From Clostridia bacterium (GTDB lineage: Bacteria; Bacillota; Clostridia; TANB77; CAG-465), in assembly GCA_045537895.1 (NCBI GenBank), contig JAZSQI010000044.1, positions 6,307-70,306 on the forward strand: a stretch of 64,000 nt of DNA, written 5' to 3'. The notes beneath the pieces are model-generated. The model searched no databases. It was given only the letters and a program-made list of their open reading frames with translations, and was not told the origin of the DNA. The position numbers were made by a program, and so were the translations under genes. Below are positions 1 to 64,000 of the stretch, piece by piece (position 1 is the first letter of the stretch; each line of letters begins with the position of its first letter).

Positions 1-1
1 T

Positions 2-157
2 ACGTATATTCAAAATAAAAATAGTGTAAAGTTATATAAAGACATAAATCAAGATGCAAGCATGGCATTTTTACAAGAAATAAAAAATAGCTCTGAGCTT
101 TCAAGTTATAGTGCAAATATAGAAAATGATAAATTAGTTATAAAATTAAATAAATAG
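2..157 (+). CDS. 3' end (51 codons) of a gene that starts upstream of the window; function unknown
   Basis: Open frame from the window edge to TAG at 155-157, followed by a long inverted-repeat terminator. Confidence 0.3.
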   Translation, partial: TYIQNKNSVKLYKDINQDASMAFLQEIKNSSELSSYSANIENDKLVIKLNK

Positions 158-165
158 TATTTAAC

Positions 166-220
166 AATAATGTATATTTTTTGTGATTATTTTACAAAAA
201 AGTATACATTATTTTCTTTT
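166..220 (+). terminator. Rho-independent terminator
   Basis: AATAATGTATA (166-176) pairs with TATACATTATT (203-213), followed by a T-rich tract. Confidence 0.55.
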
Positions 221-255
221 TCTGATATAATATACAAAAATATATAATGGAGTGA

Positions 256-2463
256 GTGTTGTTAATGTTAAGAGGTTTTGTTAAAAGAAAAAAATTCATA
301 TATATATTGTTTGGGATTTGTATGATGCTTGTGTTTGGAAAAAATAATTGTTTTGCTTACGTAAAATCTACAATTTCAGATAGTTTTCCAGCAAGTTATC
401 AAAGTTATATAGATAAAATAAAAAAAGAACATCCAAATTGGGTATTAAAAGCTTTTTATACACATTTAGATTGGAATGATGTGCTTGATTCAGAAGCTTC
501 TGGAACATATTCTAGAATTCAAAATTCAGCATATGGAGATGCTTGGAAGAAAATAGAGGCATCAAATAGTAGTGCATATAATGCAGCTGGTTTTGTTCTT
601 GCGTCAAGGTCAGCAGTTGCATATACATTAGATCCAAGAAATTTCTTGAATGATGAAGGTATTTTCCAATTTAGAGTTATAGATGCAAATGTAGATTCAG
701 ATACAGAATCTGCTGTAAATGAAGTAGCTTTTAATACTCCTATGTATAACGCTAAATATAATGGTGAGAAATATTCAACTATAATTAAAAACGTAGGAAC
801 AGAAAAGAAAATAGCTCCAACATTTATTATATCAAGAATAAGGCAAGAAACAGCTTGTGATATTATTAATAACGGTTCAATAAATGGAAAAAACTCAAAA
901 TACCCTAACTATTATAATTTCTTTAATATTGGAGCAGTGGACGGAAATGGTGCTGTACAAGCTGGTATTAATTTAGCATATTCAATGGGATGGAACACAC
1001 CTAAAATAGCAATTGCTGGTGGAATGGATTGGTTAAATAAAAAATATGTAAAATATGGACAAAATACAGTATACTTCCAAAAATTTGATGTTGCAAATCC
1101 ATATGGTAATGCAACAGTAATGCTTTCATCACAATATATGACCAATATATTAGCGCCAAAAGGGGAAGCAAAAATAGCATACAATGGTATTTCAAGAGCA
1201 GGTACATTAAATAATACATATACATTCTATATACCAATTTATGATAATATGCCATCACTTGCTTCACCAGTTCCAACGTTAGGTTACTATGAAAATGATA
1301 ATACAATGGTATATTTAGACGATCCTAGCGATAATCTTTCAGATACTTTTAAAATTAGATCATCTGCTGATTCATCAAGTAATAGTAATGTAATATGTAC
1401 GTTAGTAGAGCCAAGTGATGTAAATAAAAAGACAATATTTACAAGACTAAAAAAAGGTATAGATACAGGTTGGGATTATGTACAATTTGAAAAAGACGGA
1501 AAGATAATAGAAGGATATATTTGGAATTCATATGTATATGAATATTCATACACAAAAGTTACAGGTGTAAGTTTGAATAGTACATCAAAAACATTAAGGG
1601 TTGGAGATACGTATTCTCTTATAGCAACAGTTGAGCCTACAGGTGCTAAGTTTAAAGATGTAGAATGGAGCAGTTCAAATAGTAAAGTTGTTACTGTAGA
1701 TAATAATGGAAATATAAAAGCAGTTGCAGCAGGTTCGGCAGTAGTAACTGTTAAAACTAAAGACCAAGCAAAAACAGCTACATGTGTTGTTAATGTTACT
1801 GATAAAAATCCTAGCATAGCTTTAGATAAAACTGAGTATAGTGTAATTAATGGCAAGAGTATATCATTTAGGGCTACAATTACAGATACAGATATTACTG
1901 AATTTGATACAGTAATTGAAAATGAAAATATAGCTAAAATTGAGAATGGAAAAATAGTTGGAATATCAGAAGGGGAGACAAAAATAATTGTAACTATAAA
2001 AGGAACAAATATAAAAGCAGAGGCAACGGTAAAAGTTACTGAGCTTAAAGATGGAGATATAGTTATAGATGAAAGTTTAAGTGTAGCCGAAGATATAATT
2101 ACTAATGTTAATACAGGAACTAAAGTTAAAGATATATTAGAAAAAATAACAACAACATATGATATAGAAGTAAAAAATATTTCTGATAAAGTATTAGTAG
2201 AGCATGATGAAATTGGAACAGGTACAAAAATTAATATTAAAAAGCCAAATGATGAAATAATTTGTACATATTCAATTGTTGTATCTGGAGATGTAAATGG
2301 TGATGGCATTGTTGATTCAATGGATATGTATAATACAATCCAACATATATTGGAAAATAAAGTTCTTGAGAATGTATTATTCAAAGCCGGAGATACAAAT
2401 TCTGATTTAAAAATCGATTCTATGGATATGTATAATATTATACAAATAATTTTGAAAAAATAG
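256..2463 (+). CDS. Secreted peptidoglycan hydrolase: GH73-type endo-beta-N-acetylglucosaminidase + SH3b + Big_2 Ig-like repeats + C-terminal dockerin-like repeat pair
   Basis: Hydrophobic N-terminus. RIRQETACD and YNFFNIGA glucosaminidase-type motifs. GWDYVQFEKDGKIIEGYIW is SH3b-like. VTGVSLNS...VVTVKT is Big_2-like. GDVNGDGIVDSMDMYN and GDTNSDLKIDSMDMYN form a dockerin duplicate. The start could be GTG 256 or ATG 265. Confidence 0.8.
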   Translation: MLLMLRGFVKRKKFIYILFGICMMLVFGKNNCFAYVKSTISDSFPASYQSYIDKIKKEHPNWVLKAFYTHLDWNDVLDSEASGTYSRIQNSAYGDAWKKIEASNSSAYNAAGFVLASRSAVAYTLDPRNFLNDEGIFQFRVIDANVDSDTESAVNEVAFNTPMYNAKYNGEKYSTIIKNVGTEKKIAPTFIISRIRQETACDIINNGSINGKNSKYPNYYNFFNIGAVDGNGAVQAGINLAYSMGWNTPKIAIAGGMDWLNKKYVKYGQNTVYFQKFDVANPYGNATVMLSSQYMTNILAPKGEAKIAYNGISRAGTLNNTYTFYIPIYDNMPSLASPVPTLGYYENDNTMVYLDDPSDNLSDTFKIRSSADSSSNSNVICTLVEPSDVNKKTIFTRLKKGIDTGWDYVQFEKDGKIIEGYIWNSYVYEYSYTKVTGVSLNSTSKTLRVGDTYSLIATVEPTGAKFKDVEWSSSNSKVVTVDNNGNIKAVAAGSAVVTVKTKDQAKTATCVVNVTDKNPSIALDKTEYSVINGKSISFRATITDTDITEFDTVIENENIAKIENGKIVGISEGETKIIVTIKGTNIKAEATVKVTELKDGDIVIDESLSVAEDIITNVNTGTKVKDILEKITTTYDIEVKNISDKVLVEHDEIGTGTKINIKKPNDEIICTYSIVVSGDVNGDGIVDSMDMYNTIQHILENKVLENVLFKAGDTNSDLKIDSMDMYNIIQIILKK

Positions 2464-2478
2464 TTAGGAGAGTAGAAT

Positions 2479-3849
2479 ATGAAAAAATGTAAAAAAATTC
2501 TTGGTATATTGTTAATAATTATATGCTCTATATGCATATTTAAAAGTGTTGAAGCAACTACAATAACTGCTCCAGCAAGTGTTGAAAAAGGTAAGAGTGT
2601 AACAATAACTGTTAGTGTGCCAAATGTAAATACTGTAGATCTTACAGCAACTGTCTCTGGTGCAGGAACAAGTGGGACAATTAGATTAGTAGATGGTTCT
2701 ATGACAGGAGAAGCGAAAACTTTTTCTAAAAGTATAACAGTTACTCCAACAACTGCCGGAACTATAACAGTTTCAGTTTCATCTGGTTCTAATGCTGTTT
2801 TAAATGGTGCATATGTAGATGTTGCAGCATCAAAGACAATAACTGTGACTGAACCACCTGTAGTAACACAACCTTCTAGTAGTGCAACAAATAATACAAC
2901 TCCAACAACACCTTCAACAAATACAACGACTCAAAAACCAACAAATAAAAATACTAACACAACTACAACAAAATCTTCAAATGCCAATTTAAAAAATATG
3001 ATATTAAGTGTAGAAGGATTATTACCTGCATTTAGTAAAGATATAACAACATATTCTTTAAATGTTGGAGAAAACGTAAATGAAATTAAAGTAAATGCAT
3101 CAGTTGTACATAGCAGAGCTACATATTCTGTATCAGGAAACACTAATTTAAAAGAAGGAGAAAATGTAGTAACAGTAAAAGTAACAGCAGAAGATGGAAC
3201 AGTAAAAACATATACAATAAATGTATTAAAAGCAGATGATCCTGTAAAATCAGATGCAACTTTATACTCATTAATAATAGAGGATGTAGATTTAGGTAAA
3301 GCTTTTGATCCTAATGTGACTGAGTATAATGCAGGAGATATAACTGTAAAAGCAGATAAATTAAATATATATGCATATACAAATAATGAAAATGCAAAAG
3401 TAGAAATATTAGGAAATGAAAATTTGACTGTTGGAGAAGGAAAAATTATAATAAGAGTTACTTCTGAAAATGGAAAAATAACAAAAGACTATGTTGTTTC
3501 CTTTAATAAACTATATTCAGAAGAAAGTGTAGAGGCAGATAGTAATGCGCTAAAAGAAACCTCAAAAAAAGTATCATTTGGTGATAAAATAAAAACTTTT
3601 TATAACAATACTTTGAAACCAAACATGACAGTTATAATTCTGTACGTGTTTATTTGGGTTGAATTTATACAAGTAGCATATTTATATGAAAAATTAAAGA
3701 AATATGAGGAACTTGATAAAATTACTATTAGTAGAAAATTAAAAAATCTATATATAAAAGAAATAAATAAAGATGATAAGAAAAATGAAAAGAAAACAAG
3801 AAGAGGAAAAGAAAATCCAATTTTTCCAGATGAAGAAGATAAAAAATAA
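2479..3849 (+). CDS. Type I membrane surface protein: signal peptide, ~100-aa beta-rich head, Thr/Pro/Asn linker, two cadherin-like beta-sandwich domains, C-terminal TM helix and Lys/Glu-rich tail
   Basis: GGAG SD sits 8 nt upstream and the gene begins 15 nt after the hydrolase gene. NANLKNMILSVEGLLPAFSKDITTYSLNV and ATLYSLIIEDVDLGKAFDPNVTEYNAG match the cadherin-like (LSxL..G.L.P.F...YxxxV) pattern. The TM segment is VIILYVFIWVEFIQVAYLY. Confidence 0.75.
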   Translation: MKKCKKILGILLIIICSICIFKSVEATTITAPASVEKGKSVTITVSVPNVNTVDLTATVSGAGTSGTIRLVDGSMTGEAKTFSKSITVTPTTAGTITVSVSSGSNAVLNGAYVDVAASKTITVTEPPVVTQPSSSATNNTTPTTPSTNTTTQKPTNKNTNTTTTKSSNANLKNMILSVEGLLPAFSKDITTYSLNVGENVNEIKVNASVVHSRATYSVSGNTNLKEGENVVTVKVTAEDGTVKTYTINVLKADDPVKSDATLYSLIIEDVDLGKAFDPNVTEYNAGDITVKADKLNIYAYTNNENAKVEILGNENLTVGEGKIIIRVTSENGKITKDYVVSFNKLYSEESVEADSNALKETSKKVSFGDKIKTFYNNTLKPNMTVIILYVFIWVEFIQVAYLYEKLKKYEELDKITISRKLKNLYIKEINKDDKKNEKKTRRGKENPIFPDEEDKK

Positions 3850-3946
3850 TTAATACGTTTTTTATGAATTAATATATTTAAAATAGTAAATAATAATGTG
3901 TATACACATGTTATTATTTGCTATTTTTTTGTTTAAAGGAGTGAAG

Positions 3947-6172
3947 ATGTTGTTAAATATTATTAGTTATTTAAAAAGAATTAATACTAAAGTTATAAAA
4001 ATAATATTAGTGTTTTTTGCTATAACAATTATATATATAACAAATAACATTTTTGCTGCTACAAAAGTTACAGGAATATCAGCTTTTCCAACTAGTTATC
4101 AAGTTTATCTTAAACAGTTACAAAAATTACATCCAAACTGGAGTTTCACTGCTCTAAATACAGGATTAAATTGGAATGATGTAATACGTGGCGAAGGACC
4201 ATATATTGATTTAAAAAGAAGTGCAGTACCTCTTTCTTTTGCAGAATTGTGGAAATGGAAAAATAGCAGTGGTAATTACAACGTAATAGAAGAAGGCTGG
4301 GTTACAGCTTCTGAAAAGGCAGTTAGCTATAGTATGGATCCTAGAAGATATTTAAATGAAATGAATATATTTCAATTTGAAACGTTAAACTATGATTCTA
4401 GCCAGCAAAATCAGGATGGAGTAGAGCAAATATTTTATGGTACTTTGATGTATAAAAATAATATATCATATACAGATACGAGTGGTAATAAACAAACAAT
4501 TAACAAAACATATAGTAAAGTTGTAATGGAGGCTGCTGCAAAATATGGTGTTAGTCCATATCATTTGGCATCTAGAATAAAACAAGAAACAGGATGTGAT
4601 ATGCAGAACAATACTTCAATAAAGGGAAATGTAGCAGGTTATGTCGGCCTATATAATTACTATAACATAGGAGCAACGGGTGGAGATGATCCTGCAATAT
4701 CAGGGCTTGCTTATGCAAGAAGCGTAGGTTGGACCACGCCAGAAAAAGCTATACTTGGTGGAGCACAGTTTTTAGCTGAAAAATATATAAGTGTTGGACA
4801 ATATACAATATATTTACAAAAATTTAATGTAAATGATGACGCATCATATGCTTTGTATACACACCAGTACATGCAAAACATATTAGCACCAGCAAGTGAA
4901 TCGGTATCAGTATATAATGCGTATAACGATATGGGATTAATAGATATACCATTTAATTTTGTTATACCAGTATATAATAATATGCCAGAATCTCCAGCTG
5001 ATATATATGTACAAAATCCAAATGATTTTGTTTTAGATAGTACAAAAGTATATACAACAGTAAATTTAAATGTACGTTCTGGACCTGGAACGGGTAATAG
5101 TACAATACTTACAGTGCCTAAAGGTACTGTAATGACAAGAATTGCAAGAGGAATTCAAGCAGGAGAAAGATGGGATAAGGTAAAACTAAGTACTGGCGTA
5201 GAAGGCTATGTGTTCCAAAGCTATATTAAAGATTATGCATATACAAAAGTAACAGGAGTAACTTTAAATAAAACTAACATAGAGATAAACGTTGGAGATG
5301 AAGTTACTTTAATACCTAATATATCACCAGTATCAGCGACATATAAAGAGGTGTATTGGTCTTCTAATAATAATGAGATAGTAACGGTATCAGAAACAGG
5401 TGTTGTGACTGGCTTAAACGAAGGCTCAGCAATAGTTACAGTTACAACAGAAGAACAATTAAAAACAGCAAGTTGTGTTATAAATGTTAGAAAAAGACAG
5501 CCATCAATATCACTTGATAAAACTATATATACCGTTATAAAAGATAAGAGTTCATCTTTTAACATTACAATAAATGATTCTGATATATCAGAGTATGACA
5601 TTGTAATTGATGATGAAAATATAGCAAAGATAGAGAATGGAAAAATATTGGGAATATCTGAAGGAACAACTAAAATAACTGTAAATATTAGGGGAACAGA
5701 CATAAAAAAACAAGCTACTATAAATGTTATAGAGCTTAAAGAGGGAGAGATACAATTTGATGAAAGTGTAAATGTAGATGGAGACGTAATTTCTAATATA
5801 TCGCTTGGTACTAAAGTTCAAAATTTGAAAGAAATGGTACAGACTACATATATGATTTCAATTAGAAATATTAATAATGAAGAATTAAATGAAGATGCAT
5901 TAGTAACAAATGGTGCTAAAGTTCAAATATTAAATGCAGAAAATGAAATAGTGTATGAGTATAGTGTATTAATTTACGGGGATGTAAATTTAGATGGAAA
6001 AATAAATTCAGGTGATTTATTAAGTTTAGTAAAACACTTAAATAAAAGTAATGTGTATAACAATCAGATTGTAATAAAATCAGCTGATGTAAATTTAGAT
6101 GAGAAAATAAACTCAGGTGATTTACTAAGAATAGTAAAACACTTAAATGGCACAGCTACACTTGGAAGTTAG
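3947..6172 (+). CDS. Paralog of 256..2463: GH73 glucosaminidase + SH3b + Big_2 repeats + dockerin-like repeats
   Basis: AAAGGAG SD precedes ATG 3947 (the ORF track starts earlier, at 3896). RIKQETGCD and YNYYNIGA motifs. GERWDKVKLSTGVEGYVF is SH3b-like. GDVNLDGKINSGDLLSLVKHL and ADVNLDEKINSGDLLRIVKHL form the dockerin pair. Confidence 0.8.
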   Translation: MLLNIISYLKRINTKVIKIILVFFAITIIYITNNIFAATKVTGISAFPTSYQVYLKQLQKLHPNWSFTALNTGLNWNDVIRGEGPYIDLKRSAVPLSFAELWKWKNSSGNYNVIEEGWVTASEKAVSYSMDPRRYLNEMNIFQFETLNYDSSQQNQDGVEQIFYGTLMYKNNISYTDTSGNKQTINKTYSKVVMEAAAKYGVSPYHLASRIKQETGCDMQNNTSIKGNVAGYVGLYNYYNIGATGGDDPAISGLAYARSVGWTTPEKAILGGAQFLAEKYISVGQYTIYLQKFNVNDDASYALYTHQYMQNILAPASESVSVYNAYNDMGLIDIPFNFVIPVYNNMPESPADIYVQNPNDFVLDSTKVYTTVNLNVRSGPGTGNSTILTVPKGTVMTRIARGIQAGERWDKVKLSTGVEGYVFQSYIKDYAYTKVTGVTLNKTNIEINVGDEVTLIPNISPVSATYKEVYWSSNNNEIVTVSETGVVTGLNEGSAIVTVTTEEQLKTASCVINVRKRQPSISLDKTIYTVIKDKSSSFNITINDSDISEYDIVIDDENIAKIENGKILGISEGTTKITVNIRGTDIKKQATINVIELKEGEIQFDESVNVDGDVISNISLGTKVQNLKEMVQTTYMISIRNINNEELNEDALVTNGAKVQILNAENEIVYEYSVLIYGDVNLDGKINSGDLLSLVKHLNKSNVYNNQIVIKSADVNLDEKINSGDLLRIVKHLNGTATLGS

Positions 6173-6184
6173 AAGGAGGTATAT

Positions 6185-7537
6185 ATGAAAAAAATATTAA
6201 AGAAAATTATATTAGTAAATGTATTTTTATCTGTAATAATATTTGCAAGTAGTATTTATGCAGCAACAGCAAATATTTCAGCTACTAAAGTTGAAGCATA
6301 TGTTGGTGATGCTGTAAATATTAATATAAGCATAAATGCTGCTGCATGGAATTTAAATGTAAGCGGTAGTGGAATAACAGGTGAGAATATAACTGGATTT
6401 AATATGGAGGGTACGAATCAGTCAATTAATAAATCATATAGATTAAATACAAGTTCAGCAGGCACGTATACTATATATTTAAAAGGTGATATATCTGATG
6501 GTGCAACAGATATAACAACAGATATTTCAAATAGTGTTACGGTAACAGTAAAAACTAAACCAGTAACCACTCCAGCTACTACTCCACCAACACCATCTAC
6601 AAATACCACAACCCAAACAAAGCCACAGGCTAATACTACAACAAGTAACAAGAATGATAGTACAACTACAACATTAAGTAGTAATGCATATTTAAGTCAG
6701 TTTAGGGTAGACCAACCAGGCATTACACCAGCTTTTAGTAAAACAATATATAATTATGCTATAACAGTTGGGGAAGATGTTAATAATTTAAATGTGACGG
6801 CAGTGCCAGAATATAATAAAGCAACAGTATCAATATCAGGTAATACAAATTTAAAGGAAGGAGATAATACTATTACAATAAGAGTTACAGCTCAAGATAA
6901 AAAAAATGTAAAAACATATAGAATAATAGTTACTAAAACGGATGATCCAGTAAAATCAAATGCATATCTACAAAGTCTTTTTGTAAAAGATTTAACATTA
7001 AATCCTACGTTTTCTGCAGAAGTATTTGAATATACATTAGGTGCAGTTGATAGTTCTCTTAAAAAAATAGAAATAGCTGCTTTTCCAGTAAATGAAAATG
7101 CAAAGGTTGATGTTGTTGGAAATGATAATTTAGTAGTTGGGGAAAATACAATAAAAGTAATAGTTACATCGGAAAATGCAAAAAATCAAAAGACGTACAC
7201 ATTGAAAGTTACAAAGGAGAAAGAGGAAAATAGATTAGTGGATTTAAATTCTGATGAAGACAAAGCTGAAAAAAGTGAGGCAGATGAAAGTAGTAATTTT
7301 AGGGAAGTATTATCTATGATGAGATTAACATTAAAGGAAAATGCAGCAGTACTTCTTTTATATGCATTAGCTTGGATTGAATTTTTGCAAGTAGTATATT
7401 TATATGAAAAAATAAAGAAAATGGAAATAAAAAATGTTGGAACTAATATAAAAGAAGAAATTGAAATAGATAAAGAAAAAAGAATATTAAAAAGAATAAG
7501 AGTTAAAGAAAATATAATAGAAAAAGATGATAAGTAA
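6185..7537 (+). CDS. Paralog of 2479..3849: signal peptide, beta-rich head, Thr/Pro linker, two cadherin-like domains, C-terminal TM helix and charged tail
   Basis: GGAGG SD; the gene begins 12 nt after the upstream gene. SNAYLSQFRVDQPGITPAFSKTIYNYAITV and NAYLQSLFVKDLTLNPTFSAEVFEYTLG are the cadherin-like segments. The TM motif LLLYALAWIEFLQVVYLYEKIKK is conserved with the paralog. Confidence 0.75.
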   Translation: MKKILKKIILVNVFLSVIIFASSIYAATANISATKVEAYVGDAVNINISINAAAWNLNVSGSGITGENITGFNMEGTNQSINKSYRLNTSSAGTYTIYLKGDISDGATDITTDISNSVTVTVKTKPVTTPATTPPTPSTNTTTQTKPQANTTTSNKNDSTTTTLSSNAYLSQFRVDQPGITPAFSKTIYNYAITVGEDVNNLNVTAVPEYNKATVSISGNTNLKEGDNTITIRVTAQDKKNVKTYRIIVTKTDDPVKSNAYLQSLFVKDLTLNPTFSAEVFEYTLGAVDSSLKKIEIAAFPVNENAKVDVVGNDNLVVGENTIKVIVTSENAKNQKTYTLKVTKEKEENRLVDLNSDEDKAEKSEADESSNFREVLSMMRLTLKENAAVLLLYALAWIEFLQVVYLYEKIKKMEIKNVGTNIKEEIEIDKEKRILKRIRVKENIIEKDDK

Positions 7538-7549
7538 AAGAAATAAAAG

Positions 7550-7574
7550 ATCCTACCACATAATATGGTAGGAT
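7550..7574. terminator. Bidirectional hairpin terminator between convergent genes
   Basis: ATCCTACC (7550-7557) pairs with GGTAGGAT (7567-7574), with A/T runs on both sides. Confidence 0.6.
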
Positions 7575-7585
7575 TAATATTTTCT

Positions 7586-8869
7586 TTAAGAAAGTCTTGA
7601 TACAATACTATCAATTTCCTTTTTTAAATTTTCTTCATCAATATTTAAGTTTAATTTTTTATTTCTTAAGATAACTTCTCCATTTATAATAGAAGTAGAT
7701 ACATGATAGTTTCTAGTATTATGAACAACTTGAGATATAACATCAGCAGTAGGGTATACAGAAATATCATTATAATCTAATAATATAATATCAGCCTTTT
7801 TACCAACTTCAATAGAGCCAATTTTGTTTTCAAGATTAAAAGCTTTTGCACCATTAATCGTAGCAAGTTTTAATACATCATAAGCATTCATAATAGTTGG
7901 AGCTTTGTAAATACCTTTTTGTAATAAATCGACAAATGCCATATGATAGAACATGTCTATATTTATAGCAGAGCCTGCGCCATCAGTTCCAAGGCATACA
8001 TTTATTCCATTATCAATATATTTTTTTATTGGAGCTATGCCACATCCTAGATTAAGATTGCTTATTGGATTGTGAACAATACTAACATCATATTTACTTA
8101 ATAAAGCTATTTCATCATCATCTAAATATGTACAATGAGCAAGTACAAGTTTGCATTTTAAAAGTCCTAATTTTTCTAAGACAAAAGCTGGTTTCATCCC
8201 ATATTTTTGGGTAATAGAAGCCACTTCATCTAAATTTTCCGACATATGCATGTGAATAGGCAGATTATACTTAAGAGCAACATCTCTTAGAGTTTCAAGA
8301 TAGTTATTACTGCAAGTATATAGCGCGTGAGGAGCTACTGAAAAAGTTATTAAAGCAGATAGGCCTTTGTTTTCAGAATATAACTTTTCAAATATATCTA
8401 ATCTATCATTTCCTTTGCCGTCTGAATCCATACAACAATTAGTAAAAATTTCTCTTATTTTACATTCTTTAATAGCCTTTATACTTTCTAAACTTCCAAA
8501 GTAATGATCTGCGCTAGTTGTAGTACCTGATTTAATGCTTTCAATACAAGATAGTAAAGTAGTATAATAAATATCTTTCCAAGACATTTTATCTTCGATA
8601 GGCCATATTTTCTTAGTTAACCAATCATTTAAATTATAGTTGTCATTAGTACATCTAAAAATACTCATTCCAAGATGCGTATGGCAGTTAACTAATCCTG
8701 GCATTACTATTTTATTTGTAGCATCTATTATTTCATCAGCACTACCTGTATAATTTTGTTCAATGTTTATTATAGTATCATCTTTAATAACAATGTCTAG
8801 TTTTTCATATTTTTCTTTTCTTTTTTCATCCATTGTTATTACTGTTCCATTTTTTATAACTTTAATCAT
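7586..8869 (-). CDS. Amidohydrolase-superfamily deaminase (MtaD / chlorohydrolase-like)
   Basis: PGLVNCHTHLGMS metal-binding HxH motif near the N-terminus. HMSE and GTDG motifs. The ~427-aa length is typical of MTA/SAH deaminase-type amidohydrolases. Confidence 0.7.
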   Translation of the reverse strand: MIKVIKNGTVITMDEKRKEKYEKLDIVIKDDTIINIEQNYTGSADEIIDATNKIVMPGLVNCHTHLGMSIFRCTNDNYNLNDWLTKKIWPIEDKMSWKDIYYTTLLSCIESIKSGTTTSADHYFGSLESIKAIKECKIREIFTNCCMDSDGKGNDRLDIFEKLYSENKGLSALITFSVAPHALYTCSNNYLETLRDVALKYNLPIHMHMSENLDEVASITQKYGMKPAFVLEKLGLLKCKLVLAHCTYLDDDEIALLSKYDVSIVHNPISNLNLGCGIAPIKKYIDNGINVCLGTDGAGSAINIDMFYHMAFVDLLQKGIYKAPTIMNAYDVLKLATINGAKAFNLENKIGSIEVGKKADIILLDYNDISVYPTADVISQVVHNTRNYHVSTSIINGEVILRNKKLNLNIDEENLKKEIDSIVSRLS

Positions 8870-8960
8870 AATATCACCTATGGGTATTATACAATAAAAT
8901 AAATGATATAACTAGTAATTTTATATAATTGATAAAAATATTTTTAATGATAATTTAAAT

Positions 8961-8993
8961 ATATAAAACTTCCTACTTCATAAGTAGGAAGTT
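8961..8993 (-). terminator. Terminator of the tRNA-Glu gene
   Basis: 13-bp stem: AAACTTCCTACTT (8966-8978) pairs with AAGTAGGAAGTTT (8982-8994 region). A T-run follows on the minus strand. Confidence 0.6.
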
Positions 8994-9005
8994 TATAATA
9001 ATAGT

Positions 9006-9080
9006 TGGTGACCCATACGGGAATCGAACCCATGATTCAGCCTTGAGAGGGCTGCGTCTTAACCGCTTGACCAATGGGCC
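9006..9080 (-). tRNA. tRNA-Glu, anticodon CUC
   Basis: The reverse complement reads GGCCCATTGGTCAAGCGGTTAAGACGCAGCCCTCTCAAGGCTGAATCATGGGTTCGATTCCCGTATGGGTCACCA. It folds as a cloverleaf with a 7-bp acceptor stem and anticodon stem CAGCC/GGCTG. The anticodon loop is CTCTCAA, the T-loop is TTCGATT, and CCA is encoded. Confidence 0.9.
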
Positions 9081-9204
9081 ATTTTAACTAACAAAATAAT
9101 TATAGCAAAAAAAAATGTCTAAGTAAAGCAAATTTAGATAGTTTATTGAAAAAAGATAAAATAAATTATATAATGTCTATATAAATTTGATTTAAGGAGG
9201 ATAT

Positions 9205-10563
9205 ATGAAAATAGTAAAAGATATTAATAAACATATATTTAGAGGTTATGACATAAGAGGTATATACAAAGAGGATTTAGATGAAGATGTTGCATATACA
9301 ATAGGAAAAGGATTTGGTTCGTATATTCAAGAATTAGGGAAAACAGTAGCTATTGTTGGTCGTGATAATAGAATATCATCTCCAGAACTTTCTAATGCAT
9401 TTATAAAAGGAGCTATAGAAACGGGAATAACTGTATATAATATTGGACTAGTTACAACACCTATGTATTATTATTCTTGGGAAAAATTAGGTATAGTGTC
9501 TGGTGCAATGATTACAGCAAGCCATAATCCTAAAGAATATAATGGGTTTAAAATTGCATTTGATGAAAGAGGAAATGCTTGTGGAGAAATGATACAAGAT
9601 TTTAGAAAATATATTGAAAAAGGAATATTTAAAGAGGCGAAAGGTAACGAAAGAAAAGTTGATATAAAGGATGAATATTTAGAGTTTATTAAAAGCTCTA
9701 TTGATATTGGAGATAGAAAAGTAAAAGTGGTTTTAGATGCTGGTAATGGAACAGGAAGTGTAGTAATAAAAGAAGCATTTAAAAATTTAAATGTGGATGC
9801 AGAATATATTTTTTGTGATAGTAATCCTGATTTTCCAAATCACCATCCAGATCCATGTGTAGAGGCTAATTTAGAAAAATTAAAAGAAAAGGTATTAGAA
9901 ACAAAAGCTGATATAGGACTTAGTGTAGATGGTGATGCAGACAGAGTAGGGGCTATTGATGAGAAAGGTAATTTTATACCGGTTGATTATCTGATGATTA
10001 TCGTATGGAGAACAATATATGATAAAGTAAAAAATAAAAGAGCATTATATGATGTAAAATGTTCTAAATCTCTAGCAGATGAATTGGATAAACTTGGTAT
10101 TGAAAAGGTTTGCTATAGAACAGGTAATTCATATATGAAGGCAATGATGAAAGAAGGAGATTTCAATTTCGGTGGTGAATTATCAGGACATATATTCTTT
10201 AGAGATAAATTTCCTGGATTTGATGATGGAATATATGCTTGCTTAAGACTTGTAGAAATATTATCAAAAACAGATAAAAAATTCTCTGAATTATTAGAAG
10301 GAATAAATAGATATTATTCAACCCCTGAAATAAAAATAAAATCAACTGACGAAGAAAAATTTGGTATTGTTGAAAAAGTAAAAGAATATGCCAAAAACAA
10401 AGGGTATAAAATGAATACTATAGATGGAGTAAGAGTAGAATTTGATGATGGATGGGCTTTAGTTAGAGCTTCTAACACAGGACCGGATTTGACAGCTAGA
10501 TTTGAGGGAGTTACTGAAGAGAGAATGAACCAAATAAAAGACGAATTTTTAAGTATTATATAA
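9205..10563 (+). CDS. Phosphomannomutase / phosphoglucomutase family enzyme
   Basis: IFRGYDIRG N-terminal motif, TASHNP phosphoserine loop, DGDADR Mg site, and GGELSGH sugar-binding loop. Confidence 0.85.
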   Translation: MKIVKDINKHIFRGYDIRGIYKEDLDEDVAYTIGKGFGSYIQELGKTVAIVGRDNRISSPELSNAFIKGAIETGITVYNIGLVTTPMYYYSWEKLGIVSGAMITASHNPKEYNGFKIAFDERGNACGEMIQDFRKYIEKGIFKEAKGNERKVDIKDEYLEFIKSSIDIGDRKVKVVLDAGNGTGSVVIKEAFKNLNVDAEYIFCDSNPDFPNHHPDPCVEANLEKLKEKVLETKADIGLSVDGDADRVGAIDEKGNFIPVDYLMIIVWRTIYDKVKNKRALYDVKCSKSLADELDKLGIEKVCYRTGNSYMKAMMKEGDFNFGGELSGHIFFRDKFPGFDDGIYACLRLVEILSKTDKKFSELLEGINRYYSTPEIKIKSTDEEKFGIVEKVKEYAKNKGYKMNTIDGVRVEFDDGWALVRASNTGPDLTARFEGVTEERMNQIKDEFLSII

Positions 10564-10637
10564 TTAAAAACATAAAAAGTACTTTCATTTTTTAAACATA
10601 TGTAATATAATAACGATATACAAATGGAGGAGTATAT

Positions 10638-11678
10638 ATGGAAAAGTATGAAGATATAAAGAAACACGTAAATATTCTTTTAGTTGATGATGATGTTGAT
10701 TATATTGAAGTTACTGCATTTTTTCTTAAAAGTAAAGGCTATAATGTAGATATAGCAACTAATGGTGAAGAAGGAATAAGGAAAGTAAAAGAAGGAAATA
10801 TACATATAGTTTTACTTGATTATTATATGCCTGGACTTACAGGAGAAGATGTAATAAATAAAGTAAGAGAATTTAATAAAGAAATTATTATAATTTTGCA
10901 AACTGGATTTTCAGGGCAGCAACCACCAGCTGAAACTCTGCAAAGATTGAATATTCAAAATTATCATGATAAATCAGATGGGGCTGATAAGTTACTTCTT
11001 CAAGTAATGTCTGCAGTGAGAATATTTAACCAACAAAATGAAATTCAGCTTAGCAAATATAGGGTAAATGCAATAGGCAAGTTAATAAAAGGTATTGCAG
11101 AAGATATGAAGTCACCACTAATGTCTATTAGCGCTGGTATAGAAGCATCAAATGCTCTTATAGAAGACTCTAGAGATGGTATAGATAGGGATACAGTTAG
11201 AGACCTTAAAAAATTCTATGAAAATAATAAAACATATTTAGAGAAAATAGACAAAGTTTTATCAGCTATAATACTTCAAACAAATGATAAGAAAGAAGAT
11301 GAATATTTAGTAGATAAAGATATCTTAGAGAGAATAGATTTAATTTTATCAAATGAAATTAAAACAAGTGGAGTATTGTTTGAAAAAGAAGTTACTTTAA
11401 AACCAAATACTTTCATTCATGGTCATATTAGTGATGTTATATTTATAGTATGTGAATTATTAAATAATATAATGAATGTTTCTAGTATAGGAGATAGTGT
11501 AAAATTATCTCTTAAAGAGGATGAGTCTTTTTGGTATATATGTATCGAAAATAGCAATATTCCAAATATGGATCAAAGTGAACTATATTTAATAAACAAT
11601 ATAATATGTACATTAGAAGGTGTATATATGGAGCCATTACAAGACAGAATTGTAATAGGAATAGATAAAAAAATATAA
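10638..11678 (+). CDS. Response-regulator receiver domain fused to a degenerate (His-less) histidine-kinase-like module
   Basis: REC features: LLVDDD, VLLDYYMPG (D61) and HDK. The dimerisation H-box reads IAEDMKSPL, with Glu where SHELRTPL has His. An N-box-like ELLNNIMN is present, but I see no clear G1/G2 ATP-lid boxes. Confidence 0.65.
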   Translation: MEKYEDIKKHVNILLVDDDVDYIEVTAFFLKSKGYNVDIATNGEEGIRKVKEGNIHIVLLDYYMPGLTGEDVINKVREFNKEIIIILQTGFSGQQPPAETLQRLNIQNYHDKSDGADKLLLQVMSAVRIFNQQNEIQLSKYRVNAIGKLIKGIAEDMKSPLMSISAGIEASNALIEDSRDGIDRDTVRDLKKFYENNKTYLEKIDKVLSAIILQTNDKKEDEYLVDKDILERIDLILSNEIKTSGVLFEKEVTLKPNTFIHGHISDVIFIVCELLNNIMNVSSIGDSVKLSLKEDESFWYICIENSNIPNMDQSELYLINNIICTLEGVYMEPLQDRIVIGIDKKI

Positions 11679-11683
11679 AATAA

Positions 11684-11719
11684 AAAACTCGTTTGTTATA
11701 TAAATAATAAACGAGTTTT
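11684..11719. terminator. Bidirectional terminator between convergent genes
   Basis: AAAACTCGTTT pairs with AAACGAGTTTT (11-bp stem), flanked by A and T runs. Confidence 0.6.
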
Positions 11720-11726
11720 AATTTTT

Positions 11727-12413
11727 TTAATCAGAGATATCATCACTGTTTTGAATTTCCCATCCTTTAATATTTGAACGTTTAATAGCGCCGAAAATAT
11801 GCTCTTTAACTTTAGGAATATCTTTTTTCATTTCTTTAATTAAATCTTTCATATATTCTCTTTTAGTAAAGCCATCAGCAGGGCAGCATTTATTCATTGT
11901 AGGGTAGTTTTTATCTCTTGCAACTGCTCTAATAGATTTTTCGTCTACATATATCATAGGTCTAATAGTTTTAACATCACTTCTACTAAGATAAGTAACA
12001 GGAGCAAATGTATGAATTTTACCATTTAAGAAAACGCTCATCATAAAAGTTTCCATTACATCATCCATATGATGTCCCAAAGCTATTTTATTACATCCAT
12101 GTTCTATAGCTAAACTATTAAGCATTCCTCTTCTCATATTAGCACATAATGAACAAGGATTTTTTTCTTTTCTAATATCAAATACAACTTCAGAAATGTT
12201 TGAATTGTACACTAAATATTCAACACCAAGCTGGTCGCAAAGTTTCTGTAGTTCATCTGTTTTAAAAGTTTTACTTCCTGGATGAATAGTTATTGCCATA
12301 ATATCAAATTTTTTTGTATAAAATTTCTTTAGATAGTATAATGCATATAAAAGGGTAATACTATCTTTTCCACCTGATAAGCCTATAGCTACTTTATCTC
12401 CGTCATCTATCAT
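11727..12413 (-). CDS. ttcA: TtcA-family PP-loop ATPase (tRNA 2-thiocytidine biosynthesis type); 5' end problematic
   Basis: GLSGGKDS PP-loop and CSLCANMRRG Cys motif. The conserved N-terminal stretch KLYGKVRKAIDDFN is readable in frame upstream of ATG 12413, but without any start codon (see finding). Confidence 0.8.
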   Translation of the reverse strand: MIDDGDKVAIGLSGGKDSITLLYALYYLKKFYTKKFDIMAITIHPGSKTFKTDELQKLCDQLGVEYLVYNSNISEVVFDIRKEKNPCSLCANMRRGMLNSLAIEHGCNKIALGHHMDDVMETFMMSVFLNGKIHTFAPVTYLSRSDVKTIRPMIYVDEKSIRAVARDKNYPTMNKCCPADGFTKREYMKDLIKEMKKDIPKVKEHIFGAIKRSNIKGWEIQNSDDISD

Positions 12414-12641
12414 ATTAAAGTCGTCTATTGCTTTTCTTACTTTTCCGTATAATTTGTTGTAACATTTAAAATCACCTACATATATTATATAAAAATATGT
12501 TGCAGATGTCTAGTATGTGTTGATATATGTTAGGTATATAATAATTAAAAAAATATAAACATATTTACTATTTAAGGTATATTTTTGCGTTATTTTATGA
12601 TAAAATATATAAGGATGGTTAGCAATATTTATGGTGAGAAT

Positions 12642-14240
12642 ATGGAAAGAAGATATATAAGCGAAGAAAGGTATAAAAAAGTTTCAAGAAAAGCATCAAG
12701 AAAAAGAACTGTAAAAAGAATTAGTAATAGTAAATCTAGTTTAAAAAATAAAAATATACAAATGAAGAAAAAATCTAACAACAAAAAATATAAGGTGAAT
12801 AAAAATAAGTTTGTTAGATTTGTTTTTTGCTTTTTACTTATTGTAGTAATTGCTGTAATTGCAAGAGCTATAACAAGAGAAGAACATGAACCATTTATAC
12901 TAATCTTTTCAAACAATGTAGAAGAAAATACAGAAAGTATAGATATAGCAATTTATGATAGTGTAAATATAAATACTAATAATTTCGTAATAACTGAATT
13001 AGAGCAATATATTTATCCTATGCTTTTGAGGATTAATAGTGATTATTCGTTAGGTTTTGAGATTATATCTAACATATCAAAAATTAATAATAAAGAATAT
13101 GAGATTGATATTAATGAAAAATCAGGTATAAATACAGTTGATGTAAAAGATAGAATAGATAGCATAATTAATGAAAAAAACAAATATTATTCTAAGGTGC
13201 AAAATATTGATAAAGTGGAAATAAAATCAGAAAATAAATTATATATTACCTTAAAAACAGAAGATGAGTATTTTATATATAACCTTAATATTCCTATATA
13301 TAAATCAGTAGGAAATTATGGTCTATATAATATAGACAACTCTAGTAATGAGAATATGCTAAAATTGGTTAGAAAAGATAATGTAAGCAAAGAATATGTA
13401 AAATACATAAATATAATAAAAGTTGCTAGTGAAGATACGGCTATAAGCATGTATAAACAAGGAAGTTTGGATGTGTTTTTTAGCACAACTACTAATGTTG
13501 CAAAAATGCTTGGAAAATATGAGTATGATATAAAGGCATATAATAGTGGTGAAAGTATATTTTTAATATTTAATCCTAAATCTTCTATCATAAATGAAAA
13601 ATATATAAGACAAATAGTTGCGTACAGTATTGATAGAGAGAATATATTATCAGAAGTGCAAAGTAGTAATGGCAAAGTAATAGACCTGCCATATATAAAT
13701 GATGAAATTAAATATAAGTATGATGTATATGCAGCTGATAATTTACTTTTGTCTAATGGCTATAAGAAAAATAAATTGTATTATGCAAAAGCAGGGAAAA
13801 ACTTAACTTTGAAATTGCTTGTTAATGAAGCAGATGAAAAAAAGGTGAATATTGCAAATAAAATAAAAAATGATTTGCTTAAAGTAGGAGTAAATGTAAC
13901 TATTAATAAAGCTAGTGAAAAACAGATTTTAAACATAAAGAGTACAAATGATTATGATATGTTACTTGCTAGTATATATATTAATGAAAATCCAAATATA
14001 AATTATTTAAAAGACAGCTTGATTATATCAAGTGACATAAATGATAAAATGAGGATGATAAAAGATTCTGAGTATAATGGTATTAATCAGCATATATCAG
14101 ATTTAAAAACAACATTATCAGATAATATATCAATGTATGGGATATATTCTAAAAGCAATTATGTTGTTTGCAGAAAAAACTTAGAAGTATTTAAAAATAT
14201 AAATTATATGAACTTATTTAGTGAATATTTTAACAAGTAA
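12642..14240 (+). CDS. Membrane-anchored protein with basic N-terminal tail and a large extracytoplasmic domain, possibly solute-binding-protein family 5-like
   Basis: GGTGAG SD precedes ATG 12642. A Lys/Arg-rich tail is followed by the TM helix FVFCFLLIVVIAVIA. The SBP-5 resemblance is only a weak impression, and no transporter genes are adjacent. Confidence 0.45.
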   Translation: MERRYISEERYKKVSRKASRKRTVKRISNSKSSLKNKNIQMKKKSNNKKYKVNKNKFVRFVFCFLLIVVIAVIARAITREEHEPFILIFSNNVEENTESIDIAIYDSVNINTNNFVITELEQYIYPMLLRINSDYSLGFEIISNISKINNKEYEIDINEKSGINTVDVKDRIDSIINEKNKYYSKVQNIDKVEIKSENKLYITLKTEDEYFIYNLNIPIYKSVGNYGLYNIDNSSNENMLKLVRKDNVSKEYVKYINIIKVASEDTAISMYKQGSLDVFFSTTTNVAKMLGKYEYDIKAYNSGESIFLIFNPKSSIINEKYIRQIVAYSIDRENILSEVQSSNGKVIDLPYINDEIKYKYDVYAADNLLLSNGYKKNKLYYAKAGKNLTLKLLVNEADEKKVNIANKIKNDLLKVGVNVTINKASEKQILNIKSTNDYDMLLASIYINENPNINYLKDSLIISSDINDKMRMIKDSEYNGINQHISDLKTTLSDNISMYGIYSKSNYVVCRKNLEVFKNINYMNLFSEYFNK

Positions 14241-14254
14241 AGTAGGGGGGAAGC

Positions 14255-14407
14255 ATGGAGTATAACAATATAAGTAATGAAGAATTAGGCAAAATGATAG
14301 AAAATGTATTAAATGGAAATCCTGTAGATATGACTATTAATGATGATAAATATGTAGATGAAAAAGCAGAAGCTTTTATTAAGTCTTTAAAAGATATGGT
14401 ATACTAA
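14255..14407 (+). CDS. Small acidic hypothetical protein (50 aa), below the ORF-track cutoff
   Basis: A GGGGGG-containing SD (AGTAGGGGGGAAGC) lies directly before ATG 14255. The frame MEYNNISNEELGKMIENVLNGNPVDMTINDDKYVDEKAEAFIKSLKDMVY is open and ends at TAA 14405-14407. Confidence 0.45.
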   Translation: MEYNNISNEELGKMIENVLNGNPVDMTINDDKYVDEKAEAFIKSLKDMVY

Positions 14408-14525
14408 TAGTAGGGTATTGACATATAGTGTATAATATATATGTACCTTTTTCTAGGATGTAACTTTCCTTAAGAGTTATTTCTTGGTTTTAGGTGAAAA
14501 TGAATAATTTAAGGAGGTCATTAAA

Positions 14526-14789
14526 ATGACAAAAGAAAGAAAAGCAGAACTTATAAAAACTTATGCTCAAGGTGAAAATGATACAGGAAGTACAGAAGTA
14601 CAAGTAGCATTATTAACTGAAAGAATTAATGAATTAACAGAGCATTTAAAAGTTCATAAAAAAGACGAACACTCAAGAAGAGGTCTTTTAAACATGGTTG
14701 GTAAGAGAAAAAGCTTACTAAGATATCTTGAAGGTAGAGATATTGAAAAATACCGTGAATTAATTGCTAAATTAGGAATTAGAAAATAG
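14526..14789 (+). CDS. rpsO: 30S ribosomal protein S15
   Basis: AAGGAGG SD. The 87-aa protein carries the S15 hallmarks [35 protein letters not shown]. Confidence 0.97.
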
Positions 14790-14798
14790 TAATTTATG

Positions 14799-14828
14799 GA
14801 GTAGCATTATCGCTACTCTTCTTTTTTA
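14799..14828 (+). terminator. rpsO terminator
   Basis: GAGTAGC pairs with GCTACTC, followed by CTTCTTTTTT. Confidence 0.7.
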
Positions 14829-14860
14829 TTAATTTTTTTAATTAAATTTGACATAAATGC

Positions 14861-14889
14861 TTGACAAAAAGTTTTGTTTGTTGTAAAAT
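14861..14889 (+). promoter_or_regulatory. Sigma-A-like promoter of ncRNA unit A
   Basis: TTGACA (14861-14866), 17-nt spacer, TAAAAT (14884-14889). Confidence 0.6.
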
Positions 14890-14895
14890 ATATAT

Positions 14896-15350
14896 CACTA
14901 ACCTAATTTTTATTGATATTAATTATATATCAAGGAGTATTAGAATGTTAGGTATTAATTATGTGTTGAGAATTCTATTATTATTTTTTTGTTGACAAGT
15001 CACAAAATACCATTAACGTGAGATAAAAAGAAGACGAAGTATAAACTGAATTCTTTTTGGTGTGTTACTAACGAAGGTACAGAACTCAAAATACACATAT
15101 TAATATAATCCTAACTGGATTGATAGAGAAAGTGGCAATCTAGTTATAAATAATGTGAAATATGAATGTATAAAGTAGCATTAGCAGAGTAGACTTGGCA
15201 AAATCTAAATTTTAAATAATTAGAACCTGTTAATTATTTTGTAAAATATTAGATACTCTGTGGAATTTAAATGAGTTGCATGACAAGAACTCATCCAAAT
15301 GTCTATAAAGCCATAAGAACGCCTCCGGCGCCCATAAGGGCGCCTTTTCT
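14896..15350 (+). ncRNA. Candidate large structured ncRNA, unit A (~455 nt); family not recognised
   Basis: Runs from its own promoter to a GC-only terminator (GGCGCCC/GGGCGCC 15327-15344, then TTTT). No ORF is conserved with unit B. It shares a 5' hairpin and a 3' multi-helix domain with unit B, including compensatory stem changes. Confidence 0.6.
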
Positions 15351-15393
15351 ATTATACAGCCATAGTAAATATATGTTAGTTAATACTTTTTTC

Positions 15394-15421
15394 TTGACAT
15401 TATGAATAAAAAGAGTATAAT
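15394..15421 (+). promoter_or_regulatory. Sigma-A-like promoter of ncRNA unit B
   Basis: TTGACA (15394-15399), 16-nt spacer, TATAAT (15416-15421). Confidence 0.6.
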
Positions 15422-15427
15422 ATATCT

Positions 15428-15940
15428 ACTAGTTAATTTTTATATTGATATTAACTATATATCAAGGATTAGTATATTAAATGATGTGAAAAATATTAAA
15501 GTATAATTTGGTTATTTCATATATCGTCATATCACGTTGTACATAGAGGAATGTATAATAAAAATATGATGAGCCATTGCTACACTGTAAGTAGAAGAAT
15601 TTACTGTAAGGCAAGGAGAATTGTTATAACTTTATTTACTTAATGACGGTTTCTTGGCTCCCGTTTGATTTTATCACTCATTTTAATATAAAATTAGCAA
15701 TAATAGCTGGAAAGTGAGGAGTAGAAATGGCCGATATCTAGAAAGCTTAGCTAGCAAATAGTATGAAAATGTGGGAAATGAGTAATACTAGCGAAGAGAC
15801 ATGGCAAAATCTACATTTGAATTGAGAGAGTCGCGAATCTTCTCACTAAAATAGTAGACTTCGTGGATAATAATTGGGCTTCCCAAAAGCTCATCCAATG
15901 TCTATAAAGCCAACCGGGCGCCTTAGTAGGGCGCCCTTTA
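15428..15940 (+). ncRNA. Candidate large structured ncRNA, unit B (~510 nt), paralog of unit A
   Basis: Same 5' hairpin as unit A (TTGATAT-N7-ATATCAA at 15445-15465). Same 3' blocks (TGGCAAAATCTACATTT, CCAATGTCTATAAAGCC). GC-only terminator GGGCGCC/GGCGCCC at 15916-15936. Confidence 0.6.
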
Positions 15941-16022
15941 CCGTTGTTTAGTTAAAATTAATTGAAATTGTGATAAATATAATATATAATACAAGATATA
16001 TGAAAAGGGATTGAGGAAATAG

Positions 16023-17978
16023 ATGGGCAAAAAAGTAATAATAGCAGAAAAACCAAGCGTTGCAAGAGAATTTGCAAAAGCTTTAAATATAAATGGTAGA
16101 AATCAAAATGGGTATATAGAATCAGAAGAATATGTAGTAACATGGTGCGTTGGACATCTAGTTACGATGAGTTACCCTGAAAAATATGATGAAAATTTAA
16201 GGTATTGGAATTTGAAAACATTACCTTTTATTCCAGTAGAGTTTAAATACGAAATAATAGATAGTGTATCAAAACAATTTGAAATTATATCTAATATACT
16301 AAATAGAGAAGATGTTGAAACCATCTATGTATGTACTGACTCAGGGCGTGAAGGAGAATATATATACAGATTAGTAGATGAAATGGCAGGAAATCCAAAT
16401 AAAGATAAAAGAAGAGTCTGGATTGATTCTCAAACAGAGGAAGCAATTAAAGAGGGAATAGCAAGCGCTAAAAAATTAGATGAATATAATAGTTTATCTG
16501 ATTCTGCATATTTAAGAGCAAAAGAAGATTATTTAATAGGAATAAATTTTTCTAGACTGTTATCAATAATTTATGGAAAAGAGCTTGCAAAAAAACTTAA
16601 TCAGGACAAAGCAGTTATTTCTATTGGGCGTGTTATGACTTGTGTTCTTGGAATGATTGTAAAAAGAGAAAGAGAGATAAGAGATTTTAAAAAAGTAAAC
16701 TTCTATAAAATACAGGGGTTGTTTGGTGAAACCTTAGATGGTAGTATAAATGCTGAGTGGAAAGCAACGCAAGGTTCTAAATATTTTGAAAGTGTAAAAT
16801 TATATAATGAAACTGGCTTTAAGAAAAAAGAAGATGCCGAAAGTTTAATAGAAGAGTTAAGACGAAATAATGAATTTGGAATAGTAAAAGAAATAACTAA
16901 AAAAAATCAAAAAGAAAAACCACCTTTACTTTTTAATTTGGCAGAAATACAAAATGAATGCAGTAAGAGATTTAAGATTACACCAGAGGAAACGTTAAAT
17001 ATAATACAAGAATTGTATGAGAAAAAACTTGTTACATATCCTAGAACTGATGCTAGAGTATTATCTACTGCAGTTGCAAAGGAAATATCAAAGAACTTAA
17101 ATGGACTATATAAATCTAACATAAATTATGAAATAAAAAAATATATTACAAAAATGGTAAATGAAAAATATAGTACTAATTTATTAAAAACAAAATATGT
17201 TGATGATTCAAAAATAACGGACCATTATGCAATAATTCCAACAGGTCAGGGATTTGAAAATTATACTAATCTTAAAGAACTTCAAAAAGATATATATCAT
17301 TTAATTGTTAGAAGATTTTTAAGTATATTTTATCCTCCTGCTGAATTTAGTAAGGTATCAGTAAAGATTAACGTTGGAAATGAAGAGTTTAACGTAAGTG
17401 GAAGGGTATGTTTAAATCAAGGCTATTTAGAAGTTGCAAAACAAGATAAACAAAAAAATTCTAAAGAAGATGATGACTTAAAAAATGAGAACATCGAATT
17501 ATTAAAGAATTTGAAAAAAGGACAGCAAGTAAAAATAAATGATTTGACTATTAAAGAAGGAGAAACTTCACCACCAAGTAGATATTCGTCAGGTTCTATA
17601 ATACTTGCTATGGAAAATGCAGGTAAATTAATTGAAGATGAAGAACTAAGAGAACAAATAAAGGGTAGTGGTATTGGAACAAGTGCAACAAGAGCAGAGA
17701 TTATAAATAAGCTATGCAGAATAGAGTATATTAGTATAAATAAAAAAACACAAATATTAACACCTACAGAAAAAGGTGAGGCAATATTTGATATTGTTGT
17801 AAAGACAATGCCAGACATGTTAAATCCTGAGCTTACAGCAAGCTGGGAAAAGGGACTTACTATGGTTGCTCAAAATGAGATTAAAGCAGATGAGTTTATG
17901 GGGAAACTTGAAAAGTATGTTAGCTCTAAGGTTATAAAATTAAAAAAGGCATATAATAATTTTTATTACGGGATGTAG
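16023..17978 (+). CDS. topB: DNA topoisomerase III
   Basis: Toprim N-terminus MGKKVIIAEKPSVAREFAKAL and WCVGHL. Type IA core motifs: TDSGREGE, and YPRTD containing the catalytic Tyr. Confidence 0.9.
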   Translation: MGKKVIIAEKPSVAREFAKALNINGRNQNGYIESEEYVVTWCVGHLVTMSYPEKYDENLRYWNLKTLPFIPVEFKYEIIDSVSKQFEIISNILNREDVETIYVCTDSGREGEYIYRLVDEMAGNPNKDKRRVWIDSQTEEAIKEGIASAKKLDEYNSLSDSAYLRAKEDYLIGINFSRLLSIIYGKELAKKLNQDKAVISIGRVMTCVLGMIVKREREIRDFKKVNFYKIQGLFGETLDGSINAEWKATQGSKYFESVKLYNETGFKKKEDAESLIEELRRNNEFGIVKEITKKNQKEKPPLLFNLAEIQNECSKRFKITPEETLNIIQELYEKKLVTYPRTDARVLSTAVAKEISKNLNGLYKSNINYEIKKYITKMVNEKYSTNLLKTKYVDDSKITDHYAIIPTGQGFENYTNLKELQKDIYHLIVRRFLSIFYPPAEFSKVSVKINVGNEEFNVSGRVCLNQGYLEVAKQDKQKNSKEDDDLKNENIELLKNLKKGQQVKINDLTIKEGETSPPSRYSSGSIILAMENAGKLIEDEELREQIKGSGIGTSATRAEIINKLCRIEYISINKKTQILTPTEKGEAIFDIVVKTMPDMLNPELTASWEKGLTMVAQNEIKADEFMGKLEKYVSSKVIKLKKAYNNFYYGM

Positions 17979-17996
17979 AAAAAATATTGGAAATAA

Positions 17997-18025
17997 TTGA
18001 CAAGAAATACACGTGATGGTATAAT
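17997..18025 (+). promoter_or_regulatory. Strong extended -10 promoter of the candidate antitoxin sRNA
   Basis: TTGACA (17997-18002), 17-nt spacer, TGgTATAAT (18017-18025). Confidence 0.65.
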
Positions 18026-18031
18026 ATATAT

Positions 18032-26496: not shown

Positions 26497-29400
26497 ATGC
26501 AATTAAAGAGAGTAGAAATACAGGGATTTAAATCATTTGCTGACAAAACAAACGTAGAATTTTTAGATGGGGTTACTACGATAGTTGGTCCAAATGGTAG
26601 TGGAAAAAGTAACGTTTCTGATGCAATAAGATGGGTGCTTGGTGAACAAAGTGCTAAGAGTTTAAGAGGCTCAAAAATGGAGGATGTAATTTTTGCTGGA
26701 ACTGAAGCAAGAAAAATGCTAGGTCTAGCAGAAGTTACACTTGTACTAGATAATTCAGATAGCGTTCTTCCAGTTGAATATACTGAAGTATCAGTAACCA
26801 GAAGGGTGTACAGAAGTGGTGATAGTGAATATTACATTAATAAAAATCAATGTAGATTAAAAGATATACAAGAATTGTTTATGGATACTGGTGTAGGAAG
26901 AGATGGCTATAGTATTATAGGGCAGGGAAAAATTGATGAAATACTATCTTCAAAATCAGAAGACAGAAGAAGCATATTTGAAGAGGCATCAGGTATTGTT
27001 AAATATAGAACTAGAAAAGATGAGGCTTTAAGAAAATTAGAGCATACAAACACAAATCTAACAAGAGTAACAGATGTTTTAAATGAAATTGAGTCTTCCT
27101 TAGGTCCTTTAGAAGAAAAATCTAAGGTGGCAAAAAAGTATCTTGAATTAAGAGATAGCTTAAAAGCATTAGAGGTTAGAGCATTCCTTAATACTATATA
27201 TTCTGCAGAGGGCGAAATAAATGGTATAAATGAAGCAATAGAAGGTCTAGAGCAAAGTATAATAGCAAAGCAAAAAGAAATGGAAGAAACAGAAAAGACT
27301 AAAGACGAGAGAAAAGTAGAGTTTGAAAAAATACTACTTGATATAGAAAAAAGTCAAGAAGAATATTTTACTAAAGTAAATGAACTTGAAAAATTAAAAG
27401 CAAGAGTTGAAAGCTTTGATGAAAGACTAGCTTCAAACAAGGAAACAATAGAAAGATTAAATCTTGAAATAGAGGATGATATTATTTCGATTGAATCACT
27501 TAAAGAGGACGTAGAGAAAAGAAATGTTAAAAAGCAAAACATGCTAGATAACAAAGTACGATTTGAACAAGAACTTGAAGAAAAAGAATTAGAACTTAAA
27601 GAGATAACTGAAAACATGACAGCAAAGGAACTGGAAATAGAAGAAATTAAGAGATACATTGAAAGTTTAAAGGACAAGCTTACTGAATACAAAGTAGAAA
27701 CAAGTTCTCTAGATTCAACGATGGAAGCAAATAAAAGAAGAATTGATACTATAATAAAAGACAATACATCAGATATATCTTCAGCAGATAGTATAAGAAT
27801 ACAAGAAGCAGAAGAAAGAGAAACTTTTTCTAAAATAAAGAAAGATAAAATAGAATTAGAAGATGTTATTAAAAACTTAAATGAAGCTAAAGAAAGAATA
27901 GAAATTAATATAACTGGCTTTAACGAAAAAGATGCTGAGTTTAAGCAAAAAATATTAGAAAAGAAATCTAAAATAAATTACTTAATAAATTTAGAAAATG
28001 AAAATGAAGGCTATATTAAGAGTGTAAAAGGTATAATAGAAAAAGCTAAAAATGAAGGCACTTATGGGAATAGTATATATGGAACACTTGCATCACTAAT
28101 TACGACTGATGACAAATATGAAAAAGCAATAGAAATAGCCTTAGGAGGCTATGTTCAAAACATAGTTGTAGAAACTGATAAAGAGGCTAAAGAGGCAATA
28201 GCGTACTTAAAACAAAACTCTTTAGGTAGAGCTACTTTCTTACCAATTAAGAGTGTAAAATCTACAAAACCAGAAAAGGTATCTATTAAAGATGATGGGT
28301 ATATAGGTTTAGCGATTGATTTAGTAAAATATGATAGTAAGTTTTCTAGTGTTGTAGGCTTAGCACTAAATAGAACATTGATAGTTGATAATATAGATAA
28401 TGGTGTAAAGATTTCTAAAAAAATATCTTCTGGCATGAAAGTTGTAACGCTTGATGGAGATGTTGTGATGTCAACAGGTAGTATGACAGGTGGTGCAACG
28501 CTTGGTAAAAAAACATCACTTCTTGGAAGAAATTCTAAGATAGAACTCGCAAAAGAAGACCTAAAAACACTAGAAAAAGAATATAACGACTTTAACGAAA
28601 GTATTAAAAATGACAGAGATTCTTACCAGAATATATTAAACGAAATATCATCAAAAAATACTGAACTTCAAGAAGTAAATATAACTTACAGTGTTACAGA
28701 AGAAAAGTTAAATAACATATTAAAACAAGCAGATAGAGTAGCAAATATGCGTAAAAACAAAGAAGAAGAAAAAAATATGTTGTTCAAACAAAACGAAGAA
28801 ATTATAGCTAAGAAATTAAGTATTGCAGAAGCTTCAGCAATGATTGATAATGATATTGAAGTAAAAGAAAATGAAGTTGCTGAATATGCTAGATTTAATA
28901 AAGAAAAAGAAGATAAAGTTAATTTCTTAAATGAAGATATAGTTAATCTTAGAATTTCTTTATCGTCATTTGATGAATCTAATGTGGCTATAGATGAAAT
29001 GGTAGATAAGATAAAAGAAGATATATCTAATTTACAGCTAGCTATTGAGAAGAAAAAACAAAGTATTTTAGAATGTCAAAGTGATATAAATAATTCCGAA
29101 GTTAATAACCAAAATGATATTTTAAATATAGAAAAAATGACAGATGAATTAACAGTAGTAAAAGAGTATAACGAGACTTTAAAAATAACAAAAAAAGAGA
29201 ATATGGAGCGTCAGGAAGAACTAGAAAAATTATACATTGATAAATTACAAGGATTAGAAAAAATAAAAGAACAAAGAGCAAAAGTTGAAAATAAAAAGGT
29301 TAAATTTGATGTAGAAATAGATGCACTTAAAAACAAAATGTGGGATGATTACGAGCTTACTATATCTAGCGCAAAAGAATTTGAAAAAACAAGCAGTCTA

Positions 29401-30060
29401 GATAAAGAGTTATCTAAAACTAAAATAGATAATATGATTAGCAAGGTTAAAAAAGAGATTAAGGATTTAGGTGAGGTAAGCGTAAGCAGTATAGAAGAAT
29501 ATAAAGAGCAAAGTGAGAGGGCTATATTTATTTCTTCACAAAAAGCTGACTTAGAGGAAACAAAACAAAAACTTGAAAACTTAATAGACAATACTACTTC
29601 TATAATGAAAACTCAATTTGCAAAACAATTTAAAGTTATAAGAGAAAACTTCTCTAAAGTTTTTGTAGAGTTATTTGATGGTGGAAAAGCTGACCTAAAA
29701 TTAACTGATGAAAGTAATATTTTAGAAAGTGGAATTGAGATAGAGGTTCAGCCACCAGGAAAGAAATTACAAAATATGATGCTTTTATCTGGAGGAGAAA
29801 GAGCGCTTACTGCAATAGCACTATTATTCTCAATATTAAAGATAAAAACACCACCTTTCTGTATTTTAGATGAAATAGAGGCAGCACTTGATGATATTAA
29901 TGTATCAAGGTTTGCTAAATACATAAAAAAATATTCTAAACAAACACAGTTTATTGTAATAACCCATAGAAAAGGTACAATGGAGGTAGCATCATCTGTT
30001 TATGGTGTAACTATGCAAGAGTATGGTGTATCAAAACTTGTATCTATGAAATTAAAGTAA
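26497..30060 (+). CDS. smc: Chromosome partition protein SMC
   Basis: N-terminal Walker A GPNGSGKSN, long coiled coils, a hinge, and C-terminal LSGGERALTAIALLF and ILDEIEAALD. Length 1187 aa. Confidence 0.97.
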   Translation: MQLKRVEIQGFKSFADKTNVEFLDGVTTIVGPNGSGKSNVSDAIRWVLGEQSAKSLRGSKMEDVIFAGTEARKMLGLAEVTLVLDNSDSVLPVEYTEVSVTRRVYRSGDSEYYINKNQCRLKDIQELFMDTGVGRDGYSIIGQGKIDEILSSKSEDRRSIFEEASGIVKYRTRKDEALRKLEHTNTNLTRVTDVLNEIESSLGPLEEKSKVAKKYLELRDSLKALEVRAFLNTIYSAEGEINGINEAIEGLEQSIIAKQKEMEETEKTKDERKVEFEKILLDIEKSQEEYFTKVNELEKLKARVESFDERLASNKETIERLNLEIEDDIISIESLKEDVEKRNVKKQNMLDNKVRFEQELEEKELELKEITENMTAKELEIEEIKRYIESLKDKLTEYKVETSSLDSTMEANKRRIDTIIKDNTSDISSADSIRIQEAEERETFSKIKKDKIELEDVIKNLNEAKERIEINITGFNEKDAEFKQKILEKKSKINYLINLENENEGYIKSVKGIIEKAKNEGTYGNSIYGTLASLITTDDKYEKAIEIALGGYVQNIVVETDKEAKEAIAYLKQNSLGRATFLPIKSVKSTKPEKVSIKDDGYIGLAIDLVKYDSKFSSVVGLALNRTLIVDNIDNGVKISKKISSGMKVVTLDGDVVMSTGSMTGGATLGKKTSLLGRNSKIELAKEDLKTLEKEYNDFNESIKNDRDSYQNILNEISSKNTELQEVNITYSVTEEKLNNILKQADRVANMRKNKEEEKNMLFKQNEEIIAKKLSIAEASAMIDNDIEVKENEVAEYARFNKEKEDKVNFLNEDIVNLRISLSSFDESNVAIDEMVDKIKEDISNLQLAIEKKKQSILECQSDINNSEVNNQNDILNIEKMTDELTVVKEYNETLKITKKENMERQEELEKLYIDKLQGLEKIKEQRAKVENKKVKFDVEIDALKNKMWDDYELTISSAKEFEKTSSLDKELSKTKIDNMISKVKKEIKDLGEVSVSSIEEYKEQSERAIFISSQKADLEETKQKLENLIDNTTSIMKTQFAKQFKVIRENFSKVFVELFDGGKADLKLTDESNILESGIEIEVQPPGKKLQNMMLLSGGERALTAIALLFSILKIKTPPFCILDEIEAALDDINVSRFAKYIKKYSKQTQFIVITHRKGTMEVASSVYGVTMQEYGVSKLVSMKLK

Positions 30061-30225
30061 TAAAGATCTTTAAAAGAAATAAACTATATTAATTTATAGT
30101 TTGTTTCTTTTTTTCTATTTAAGACAGTTAGTAATGCATAATTGACAAAACATGTAGCGTAGTATATAATACTTATGTAAATTTGATGGTTAACAATATA
30201 ATTAATATTATAAAGGAGAGAGAAA

Positions 30226-30789
30226 ATGAGTAATTTAAACTTAGATTATGTTAAAGAAATTGTTGAGTTTGATGTAATTGAATACATGAAGTGGGCTGAA
30301 GATTTTACAAAAAAATATTCTGAGTTTTCAGTAAATGATTGGGATTATGATGTTACATCTCCCTGTTTAGAGCTTGATAAAGATGATATAGATGCAGGAA
30401 TAACCAGTAAGGATATATATAAAATTAATGTGCTAAATTTATTTTATCTTACTCTTGATGAATGTGCACAACATTTATATATTTATCCAATACCAATGTT
30501 ATTTGGAAAATACTACATAGTAAAGTATAATGAAAAATTATATAAAGTATCGTGCTATAAAGAGAATTATTCTTTTAGTATTTTTGATGATAATGCGTCT
30601 GAATATATTAACATTGAAGATATTGTTTCACCAAGTGATCAGGCTAAAGAAAGAGCTATAAAGATTAAAAATGAAGTTCAAAAAATTGGTGAATTGTTTA
30701 ATGATCTTATTAAAGATGGAGTTCCATATCAAGCAATAAAGAAGGCGTCAAATGTTGTAATATCAAAATTTGAAGAAAACAAAAATTAA
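30226..30789 (+). CDS. Hypothetical protein, tandem paralog 1 of 2
   Basis: AAGGAGAG SD and own TTGACA-N17-TATAAT promoter near 30143. It shares W.E.F.KK and ELFNDLIKDGVP blocks with the next gene. Confidence 0.6.
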   Translation: MSNLNLDYVKEIVEFDVIEYMKWAEDFTKKYSEFSVNDWDYDVTSPCLELDKDDIDAGITSKDIYKINVLNLFYLTLDECAQHLYIYPIPMLFGKYYIVKYNEKLYKVSCYKENYSFSIFDDNASEYINIEDIVSPSDQAKERAIKIKNEVQKIGELFNDLIKDGVPYQAIKKASNVVISKFEENKN

Positions 30790-30813
30790 AATTCTTTAAG
30801 GAGGAGACACTAT

Positions 30814-31416
30814 ATGAAAAGCGTTCAAGAATTTTTGGCTGAGCTTGATACAGATGAAGGCAAAAAACGGATGCAAAAATTTATTGATGAGGAAAGAGAA
30901 AAAGCAAAACAAGCACGTGAATTGATAACTAAGGAAAGCTACATTAAGTGGTTAGAAGGGTTTGTAAAAAAACATCCTACGTTTGATGATGACAATTGGC
31001 TCTATACACCTGAAAAAATTACAGAAGAAGATAACAAAAATGTAAATCTGTTATGCAGTTTTTATCGTGGTATTGACCAATTCGCAGAAGAGAATTATAT
31101 TTCTTCAACGCCATGTGAGTTTGGTGATTTTTATTCTATTGAGTATAACGGAAAAATATATGAGATAGGACTTGTTATTGGACAAGGAGCTGTAACTTTC
31201 TGTAATACAGTAGATGTAAGTAAAGAAGTAAATATAATTCACTTTGAAGATATTGCAAATCCAACTATGGCAATTTCTGTAAGAACAGCTTCTATTAATT
31301 CAAAGTTGAACAAGATTAATGAGTTATTTGATGAACTTATTAAAGATGGCGTTCCTACGAATGTTGTAATTGCACGTGCAGAGAAGATTGTACGAGAGCT
31401 TAAGAGCAAAAAATAA
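30814..31416 (+). CDS. Hypothetical protein, tandem paralog 2 of 2
   Basis: AAGGAGG SD. WLEGFVKKHPTFDDDNW and ELFDELIKDGVP blocks. A terminator hairpin lies near 31423-31457. Confidence 0.6.
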   Translation: MKSVQEFLAELDTDEGKKRMQKFIDEEREKAKQARELITKESYIKWLEGFVKKHPTFDDDNWLYTPEKITEEDNKNVNLLCSFYRGIDQFAEENYISSTPCEFGDFYSIEYNGKIYEIGLVIGQGAVTFCNTVDVSKEVNIIHFEDIANPTMAISVRTASINSKLNKINELFDELIKDGVPTNVVIARAEKIVRELKSKK

Positions 31417-31550
31417 AAAGCTTAAGATGATATATGTAATAATATATCATCTTTTTATATTATATAAGTATGAATAATATGATTTTTGTGATATAATACG
31501 CAAGAAAATAAATATTAATCTTAAATTTAATTAAATAAGGAGGAAAACGT

Positions 31551-32669
31551 ATGTATAAAAGTTTAGCTAAAATTGTCCTCACTGGTGGACCATGCTCTGG
31601 CAAGACAAGTGGACTTGCAAAGATAAGCAGTAGTTTATCAGACAAAGGCTATGAGGTTATAATTGTCCCGGAAACAGCAACACTAATTAAAAATTCTGGA
31701 ATTAAAGTGGGTGGAGAGTATTTATCTGGTTATGAATTTGAAAAAATGATATTTGAGCTTCAATTATTCTTAGAAAGCAAATATCAAGAGTATGCCGAAA
31801 CATTAGATAATAAAGATGTTGTTATTGTATGTGATAGAGGTATTGTTGATGGAAAGGCATATATTACAGATAGAGAATATAAATCTCTTATTAAAAAGCT
31901 TAAATTAAGTGAAATAGAGGCAAGGGATTGGTACGATGCTGTATTTCATTTAAAAACTGTAGCAGATGGTAAAGAGGAATATTATACAATAGCTAATAAT
32001 ACGGCAAGAACGGAAACACCTGAGCAGGCAAGAGAAGCAGATAGAAAAACATTAAAGGCGTGGGTTGGTCATCCTCATCTAAGAGTAATTGATAACAGTA
32101 CGGATTTTGATGGGAAAATATCAAGACTCATGGGAGAAATGTATTCTTTCTTGGGACTTCCTGTTCCTATTGAGACAGAGCGCAAGTATCTTATAGCTAT
32201 GCCTAATCTTGAGAAGATAATAGAAAAATATGGTGCAGTAAGGTCTGAGATTGTGCAGGTATACTTGATTTCTGAAAATGAAAACGAAGAAATAAGAATA
32301 AGACAAAGAGGAGAAAACGGCTCATACACATATTATCTTACTAAAAAAATTAAAAGAGATGATATGTCAAGATATGAGGTAGAGGAGAAAATTACAAAAG
32401 AACAATACTTAGATTTACTTCTTAAAGCAGATACGAGCAAAAATATGATAAGAAAAACTAGATATTGTTTTGTATACGAGAATCAATATTTCGAAATGGA
32501 CATATATCCTTTTTCTAGTAGCAGAGCAATTTTGGAGATTGAACTTACAGATAAAAATAAAGAAGTTGTTATTCCAAATGAGATAGCAATAATTTATGAT
32601 GTAACAAACGATGAAAGATTTAAAAATGTAAATATTGCAAAAGATAATAGAGTGTTAACTAATTTTTAA
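31551..32669 (+). CDS. P-loop NTPase (AAA_28-like) fused to a C-terminal CYTH (triphosphate tunnel metalloenzyme) domain
   Basis: Walker A LTGGPCSGKTS and Walker B-like VIVCDRG. The second half begins IETERKYLI (the ExExK CYTH signature) and ends with ILEIEL. Confidence 0.7.
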   Translation: MYKSLAKIVLTGGPCSGKTSGLAKISSSLSDKGYEVIIVPETATLIKNSGIKVGGEYLSGYEFEKMIFELQLFLESKYQEYAETLDNKDVVIVCDRGIVDGKAYITDREYKSLIKKLKLSEIEARDWYDAVFHLKTVADGKEEYYTIANNTARTETPEQAREADRKTLKAWVGHPHLRVIDNSTDFDGKISRLMGEMYSFLGLPVPIETERKYLIAMPNLEKIIEKYGAVRSEIVQVYLISENENEEIRIRQRGENGSYTYYLTKKIKRDDMSRYEVEEKITKEQYLDLLLKADTSKNMIRKTRYCFVYENQYFEMDIYPFSSSRAILEIELTDKNKEVVIPNEIAIIYDVTNDERFKNVNIAKDNRVLTNF

Positions 32670-32778
32670 GTATAAAACAGGTTGTGTGTAATAACATGAC
32701 CTGTTTTTTGTATAAAAAATGAAAAAACATATTGAAATTTTATATTATGTGATATAATTATTATGAAAAGGTGATAAA

Positions 32779-33174
32779 ATGGAAAAAGAGCTTGATATAA
32801 GAGAATATAATATAAAAACACTAGCATATATGGGTGATGCAGTTTATGAACTCTACGTTAGAGAATATCTTGTTAAAAACTCAAGAGAGGTTGCAAATAA
32901 ACTTCATAGAAAAACAATAAAATATGTTAGTGCAAAAGCGCAAGAATATATTATGAATAATATATATGAACTTCTTACACAAGAAGAAAAAGAAATATAT
33001 AAAAGAGGAAGAAATGCTAGTAGTAATACTGTACCAAAAAATACAGATGTTGTTGTGTATAAAAAAGCAACTGGATTTGAAGCTGTTATAGGTTATTTAT
33101 ATTTTACAAAACAAAAAAGAAGACTAGAAGATATTATAAGGGAAAGTATAAAAATAATAAGCGAAAGGGTATGA
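32779..33174 (+). CDS. mrnC: Mini-ribonuclease 3
   Basis: 131 aa. LAYMGDAVYELYVREYL catalytic motif and KATGFEAVIGYLY. Confidence 0.88.
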   Translation: MEKELDIREYNIKTLAYMGDAVYELYVREYLVKNSREVANKLHRKTIKYVSAKAQEYIMNNIYELLTQEEKEIYKRGRNASSNTVPKNTDVVVYKKATGFEAVIGYLYFTKQKRRLEDIIRESIKIISERV

Positions 33175-33178
33175 TTAT

Positions 33179-33448
33179 ATGAAAATAAATACGAAAGAAA
33201 ATATTAATTGGGGTTTAAATGATGAGATGAATGCACTTTTAAATGAAATAGATTTATCTTCTGATAAAAGAGTATTAATGACAGCTGGGGAAAAACAATA
33301 TATATACGATGATGGACAAATATATAGTACAAGTACTACAAGTTACGATAAAGGAGTTATGCTATCAAGGCAGCAATTTAGAGAGCAAGCAAAAGAACAT
33401 ACTATTAATTATATGTGCAATAAAAAAACAGATATTATTATAGAATAA
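33179..33448 (+). CDS. Hypothetical small protein (89 aa)
   Basis: GAAAGGG SD lies inside the end of mrnC, and the gene starts 4 nt after the mrnC stop. Confidence 0.5.
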   Translation: MKINTKENINWGLNDEMNALLNEIDLSSDKRVLMTAGEKQYIYDDGQIYSTSTTSYDKGVMLSRQQFREQAKEHTINYMCNKKTDIIIE

Positions 33449-33531
33449 AGAGAAATAACTCTTTATTTTTTTCACTAAAATTCAAATCTTTCATATAATA
33501 TACTGTACTTAATTAGAAAGGAGTATTTTAT

Positions 33532-34116
33532 ATGGAAGAAAATGAAAGAATTTGGGGAGGCCCTGGTTTTGGATGGGGATTTAACACTGCACCAAACTCT
33601 ATGGGATACGGATTTACATATCCAGGCTTAGCGCCTTTTTGGGGATTTGGATTAGAGCCTAATCTTTGGGGAGATTCAAATATGCAAGGAGAGTTTGAAA
33701 ATCCTGTAATGAGAGATAATATGATGCATAATAATATGAAACCTGGACATATGTCACATCAAATGAAACCAATAGATATGTTATACCCTAAATGTTATAA
33801 AATGATGTATGAATGTGTATATAAAGAATGTAACATGTTTATGAAAAAGAACAATAATATAATGCCTAATAATATATGCAAAGAAGAATTTTGTAAAATG
33901 GTTGAAAACTGCACTATGCATATAATGAATAATGAAGATATGTTTATTGATAAAATAAAGAGTCATTGGATGTGTAGTAGACAGTCAGATTTAGACGAAA
34001 ATGAAATAGAAACAAGAGGTAATTTAGGAAGATATGGTAACCTTTTTGTTGGAAGTATGTTAGGCATCTTAATGATACAAGAATTAAGAAGAAGAGGCTG
34101 TATGTATTGTTATTAA
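33532..34116 (+). CDS. Met/Asn/Gly/Trp/Cys-rich protein, possibly a spore coat-type protein
   Basis: AAAGGAG SD. The composition is unusual (GFGWGF, MMHNNMKPGHMSHQMKP, many Cys). An AC-N16-CATATAATA sigma-K-like promoter lies upstream at about 33473-33499. Confidence 0.5.
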   Translation: MEENERIWGGPGFGWGFNTAPNSMGYGFTYPGLAPFWGFGLEPNLWGDSNMQGEFENPVMRDNMMHNNMKPGHMSHQMKPIDMLYPKCYKMMYECVYKECNMFMKKNNNIMPNNICKEEFCKMVENCTMHIMNNEDMFIDKIKSHWMCSRQSDLDENEIETRGNLGRYGNLFVGSMLGILMIQELRRRGCMYCY

Positions 34117-34246
34117 AATGTAGGATTAGTAGTATTAAGACTGCTAATCTTTTTATTAAGCAACTTTACAAATTATGTAAAGCATGATATAATTGGTGCA
34201 TGATGTTAAAAGTATACAATAATAATTATTAATTGGAGGAACGGAA

Positions 34247-34522
34247 ATGACATTACGGGAAGAATTGTACGCTATTGCAGTAAAGGTAAAGGAAAAAGGA
34301 GAAGAACATGAATTAGCAGTTAGAGAGCATCTTGAAAAAGTTTGTAGATATGAAGCACAAAAAGGGAATTTTGAAGTTCGTATAATGGCAGAATGTTTAA
34401 CAGATGGAACAAAACTTACCAAAAAGGATGTAAAAAACTTCGCTAAAGCTAATGATTTGGATTTTAGTTCATTTTCTGATACTGTTTTAGGATGGCTATA
34501 TTTTGGTAGCAAAAAAGACTAA
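34247..34522 (+). CDS. Hypothetical small protein (91 aa)
   Basis: GGAGGAAC SD precedes ATG 34247. The overlapping antisense ORF 34156..34512 has no SD. Confidence 0.55.
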   Translation: MTLREELYAIAVKVKEKGEEHELAVREHLEKVCRYEAQKGNFEVRIMAECLTDGTKLTKKDVKNFAKANDLDFSSFSDTVLGWLYFGSKKD

Positions 34523-34533
34523 GGAGCATAAAA

Positions 34534-34791
34534 ATGAAATTTATTAGAAAAAGAAAAACACTAGATAATGAAGAAAAAATTAATAGTATGTATGTAGTTT
34601 GTAATAAATGTGGTGCTACGATTAAGATAACAGCAAGCGACCTAGAAAATCCTAGCAGCACTAATATATTTCCAACTTATTATAAATATAAGTGTGGCTG
34701 GTGTGAAAATTATAGTACTATAGCTGCAAAAAAACTAACACACGAAATAAGAGTAGATCATGCATATATACATCTAGCAGAATACGCTTAA
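34534..34791 (+). CDS. Hypothetical zinc-ribbon protein (85 aa)
   Basis: AAGGAG SD. The CNKCG ... CGWC Cys pairs suggest a zinc ribbon. A terminator hairpin lies near 34798-34830. Confidence 0.55.
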   Translation: MKFIRKRKTLDNEEKINSMYVVCNKCGATIKITASDLENPSSTNIFPTYYKYKCGWCENYSTIAAKKLTHEIRVDHAYIHLAEYA

Positions 34792-35002
34792 GTTTAAAAA
34801 TAGGAAGCTAAATATAGTTTCCTATTTTCTTTTTAATTTTAAACTCTAATATACTTTAAAACCTTGATTTTTAGATGCTTTTGTAATAAAATGTAGTAAA
34901 TTAGAATGCAAAAATTAAAATGAAATATAAAATATGACAAAATATATTTAAAATATGTAGTAGTATATATGTAGAACAAATAGAAGCATAAGAGGTGTAA
35001 TA

Positions 35003-37324
35003 ATGGTTTTTGAACAAGAACATACAGACACAATTAGTGTTAAATATAGTAAATTAGATGGAATAATAACATTCTTTAAAAATATAATAGGGTATAAAAC
35101 AATAGTATTTTCTATAATATTAGCAATATCAAGCATGGTAAATGTTTTTGGATATAATCCAATTCCTTTTATCATGCTTGGAGTAGCTACTGTATTTAAA
35201 ATTCCACTGCTTTTACCAGGAGTTATATCAATAATTTGTATGATTATATTTAATGCAGATTTTTCGCACATAATGTTTTACCTACTGACTAATATTATTT
35301 ATACAATAGTAACGGTAGTTGTTAATATACAAGAAATTAGTAGAAAAGTAGCAATTGGAATAAAACTTGCTATTTCTATGGCTATAGTAACTGTAATAAT
35401 GTTTATAGCAAAAGGTTTTGAACTTGGCTATTTACTTGATAATATAGCTTTAATATTTTTAGTACAAGCACTATATTATATATACATATATGGTTTTTAT
35501 TTTCTATCAAATATAGATAAAAATATGATATATTCTGTAGAAGAAATAGTTGCAATGGCAGTTATGGTAATGATAACTCTTATTCCTGTGTCTTTAATTC
35601 CTACGGTTGGTATGCCTATATGGACAACTATTGCAATATTGTTTACAATATTAATTGGCTATACTGGTGGAATATTTTCAGGAATTTCAGTTAGTATAGT
35701 AATAGGATTTTTAGCTACGATTATTTCAAAAGATATAAATATGCTTATGCAGGTTGCAGTGCCTGGAATAATAGCAAGCTTATTAAATAGAGTAAACAAG
35801 TCATTTGCTATATTAGGAGTTATATTATCTTCAATTATATTAAATTATATAACAGAGAGAAATCTACTTATATCTCAAGGTATAATACAAACAGTTATAT
35901 CATCACTTGTAATACTTGTATTGCCAAAGAAATTTACAGTTATACTAGAAGATATATTTAATAAAAATAATACGTTAAAGCATGCATATGAAAAAGAGTT
36001 GGGTGTAGGAAGCGATATTAAAAACAAGCTTAGTGCAATGTCAGAAGTTTTTGATAATTTATCAAGTATAACTCTAAGCTCAAATAAAGAATATTATGAA
36101 GAAACACAAAAAGTAGTTGCCAAATACTTAGAAGACTATAAAGAAAGTAAATGTTTAAAATGTCAAAGAAGGTATTACTGTTTAAAAGATAATATGGAAC
36201 TAGTTTCTTCATATATAGCAAGAAAACTAGAAAGCAATGATGAAATAACAGAAAATATGCTACCTGTTGATTGTTCTGAGGCAGATATAATGATTAAGGA
36301 AATAAAAGATATATACAACAATATGAAGCTTATGAGAATAATCAAGAAAAAAGAAGAAGAAAGTAATATTAAATTAGCAGAAGAATATAAAGAGGTAGCA
36401 ACACTAATAAAAAATATGTCTAGAGATGTTACTAAGGTGGAAAAAGAGGTTTCATATACACATAAATGTTTAAGACAAGAATTAAAGCTTTTGGGCTATC
36501 AAATATATGAAGATAATTATATTGAGGAAAATGATAGCAGGACATATGAATTTATTACTGATATTTTGAAAGATATAGATACATCAAAAAATGAAATTCA
36601 GACAGTTGTTGGAGAAGTATTAGGACAAAAAATGAATATTAAACTTATTCTAAACAGTAGTAAGAATGAGAAATCCAGAATAAAACTCGTATCAGAAGGA
36701 AAATATTCTATAAATAGTGATGTATATCAAAAAAGCAAAAATGAAGATGAAGTAAGTGGAGATAAATATTATTTATCTGATATAAAAAACGGAAAAATAA
36801 TAGCCATTAGTGATGGTATGGGTTCAGGAAAAGATGCAGCAAGTGCTAGTAATACAGTTATAACTATGTTAGATAAATTATTACTTAGTGGATTTAACAA
36901 TAATACTATTACAAAAATTATTAATGGAGTATTAAAATTAAAAAATGATTCAAATGTTAGTGCAAGTTTAGACATAACAATTATAAATACAGCTTTAAAC
37001 AAAGTAAATCTAATAAAAATGGGAGCATCACCTACCTATGTAATATCAAATAATGGGGTAGAAGAGTTTGCTGAAGATAATATGCCAGTAGGAATGCTAG
37101 ATAGCTTAAATAAAAAAGAATATACTTTTGATATAGAAGTACCTATGATAATAGTAAATATGTCTGATGGTGCATATAGTAAAGAGATAAAAGAATATTT
37201 TGACTATATAGCCAAAAAGAATTTAGCTATTATATCTAAAAAAGAAATTATAAGTGGTATATCAGAAAGAATAGATAAAACAATTCAGGACGATGTTACA
37301 ATAATAGTTACAAAAATTGAATAG
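35003..37324 (+). CDS. spoIIE: Stage II sporulation protein E (membrane PP2C phosphatase)
   Basis: About 10 N-terminal TM helices, a central regulatory region, and a C-terminal PP2C domain (GDKYYLSD, ISDGMGSG, DDVTIIV). Confidence 0.88.
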   Translation: MVFEQEHTDTISVKYSKLDGIITFFKNIIGYKTIVFSIILAISSMVNVFGYNPIPFIMLGVATVFKIPLLLPGVISIICMIIFNADFSHIMFYLLTNIIYTIVTVVVNIQEISRKVAIGIKLAISMAIVTVIMFIAKGFELGYLLDNIALIFLVQALYYIYIYGFYFLSNIDKNMIYSVEEIVAMAVMVMITLIPVSLIPTVGMPIWTTIAILFTILIGYTGGIFSGISVSIVIGFLATIISKDINMLMQVAVPGIIASLLNRVNKSFAILGVILSSIILNYITERNLLISQGIIQTVISSLVILVLPKKFTVILEDIFNKNNTLKHAYEKELGVGSDIKNKLSAMSEVFDNLSSITLSSNKEYYEETQKVVAKYLEDYKESKCLKCQRRYYCLKDNMELVSSYIARKLESNDEITENMLPVDCSEADIMIKEIKDIYNNMKLMRIIKKKEEESNIKLAEEYKEVATLIKNMSRDVTKVEKEVSYTHKCLRQELKLLGYQIYEDNYIEENDSRTYEFITDILKDIDTSKNEIQTVVGEVLGQKMNIKLILNSSKNEKSRIKLVSEGKYSINSDVYQKSKNEDEVSGDKYYLSDIKNGKIIAISDGMGSGKDAASASNTVITMLDKLLLSGFNNNTITKIINGVLKLKNDSNVSASLDITIINTALNKVNLIKMGASPTYVISNNGVEEFAEDNMPVGMLDSLNKKEYTFDIEVPMIIVNMSDGAYSKEIKEYFDYIAKKNLAIISKKEIISGISERIDKTIQDDVTIIVTKIE

Positions 37325-37329
37325 AAAAT

Positions 37330-37364
37330 AAACAAGATGGAGAGGTTCTCCATCTTGTTTTATA
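37330..37364. terminator. Bidirectional terminator (spoIIE / hicB-like)
   Basis: AAACAAGATGGA pairs with TCCATCTTGTTT (12-bp stem), flanked by A and T runs. Confidence 0.7.
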
Positions 37365-37381
37365 CTTTAGAGTAAAAGACA

Positions 37382-37792
37382 TTAATCAATACTTAGCTCT
37401 TTCTTTAAAGCTTCCTTAAGTATCTGTGAAAAATTCAAATTATTGTCTTCAGCCAAGGTATTTAGCCATGCAGGAATTGTTAGATTCTTTCTCACTGATT
37501 TCTTATTGGTTAGCTTTAGATAATTAATTATATCAATTTTAATTAGTGATATGAATTCATTATCTTTTAATATATAGTGTTTTAATTGTGAATTGGATTT
37601 TGGAACATTAACTGCTTTTGATAAATTTAAACTTGATATGTATTCACATAAAACTTCTTCAGCATTAGCAATGGCTTTTTCTAAAGTTTTACCTTCAGTG
37701 CACCAGCAAAAATCGATAAAAGTAACTGTATAACCTTCCTCTTCTTTTCTAAATATTGCTGGATAAATATAAATAGAACTTTTTTTACCCAT
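37382..37792 (-). CDS. hicB: HicB-family antitoxin-like protein (no HicA partner seen)
   Basis: N-terminal YPAIFRKEEEGYTVTFIDFCWCTEGKTLEKAIANAEEVL resembles the HicB RNase-H-like fold. The C-terminal KNLTIPAWLNTLAEDNNLNFSQILKEALKKEL looks like an RHH DNA-binding tail. Confidence 0.6.
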   Translation of the reverse strand: MGKKSSIYIYPAIFRKEEEGYTVTFIDFCWCTEGKTLEKAIANAEEVLCEYISSLNLSKAVNVPKSNSQLKHYILKDNEFISLIKIDIINYLKLTNKKSVRKNLTIPAWLNTLAEDNNLNFSQILKEALKKELSID

Positions 37793-37934
37793 TAAATTAT
37801 ACCTCCATTTGTTTGATATATTAATAAATAACTTGTAAAATATTATATCATACTATAAAAGTTATGTCAATTTGAACAAGAATTAAACATTACATATACA
37901 AAAAACGTGCAACTAAAAAGTTACACGTTTAATT

Positions 37935-38011
<77 letters not shown>

Positions 38012-38259
38012 GTATCAATTACTTAATACCCATATAGTATAACATAAAGATAAAGGTGTTGTCAACTATTTTTTTAAAATATTTTAAAATTGAGTTGTAG
38101 TAAGTAAACATAATAAAATTCACGGAAAATGGTAGAAATATGGTATATAAAATGGTATAATGATACTATCATATAAGAATATGTAGTAATTATATAATAG
38201 CATAAATAAAGAAATATTGCAGATAATATTTAATATTAATGTAAAAAGGTGGTAGTATT

Positions 38260-39654
38260 ATGGATTTAAAATATGAAAAGAAAAATGTTTATGAAAAAAT
38301 GAATAAGGTTCAGTTTGAGGAAATGTTTGAATATACAGACGAATATCTAAGTTTTTTAAACTATGCTAAAACTGAATATAGATGTGTTGAATATTTTAAA
38401 ATGGCTTTAGAAGAAGCAGGTTTTAAAGATGTTAATTCATTAAATGGAATATTAAATCCTGGCGATAAGGTATATTATATAAATAAAGATAGAAGTATGT
38501 ATGCAGGTATTATAGGGGAAAAACCAGTATCTTTAGGTATGAATATAATAGGAGCACATATTGATAGTCCTAGACTTGATACAAAACCTATGCCTATGTT
38601 TGAAAGACAAAATATGGCAATGCTTAAGACACAATACTATGGTGGAGTTAAAAAATATCAATGGCTTGCAATTCCTTTATCTATGTACGGAATAGTATAT
38701 AATGAAAATGGGGAAAAAGTAGAAGTAGTTATAGGTGATAAAAAAGATGATCCTTGTTTTACTATAACAGATTTACTGCCACATCTTGCAAAAGAGCAAA
38801 TGGAAAATACAGCAGATAAATTTATTGATCCTGAAAATATGACAGTTGTAGTAGGTTCAATTCCGTCTAAAGAGGAAAAAGACAATAAGGTAAAAGCTAA
38901 CATATTAAAAATATTAAATAAAAAGTATGGAATAAAAGAAATAGATTTTGCAAGAAGCGATATACGTTTTGTACCAAGTTTTAAAGCAAAATATGTTGGA
39001 TTTGATAAGGGAATGATTGCAGGTTATGGTCAAGATGATAGAGTTTGCTCATATGCAACAGTAAAGTCTATTATAGATATAGCTAATGAAAATAGAAGTT
39101 TAGAGAAAACAGCAGTAGCACTTATTGTTGATAAAGAGGAAATTGGAAGTGTTGGAAATACTTCAATGAGTTCAGAAGCTTTTGAACTGTTTGTATCAAC
39201 ATTACTTGACAAAACGGAAGAAAATAGCTGTAATTTAGCATTATATAGTGCATTAAATAATTCAAAAATGTTATCAGCAGATGTAGCAAATGCAGTTGAC
39301 CCTATGTACCAAGAAGTAAGCGATATTCAAAATTCTAATATTATAGGATGTGGTGTAGCGATTGAAAAATATACAGGTTCAGGAGGAAAATATTCTGCAA
39401 GTGAAGCTAGCGCTGAATATACATCATATGTAATGAATATATTTGACAAAAATAATGTATCGTATCAATTTGGAACATTAGGTAAAATAGGAAAAGGTGG
39501 AGGAGGAACTATTGCATATATTCTAGCAAATAAAGGAATGGACGTAATAGATTGTGGAACAGCAGTTTTATCAATGCATTCACCATATGAGTTAACATCA
39601 ACAGCAGATGTTTATGAAACATATAGAGCATATAAAGCATTCTTTTTAAATTAA
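38260..39654 (+). CDS. M18-family aminopeptidase
   Basis: 464 aa. IGAHIDSPRLD, GQDDRVCSY, DKEEIGS and MHSPYE motifs are typical of aspartyl/M18 aminopeptidases. Confidence 0.75.
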   Translation: MDLKYEKKNVYEKMNKVQFEEMFEYTDEYLSFLNYAKTEYRCVEYFKMALEEAGFKDVNSLNGILNPGDKVYYINKDRSMYAGIIGEKPVSLGMNIIGAHIDSPRLDTKPMPMFERQNMAMLKTQYYGGVKKYQWLAIPLSMYGIVYNENGEKVEVVIGDKKDDPCFTITDLLPHLAKEQMENTADKFIDPENMTVVVGSIPSKEEKDNKVKANILKILNKKYGIKEIDFARSDIRFVPSFKAKYVGFDKGMIAGYGQDDRVCSYATVKSIIDIANENRSLEKTAVALIVDKEEIGSVGNTSMSSEAFELFVSTLLDKTEENSCNLALYSALNNSKMLSADVANAVDPMYQEVSDIQNSNIIGCGVAIEKYTGSGGKYSASEASAEYTSYVMNIFDKNNVSYQFGTLGKIGKGGGGTIAYILANKGMDVIDCGTAVLSMHSPYELTSTADVYETYRAYKAFFLN

Positions 39655-39679
39655 ATATAAGTGTAAAAGGGGAAAAATA

Positions 39680-40792
39680 ATGTTTAGAACTCTACTTAAG
39701 AATACAGACTTAATATTGTTAATTGCAGTAATTTCTTTAGTTATAATTGGAATAATAGGTATATATAGCGCAGGATATAATGATGAATCTTTAAAAGATG
39801 ATTACTTTAAGCAATTTATTTGGCTTATTATATCTTTAGTAGCTTTAGCAGTAGTATGGCTTATTGATTATAATATATTTGGAATTTTAAGCATACCATT
39901 ATATATCGTTTGTATGGTATTACTAGTTTTGGTATTATTTACAGAGCCAATATATGGAGCAACAAGCTGGTTTCAAATGGGTTCTGTAAGTATTCAACCA
40001 TCAGAGATAACAAAAATAATTTATATATTATTATCTGCTAAATTTCTAGAATATATATTGTCTAAAGATAAAAAAGCAGTAAACAAATGGTATAATATTG
40101 CTATATTATTTATAATAATGTTAGTGCCAGTTGCTTTAATATTAAAACAACCAGACTTTGGTACAGCAGCAGTATTTTTATTTATAACTATTTTTATGCT
40201 TTTTAAAGCAGGAATTAATTATAAATATATATTAGCAGGCATATTACTACTTATAGTACTTGTTCCTTCAGTATATTTCTTTGTGCTTAATGATGTACAA
40301 AAAGATAGAATACTTGTATTTTTAGATCCAGAACTAGATCCACTTGGGAGTGGGTATAATGCAATACAGTCAAAAATAGCTGTAGGATCTGGAAATTTAT
40401 TTGGGACAGGCCTTCTTAAGGGAACACAAACACAGTTTGGGTATTTACCTGTTAAAACATCAGATTTTATTTTTTCAGTAATATCTGAGGAAATGGGCTT
40501 TATTATTTCAACACTTATTGTTATAATATATACAGTATTATTAATAAGGCTTGTAAATATATCAAAAACTGCTAAAAATACATATGGCTCACTAGTTGCT
40601 ATAGGTATATTTGGAATGATATTTTTTCATTTTATAGAAAATATTGGAATGACTATGGGACTTTTACCTATAACTGGTATACCACTTCCATTTGTGAGTT
40701 ATGGTGGAAGTAATTTACTTACTAACTTTATAGCTATAGGAATAGTTCTTAGTATAAGTGCAAGAAGGCAAAGAACATTTTTTGTTGATTAA
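39680..40792 (+). CDS. FtsW/RodA/SpoVE-family (SEDS) peptidoglycan glycosyltransferase
   Basis: About 10 TM helices. QPSEITKI, PDFGTA, LPVKTSDFIFSVISEE and PLPFVSYGGS motifs. Confidence 0.85.
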   Translation: MFRTLLKNTDLILLIAVISLVIIGIIGIYSAGYNDESLKDDYFKQFIWLIISLVALAVVWLIDYNIFGILSIPLYIVCMVLLVLVLFTEPIYGATSWFQMGSVSIQPSEITKIIYILLSAKFLEYILSKDKKAVNKWYNIAILFIIMLVPVALILKQPDFGTAAVFLFITIFMLFKAGINYKYILAGILLLIVLVPSVYFFVLNDVQKDRILVFLDPELDPLGSGYNAIQSKIAVGSGNLFGTGLLKGTQTQFGYLPVKTSDFIFSVISEEMGFIISTLIVIIYTVLLIRLVNISKTAKNTYGSLVAIGIFGMIFFHFIENIGMTMGLLPITGIPLPFVSYGGSNLLTNFIAIGIVLSISARRQRTFFVD

Positions 40793-40807
40793 CTAGGAGG
40801 AATATAT

Positions 40808-41242
40808 ATGGAAAGAAAAAAAGGTGTCACTACAGTAGTTATAGTGCTTGCAGTAGTTATTATGTTTATAATTTTAACTACAGCTACAGTTGTTGGAAGT
40901 AGAAATATTGATGTAGTAAATTACGAAGAATACAAAAGTCAGATAATTAGAGTATCAAATGTTGTAAATGAGTATGTATCAAAAAATGACGAATTACCAT
41001 CTTCAGGACAGATAATAGCAAAAGCAAATTTAACTGATGATTTAACTGCAGAGTTAAAAGAAAAAGGTGATGAAAATAATAATCTTTATGTAGTAGATAT
41101 GTCAAAATTAGATGTGAATAACGTAAGTAAAGGAAAAGGAAGTATAGATGATAGAGACATTTTCTTGGTTGCAGAAAATACTAATAACATCTATTATTAT
41201 AAAGGGTACAAATTTAGAGGAACAATGTATTATGGGGTGTAA
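40808..41242 (+). CDS. Membrane-anchored hypothetical protein (144 aa)
   Basis: GGAGG SD and a single N-terminal TM helix (VTTVVIVLAVVIMFIILTTATVV). Confidence 0.55.
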   Translation: MERKKGVTTVVIVLAVVIMFIILTTATVVGSRNIDVVNYEEYKSQIIRVSNVVNEYVSKNDELPSSGQIIAKANLTDDLTAELKEKGDENNNLYVVDMSKLDVNNVSKGKGSIDDRDIFLVAENTNNIYYYKGYKFRGTMYYGV

Positions 41243-41251
41243 TTATAGTTA

Positions 41252-42229
41252 ATGAATAAATATGTAAAACAGATAAATATAGGGAATATAAAATTAAAAA
41301 ACAATGTGTTTTTAGCTCCTATGGCAGGTATAACTGACCTGCCTTTTAGATATATATGTAAAAAGTTTAATCCTGGTTTAATGTGTACAGAAATGGTAAG
41401 TGCAAAAGGATTAGTATATGAGGATTTAAAAACAAATAAGATGCTTACATTGCTTGAAGATGAAAGACCTTCTTGTGTTCAAATCTTTGGGAGTGATAAA
41501 GACGACATTGAAAAAGCTATAGAAAAATTAAATGAAATAGAAGAAATTGATATCATTGATATAAATATGGGATGTCCAGCACCTAAAGTTACCAAAAATG
41601 GTGATGGAGCAGCTCTTTTAAAAGATTTAGATAAAATAGATGAAATACTTAAGGTAGCAACTAAAGTTTCTAAAAAGCCTGTTACTGTAAAATTTAGAAT
41701 AGGCTATTACAAAAATGAAAATATTGCAGTAGAAGTTGCAAAGATATGCGAAAAGAATAATGTTTCAGCTATAACTATTCATGGAAGAACAAAAGAGCAA
41801 ATGTATACAGGGAAAAATGATCTAGATGCTATAAAAGCTGTAAAAGAAGCAGTAAATATACCAGTTATAGGAAATGGCGATATAACTGATATTGCGTCTG
41901 CAAAATATATGTTTGAGTATACAGGTGTAGATGGAATAATGATTGCAAGAGGTGCAATGGGAAAACCTTGGATTTTTGATGAAGTAGTAAAAGACAAAGA
42001 ATATCATATATCAAATAAGGAAAGATTAGAAATAATGATAGAACATATAGATAAAGCTGTAGAATATTACGGAGAAAAAAGAGCAGTACCAGAGCTTAGA
42101 AAACATATTGCTTGTTATTTAAGAGGACTTAAAAACAGTTCATACGTTAAAGATTTAATAAATAGAGAAACATCAAAAGATAAAGTAAAAAATCTTTTAA
42201 TAGAATATTTTGAGAGTTTAGAAATATAA
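41252..42229 (+). CDS. dusB: tRNA-dihydrouridine synthase
   Basis: LAPMAGITDLPFR, NMGCPAPKV (catalytic Cys), HGRT and GNGDI motifs. Confidence 0.88.
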   Translation: MNKYVKQINIGNIKLKNNVFLAPMAGITDLPFRYICKKFNPGLMCTEMVSAKGLVYEDLKTNKMLTLLEDERPSCVQIFGSDKDDIEKAIEKLNEIEEIDIIDINMGCPAPKVTKNGDGAALLKDLDKIDEILKVATKVSKKPVTVKFRIGYYKNENIAVEVAKICEKNNVSAITIHGRTKEQMYTGKNDLDAIKAVKEAVNIPVIGNGDITDIASAKYMFEYTGVDGIMIARGAMGKPWIFDEVVKDKEYHISNKERLEIMIEHIDKAVEYYGEKRAVPELRKHIACYLRGLKNSSYVKDLINRETSKDKVKNLLIEYFESLEI

Positions 42230-42284
42230 CTAAAACCTTTACATATAATTTAATGTAAATTAGATTATGGTAAAGGAGTTTTTT

Positions 42285-43016
42285 ATGCTTGTTTTTAATA
42301 TTAAGAAATTTTTAAAAAATAAATTAACAATTATATTTTTTTCGTTATTTAGTATTTTAATTATTTTATCAATAAGTATCTATACACTTGCTATGAAAAC
42401 AAATATATTGAGAGGAACTATTATACATGATATAGTAGGAAAAATAGGAACAAAAAATAGTGTGTTTAATATGGAAAGCTATATAGCTGAATTTGAAATA
42501 ACAGTTGTTAGCAACAAAAATACTAATACATATAGAATGAAAGAATGGTATAAAAAAGATGTTGGCACGAAACAAGAATATTTGGATAGTGAAGGAGCAA
42601 AGGTTAATATAGTTACCAAAAAAAATAAGACAACTATAAAAAATCAAAATCAAAAAAATATATTAAAACTAGACCCATATTTAACAAGTTATACAAATTT
42701 GCTTAGCATAAATACATTTTTAGATATATATAACAAAAGTGTCGAAAAAACAGGATGTTTTAGTGCAAACAGCTATGAAAAAGTTAACAATATAAATATG
42801 ATAATTGATAATGTATGTAAAAATATAAAGGAATGTAGATGTGAATATATGGAGCTTGTAAAAAATGTTAGTAAGATAGAACTTAAGTTAGATAAAAATT
42901 CAGGACTTCCTTTAACATATATTGTATATGACAATGACAAAAAGGAATGTATAAGCATAGTATATAACAAGTTTGATATAAACCAAGAAATAGAAGATAA
43001 AATATTTGATATATAG
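42285..43016 (+). CDS. Membrane-anchored hypothetical protein, possibly a YdcC/LolA-like sporulation protein
   Basis: AAAGGAG SD precedes ATG 42285. There is an N-terminal TM helix. Its position next to ndoA mirrors the B. subtilis ydcC...ndoA order. Sequence-level support is weak. Confidence 0.4.
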   Translation: MLVFNIKKFLKNKLTIIFFSLFSILIILSISIYTLAMKTNILRGTIIHDIVGKIGTKNSVFNMESYIAEFEITVVSNKNTNTYRMKEWYKKDVGTKQEYLDSEGAKVNIVTKKNKTTIKNQNQKNILKLDPYLTSYTNLLSINTFLDIYNKSVEKTGCFSANSYEKVNNINMIIDNVCKNIKECRCEYMELVKNVSKIELKLDKNSGLPLTYIVYDNDKKECISIVYNKFDINQEIEDKIFDI

Positions 43017-43068
43017 CTAAATTACATAGGTTTATAATTCAAACTAATTACAATATAGGAAGTGGAGT

Positions 43069-43455
43069 ATGAAAGTAAAAAGAGGAGAAATATATTATGC
43101 TGATTTGAGTCCGGTTATAGGAAGTGAACAAGCAGGTGTTAGACCTGTTTTGATAGTTCAAAATGATATTGGAAATAAATTTAGTCCCACTATAATTGCA
43201 ATAGCAATAACATCTAAGCAAAAAGTAAAACTTCCTACACATATAGAAATAGAAGGAACAAAATATGGACTTGAGAAAGATTCTGTTATTTTAGCAGAAC
43301 AAATTAGAACTCTTGATAAAAAAAGATTAAGGGAAAAGGTTGGAAAGCTAGATGATGAAACTATGGAAAAAGTAAAAAAGGCAATAGAGATAAGTTTTGG
43401 CATAAGAGGAGAGTTAAATTTAGAGGAATTATATTTAAAAGGACTTTTTAAATAA
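43069..43455 (+). CDS. mazF: MazF/EndoA (PemK-family) mRNA interferase toxin
   Basis: [49 protein letters not shown] closely resembles Bacillus EndoA as I remember it. GGAAGTGGAG SD. Confidence 0.9.
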
Positions 43456-43571
43456 TATAGTAACTATATAGTAGTAAAAAGTAACTCTTGTAATTAACAT
43501 AAAAATATGATATAATCCCACGTGAGGTCAATATTTACTCAATAAAATAATTTTTATAGGAGGATTAAAAA

Positions 43572-44087
43572 ATGGTAAATGTATCAAAAATTTGGCTTAC
43601 ACTGGCAATTATATGTACAATACTTTTTGGTGCATGGGCGACAACAAGGATTGTAAATGATGTACAATTTGATTATGGATGTGGAACATACTTAAAACGT
43701 GCAGCAGATGCCAATTCCGTAGAAATGGCAAAAGATGAACTTGCAAAAGCAATAAGCTTTGCAGAACAAAAGGGATTAACAGAAGGAAATACTGGTATAA
43801 TTTTCAAAAATCCAAAAAATGATGTTGGATTTTGGTATGATAATATGAAAGCGTGTTATCAGGAACTTGAAGATTTACCTGAAGATGTAACGTCACTTGA
43901 AAAAACAAATGTACTTATGAAGCTTAGAGAAAGTTTATTAGATACAGGTGAAAGTACATCGGTTACGCTTCCATCATATATTAGTATTTATCCAAATAAT
44001 CTTTTATATGCTTTATGGGGATGGATTTCGCTTATTTCTGCTGTTATTTTCTGGTTTGCTTTTGTTGTTACAAAAGATTATTATTAA
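43572..44087 (+). CDS. Hypothetical membrane protein (TM helix at each end)
   Basis: AGGAGG SD and own promoter (TATAAT near 43510). Confidence 0.55.
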   Translation: MVNVSKIWLTLAIICTILFGAWATTRIVNDVQFDYGCGTYLKRAADANSVEMAKDELAKAISFAEQKGLTEGNTGIIFKNPKNDVGFWYDNMKACYQELEDLPEDVTSLEKTNVLMKLRESLLDTGESTSVTLPSYISIYPNNLLYALWGWISLISAVIFWFAFVVTKDYY

Positions 44088-44097
44088 TTACAAAAAA

Positions 44098-44125
44098 GTA
44101 GGGTTCATTTGAACTCTACTTTTTC
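44098..44125 (+). terminator. Terminator, copy 1 of a near-identical pair
   Basis: GTAGGGTTCATTTGAACTCTAC followed by TTTTT. Confidence 0.65.
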
Positions 44126-44222
44126 ATATAGTATTTTTAATAATTGAAAGATATGTAATTATGTGATATAATTCACATATTAAAAAATAAAATCCAAATC
44201 TAATTAGAAAGGGAGTATAAAT

Positions 44223-44633
44223 ATGAATAAGAAAGATTTTAAAAAGTATATTGATGAAAATTTGAAAGGTATGAGTATTGATAAGCAGATTAAAGAATTA
44301 AAAAAAATACAAAAAGACTACATCCCTGAACTTATAATGGCAAGAAGGAAAAAAGAAAAAACTTGGGTACCTGATAAAGATAAGGAAAAGTATATATTTT
44401 GTGAAAAATGTGGAAAATATCATTTAAAAGACAAGTGGCAAACAAAAATGTTAAGAGAGATTAGAACAGAATATACATATATTGATGCAGGATATGGAGA
44501 TGATGATAAAATGGGTGAGGTAGAATATATTGTTACATATAAAACATGTCCGTATTGTTACTGTACCAAAGAAACAGCTAAATTGTACATTAAAACTTTA
44601 AGAGAATGGAATAGAAGAGAAGGAAGAAAATAG
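44223..44633 (+). CDS. Hypothetical Cys4 zinc-ribbon protein (136 aa)
   Basis: AAAGGGAG SD. CEKCG ... CPYCYC Cys motifs. Confidence 0.55.
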   Translation: MNKKDFKKYIDENLKGMSIDKQIKELKKIQKDYIPELIMARRKKEKTWVPDKDKEKYIFCEKCGKYHLKDKWQTKMLREIRTEYTYIDAGYGDDDKMGEVEYIVTYKTCPYCYCTKETAKLYIKTLREWNRREGRK

Positions 44634-44662
44634 TAGGGTTCAATTTGAACTCTACTTTTTTG
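44633..44662 (+). terminator. Terminator, copy 2 of a near-identical pair
   Basis: GTAGGGTTCAATTTGAACTCTAC followed by TTTTTT. It overlaps the stop codon. Confidence 0.65.
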
Positions 44663-44678
44663 TATATATAGATTTTAG

Positions 44679-45254
44679 TTATAACAAAAATATACCGAAT
44701 GTTTGAGTTATAGGGTCTTTAAATAATTCTAGCCTAGGAGGGTATATAGTGAATATTATAAAAAGTAAAAATAAAGAGGCAATCATAGTTATACCGATGT
44801 TGTTTTTGTTTTTACTACTTGGATTTATATATTCTTTAGATAAATTTATATATAAATAATAAAAAGAAATAATTATTGAAATTATGTATATAATAATATT
44901 AATAAAATCAGGAACAATTTTAAATATAGCGCGATATGAGTAGTGTGTTACTGGTATAATAACCATAGATAAAATTATTGCTATACCTGTATAAAACCAA
45001 AAGTTATTTAGAGATTTATTCTTTTTTCTAGTTATAAAAGAATAATTTATTCCAAATATAGTAAGTGGAAGGAGAACTAATTTTAGATGCTCCCAAATAC
45101 TTTCATTTACTGGGAAAAATAGTCCAACAATAAATGGCTTATTAAGCAAATTGTAAATAAAGTGGAAAAATACGCCTAAAATAATAGAAAGAATGCAAGC
45201 TATAATAAATAATTTAATTGATGGTTTTAGATTAATTGTATTTTTGCTATTCAT
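44679..45254 (-). CDS. Polytopic membrane protein of unknown function (191 aa)
   Basis: Five or six hydrophobic helices and an AGGTGA SD upstream of the ATG. Confidence 0.55.
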   Translation of the reverse strand: MNSKNTINLKPSIKLFIIACILSIILGVFFHFIYNLLNKPFIVGLFFPVNESIWEHLKLVLLPLTIFGINYSFITRKKNKSLNNFWFYTGIAIILSMVIIPVTHYSYRAIFKIVPDFINIIIYIISIIISFYYLYINLSKEYINPSSKNKNNIGITMIASLFLLFIIFTIYPPRLELFKDPITQTFGIFLL

Positions 45255-45377
45255 ATATAATCACCTAGTTAAGTATATGTTTTAATATAAAGAATAAGAA
45301 ATTATATTTAATAATATTGCAAAATATAATATATATGATATAATTATTACCAGATAACAATTATATAAGGAGGTAAT

Positions 45378-47102
45378 ATGAAGGTAAATAAAAAAGAGGA
45401 TGTAAAAGAATTTAAAGATATCAAAGGAATAATATATAATTCTGCTAAAAAGTTTGCAAGTAATGTGGCATTTAGAATAAAAGAAAAAGTAGGGAAAGAA
45501 ACGAAATACATAGATGTAACGTATAAAAGATTATTAGAAGATATAAATAATTTTGGAACAGGACTATATAAATTAGGACTTAAAAGTAAGAGAGTAGCTA
45601 TAATAGGAAAAAATAGATATGAATGGGTTTTGACATATCTATCTAATCTACTTGGTAATATAGTTTCAGTTCCACTTGATAAAGACTTACAATATGATGA
45701 ATTAGAGAATTCCTTAATTAGAAGCAGGGCAGAGTGTATTGTTTTTGATATTAAACAAATAGATAAAATTGAAGAACTAAAGAAAAACGGAAAAACAGCT
45801 TTAACAAAATATATATGTATGGAAAAAGTAGATGGTTTTGAATCAGTTCAAGAAATAATGAAATTAGGTAAGGAAGATGTAGATGATGGTAAAAATGAAT
45901 ATATAGATGCTGAGATTGATGAAAACATTATGAATATCTTGTTGTTTACATCTGGAACAACTTCTATGTCAAAGGCTGTTATGCTTTGTCAAAGAAACAT
46001 AGCATCTAACATATATGCTATGCAGTGCGTAGAAGATATTAGAAGTACAGATACTAATATTGCATTTCTGCCATTTCATCACATTTTTGGTTCAACGTGT
46101 ATATTAATGATGCTAGCTTGTGGGGTAAGAACTGTATTTCCAGACGGATTAAAATATATTAAACAAAATTTAAAAGAATACAAAGTAACAATATTTGTAG
46201 GAGTACCAGTTTTAGTTGAAGCTATTTACAAAGCAGTTTCAAAAGAAATTGAAAAGCAAGGGAAAACAAAATTAATAAATGTGGCAACAAAAATTAGTGA
46301 TTTATTATTAAAATGTAAAATTGACGTTAGAAGAAAATTATTTAAACAAGTTATAGATGGCCTTGGAGGAGAGCTTAGAATGATTATTGAAGGTGGGGCA
46401 GCAGCTGATCCGAAAGTTTCTAAAGCATTCAATAGTTTAGGAGTTTTAGTAGTTCAAGGTTATGGGCTTACTGAAACGGCTCCAGTTATTATTGCAGAAA
46501 ATCCTAATGAACTTAGAGTAGGTTCTGTAGGTAAGCCTATGTTAAATGATATTGTGGAAATTGTTGATAAAGATAATAATGGTGTAGGAGAAATTAGAGT
46601 AAAAGGACCAAACGTAATGCTTGGTTATTATGAGATGCCAGAAGAAACAGAAAGAGTGTTAAAAAATGGATGGTTTTATACTGGAGATTTAGGATATATT
46701 GATAAAGATGGTTATGTGTTTATTACTGGAAGAAGTAAAAACATGATTGTGCTTAAAAATGGTAAGAAGATATTTCCAGAAGAATTAGAGATGTTAATTA
46801 ATAGACTAGAATTAGTAGAAGAATCAATGGTATTTGGACTTCCAAGCAAAGAAGATAAAAACGATGTTAAATTATCAGTAAAAATTGTATATAACGAAGA
46901 AGTAGTAAAAGAAAAATATAGTGATAAAACAGAGGATGAATTATATCAAATAATTTGGAATGAAATAAAAGAATTAAACAAAACATTCCCAAATTACAAA
47001 CATATTAAAAATATGATTTTTACAAAAGAAGAATTAATAAAAACAACAACTAAAAAGATAAAGAGATTCGAGGAAATGAAAGTTATATTAAATAACAAAT
47101 AA
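45378..47102 (+). CDS. AMP-dependent synthetase/ligase (long-chain fatty-acid-CoA ligase-like)
   Basis: LFTSGTTSMSKAVML AMP-binding motif, QGYGLTET, YTGDLGYIDKDGYVFITGRSKNMI, and KIKR near the C-terminus. Confidence 0.82.
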   Translation: MKVNKKEDVKEFKDIKGIIYNSAKKFASNVAFRIKEKVGKETKYIDVTYKRLLEDINNFGTGLYKLGLKSKRVAIIGKNRYEWVLTYLSNLLGNIVSVPLDKDLQYDELENSLIRSRAECIVFDIKQIDKIEELKKNGKTALTKYICMEKVDGFESVQEIMKLGKEDVDDGKNEYIDAEIDENIMNILLFTSGTTSMSKAVMLCQRNIASNIYAMQCVEDIRSTDTNIAFLPFHHIFGSTCILMMLACGVRTVFPDGLKYIKQNLKEYKVTIFVGVPVLVEAIYKAVSKEIEKQGKTKLINVATKISDLLLKCKIDVRRKLFKQVIDGLGGELRMIIEGGAAADPKVSKAFNSLGVLVVQGYGLTETAPVIIAENPNELRVGSVGKPMLNDIVEIVDKDNNGVGEIRVKGPNVMLGYYEMPEETERVLKNGWFYTGDLGYIDKDGYVFITGRSKNMIVLKNGKKIFPEELEMLINRLELVEESMVFGLPSKEDKNDVKLSVKIVYNEEVVKEKYSDKTEDELYQIIWNEIKELNKTFPNYKHIKNMIFTKEELIKTTTKKIKRFEEMKVILNNK

Positions 47103-47109
47103 TGTATTA

Positions 47110-47137
47110 ATCAGCTAGAAGAAACTAGCTGATTTTA
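47110..47137 (+). terminator. Terminator of the acyl-CoA ligase gene
   Basis: TCAGCTAG pairs with CTAGCTGA, followed by TTTT. Confidence 0.6.
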
Positions 47138-47140
47138 CTT

Positions 47141-47179
47141 TATAAAAATAACCCAAGTAATCATATAAATTACTTGGGT
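47141..47179 (-). terminator. Terminator of the minus-strand micro-ORF pair
   Basis: ACCCAAGTAAT pairs with ATTACTTGGGT (11 bp). On the minus strand it is followed by TATTTTT. Confidence 0.6.
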
Positions 47180-47227
47180 AAGTATATATAATATTAGGAA
47201 TTAATTATGTTTTATATACTTTATATT

Positions 47228-47371
47228 TTAGCAACCACAACCACAGCAGCATACTAAAACGATTATTATAAGGATGATCCATATACAGCAGCATCCACCA
47301 CCGAAGCCTCCACCGAAGCCACCGTTGTTGTTACCACAGCCACATCCACAGCCACATCTTTCATCTATCAT
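47228..47371 (-). CDS. 47-aa Cys/Gly-rich small hydrophobic protein, YjcZ-like sporulation micro-protein
   Basis: AAAGGAGGG SD lies 9 nt before the ATG at 47371. The peptide is MIDERCGCGCGCGNNNGGFGGGFGGGCCCIWIILIIIVLVCCCGCGC. The GGGF + hydrophobic tail pattern resembles the YjcZ family as I remember it. Confidence 0.55.
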   Translation of the reverse strand: MIDERCGCGCGCGNNNGGFGGGFGGGCCCIWIILIIIVLVCCCGCGC

Positions 47372-47393
47372 GGTATAATTCCCTCCTTTACTA

Positions 47394-47552
47394 TTACAAT
47401 ATCAGACCGTTTAAAATCGTGTCTGTATTTGAGACTTTGAAAAAGTCATCAAAGTTCATATTAGAGGAATCACCAACTTTATTACATCTAAAAAATATTA
47501 GAAGTAAAAGTACAGTCCATATTATTGAGTTATTACAGCAATTTGTATTCAT
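47394..47552 (-). CDS. 52-aa small membrane protein (unannotated in the ORF track)
   Basis: AAAGGAGG SD lies 6 nt before the ATG at 47552. The peptide is MNTNCCNNSIIWTVLLLLIFFRCNKVGDSSNMNFDDFFKVSNTDTILNGLIL. It lies 22 nt upstream of the YjcZ-like ORF. Confidence 0.45.
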   Translation of the reverse strand: MNTNCCNNSIIWTVLLLLIFFRCNKVGDSSNMNFDDFFKVSNTDTILNGLIL

Positions 47553-47706
47553 ATGATTCCTCCTTTTAAATCAGAAGGAGTAATTTGTTTTTGTCTTTGT
47601 CATCTCTGATTTATATTATATAGTATGAATAAAATAAAAAAGTGTGACTACTTGTATAACAAAATAATAAATGTTAAAATGTATATAGTTAAAGTGGGGT
47701 ATTTTA

Positions 47707-49077
47707 GTGGTAAATAATGAATTAGTAGAATTAGAAATAATAGACAATGGAATAAATTTTGAAGGTATAGCAAGATTAGAAGATAAAGTAGTATTTGTGC
47801 CAGGTGCTATAGTTGGGGAAAAAGTAAAGGTAAGTATTGTAAAAAATACTACAAACTATATGCTTGGGAAAATTCAAGAAATATTAGTAAAATCACCAGA
47901 GAGAAAATATGAAGAATGCATGTCATATTATTCTTGTGGTGGGTGTATAGCACAACATATGAGTTATGAAAAAACGTTAGATATAAAAAAGAATATAGTA
48001 AAAAACACTTTAAGAAAGCAAGGAATAAATGAAAATTTAGTTAATGATATATATGGTATGGGTATTCCATATAATTACAGAAATAAAGTGCAATATCCTG
48101 TTAGAAATATAAAAGGCAGAAATAAAATGGGGATGTTTGCTGAAAAAAGCCATAAACTCATAGAAGTGCATAATTGTAAAATACAAGATAGTTATATAAA
48201 TGAAATAGCAAAATACATGTTTGAGTGTATAGATAAAGAAAATATCTCTTGTTATAATGAAGAAGGAAAAACTGGAGATATAAAAAATATAATGGTAAGA
48301 AGAGGTATACATACTGATGAAGTGTTATGTATATTTGTAGTTACAAATGAGCAAATAGCAAGGAGTAATAAACTAAGTAAGATTTCTTGTATGTTAACTG
48401 AAAAGTATGGAAATATAAAAGGGGTAGTTGCTAACATAAATGAAACAAAAGGTAATGTTATACTTGGAAATAAAAATATAGTCATTTATGGAGAAGATAG
48501 AATAACAGATATGATAGGTGATTGTACTTACTATATATCTACGAATTCCTTCTTTCAAGTAAATACTATTATGGCAGAAGTGTTATATAGTGTATTAGAA
48601 GAAATGCTAAAACTTGATAAATCAGAAACAGTATTAGAACTATATAGTGGGGTTGGAACAATAGGAATATTTTTAGCAGATAAAGTAAAACAATTGTATG
48701 GAGTTGAAATATTAGAAGACGCAGTAAAAATGGCAGAAGAAAACTTAAAATTAAATAATATATCAAATGCCGAATATATAGCAGGTGATGCAAAAGAAGA
48801 GTTGGAAAAGCTTAAAAACAAAAATATATATTTTGATACATTAATAGTAGACCCACCAAGAAAAGGGTTAGATGAAGCTGGAATAGATATAATAATGAAG
48901 CTAAAACCTAAAAAGATAGGTTATGTTAGTTGCAATCCAGCTACACTTGCTAGAGATTTAAATAAACTAAGCGAAATATATAACATAGAAGAGATAAATC
49001 TTGTAGATATGTTTCCGTGGACAAGTCATATTGAGTCTGTATCGTTGCTATATCTGAGAGATGGTCAAGAGCCCTAG
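47707..49077 (+). CDS. rumA: 23S rRNA (uracil-5-)-methyltransferase, RumA/RlmD family (TRAM + SAM methyltransferase)
   Basis: GTG start and N-terminal TRAM-like beta barrel. Cys cluster CMSYYSCGGC. SAM motifs LELYSGVGTIG, DPPRKG and VSCNPATLARD. Confidence 0.88.
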   Translation: MVNNELVELEIIDNGINFEGIARLEDKVVFVPGAIVGEKVKVSIVKNTTNYMLGKIQEILVKSPERKYEECMSYYSCGGCIAQHMSYEKTLDIKKNIVKNTLRKQGINENLVNDIYGMGIPYNYRNKVQYPVRNIKGRNKMGMFAEKSHKLIEVHNCKIQDSYINEIAKYMFECIDKENISCYNEEGKTGDIKNIMVRRGIHTDEVLCIFVVTNEQIARSNKLSKISCMLTEKYGNIKGVVANINETKGNVILGNKNIVIYGEDRITDMIGDCTYYISTNSFFQVNTIMAEVLYSVLEEMLKLDKSETVLELYSGVGTIGIFLADKVKQLYGVEILEDAVKMAEENLKLNNISNAEYIAGDAKEELEKLKNKNIYFDTLIVDPPRKGLDEAGIDIIMKLKPKKIGYVSCNPATLARDLNKLSEIYNIEEINLVDMFPWTSHIESVSLLYLRDGQEP

Positions 49078-49169
49078 AATACTGGGTTTCATCAAAAATG
49101 AATTTTCGAAAAAAGTGAAAATTTTTAAGAAAAAATGATAAAAAATCACCAAAATCACAAAACCCGAAC

Positions 49170-49197
49170 AAGGTTGTCGAGGGTAGATAGGTCAAAA
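49170..49197 (+). repeat. Direct repeat copy 1 (core AAGGTTGTCGAGGGTAGATAGGTCAAAA)
   Basis: 25 of 28 nt are identical to 51393-51420. Weaker similarity extends about 70 nt upstream (GAATTTT.G.AAA ... CAAAA). Confidence 0.7.
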
Positions 49198-49334
49198 CTT
49201 TATATTCAAAAGATAAGAAATAGGAGCAATTAATTACTGGGAGACTAACTATAAAAAGTAAACAGTAAAATAGAAAATGTTTTAATTGTAGAAGCTGCAA
49301 ATAGTTTTGATATATAGAAGGAAGTAAGAGTATT

Positions 49335-50378
49335 ATGATTAAATTATTTGAGGTTAGAGGAACAAACTACGATATGGGAAAGCAAATAGGAGAAAATTTT
49401 AAAGATTACTTAAAGAAAATTATAATAAAATATGAAGAAAAAATATTAGATAATGATGTATATATAAAAGTAAAAGAGTTGGAAAAAAAATTAAAAGAAG
49501 AATTCCCAAAATGTCTAGAAGAAATATATGGTAGAGCAGATGGAGCTAATGTTTCTAGAGATGCATTGCTTTTATGTTTTTTCCCTGAAATTTTTAAGCA
49601 AGTAGATGGATGCACGACAGTTATTTTAAAAAAGAAAAATAATACAGTTCTATTTTCACATAATGAGGATGATAGAAATTATAATATTAATAACATAGCA
49701 TTAATTAAGTATAATTATGAAGATTATTGTATATATGGATATACTATGGCTGAAAAGCTCACAGGTAGTTCATTTGCATTTAATAGTTATGGATTAATTT
49801 TTTCTAGTAATTATATTTATGATACAAAAATAGATTTAGATAACATATCTAGATACATTATGGTTAGAGATGTAATGGATTCAAAAAATATAGATGAAGT
49901 TATACGAAAAATGAAAATTCACAAAGTAGCTTCAGCATTTAGCTTAAATATTTTAGATATAAACAAAAATCAAGTTATTAACATTGAAAAAGATATAGAT
50001 GAAATATACATAACAAATATTATTGAAAGATATGCAAGAGCTAATCATTTTATAGCTAAAAATGGAGATTTACCAGAAGAACCAGTAAGCTCTAATTTTA
50101 GATATATTAAATCAAAAGAATTATTAGATGGCTTAAATACAGAACAAAGCTCGATAGATGATTTAATAAATATTTTAAATTATCAGACAGATGATTATTA
50201 TAAATCGATATATAAAGATTCTAGAAAATATAGAGATAAAAGTGTGACTGTTGCTAATTTTTCAGTTGATAGTGAAACAAAGAGAATAGAAATATATGAT
50301 TATTTGGGAAATCATGTATTCGAATTTAAAGTTGATGATGTTATGGGAGATATGATTAATGAAAATATTAAGTTATAA
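49335..50378 (+). CDS. Peptidase C45 / acyl-CoA:6-aminopenicillanic-acid acyltransferase-like Ntn hydrolase
   Basis: RGTNYDMGKQIGE N-terminus and a DGCTTVIL nucleophile-Cys context followed by SHNED. The length is typical. Confidence 0.55.
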   Translation: MIKLFEVRGTNYDMGKQIGENFKDYLKKIIIKYEEKILDNDVYIKVKELEKKLKEEFPKCLEEIYGRADGANVSRDALLLCFFPEIFKQVDGCTTVILKKKNNTVLFSHNEDDRNYNINNIALIKYNYEDYCIYGYTMAEKLTGSSFAFNSYGLIFSSNYIYDTKIDLDNISRYIMVRDVMDSKNIDEVIRKMKIHKVASAFSLNILDINKNQVINIEKDIDEIYITNIIERYARANHFIAKNGDLPEEPVSSNFRYIKSKELLDGLNTEQSSIDDLINILNYQTDDYYKSIYKDSRKYRDKSVTVANFSVDSETKRIEIYDYLGNHVFEFKVDDVMGDMINENIKL

Positions 50379-51156
50379 TTTATATGGTGTAAAGGATACT
50401 GATTATTCAATACCAAATTGGGAAGATAGGCAGAATAATATAAAAAAAATATTAAATCAATTATTAAAAGATATTGAAATAAAAGTAGCATGTTTTCAAG
50501 AAGTGAATAAAAATAATATAAAGATGTTAGAGGATTTATTAACTAATAATGGATTTAAAGTATTACAAAAATTTCCAATGAAAACTGAAAGTATTAATCA
50601 ATATAATATAATTTCAATTAGATATGGGAAAGAAATAAAAATAAATGAAGTATTTTGTTTGCCACATGGTTTAGATGATGAATATAGAAATATTGAGGAA
50701 CAGGTAATATGTTATAATATGAGTGATTATAGAACAACAGTATTTGTAAATTTTAATTATAAAGGTAAAACATATCTAATTGGAAATATTCATACTGATT
50801 ACATATCTACTGAAGGTAAAATAAAAGGGACAATTAAGTCATTAAATTATATGGATAGTAAAGAAGCTGATTATAAAGTTATTATTGGAGATATGAATAT
50901 GATCTCTCATATGTCAGAAGCATACAATATTTTAATTAAAAATAATAATTATATTATTATATCTAGAAACAAAAATTTTGATATAACAGATAATTCATGG
51001 CATGGCTATGGCACACAAGAACAAGTAAATGTTGATTTTGCTTTTGTACAAAAAAGTATGGAAGGAAAATATTATTATGAAATAATAAAACAGGATGATA
51101 TGCTAAATGAAGGTTCAGATCATAGACCAATTATATTAACTATAAAAGAAAGATAA
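50359..51156 (+). CDS. Endonuclease/exonuclease/phosphatase (EEP) family protein
   Basis: KILSYNLYG, FQEV, GDMNM and GSDHRPI motifs. It overlaps the upstream gene by 20 nt. Confidence 0.75.
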   Translation: MKILSYNLYGVKDTDYSIPNWEDRQNNIKKILNQLLKDIEIKVACFQEVNKNNIKMLEDLLTNNGFKVLQKFPMKTESINQYNIISIRYGKEIKINEVFCLPHGLDDEYRNIEEQVICYNMSDYRTTVFVNFNYKGKTYLIGNIHTDYISTEGKIKGTIKSLNYMDSKEADYKVIIGDMNMISHMSEAYNILIKNNNYIIISRNKNFDITDNSWHGYGTQEQVNVDFAFVQKSMEGKYYYEIIKQDDMLNEGSDHRPIILTIKER

Positions 51157-51392
51157 TCACCATTTTTTTGTTTATACATAATAGACATGCCAAATATACA
51201 TATGTTTATTATCAATTAGTCAATTATAAACATATATATAAAACTAAACTATTCATAATAGCAACATATGTTATGTTAAGCGGGTATCTGTACTAAAATT
51301 TAAGGAAAACACTGAAATATAAGAATTTTAGCAAAGTATAAAAAATAGCTTAAATTACAATAAAATAGCTAGCTTTAAGGTGCAAAATACAT

Positions 51393-51420
51393 AAGGTTGT
51401 CTGGGGTAGATAGATCAAAA
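51393..51420 (+). repeat. Direct repeat copy 2 (core AAGGTTGTCTGGGGTAGATAGATCAAAA)
   Basis: See copy 1. The two copies are 2223 bp apart in the same orientation. Confidence 0.7.
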
Positions 51421-51466
51421 TATAAAAATATATATAATTAAATTTATTTAGTAAGAGGAAATAAGT

Positions 51467-52036
51467 TTGAAAAATATTATAATATTAGGTTCTCCGAGAG
51501 TTGGAAAATCTAGTTTGGCATCATTACTTTGCCAAAAATATGAAAATACGCATTATATAAGTGGAGATAGTATACGAAATGGATTTATTAAGTTTTATCC
51601 AGAATTAAAATATACTTCTGAGAACATGAAACAAAAGATTGATTTTTGTAAATTTATAAATCATATTATTATTGAGAATAATATTCATTTAAAAAGAAAT
51701 ATAAACTATATTGTTGATACTACAGATATAGCAATTGAAAATGCAATTGATGTTTTTAAAGAAAGTATAATAATAGTTTTAGGTTGTAAAGATCTTAGTG
51801 AAGAAGAGTATAAAGATATAATTAAAAAAAATGATACAAAACTAGAGTGGACATGGAATTATTCTGATGTAGAATTATTAAATGTTTGTCGTGAAAGCAT
51901 AAATTTAAGCAAACAATTATATGTAGAGTGTGAAAAATATAATATACCTTATTTTGAAACATCTACTAATAGAAAAAAAGTTTTTAGTGATATAATAAAA
52001 TATATAGATCAAAAAGTAGGAGTAATAAATGATTAA
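51467..52036 (+). CDS. P-loop kinase/ATPase-like protein
   Basis: TTG start after an AGAGGAAA SD. Walker A LGSPRVGKSS. Confidence 0.55.
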   Translation: MKNIIILGSPRVGKSSLASLLCQKYENTHYISGDSIRNGFIKFYPELKYTSENMKQKIDFCKFINHIIIENNIHLKRNINYIVDTTDIAIENAIDVFKESIIIVLGCKDLSEEEYKDIIKKNDTKLEWTWNYSDVELLNVCRESINLSKQLYVECEKYNIPYFETSTNRKKVFSDIIKYIDQKVGVIND

Positions 52037-52652
52037 AAATATTATATTTGATATAGGTGGAGTATTGTTAGAATATAATCCTAAAACATATTTAGACACA
52101 TTAAATATAGAAGAATTAAAACGAAAAGAAATTAATAATATAATTTTTCATAGTACAAAATGGAAAGACTGTCTAAATGGTATTATAGATAATCAACAAC
52201 TTATAGAAATTTTAACAAAAGAAAATCCAAAATACGAAAATGAAATAAATCAAATATTAGATAAAAATAATTTGAAATATATGTTACCACCTAAAACCGA
52301 AACTATAGAATATTATAAAAAATTAAAACATAAAGGATATAAGATATATTTGTGTTCTAATATAACAGAGGATACTTATAAATATATATATAATGAATAT
52401 GAAATAATTCAAGAAGCAGATGGTAGTGTTTTTTCATGCTTTGAAGGTGTAAGTAAGCCTAATATAGAAATATATAAAAGACTAGTTAATAAGTATAAAT
52501 TGGATATAGAGGAGTCAATTCTAATAGATGATACTAAAAGAAATATAATAAGCGCAAATGAATTTGGATTAAAGTCAATATTATTCAATAATATTCAACA
52601 ACTTGAAAATATAGATAAAATAAATGAGTTAGAAACAGTTAATGAGGAGTGA
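52029..52652 (+). CDS. HAD-superfamily hydrolase (subfamily IA-like)
   Basis: IIFDIGGVLL (DxG variant of motif I), CSN (motif II), and LIDDTKRNI (motif IV). It overlaps the upstream gene by 8 nt. Confidence 0.7.
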   Translation: MIKNIIFDIGGVLLEYNPKTYLDTLNIEELKRKEINNIIFHSTKWKDCLNGIIDNQQLIEILTKENPKYENEINQILDKNNLKYMLPPKTETIEYYKKLKHKGYKIYLCSNITEDTYKYIYNEYEIIQEADGSVFSCFEGVSKPNIEIYKRLVNKYKLDIEESILIDDTKRNIISANEFGLKSILFNNIQQLENIDKINELETVNEE

Positions 52653-52656
52653 TATT

Positions 52657-53109
52657 ATGAAGAATTTAATAAATAGATTAAATAAAAACACTCAAATAAT
52701 TATTAGAGACAAAGAATATATAGTAAAAACTAAAACATGGTATTCGATAGAAGAGGATAAAACAGCAACATATGTAAAATGTGAATTAAGCAACAATAAA
52801 GTTTTGGTTATAATTCCAGATGATGAACTAATATATATCGGAAAAATAATTGAAAATATGAGATATGAAAGAATATCTAAAGATAAAATTAAATATAATA
52901 ATACATTATTTAGCAAGGCAGGAGAGGGACATCAATTTATTACAAAAATTGAATTTGGAAATGAAGACGAAGTAGAGAGTAAGTGTATATTTGAAGATTA
53001 TGAAACTGAAAATAATATAATTAGTTTAGGAATATTACCAGATAAAGAAAATATGAGAGCAGATGTTTATGCAGATATTTTAAATACAGAAGATATTGAA
53101 ATAAAGTAG
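52657..53109 (+). CDS. Hypothetical protein (150 aa)
   Basis: GAGGAG SD lies 7 nt before ATG 52657. Confidence 0.5.
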   Translation: MKNLINRLNKNTQIIIRDKEYIVKTKTWYSIEEDKTATYVKCELSNNKVLVIIPDDELIYIGKIIENMRYERISKDKIKYNNTLFSKAGEGHQFITKIEFGNEDEVESKCIFEDYETENNIISLGILPDKENMRADVYADILNTEDIEIK

Positions 53110-53152
53110 TGGTTTTATAAAACTAATAAATAGTTAATTTAGGGAGGATAGT

Positions 53153-53704
53153 ATGGAAAATTATTTTATAATACACGGCTCATTTGGAAGTCCATTTGGA
53201 AATTGGTTTAGTTGGTTACAAGATTTTATAGCCGCAGATGGCAAACAAGTATATGTACCAGATTTTCCAATTGGTGTAGGATATCAAAATTATGAAAATT
53301 GGAGCAAACTTTTAAGAGTTTATTTAGATTTAGGATTAATAAATGAAGGAACAACTATTATTGGACATAGTATTGCACCAATATTCATATCAAAGTTTTT
53401 AGTAGAAAATAAAGTGAAAGTTAAGAAATTAATATTCGTATGTGGATTTAATAACTATTTAGGAATAAATGGAGAATACGATGCCGTAAATGAAAGTATG
53501 TATTTTGATAGTTTAAAGGAAGTAAAGCAATACTCTAATGAAATAATTTGTTTTTATTCGGATAACGATCCTTATGTTAAATATGAAAAAGAAAAAGAAT
53601 TTGCAAATACAATAGCAACTAAACAAGTAGAGATAAAAGGTGCAGGACATATAAATTCAGAAAGTGGATTTGATACATTTGAAGATATAGTATCTTATCT
53701 TTAA
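53153..53704 (+). CDS. Alpha/beta serine hydrolase, YdeN/RBBP9-like
   Basis: IIHGSFGSP, the GHSIA nucleophile elbow, SDNDPYV, and GAGHIN with the catalytic His. Confidence 0.7.
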   Translation: MENYFIIHGSFGSPFGNWFSWLQDFIAADGKQVYVPDFPIGVGYQNYENWSKLLRVYLDLGLINEGTTIIGHSIAPIFISKFLVENKVKVKKLIFVCGFNNYLGINGEYDAVNESMYFDSLKEVKQYSNEIICFYSDNDPYVKYEKEKEFANTIATKQVEIKGAGHINSESGFDTFEDIVSYL

Positions 53705-53895
53705 AAAAGCGTTTTGTTATTGCTAGACAAATCAAAGAATAGATAAAACATGCAGAAATATAATATATAGAGAAGTAGATGGAATATAGTCTACTTCTTA
53801 TATATTTTCTAAAATTAACACATACAGAGTGTTGTATTAAAATCACATAGTTGGTATAATTGGTTTAGTAAAAATATTTAATAGGAGGTGTTTAT

Positions 53896-54765
53896 ATGGA
53901 AAATAATAAGCTTAAAACAATCTCAAAACTTTTTGAAGGAAAAGAAATAAGAAGTATGTGGGATGCAGAAAAGGAAGATTATTTTTTCAGTGTTGTTGAT
54001 GTAATAGGGGCATTAACTGATAGTAAAGAACCAAGGAAATATTGGTCTGTACTAAAAAACAGATTAAAAAAAGAAGGCAGTGAAGTGACTACAAATTGTA
54101 GTCAGTTGAAAATGTTATCACCAGATGGAAAAATTAGATTGAGAGATGTTATGATAACGAAAGACATTTTTAGGCTTATTGAATCTGTACCAAGTCCAAA
54201 AGCAGAACCATTTAAATTATGGCTTGCGCAGATGGGAAAGGAAAGAATAGATGAAGTATTTGATCCAGAAATAGCTATAAAAAGGGCAATAACATATTAT
54301 AGAAATCGTGGTTATTCAGAGAAATGGATTGAAGCTAGACTTAAAGGAATATTAGATAGAAATAAATTAACTGATGTATGGAAAGAAAATGGAATAAATG
54401 AAAATTATGAATTTGCAGTTTTAACAAATGAGATATATAAAACATGGTCAGGTATGAAAGTAAGTGAGTACAAGAAACATAAAAATATAAGAAAAGAATC
54501 TTTAAGAGATAATATGACAGATGTTGAAGTCGCGCTTACTGATTTAGGAGAGATAGCTACTCGTGAACTTGCAAAAGAACATAAACCATATGGGCTAGAA
54601 CAAAATAAGAAGATTGCAAAAGCTGGTGGACAAGTTGCAAAGACAGCACGTAATGATTTAGAACGAAAGCTAGGTAGAACAATTATTAGTAACGAAAATA
54701 ATTTGAATTATAAATATTTAGAAGAGAATAAAATTGAAACGAAAAAAATAGAGTCAAAAAAATAG
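53896..54765 (+). CDS. Bro-N domain protein (DinD / phage antirepressor-like)
   Basis: FEGKEIRSMWDAEKEDYFFSVVDVIGALTDS is Bro-N-like. The long helical C-terminal part resembles DNA-damage-inducible protein D-type proteins. Confidence 0.65.
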   Translation: MENNKLKTISKLFEGKEIRSMWDAEKEDYFFSVVDVIGALTDSKEPRKYWSVLKNRLKKEGSEVTTNCSQLKMLSPDGKIRLRDVMITKDIFRLIESVPSPKAEPFKLWLAQMGKERIDEVFDPEIAIKRAITYYRNRGYSEKWIEARLKGILDRNKLTDVWKENGINENYEFAVLTNEIYKTWSGMKVSEYKKHKNIRKESLRDNMTDVEVALTDLGEIATRELAKEHKPYGLEQNKKIAKAGGQVAKTARNDLERKLGRTIISNENNLNYKYLEENKIETKKIESKK

Positions 54766-55099
54766 AGCTAAATAAATGAAAATAGTATTTTTTAAGTAAA
54801 GTATATTTGAGCAGATAGTTAGTTGATAATTATCTGCCTTTATGATAATATGAAATAGTAAAAGTATGGCAAACACAGAAGATATCTACAAAGCAGACAC
54901 TATATTAAAAATAATTTTGCAACGATGTTTAAATATATCACGTTGAGTGCGTAGCGATGATGTGTCGAAAATAGAATTAACCCTGTTTTTACATAGAAAG
55001 CTCCTTAGGGAGCTTTTGGTGTGTTAAATAAAGATATTGATACTTTACATAAAAAATGACATACTAATAAAACCAATAAATTATATAGGAGGAATTAAT

Positions 55100-64000: not shown

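Follow-up and report, generated by a model that had tools for sequence, protein, structure and literature searches.

Two tandem units between rpsO and topB as candidates for an undescribed family of large structured RNAs in gut Clostridia

Large structured RNAs and the rpsO–topB gap

To our knowledge, few bacterial RNA classes combine a length above 400 nt with a complex conserved fold, and these large classes have each opened new biology, RNA-only cages and membrane-associated RNPs being examples. Ribosomal protein (r-protein) autoregulatory leaders (L1, L10, L20, S15), which mimic rRNA, are short 5' UTR elements of the r-protein operon that they regulate. Among the large classes, GOLLD reportedly carries a variable half beside a conserved half. 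GOLLD, ROOL and OLE are described as forming homo-oligomers (PMC12286853). In the window, the whole 64,000-nt stretch of Clostridia DNA analysed here, the gap of ~1.2 kb between rpsO and topB resolves into two tandem predicted RNA genes, unit A (14861-15350) and unit B (15394-15945; Table 1). We consider it somewhat better than an even bet (probability about 0.55) that these are paralogous genes of an undescribed family of large structured non-coding RNAs of ~400-520 nt, acting in trans as a scaffold with an exchangeable module.

The family shares with ROOL, GOLLD, OLE and the raiA motif a length of several hundred nucleotides, an occurrence in Firmicutes and gut or rumen metagenomes, and the makeup of a large ornate structured ncRNA, namely no conserved ORF and many covarying helices including pseudoknots. 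Its exchangeable module and conserved core recall the two halves of GOLLD, and the homo-oligomers of GOLLD, ROOL and OLE may find a parallel in palindromic Pc loops in 7/12 units, which are a hint at the level of sequence. However, the family differs from these classes in consensus sequence and helix order, in its very narrow distribution, in having no prophage association, and in the rRNA-copying module of some members. Covariance models of OLE, ROOL, GOLLD, the raiA motif and HEARO gave no match in the gap (E ≤ 10) or in related loci (E ≤ 5). More generally, Rfam 15 gave no match in the window at the gathering score, nothing meaningful in the gap at E ≤ 10 and no match in five related loci at E ≤ 5, and ARAGORN found no tRNA or tmRNA. 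These results agree with the original prediction, which had seen no hallmarks of tmRNA, RNase P, 6S, SRP, T-box or riboswitch, and they support its proposal of an undescribed class of paralogous large structured RNAs. Literature and supplement searches found no earlier description of the RNA family.

Nearly all items of that prediction were located where it had placed them. Its two promoters are the two best matches of the promoter scan; its 5' hairpin followed by AGGA, a 25-mer, is present in both units and has two matches in the window against 0 expected; its nearly identical 3' blocks are TGGCAAAATCTAMATTT at 15196 and 15802 and CCAA(A)TGTCTATAAAGCC at 15296 and 15895; and its GC-only terminator hairpins were found in both units. 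Transcription of each unit would start at a strong sigma-A promoter of its own and end at its own terminator hairpin, and both units fold better than shuffled sequences (MFE z = -3.6 for unit A and -2.7 for unit B). The terminal hairpin of unit B was scored on the minus strand only by the terminator scan and its U-tract TTTACCGTTGTTT is poor, so some read-through past unit B is possible. Elsewhere in the window, copies or complementary targets of the two units are limited to chance AT-rich 12-19-mers. At 2 kb downstream of the units there is a genuine type I toxin-like locus.

Table 1. Features of the rpsO–topB interval, in window coordinates
Feature	Position	Strand	Basis
rpsO (ribosomal protein S15), upstream flank	14526..14789	+	ORF list; Pfam Ribosomal_S15 on identical protein in L001-L005
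rpsO terminator	14798-14819		terminator scan
Unit A promoter TTGACA-N17-TAAAAT	14861..14889	+	11/12 consensus positions
Unit A predicted transcript, ~454 nt	14896..15349	+	ends from promoter and terminator; nhmmer E = 8e-75
Unit A 5' pseudoknot, leader TAATT 14904-14908 with P1 loop	14904..14933	+	covariation; leader-loop complementarity
Unit A P1, TTGATAT-N7-ATATCAA (14913-14933)	stem 14913-14919 / 14927-14933, loop 14920-14926	+	P1 covariation
Unit A long helix P2	14950..15112; 5' strand 14950-14966, 3' strand 15093-15112	+	
Unit A variable apical domain inside P2 (126 nt)	14967-15092	+	
Unit A conserved 3' domain	15176..15311	+	CM R1 match 102.3 bits, E = 2.6e-20; pair counts
Unit A Pa	15185-15189 / 15256-15260	+	
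Unit A Pk pseudoknot, AGAC / GTCT	15191-15194 / 15301-15304	+	
Unit A Pb	15204-15208 / 15249-15253	+	
Unit A Pc hairpin	15214-15239	+	
Unit A Pf	15261-15264 / 15294-15297	+	
Unit A Pd	15271-15277 / 15288-15294	+	
Unit A tail ATAAAGC	15305-15311	+	
Unit A intrinsic terminator GGCGCCC-ATAA-GGGCGCC (15327-15344) then TTTTCT	15327..15349	+	
Unit B promoter TTGACA-N16-TATAAT	15394..15421	+	12/12 consensus positions
Unit B predicted transcript, ~515 nt	15428..15945	+	promoter and terminator; nhmmer E = 1e-102
Unit B 5' pseudoknot, leader TAGTTAA 15430-15436 with P1 loop TAACTAT 15452-15458	15430..15465	+	
Unit B P1 stem, TTGATAT-N7-ATATCAA (15445-15465)	15445-15451 / 15459-15465	+	
Unit B long helix P2 (inverted repeat I1)	15472..15690; strands 15472-15489 / 15674-15690	+	
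Unit B variable apical domain inside P2 (184 nt)	15490-15673	+	
Unit B middle domain, including conserved AAAATTAGC	15691..15782	+	
Unit B probable middle-domain helix TAGCTGG / TTAGCTA	15704-15710 / 15747-15753		reading of the sequences
Unit B hairpin Pe, TAGTAT / ATACTA	15759-15764 / 15785-15790	+	RNAalifold
Unit B conserved 3' domain	15783..15910	+	CM R1 match 117.4 bits; pair counts
Unit B Pa	15792-15796 / 15859-15863	+	
Unit B Pk pseudoknot, AGAC / GTCT	15797-15800 / 15900-15903	+	
Unit B Pb	15810-15814 / 15854-15858	+	
Unit B Pc hairpin, palindromic loop TCGCGA 15831-15836	15823-15845	+	
Unit B Pf	15864-15868 / 15893-15897	+	
Unit B Pd	15876-15881 / 15887-15892	+	
Unit B tail ATAAAGC	15904-15910	+	
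Unit B terminal hairpin GGGCGCC-N7-GGCGCCC (15916-15936) then weak U-tract	15916..15948	+	
topB promoter TTGAAA-N17-TATAAT	15962-15990	+	promoter scan
Topoisomerase III gene topB, downstream flank	16023-17978	+	NCBIfam topoisomerase III subfamily, E = 2e-171

Homologous units and their genomic setting

The homologue search suggested with the original prediction returned 10 further distinct units from related gut-metagenome Clostridia contigs and MAGs, 12 in total with A and B. All 12 have their own promoter (TTGAYA-N16/17-TAWAAT) and a terminal hairpin that is rich in GC and unrelated in sequence, a gene structure that these sequence signals establish and that supports discrete transcripts of the predicted sizes. 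No reading frame is conserved among the 12 units, as their similarity is spread over all six frames, with switches of frame from unit to unit. Within the gap (ORF list, 14830-15957) there is, as had been claimed, no ORF of at least 60 aa, the longest being 44-45 aa, and a 61-aa minus-strand ORF at 15958-16143 merely touches its edge. The units might still be genes for small proteins, such as the hydrophobic peptide of a 16-codon ORF in unit A (14945-14995, with AAGGAG 7 nt ahead of the ATG), or for type I toxins, given the toxin-like locus downstream. This is scarcely credible, since in all other units the mini-ORF, already described as lacking conservation, differs in length or frame or lacks a start codon, the similarity between units is equal in the six frames, and the substitutions in helices are compensatory.

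In most loci the units lie directly upstream of topB, and one (L048c) lies ~90 nt upstream of a cation ATPase gene. Together with the weak U-tract of unit B and the tandem arrangement, in which some riboswitches also occur, this placement would suit cis-acting leaders (attenuator- or riboswitch-like) that control read-through into topB, or into the ATPase gene in the case of L048c. Such leaders would be arranged with a single promoter and an ORF directly after a terminator or antiterminator, whereas here each unit has its own consensus promoter and topB has another, conserved one after the terminator. Genomes without any RNA unit keep both this promoter and the same topB, no alternative antiterminator pairing was seen, and a replaceable module would be unexpected in a ligand sensor. 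Cis action is accordingly very improbable, and topB, judging by its promoter, is a transcription unit separate from units A and B.

A scan of 185,579 species genomes for the 3'-domain pattern returned 39 loci, of which only L010, on the same contig as L003, is real. Two scans of metagenome contigs and two of viral sequences gave no real homologue, blastn against plasmids and phages gave no match, and more distant rpsO/topB neighbourhoods (L049-L053, L054-L062, L075-L080) contain no unit. A weak covariance model match (L065, E = 0.17) was rejected, its helices not being kept. By these searches, the family is found in a narrow clade of uncultured, AT-rich gut Clostridia.

Within this clade a single chromosomal hot spot carries between 0 and 3 copies of the unit. 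The rpsO–topB site holds no RNA unit in sister genomes whose S15 is 90% identical, indicating that the RNA is dispensable, and sister genomes have other inserts there. Such variation, combined with a conserved scaffold and a hypervariable segment, brings to mind the RNA of a defence system or mobile element, comparable to omega-RNA, bridge RNA or retron msr/msd, with the module as its template or guide and its protein gene at another locus. IscB/TnpB omega-RNA and IS110 bridge RNA likewise join a conserved pseudoknotted scaffold to a segment varying among copies, but there the guide is short and single-stranded, whereas the variable part here is an internal structured domain of 28-184 nt with no associated protein gene, and neither HEARO nor any other Rfam scaffold matches. 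The genes tabulated across all homologous loci are SBP, rpsO, topB, ATPase and small unknown ORFs only, with no TnpB, IscB, recombinase (including IS110) or reverse-transcriptase gene in any locus. No terminal repeats or target duplications were seen, the phage, plasmid and viral collections gave no matches, and the rRNA-like segments of some modules (see below) are structural copies with covarying stems, unlike plain guides; on this evidence we rate such a system as very improbable. A transposon or MITE was rejected as well, the only candidate for a terminal repeat being a 14-nt AT-rich inverted repeat (I2) attributable to chance.

Fold, pseudoknots and apical module

From 5' to 3', the RNA folds into a 5' pseudoknot, the long AU-rich helix P2, a middle domain and a compact 3' domain, the latter comprising five covarying helices tied by the AGAC/GTCT pseudoknot. 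Evidence for this fold comes from the 12 distinct units, which represent one clade and 8 sources and have an Infernal effective sequence number of 3. In the 3' domain, whose alignment had been fitted to the model structure and whose shuffle control takes no account of relatedness, 95.8% of cells in 21 nested pairs are paired, against 31-48% with slid partners; 12 of the 21 pairs change on both sides, and 0/500 shuffles attain the paired percentage, the double-change counts or the covariation score seen in the units. P1 and outer P2 contribute 19 pairs (95.1% paired versus 29-58% slid), 7 of which change on both sides, so that overall 40 nested pairs are ~95% paired and 19 of them have changed on both sides. 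The helices thus covary well beyond shuffled and slid controls, the check that had been proposed, and this covariation supports the large fold. The two hairpins that had been said to differ in sequence yet keep pairing, Pc and Pd, are real, and Pd covaries across the 12 units, as does Pf. In the middle domain RNAalifold recovered no helix besides Pe, three pairs of which stay paired through changes on both sides.

Two pseudoknots added to the fold by reading the sequences are likewise supported. The complementarity between leader and P1 loop covaries (GTTAA/TTAAC, ATTCAA/TTGAAT, AATAA/TTATT), and its summed length over 11 units was equalled by 4/5000 shuffles. Pk reads AGAC/GTCT in 9 units, with GGGC/GCCC taking its place in L063a and GGAC/GTCT in L048a. 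The original prediction had TAGAC..TGG and CCAA..GTCTA closing a junction; AGAC/GTCT does behave as a pair, but it is a pseudoknot because the pairing crosses helix Pa, and no junction is closed. The remainder of the proposed pairing does not behave as such, and CCA pairs better with the adjacent GTGGA, forming helix Pf.

The palindromic Pc loops are GC-rich 6-mers (TCGCGA, TGCGCA, GCTAGC) and include that of unit B, whose TCGCGA is a single occurrence in the window; the Pc loop of unit A has no palindrome. The excess of palindromes is modest (257/20000 shuffles, with only 5 distinct loop types), and their presence suggests that the RNAs may form kissing-loop dimers.

The centre of the units, originally described as diverged, does vary, and the variation is refined to the tip of P2, a replaceable module of unrelated sequence in different units. 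The modules of L002 and L003a contain exact 16-mers of E. coli 23S 241-256 and 16S 1486-1501, and that of L001 has the exact 23S 16-mer and 15/16 of the 16S one. Infernal aligns L002 4441-4468 to the entire 23S hairpin 236-263 including its structure. The hairpin of L001, L002 and L003a reproduces the rRNA hairpin loop for loop, and its closing stem covaries (CTTCT/AGAGG versus CTTGC/GCAAG). E. coli rRNA 16-mers are limited to these three relatives and do not occur in units A and B of the window. An assembly chimera was rejected as their source, since the rRNA-like pieces recur in independent samples with covarying flanks. In the literature searched, no protein is named as a partner of 23S helix 236-263.

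Modules that differ between paralogues, in units running independently from promoter to terminator, could also belong to base-pairing regulatory sRNAs, the core serving stability or chaperone binding and apical seeds pairing with mRNA, for example as C-rich anti-Shine-Dalgarno-like seeds of the kind found in Firmicute sRNAs. Anti-Shine-Dalgarno-like strings do occur in some modules (ACCTCCTTT in L063a, CACCTCC in L003b), but their excess is weak and post hoc (43/2000 and 16/2000 shuffles), and the units show no significant complementarity elsewhere in the window. Moreover, an RNA of 400-520 nt that has over 10 helices and two pseudoknots far exceeds known seed-type sRNAs in size and structure. 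Among module segments, the best conserved are G-rich and of rRNA sense, one of them not being an antisense seed because it sits in a hairpin copying the rRNA fold. We therefore regard an sRNA role as unlikely.

A scaffold with an exchangeable module

In the preferred reading, a trans-acting scaffold with an exchangeable module, the conserved core would bind a constant partner, either a protein or a second RNA copy, and the apical module would supply specificity. The three rRNA-like relatives would then most likely sequester, as decoys or sponges, factors whose normal ligand is rRNA. Gene structure, fold, modularity, rRNA identity and the lack of an Rfam counterpart are observed here, while action in trans, dimerisation and the decoy role are inferred. 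A more specific version, which we put forward tentatively and hold to be doubtful, is that of a modular RNA whose pseudoknotted, possibly dimerising core displays a module copying rRNA (the 23S hairpin 236-263, the 16S decoding-site strand 1486-1501 and perhaps the 16S 3' tail) and which acts as an rRNA decoy. This idea draws on 3-4 relatives, since the window's own units have no rRNA-like segment. A decoy of this kind might titrate ribosome-biogenesis factors or ribosomal proteins, or absorb rRNA-targeting toxins. More speculatively, the rRNA-sense segments might guide the neighbouring topoisomerase III to rDNA.

The copying of an rRNA hairpin in L001, L002 and L003a would follow the logic of the r-protein leaders, molecular mimicry of a protein-binding site on rRNA. 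In contrast to those leaders, the putative mimic here forms the tip of an independent RNA of 500 nt that lies 3' of rpsO, has its own promoter and terminator, and is followed by topB with a promoter of its own, and most units, A and B included, have no rRNA mimic. The proposed mode of action resembles that of 6S RNA and CsrB/RsmZ, abundant stand-alone RNAs imitating the natural nucleic-acid ligand of a protein. The units have no sequence or structure similarity to these RNAs and no Rfam match, however, and the ligand putatively imitated, with sequestration as the presumed effect, is rRNA.

The family combines unusual features: a two-pseudoknot core, a cassette-like, rapidly exchanged apical domain, a variable copy number and, in some members, exact copies of rRNA elements within a covarying frame. 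The RNA is short enough for chemical probing and cryo-EM, and the prediction from the palindromic loops is directly testable. If the mimicry is functional, the family would be the first known case of a stand-alone bacterial RNA built as an imitation of rRNA.

Two head-to-tail RNA genes between rpsO and topB

The 1233-nt gap separating rpsO from the topoisomerase III gene topB contains no ORF as long as 60 aa and consists of two units arranged head-to-tail, designated A and B (see table). Their promoters are the top sigma-70-type matches in the part scanned for promoters, in which four terminator-like elements were observed against 0.4 expected. Alignment of the two units over 580 columns gave a mean column identity of 75%, with the 5' ~90 nt and the 3' ~200 nt conserved and the centres unrelated, and a repeat finder returned the same conserved blocks. 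Against dinucleotide shuffles, each unit shows better folding (z = -3.6 for A and -2.7 for B). All specific sequence items of the original prediction, which had proposed two paralogous structured RNAs at this site, were found in the window; the terminal hairpin of unit B is present as described, although its U-tract is poor.

Coordinates of the features discussed (window positions unless a locus on a related contig, L-number, is named)
Feature	Position	Strand	Description
Four successive large ORFs	256-7537		Ig-like (Big_2), cadherin-like, SH3 and type I dockerin domains
rpsO promoter and leader region	14419-14525		-35 TTGACA 14419-14424, TATAAT ~17 nt further downstream; untranslated leader ~75 nt
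rpsO	14526-14789		terminator 14798-14819
Inverted repeat	14823-14836 and 15954-15967		14 nt, AT-rich, 86% complementary
Unit A	14861-15344		promoter TTGACA-N17-TAAAAT 14861-14889; hairpin GGCGCCC/GGGCGCC 15327-15344 and T-run
Unit B	15394-15936		promoter TTGACA-N16-TATAAT 15394-15421; hairpin GGGCGCC/GGCGCCC 15916-15936
topB	16023-17978		NCBIfam topoisomerase III subfamily, E = 2e-171
Toxin-antitoxin-like pair	17990-18275; L001 6901-7493; L068 4457-4955		directly 3' of topB
Short-RNA promoter	starts near 17997	plus	TTGACA-N17-TATAAT
Short-RNA terminator	from ~18078	plus	stem GAGAAAGTAGCTGGAACTATTTTCTC, then T-run
27-codon ORF	18260 to 18177	minus	GGAGG-preceded; LLSDLIIVLFLMLLLTRELNNHKKNRK
Third unit of L048	4470-4880		complete; own promoter and terminator; 28-nt apical tip; ~90 nt upstream of cation ATPase gene
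Insert at rpsO-topB site	L054 2765-3370; L060 2765-3347
rRNA-like modules	L001 4264+190..350; L002 4441-4540; L003 4395-4480

The surrounding DNA is chromosomal, with a GC content of 27.6% across the window, and also encodes GlmM, a response regulator, a TtcA-like tRNA thiolase, a solute-binding protein, a P-type ATPase, and dockerin and Ig-like surface proteins; the large ORFs among the latter suggest that the host has a surface system of the cellulosome type. No pnp was found among the ORFs scanned around rpsO, which has a promoter of its own and a leader that could be an S15 autoregulatory element; this leader matched none of the Rfam S15-leader families at gathering score. Directly 3' of topB lies a type I toxin-antitoxin-like pair, whose short RNA contains GTCAGACAATGATTAAC (18061-18077), nearly identical to the complement of the 27-codon ORF start region (18249-18265), and could therefore pair with the toxin mRNA.

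Relatives of the units were gathered through contigs encoding an identical S15, or related S15 or TopB proteins, yielding 12 distinct units (winA and winB of the window, L001, L002, L069, L003a, L003b, L068, L063a, L063b, L048a and L048c, where letters denote units within a locus). A promoter TTGAYA-N16/17-TAWAAT and a GC-rich terminal hairpin are present in 12/12, the hairpin sequence differing in nearly every lineage. A rival reading as a small protein would look to the SD-like mini-ORF 3' of the 5' hairpin P1, but its length and frame vary, or its start codon is absent, between units, extending the lack of conservation already noted in the original prediction; six-frame comparison favored no frame, similarity being equal in all and frames switching between units. 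Judged from these comparisons, the units encode RNA, not protein.

Searches for a known RNA returned little. At gathering score, the sole Rfam 15 matches across the window were two tRNAs. At E<=10 the interval 14780-16030 gave six random-looking matches far under the thresholds, and five related loci gave the same picture. ARAGORN reported nothing, and no description of this RNA was found in literature full text and supplements. We conclude that the units are structured noncoding RNA genes (probability above 0.9) and belong to a new family, probably undescribed until now, whose RNAs are large, ornate and modular.

A covarying, pseudoknotted core

R1, a covariance model built on the 3' domain, served to realign the 12 units. 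The resulting alignment (A5) is itself fitted to that model. Helices Pa, Pb, Pf and Pd contribute 21 nested pairs to it, and 95.8% of their cells are paired, compared with 31-48% after sliding the partners by 1-3 columns; both sides have changed in 12 of the pairs. In all 500 shuffles, the paired percentage, the counts of double changes and the covariation score stayed below those observed; this control ignores relatedness, and the slid partners, which differ clearly, are the fairer comparison. The 12 units belong to one clade and have an effective sequence number of 3. A second alignment (A7), in which GAAA substitutes for the central domain, gave 95.1% pairing for the 19 pairs that make up P1 and the outer stretch of P2, a long helix, versus 29-58% slid, with both sides changed in seven. 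Hairpin Pe of the middle domain, 5' of an invariant CTAGC, was found independently by RNAalifold. The structured-RNA interpretation is thus supported by homologues whose helices covary beyond slid controls and which share no reading frame.

Two pseudoknots complete the core. The pairing of TAGAC..TGG with CCAA..GTCTA, previously taken to close a multi-helix junction, is instead a pseudoknot: only its AGAC/GTCT core behaves as a pair, and this core, joining the segment between Pa and Pb to that directly before the ATAAAGC tail, crosses Pa (GGGC/GCCC in L063a, GGAC/GTCT in L048a). At the 5' end, the leader and the 7-nt loop of P1 are complementary and change together (GTTAA/TTAAC, ATTCAA/TTGAAT, AATAA/TTATT, TAATT/AATTA), with a summed match length reached by 4/5000 shuffled leaders.

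In 7/12 units, hairpin Pc has as its apical loop a GC-rich palindrome of 6 nt: TCGCGA in unit B, L002 and L069, TGCGCA in L001, and GCTAGC in L003a, L063b and L048c; unit A has none. TCGCGA occurs in the 64 kb window only in this loop of unit B, and between the otherwise very close L001 and L002 all four central bases are swapped with self-complementarity retained. Counting only the five distinct loop types, three palindromes were reached by 257/20000 shuffles. These loops are suggestive of self-association, and dimerization of the RNA is a tentative proposal.

A narrow and accessory distribution

Many Clostridia contigs from gut metagenomes and MAGs contain the orthologous locus, with the units confined to a clade in which S15 is at least ~93% identical (nhmmer profile and covariance model). 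L001, L002, L068 and L069 carry one unit, and the window, L003 and L063 two; L048 has one upstream of topB and another downstream, ahead of the cation ATPase gene, so the RNA is not tied to the rpsO-topB spacer. Among sister genomes with S15 90-91% identical, four (L058, L059, L061, L062) have an empty spacer of 157-161 nt with the topB promoter kept, and two (L054, L060) an unrelated insert; more distant genomes have other neighbor genes and no unit. The insert comprises an SD-preceded small ORF, a variable-length (AC)n microsatellite, an unknown gene of 381 aa and a DUF1385 gene. This site is an accessory-DNA hot spot.

Among 185,579 species genomes, a pattern scan identified a single true match, the L003 contig, and scans of JGI metagenome contigs and viral contigs gave none. 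These scans and the sister-genome comparison show an accessory family of narrow distribution whose copy number varies. An assembly artefact was rejected because contigs of the L001 type turned up in at least 18 places. For a mobile-element guide RNA, another rival, we note that blastn against phage and plasmid collections returned no match and that no target-site duplication was seen at the two-unit block (14823-15967). The inverted repeat flanking the entire block is probably due to chance, given the base composition.

An exchangeable module and its possible roles

The segment enclosed by P2 measures 28 nt (L048c), 43 nt (L048a), 77-94 nt (four units) or 126-184 nt (all others), and outside the group L001, L002, L003a and partly L069 no similarity among these apical modules is detectable. 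In L002 and L003a they contain, in sense orientation, exact 16-mers of E. coli 23S 241-256 (AGTAGCGGCGAGCGAA) and 16S 1486-1501 (GGGGTGAAGTCGTAAC), the latter being the decoding site's 3' strand, which overlaps the beginning of the universal 1492R primer site; L001 retains the 23S 16-mer exactly and 15/16 of the 16S segment. With the Infernal bacterial LSU model, L002 4441-4468 aligns to the full 23S hairpin 236-263, including stem, internal loop and GGCGA loop. Its closing stem varies in sequence with pairing kept (CTTCT/AGAGG and CTTGC/GCAAG in units, CCCC/GGGG in rRNA), a pattern that marks selected mimicry and not a recent copy. L069 keeps the 16S-like GGGTGAAGTCGTA, with another sequence replacing the 23S-like loop. 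Strings resembling the 16S 3' tail occur in L063a (ACCTCCTTT with GATCA upstream) and L003b (CACCTCC), their excess over shuffles being modest and post hoc. Units A and B contain neither kind of segment. The simplest reading of modules copying rRNA elements is a decoy for rRNA-binding factors, a role that we consider possible but less likely than not for the members concerned.

A cis-acting leader of topB, a rival suggested by position, is unlikely: each unit has a strong promoter and terminator of its own, topB has a separate conserved promoter, L048 has a unit at a second position, and the units are dispensable in sister genomes, all of which argue for stand-alone, trans-acting RNAs. A seed-type sRNA is a further rival. 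Since the core is invariant and the tip freely exchanged, the pseudoknotted core may instead be a scaffold holding a constant partner, either a protein or another molecule of the same RNA, and presenting the structured tip as a variable module. We give about even odds that these RNAs would act in trans as such a scaffold with a specificity module.
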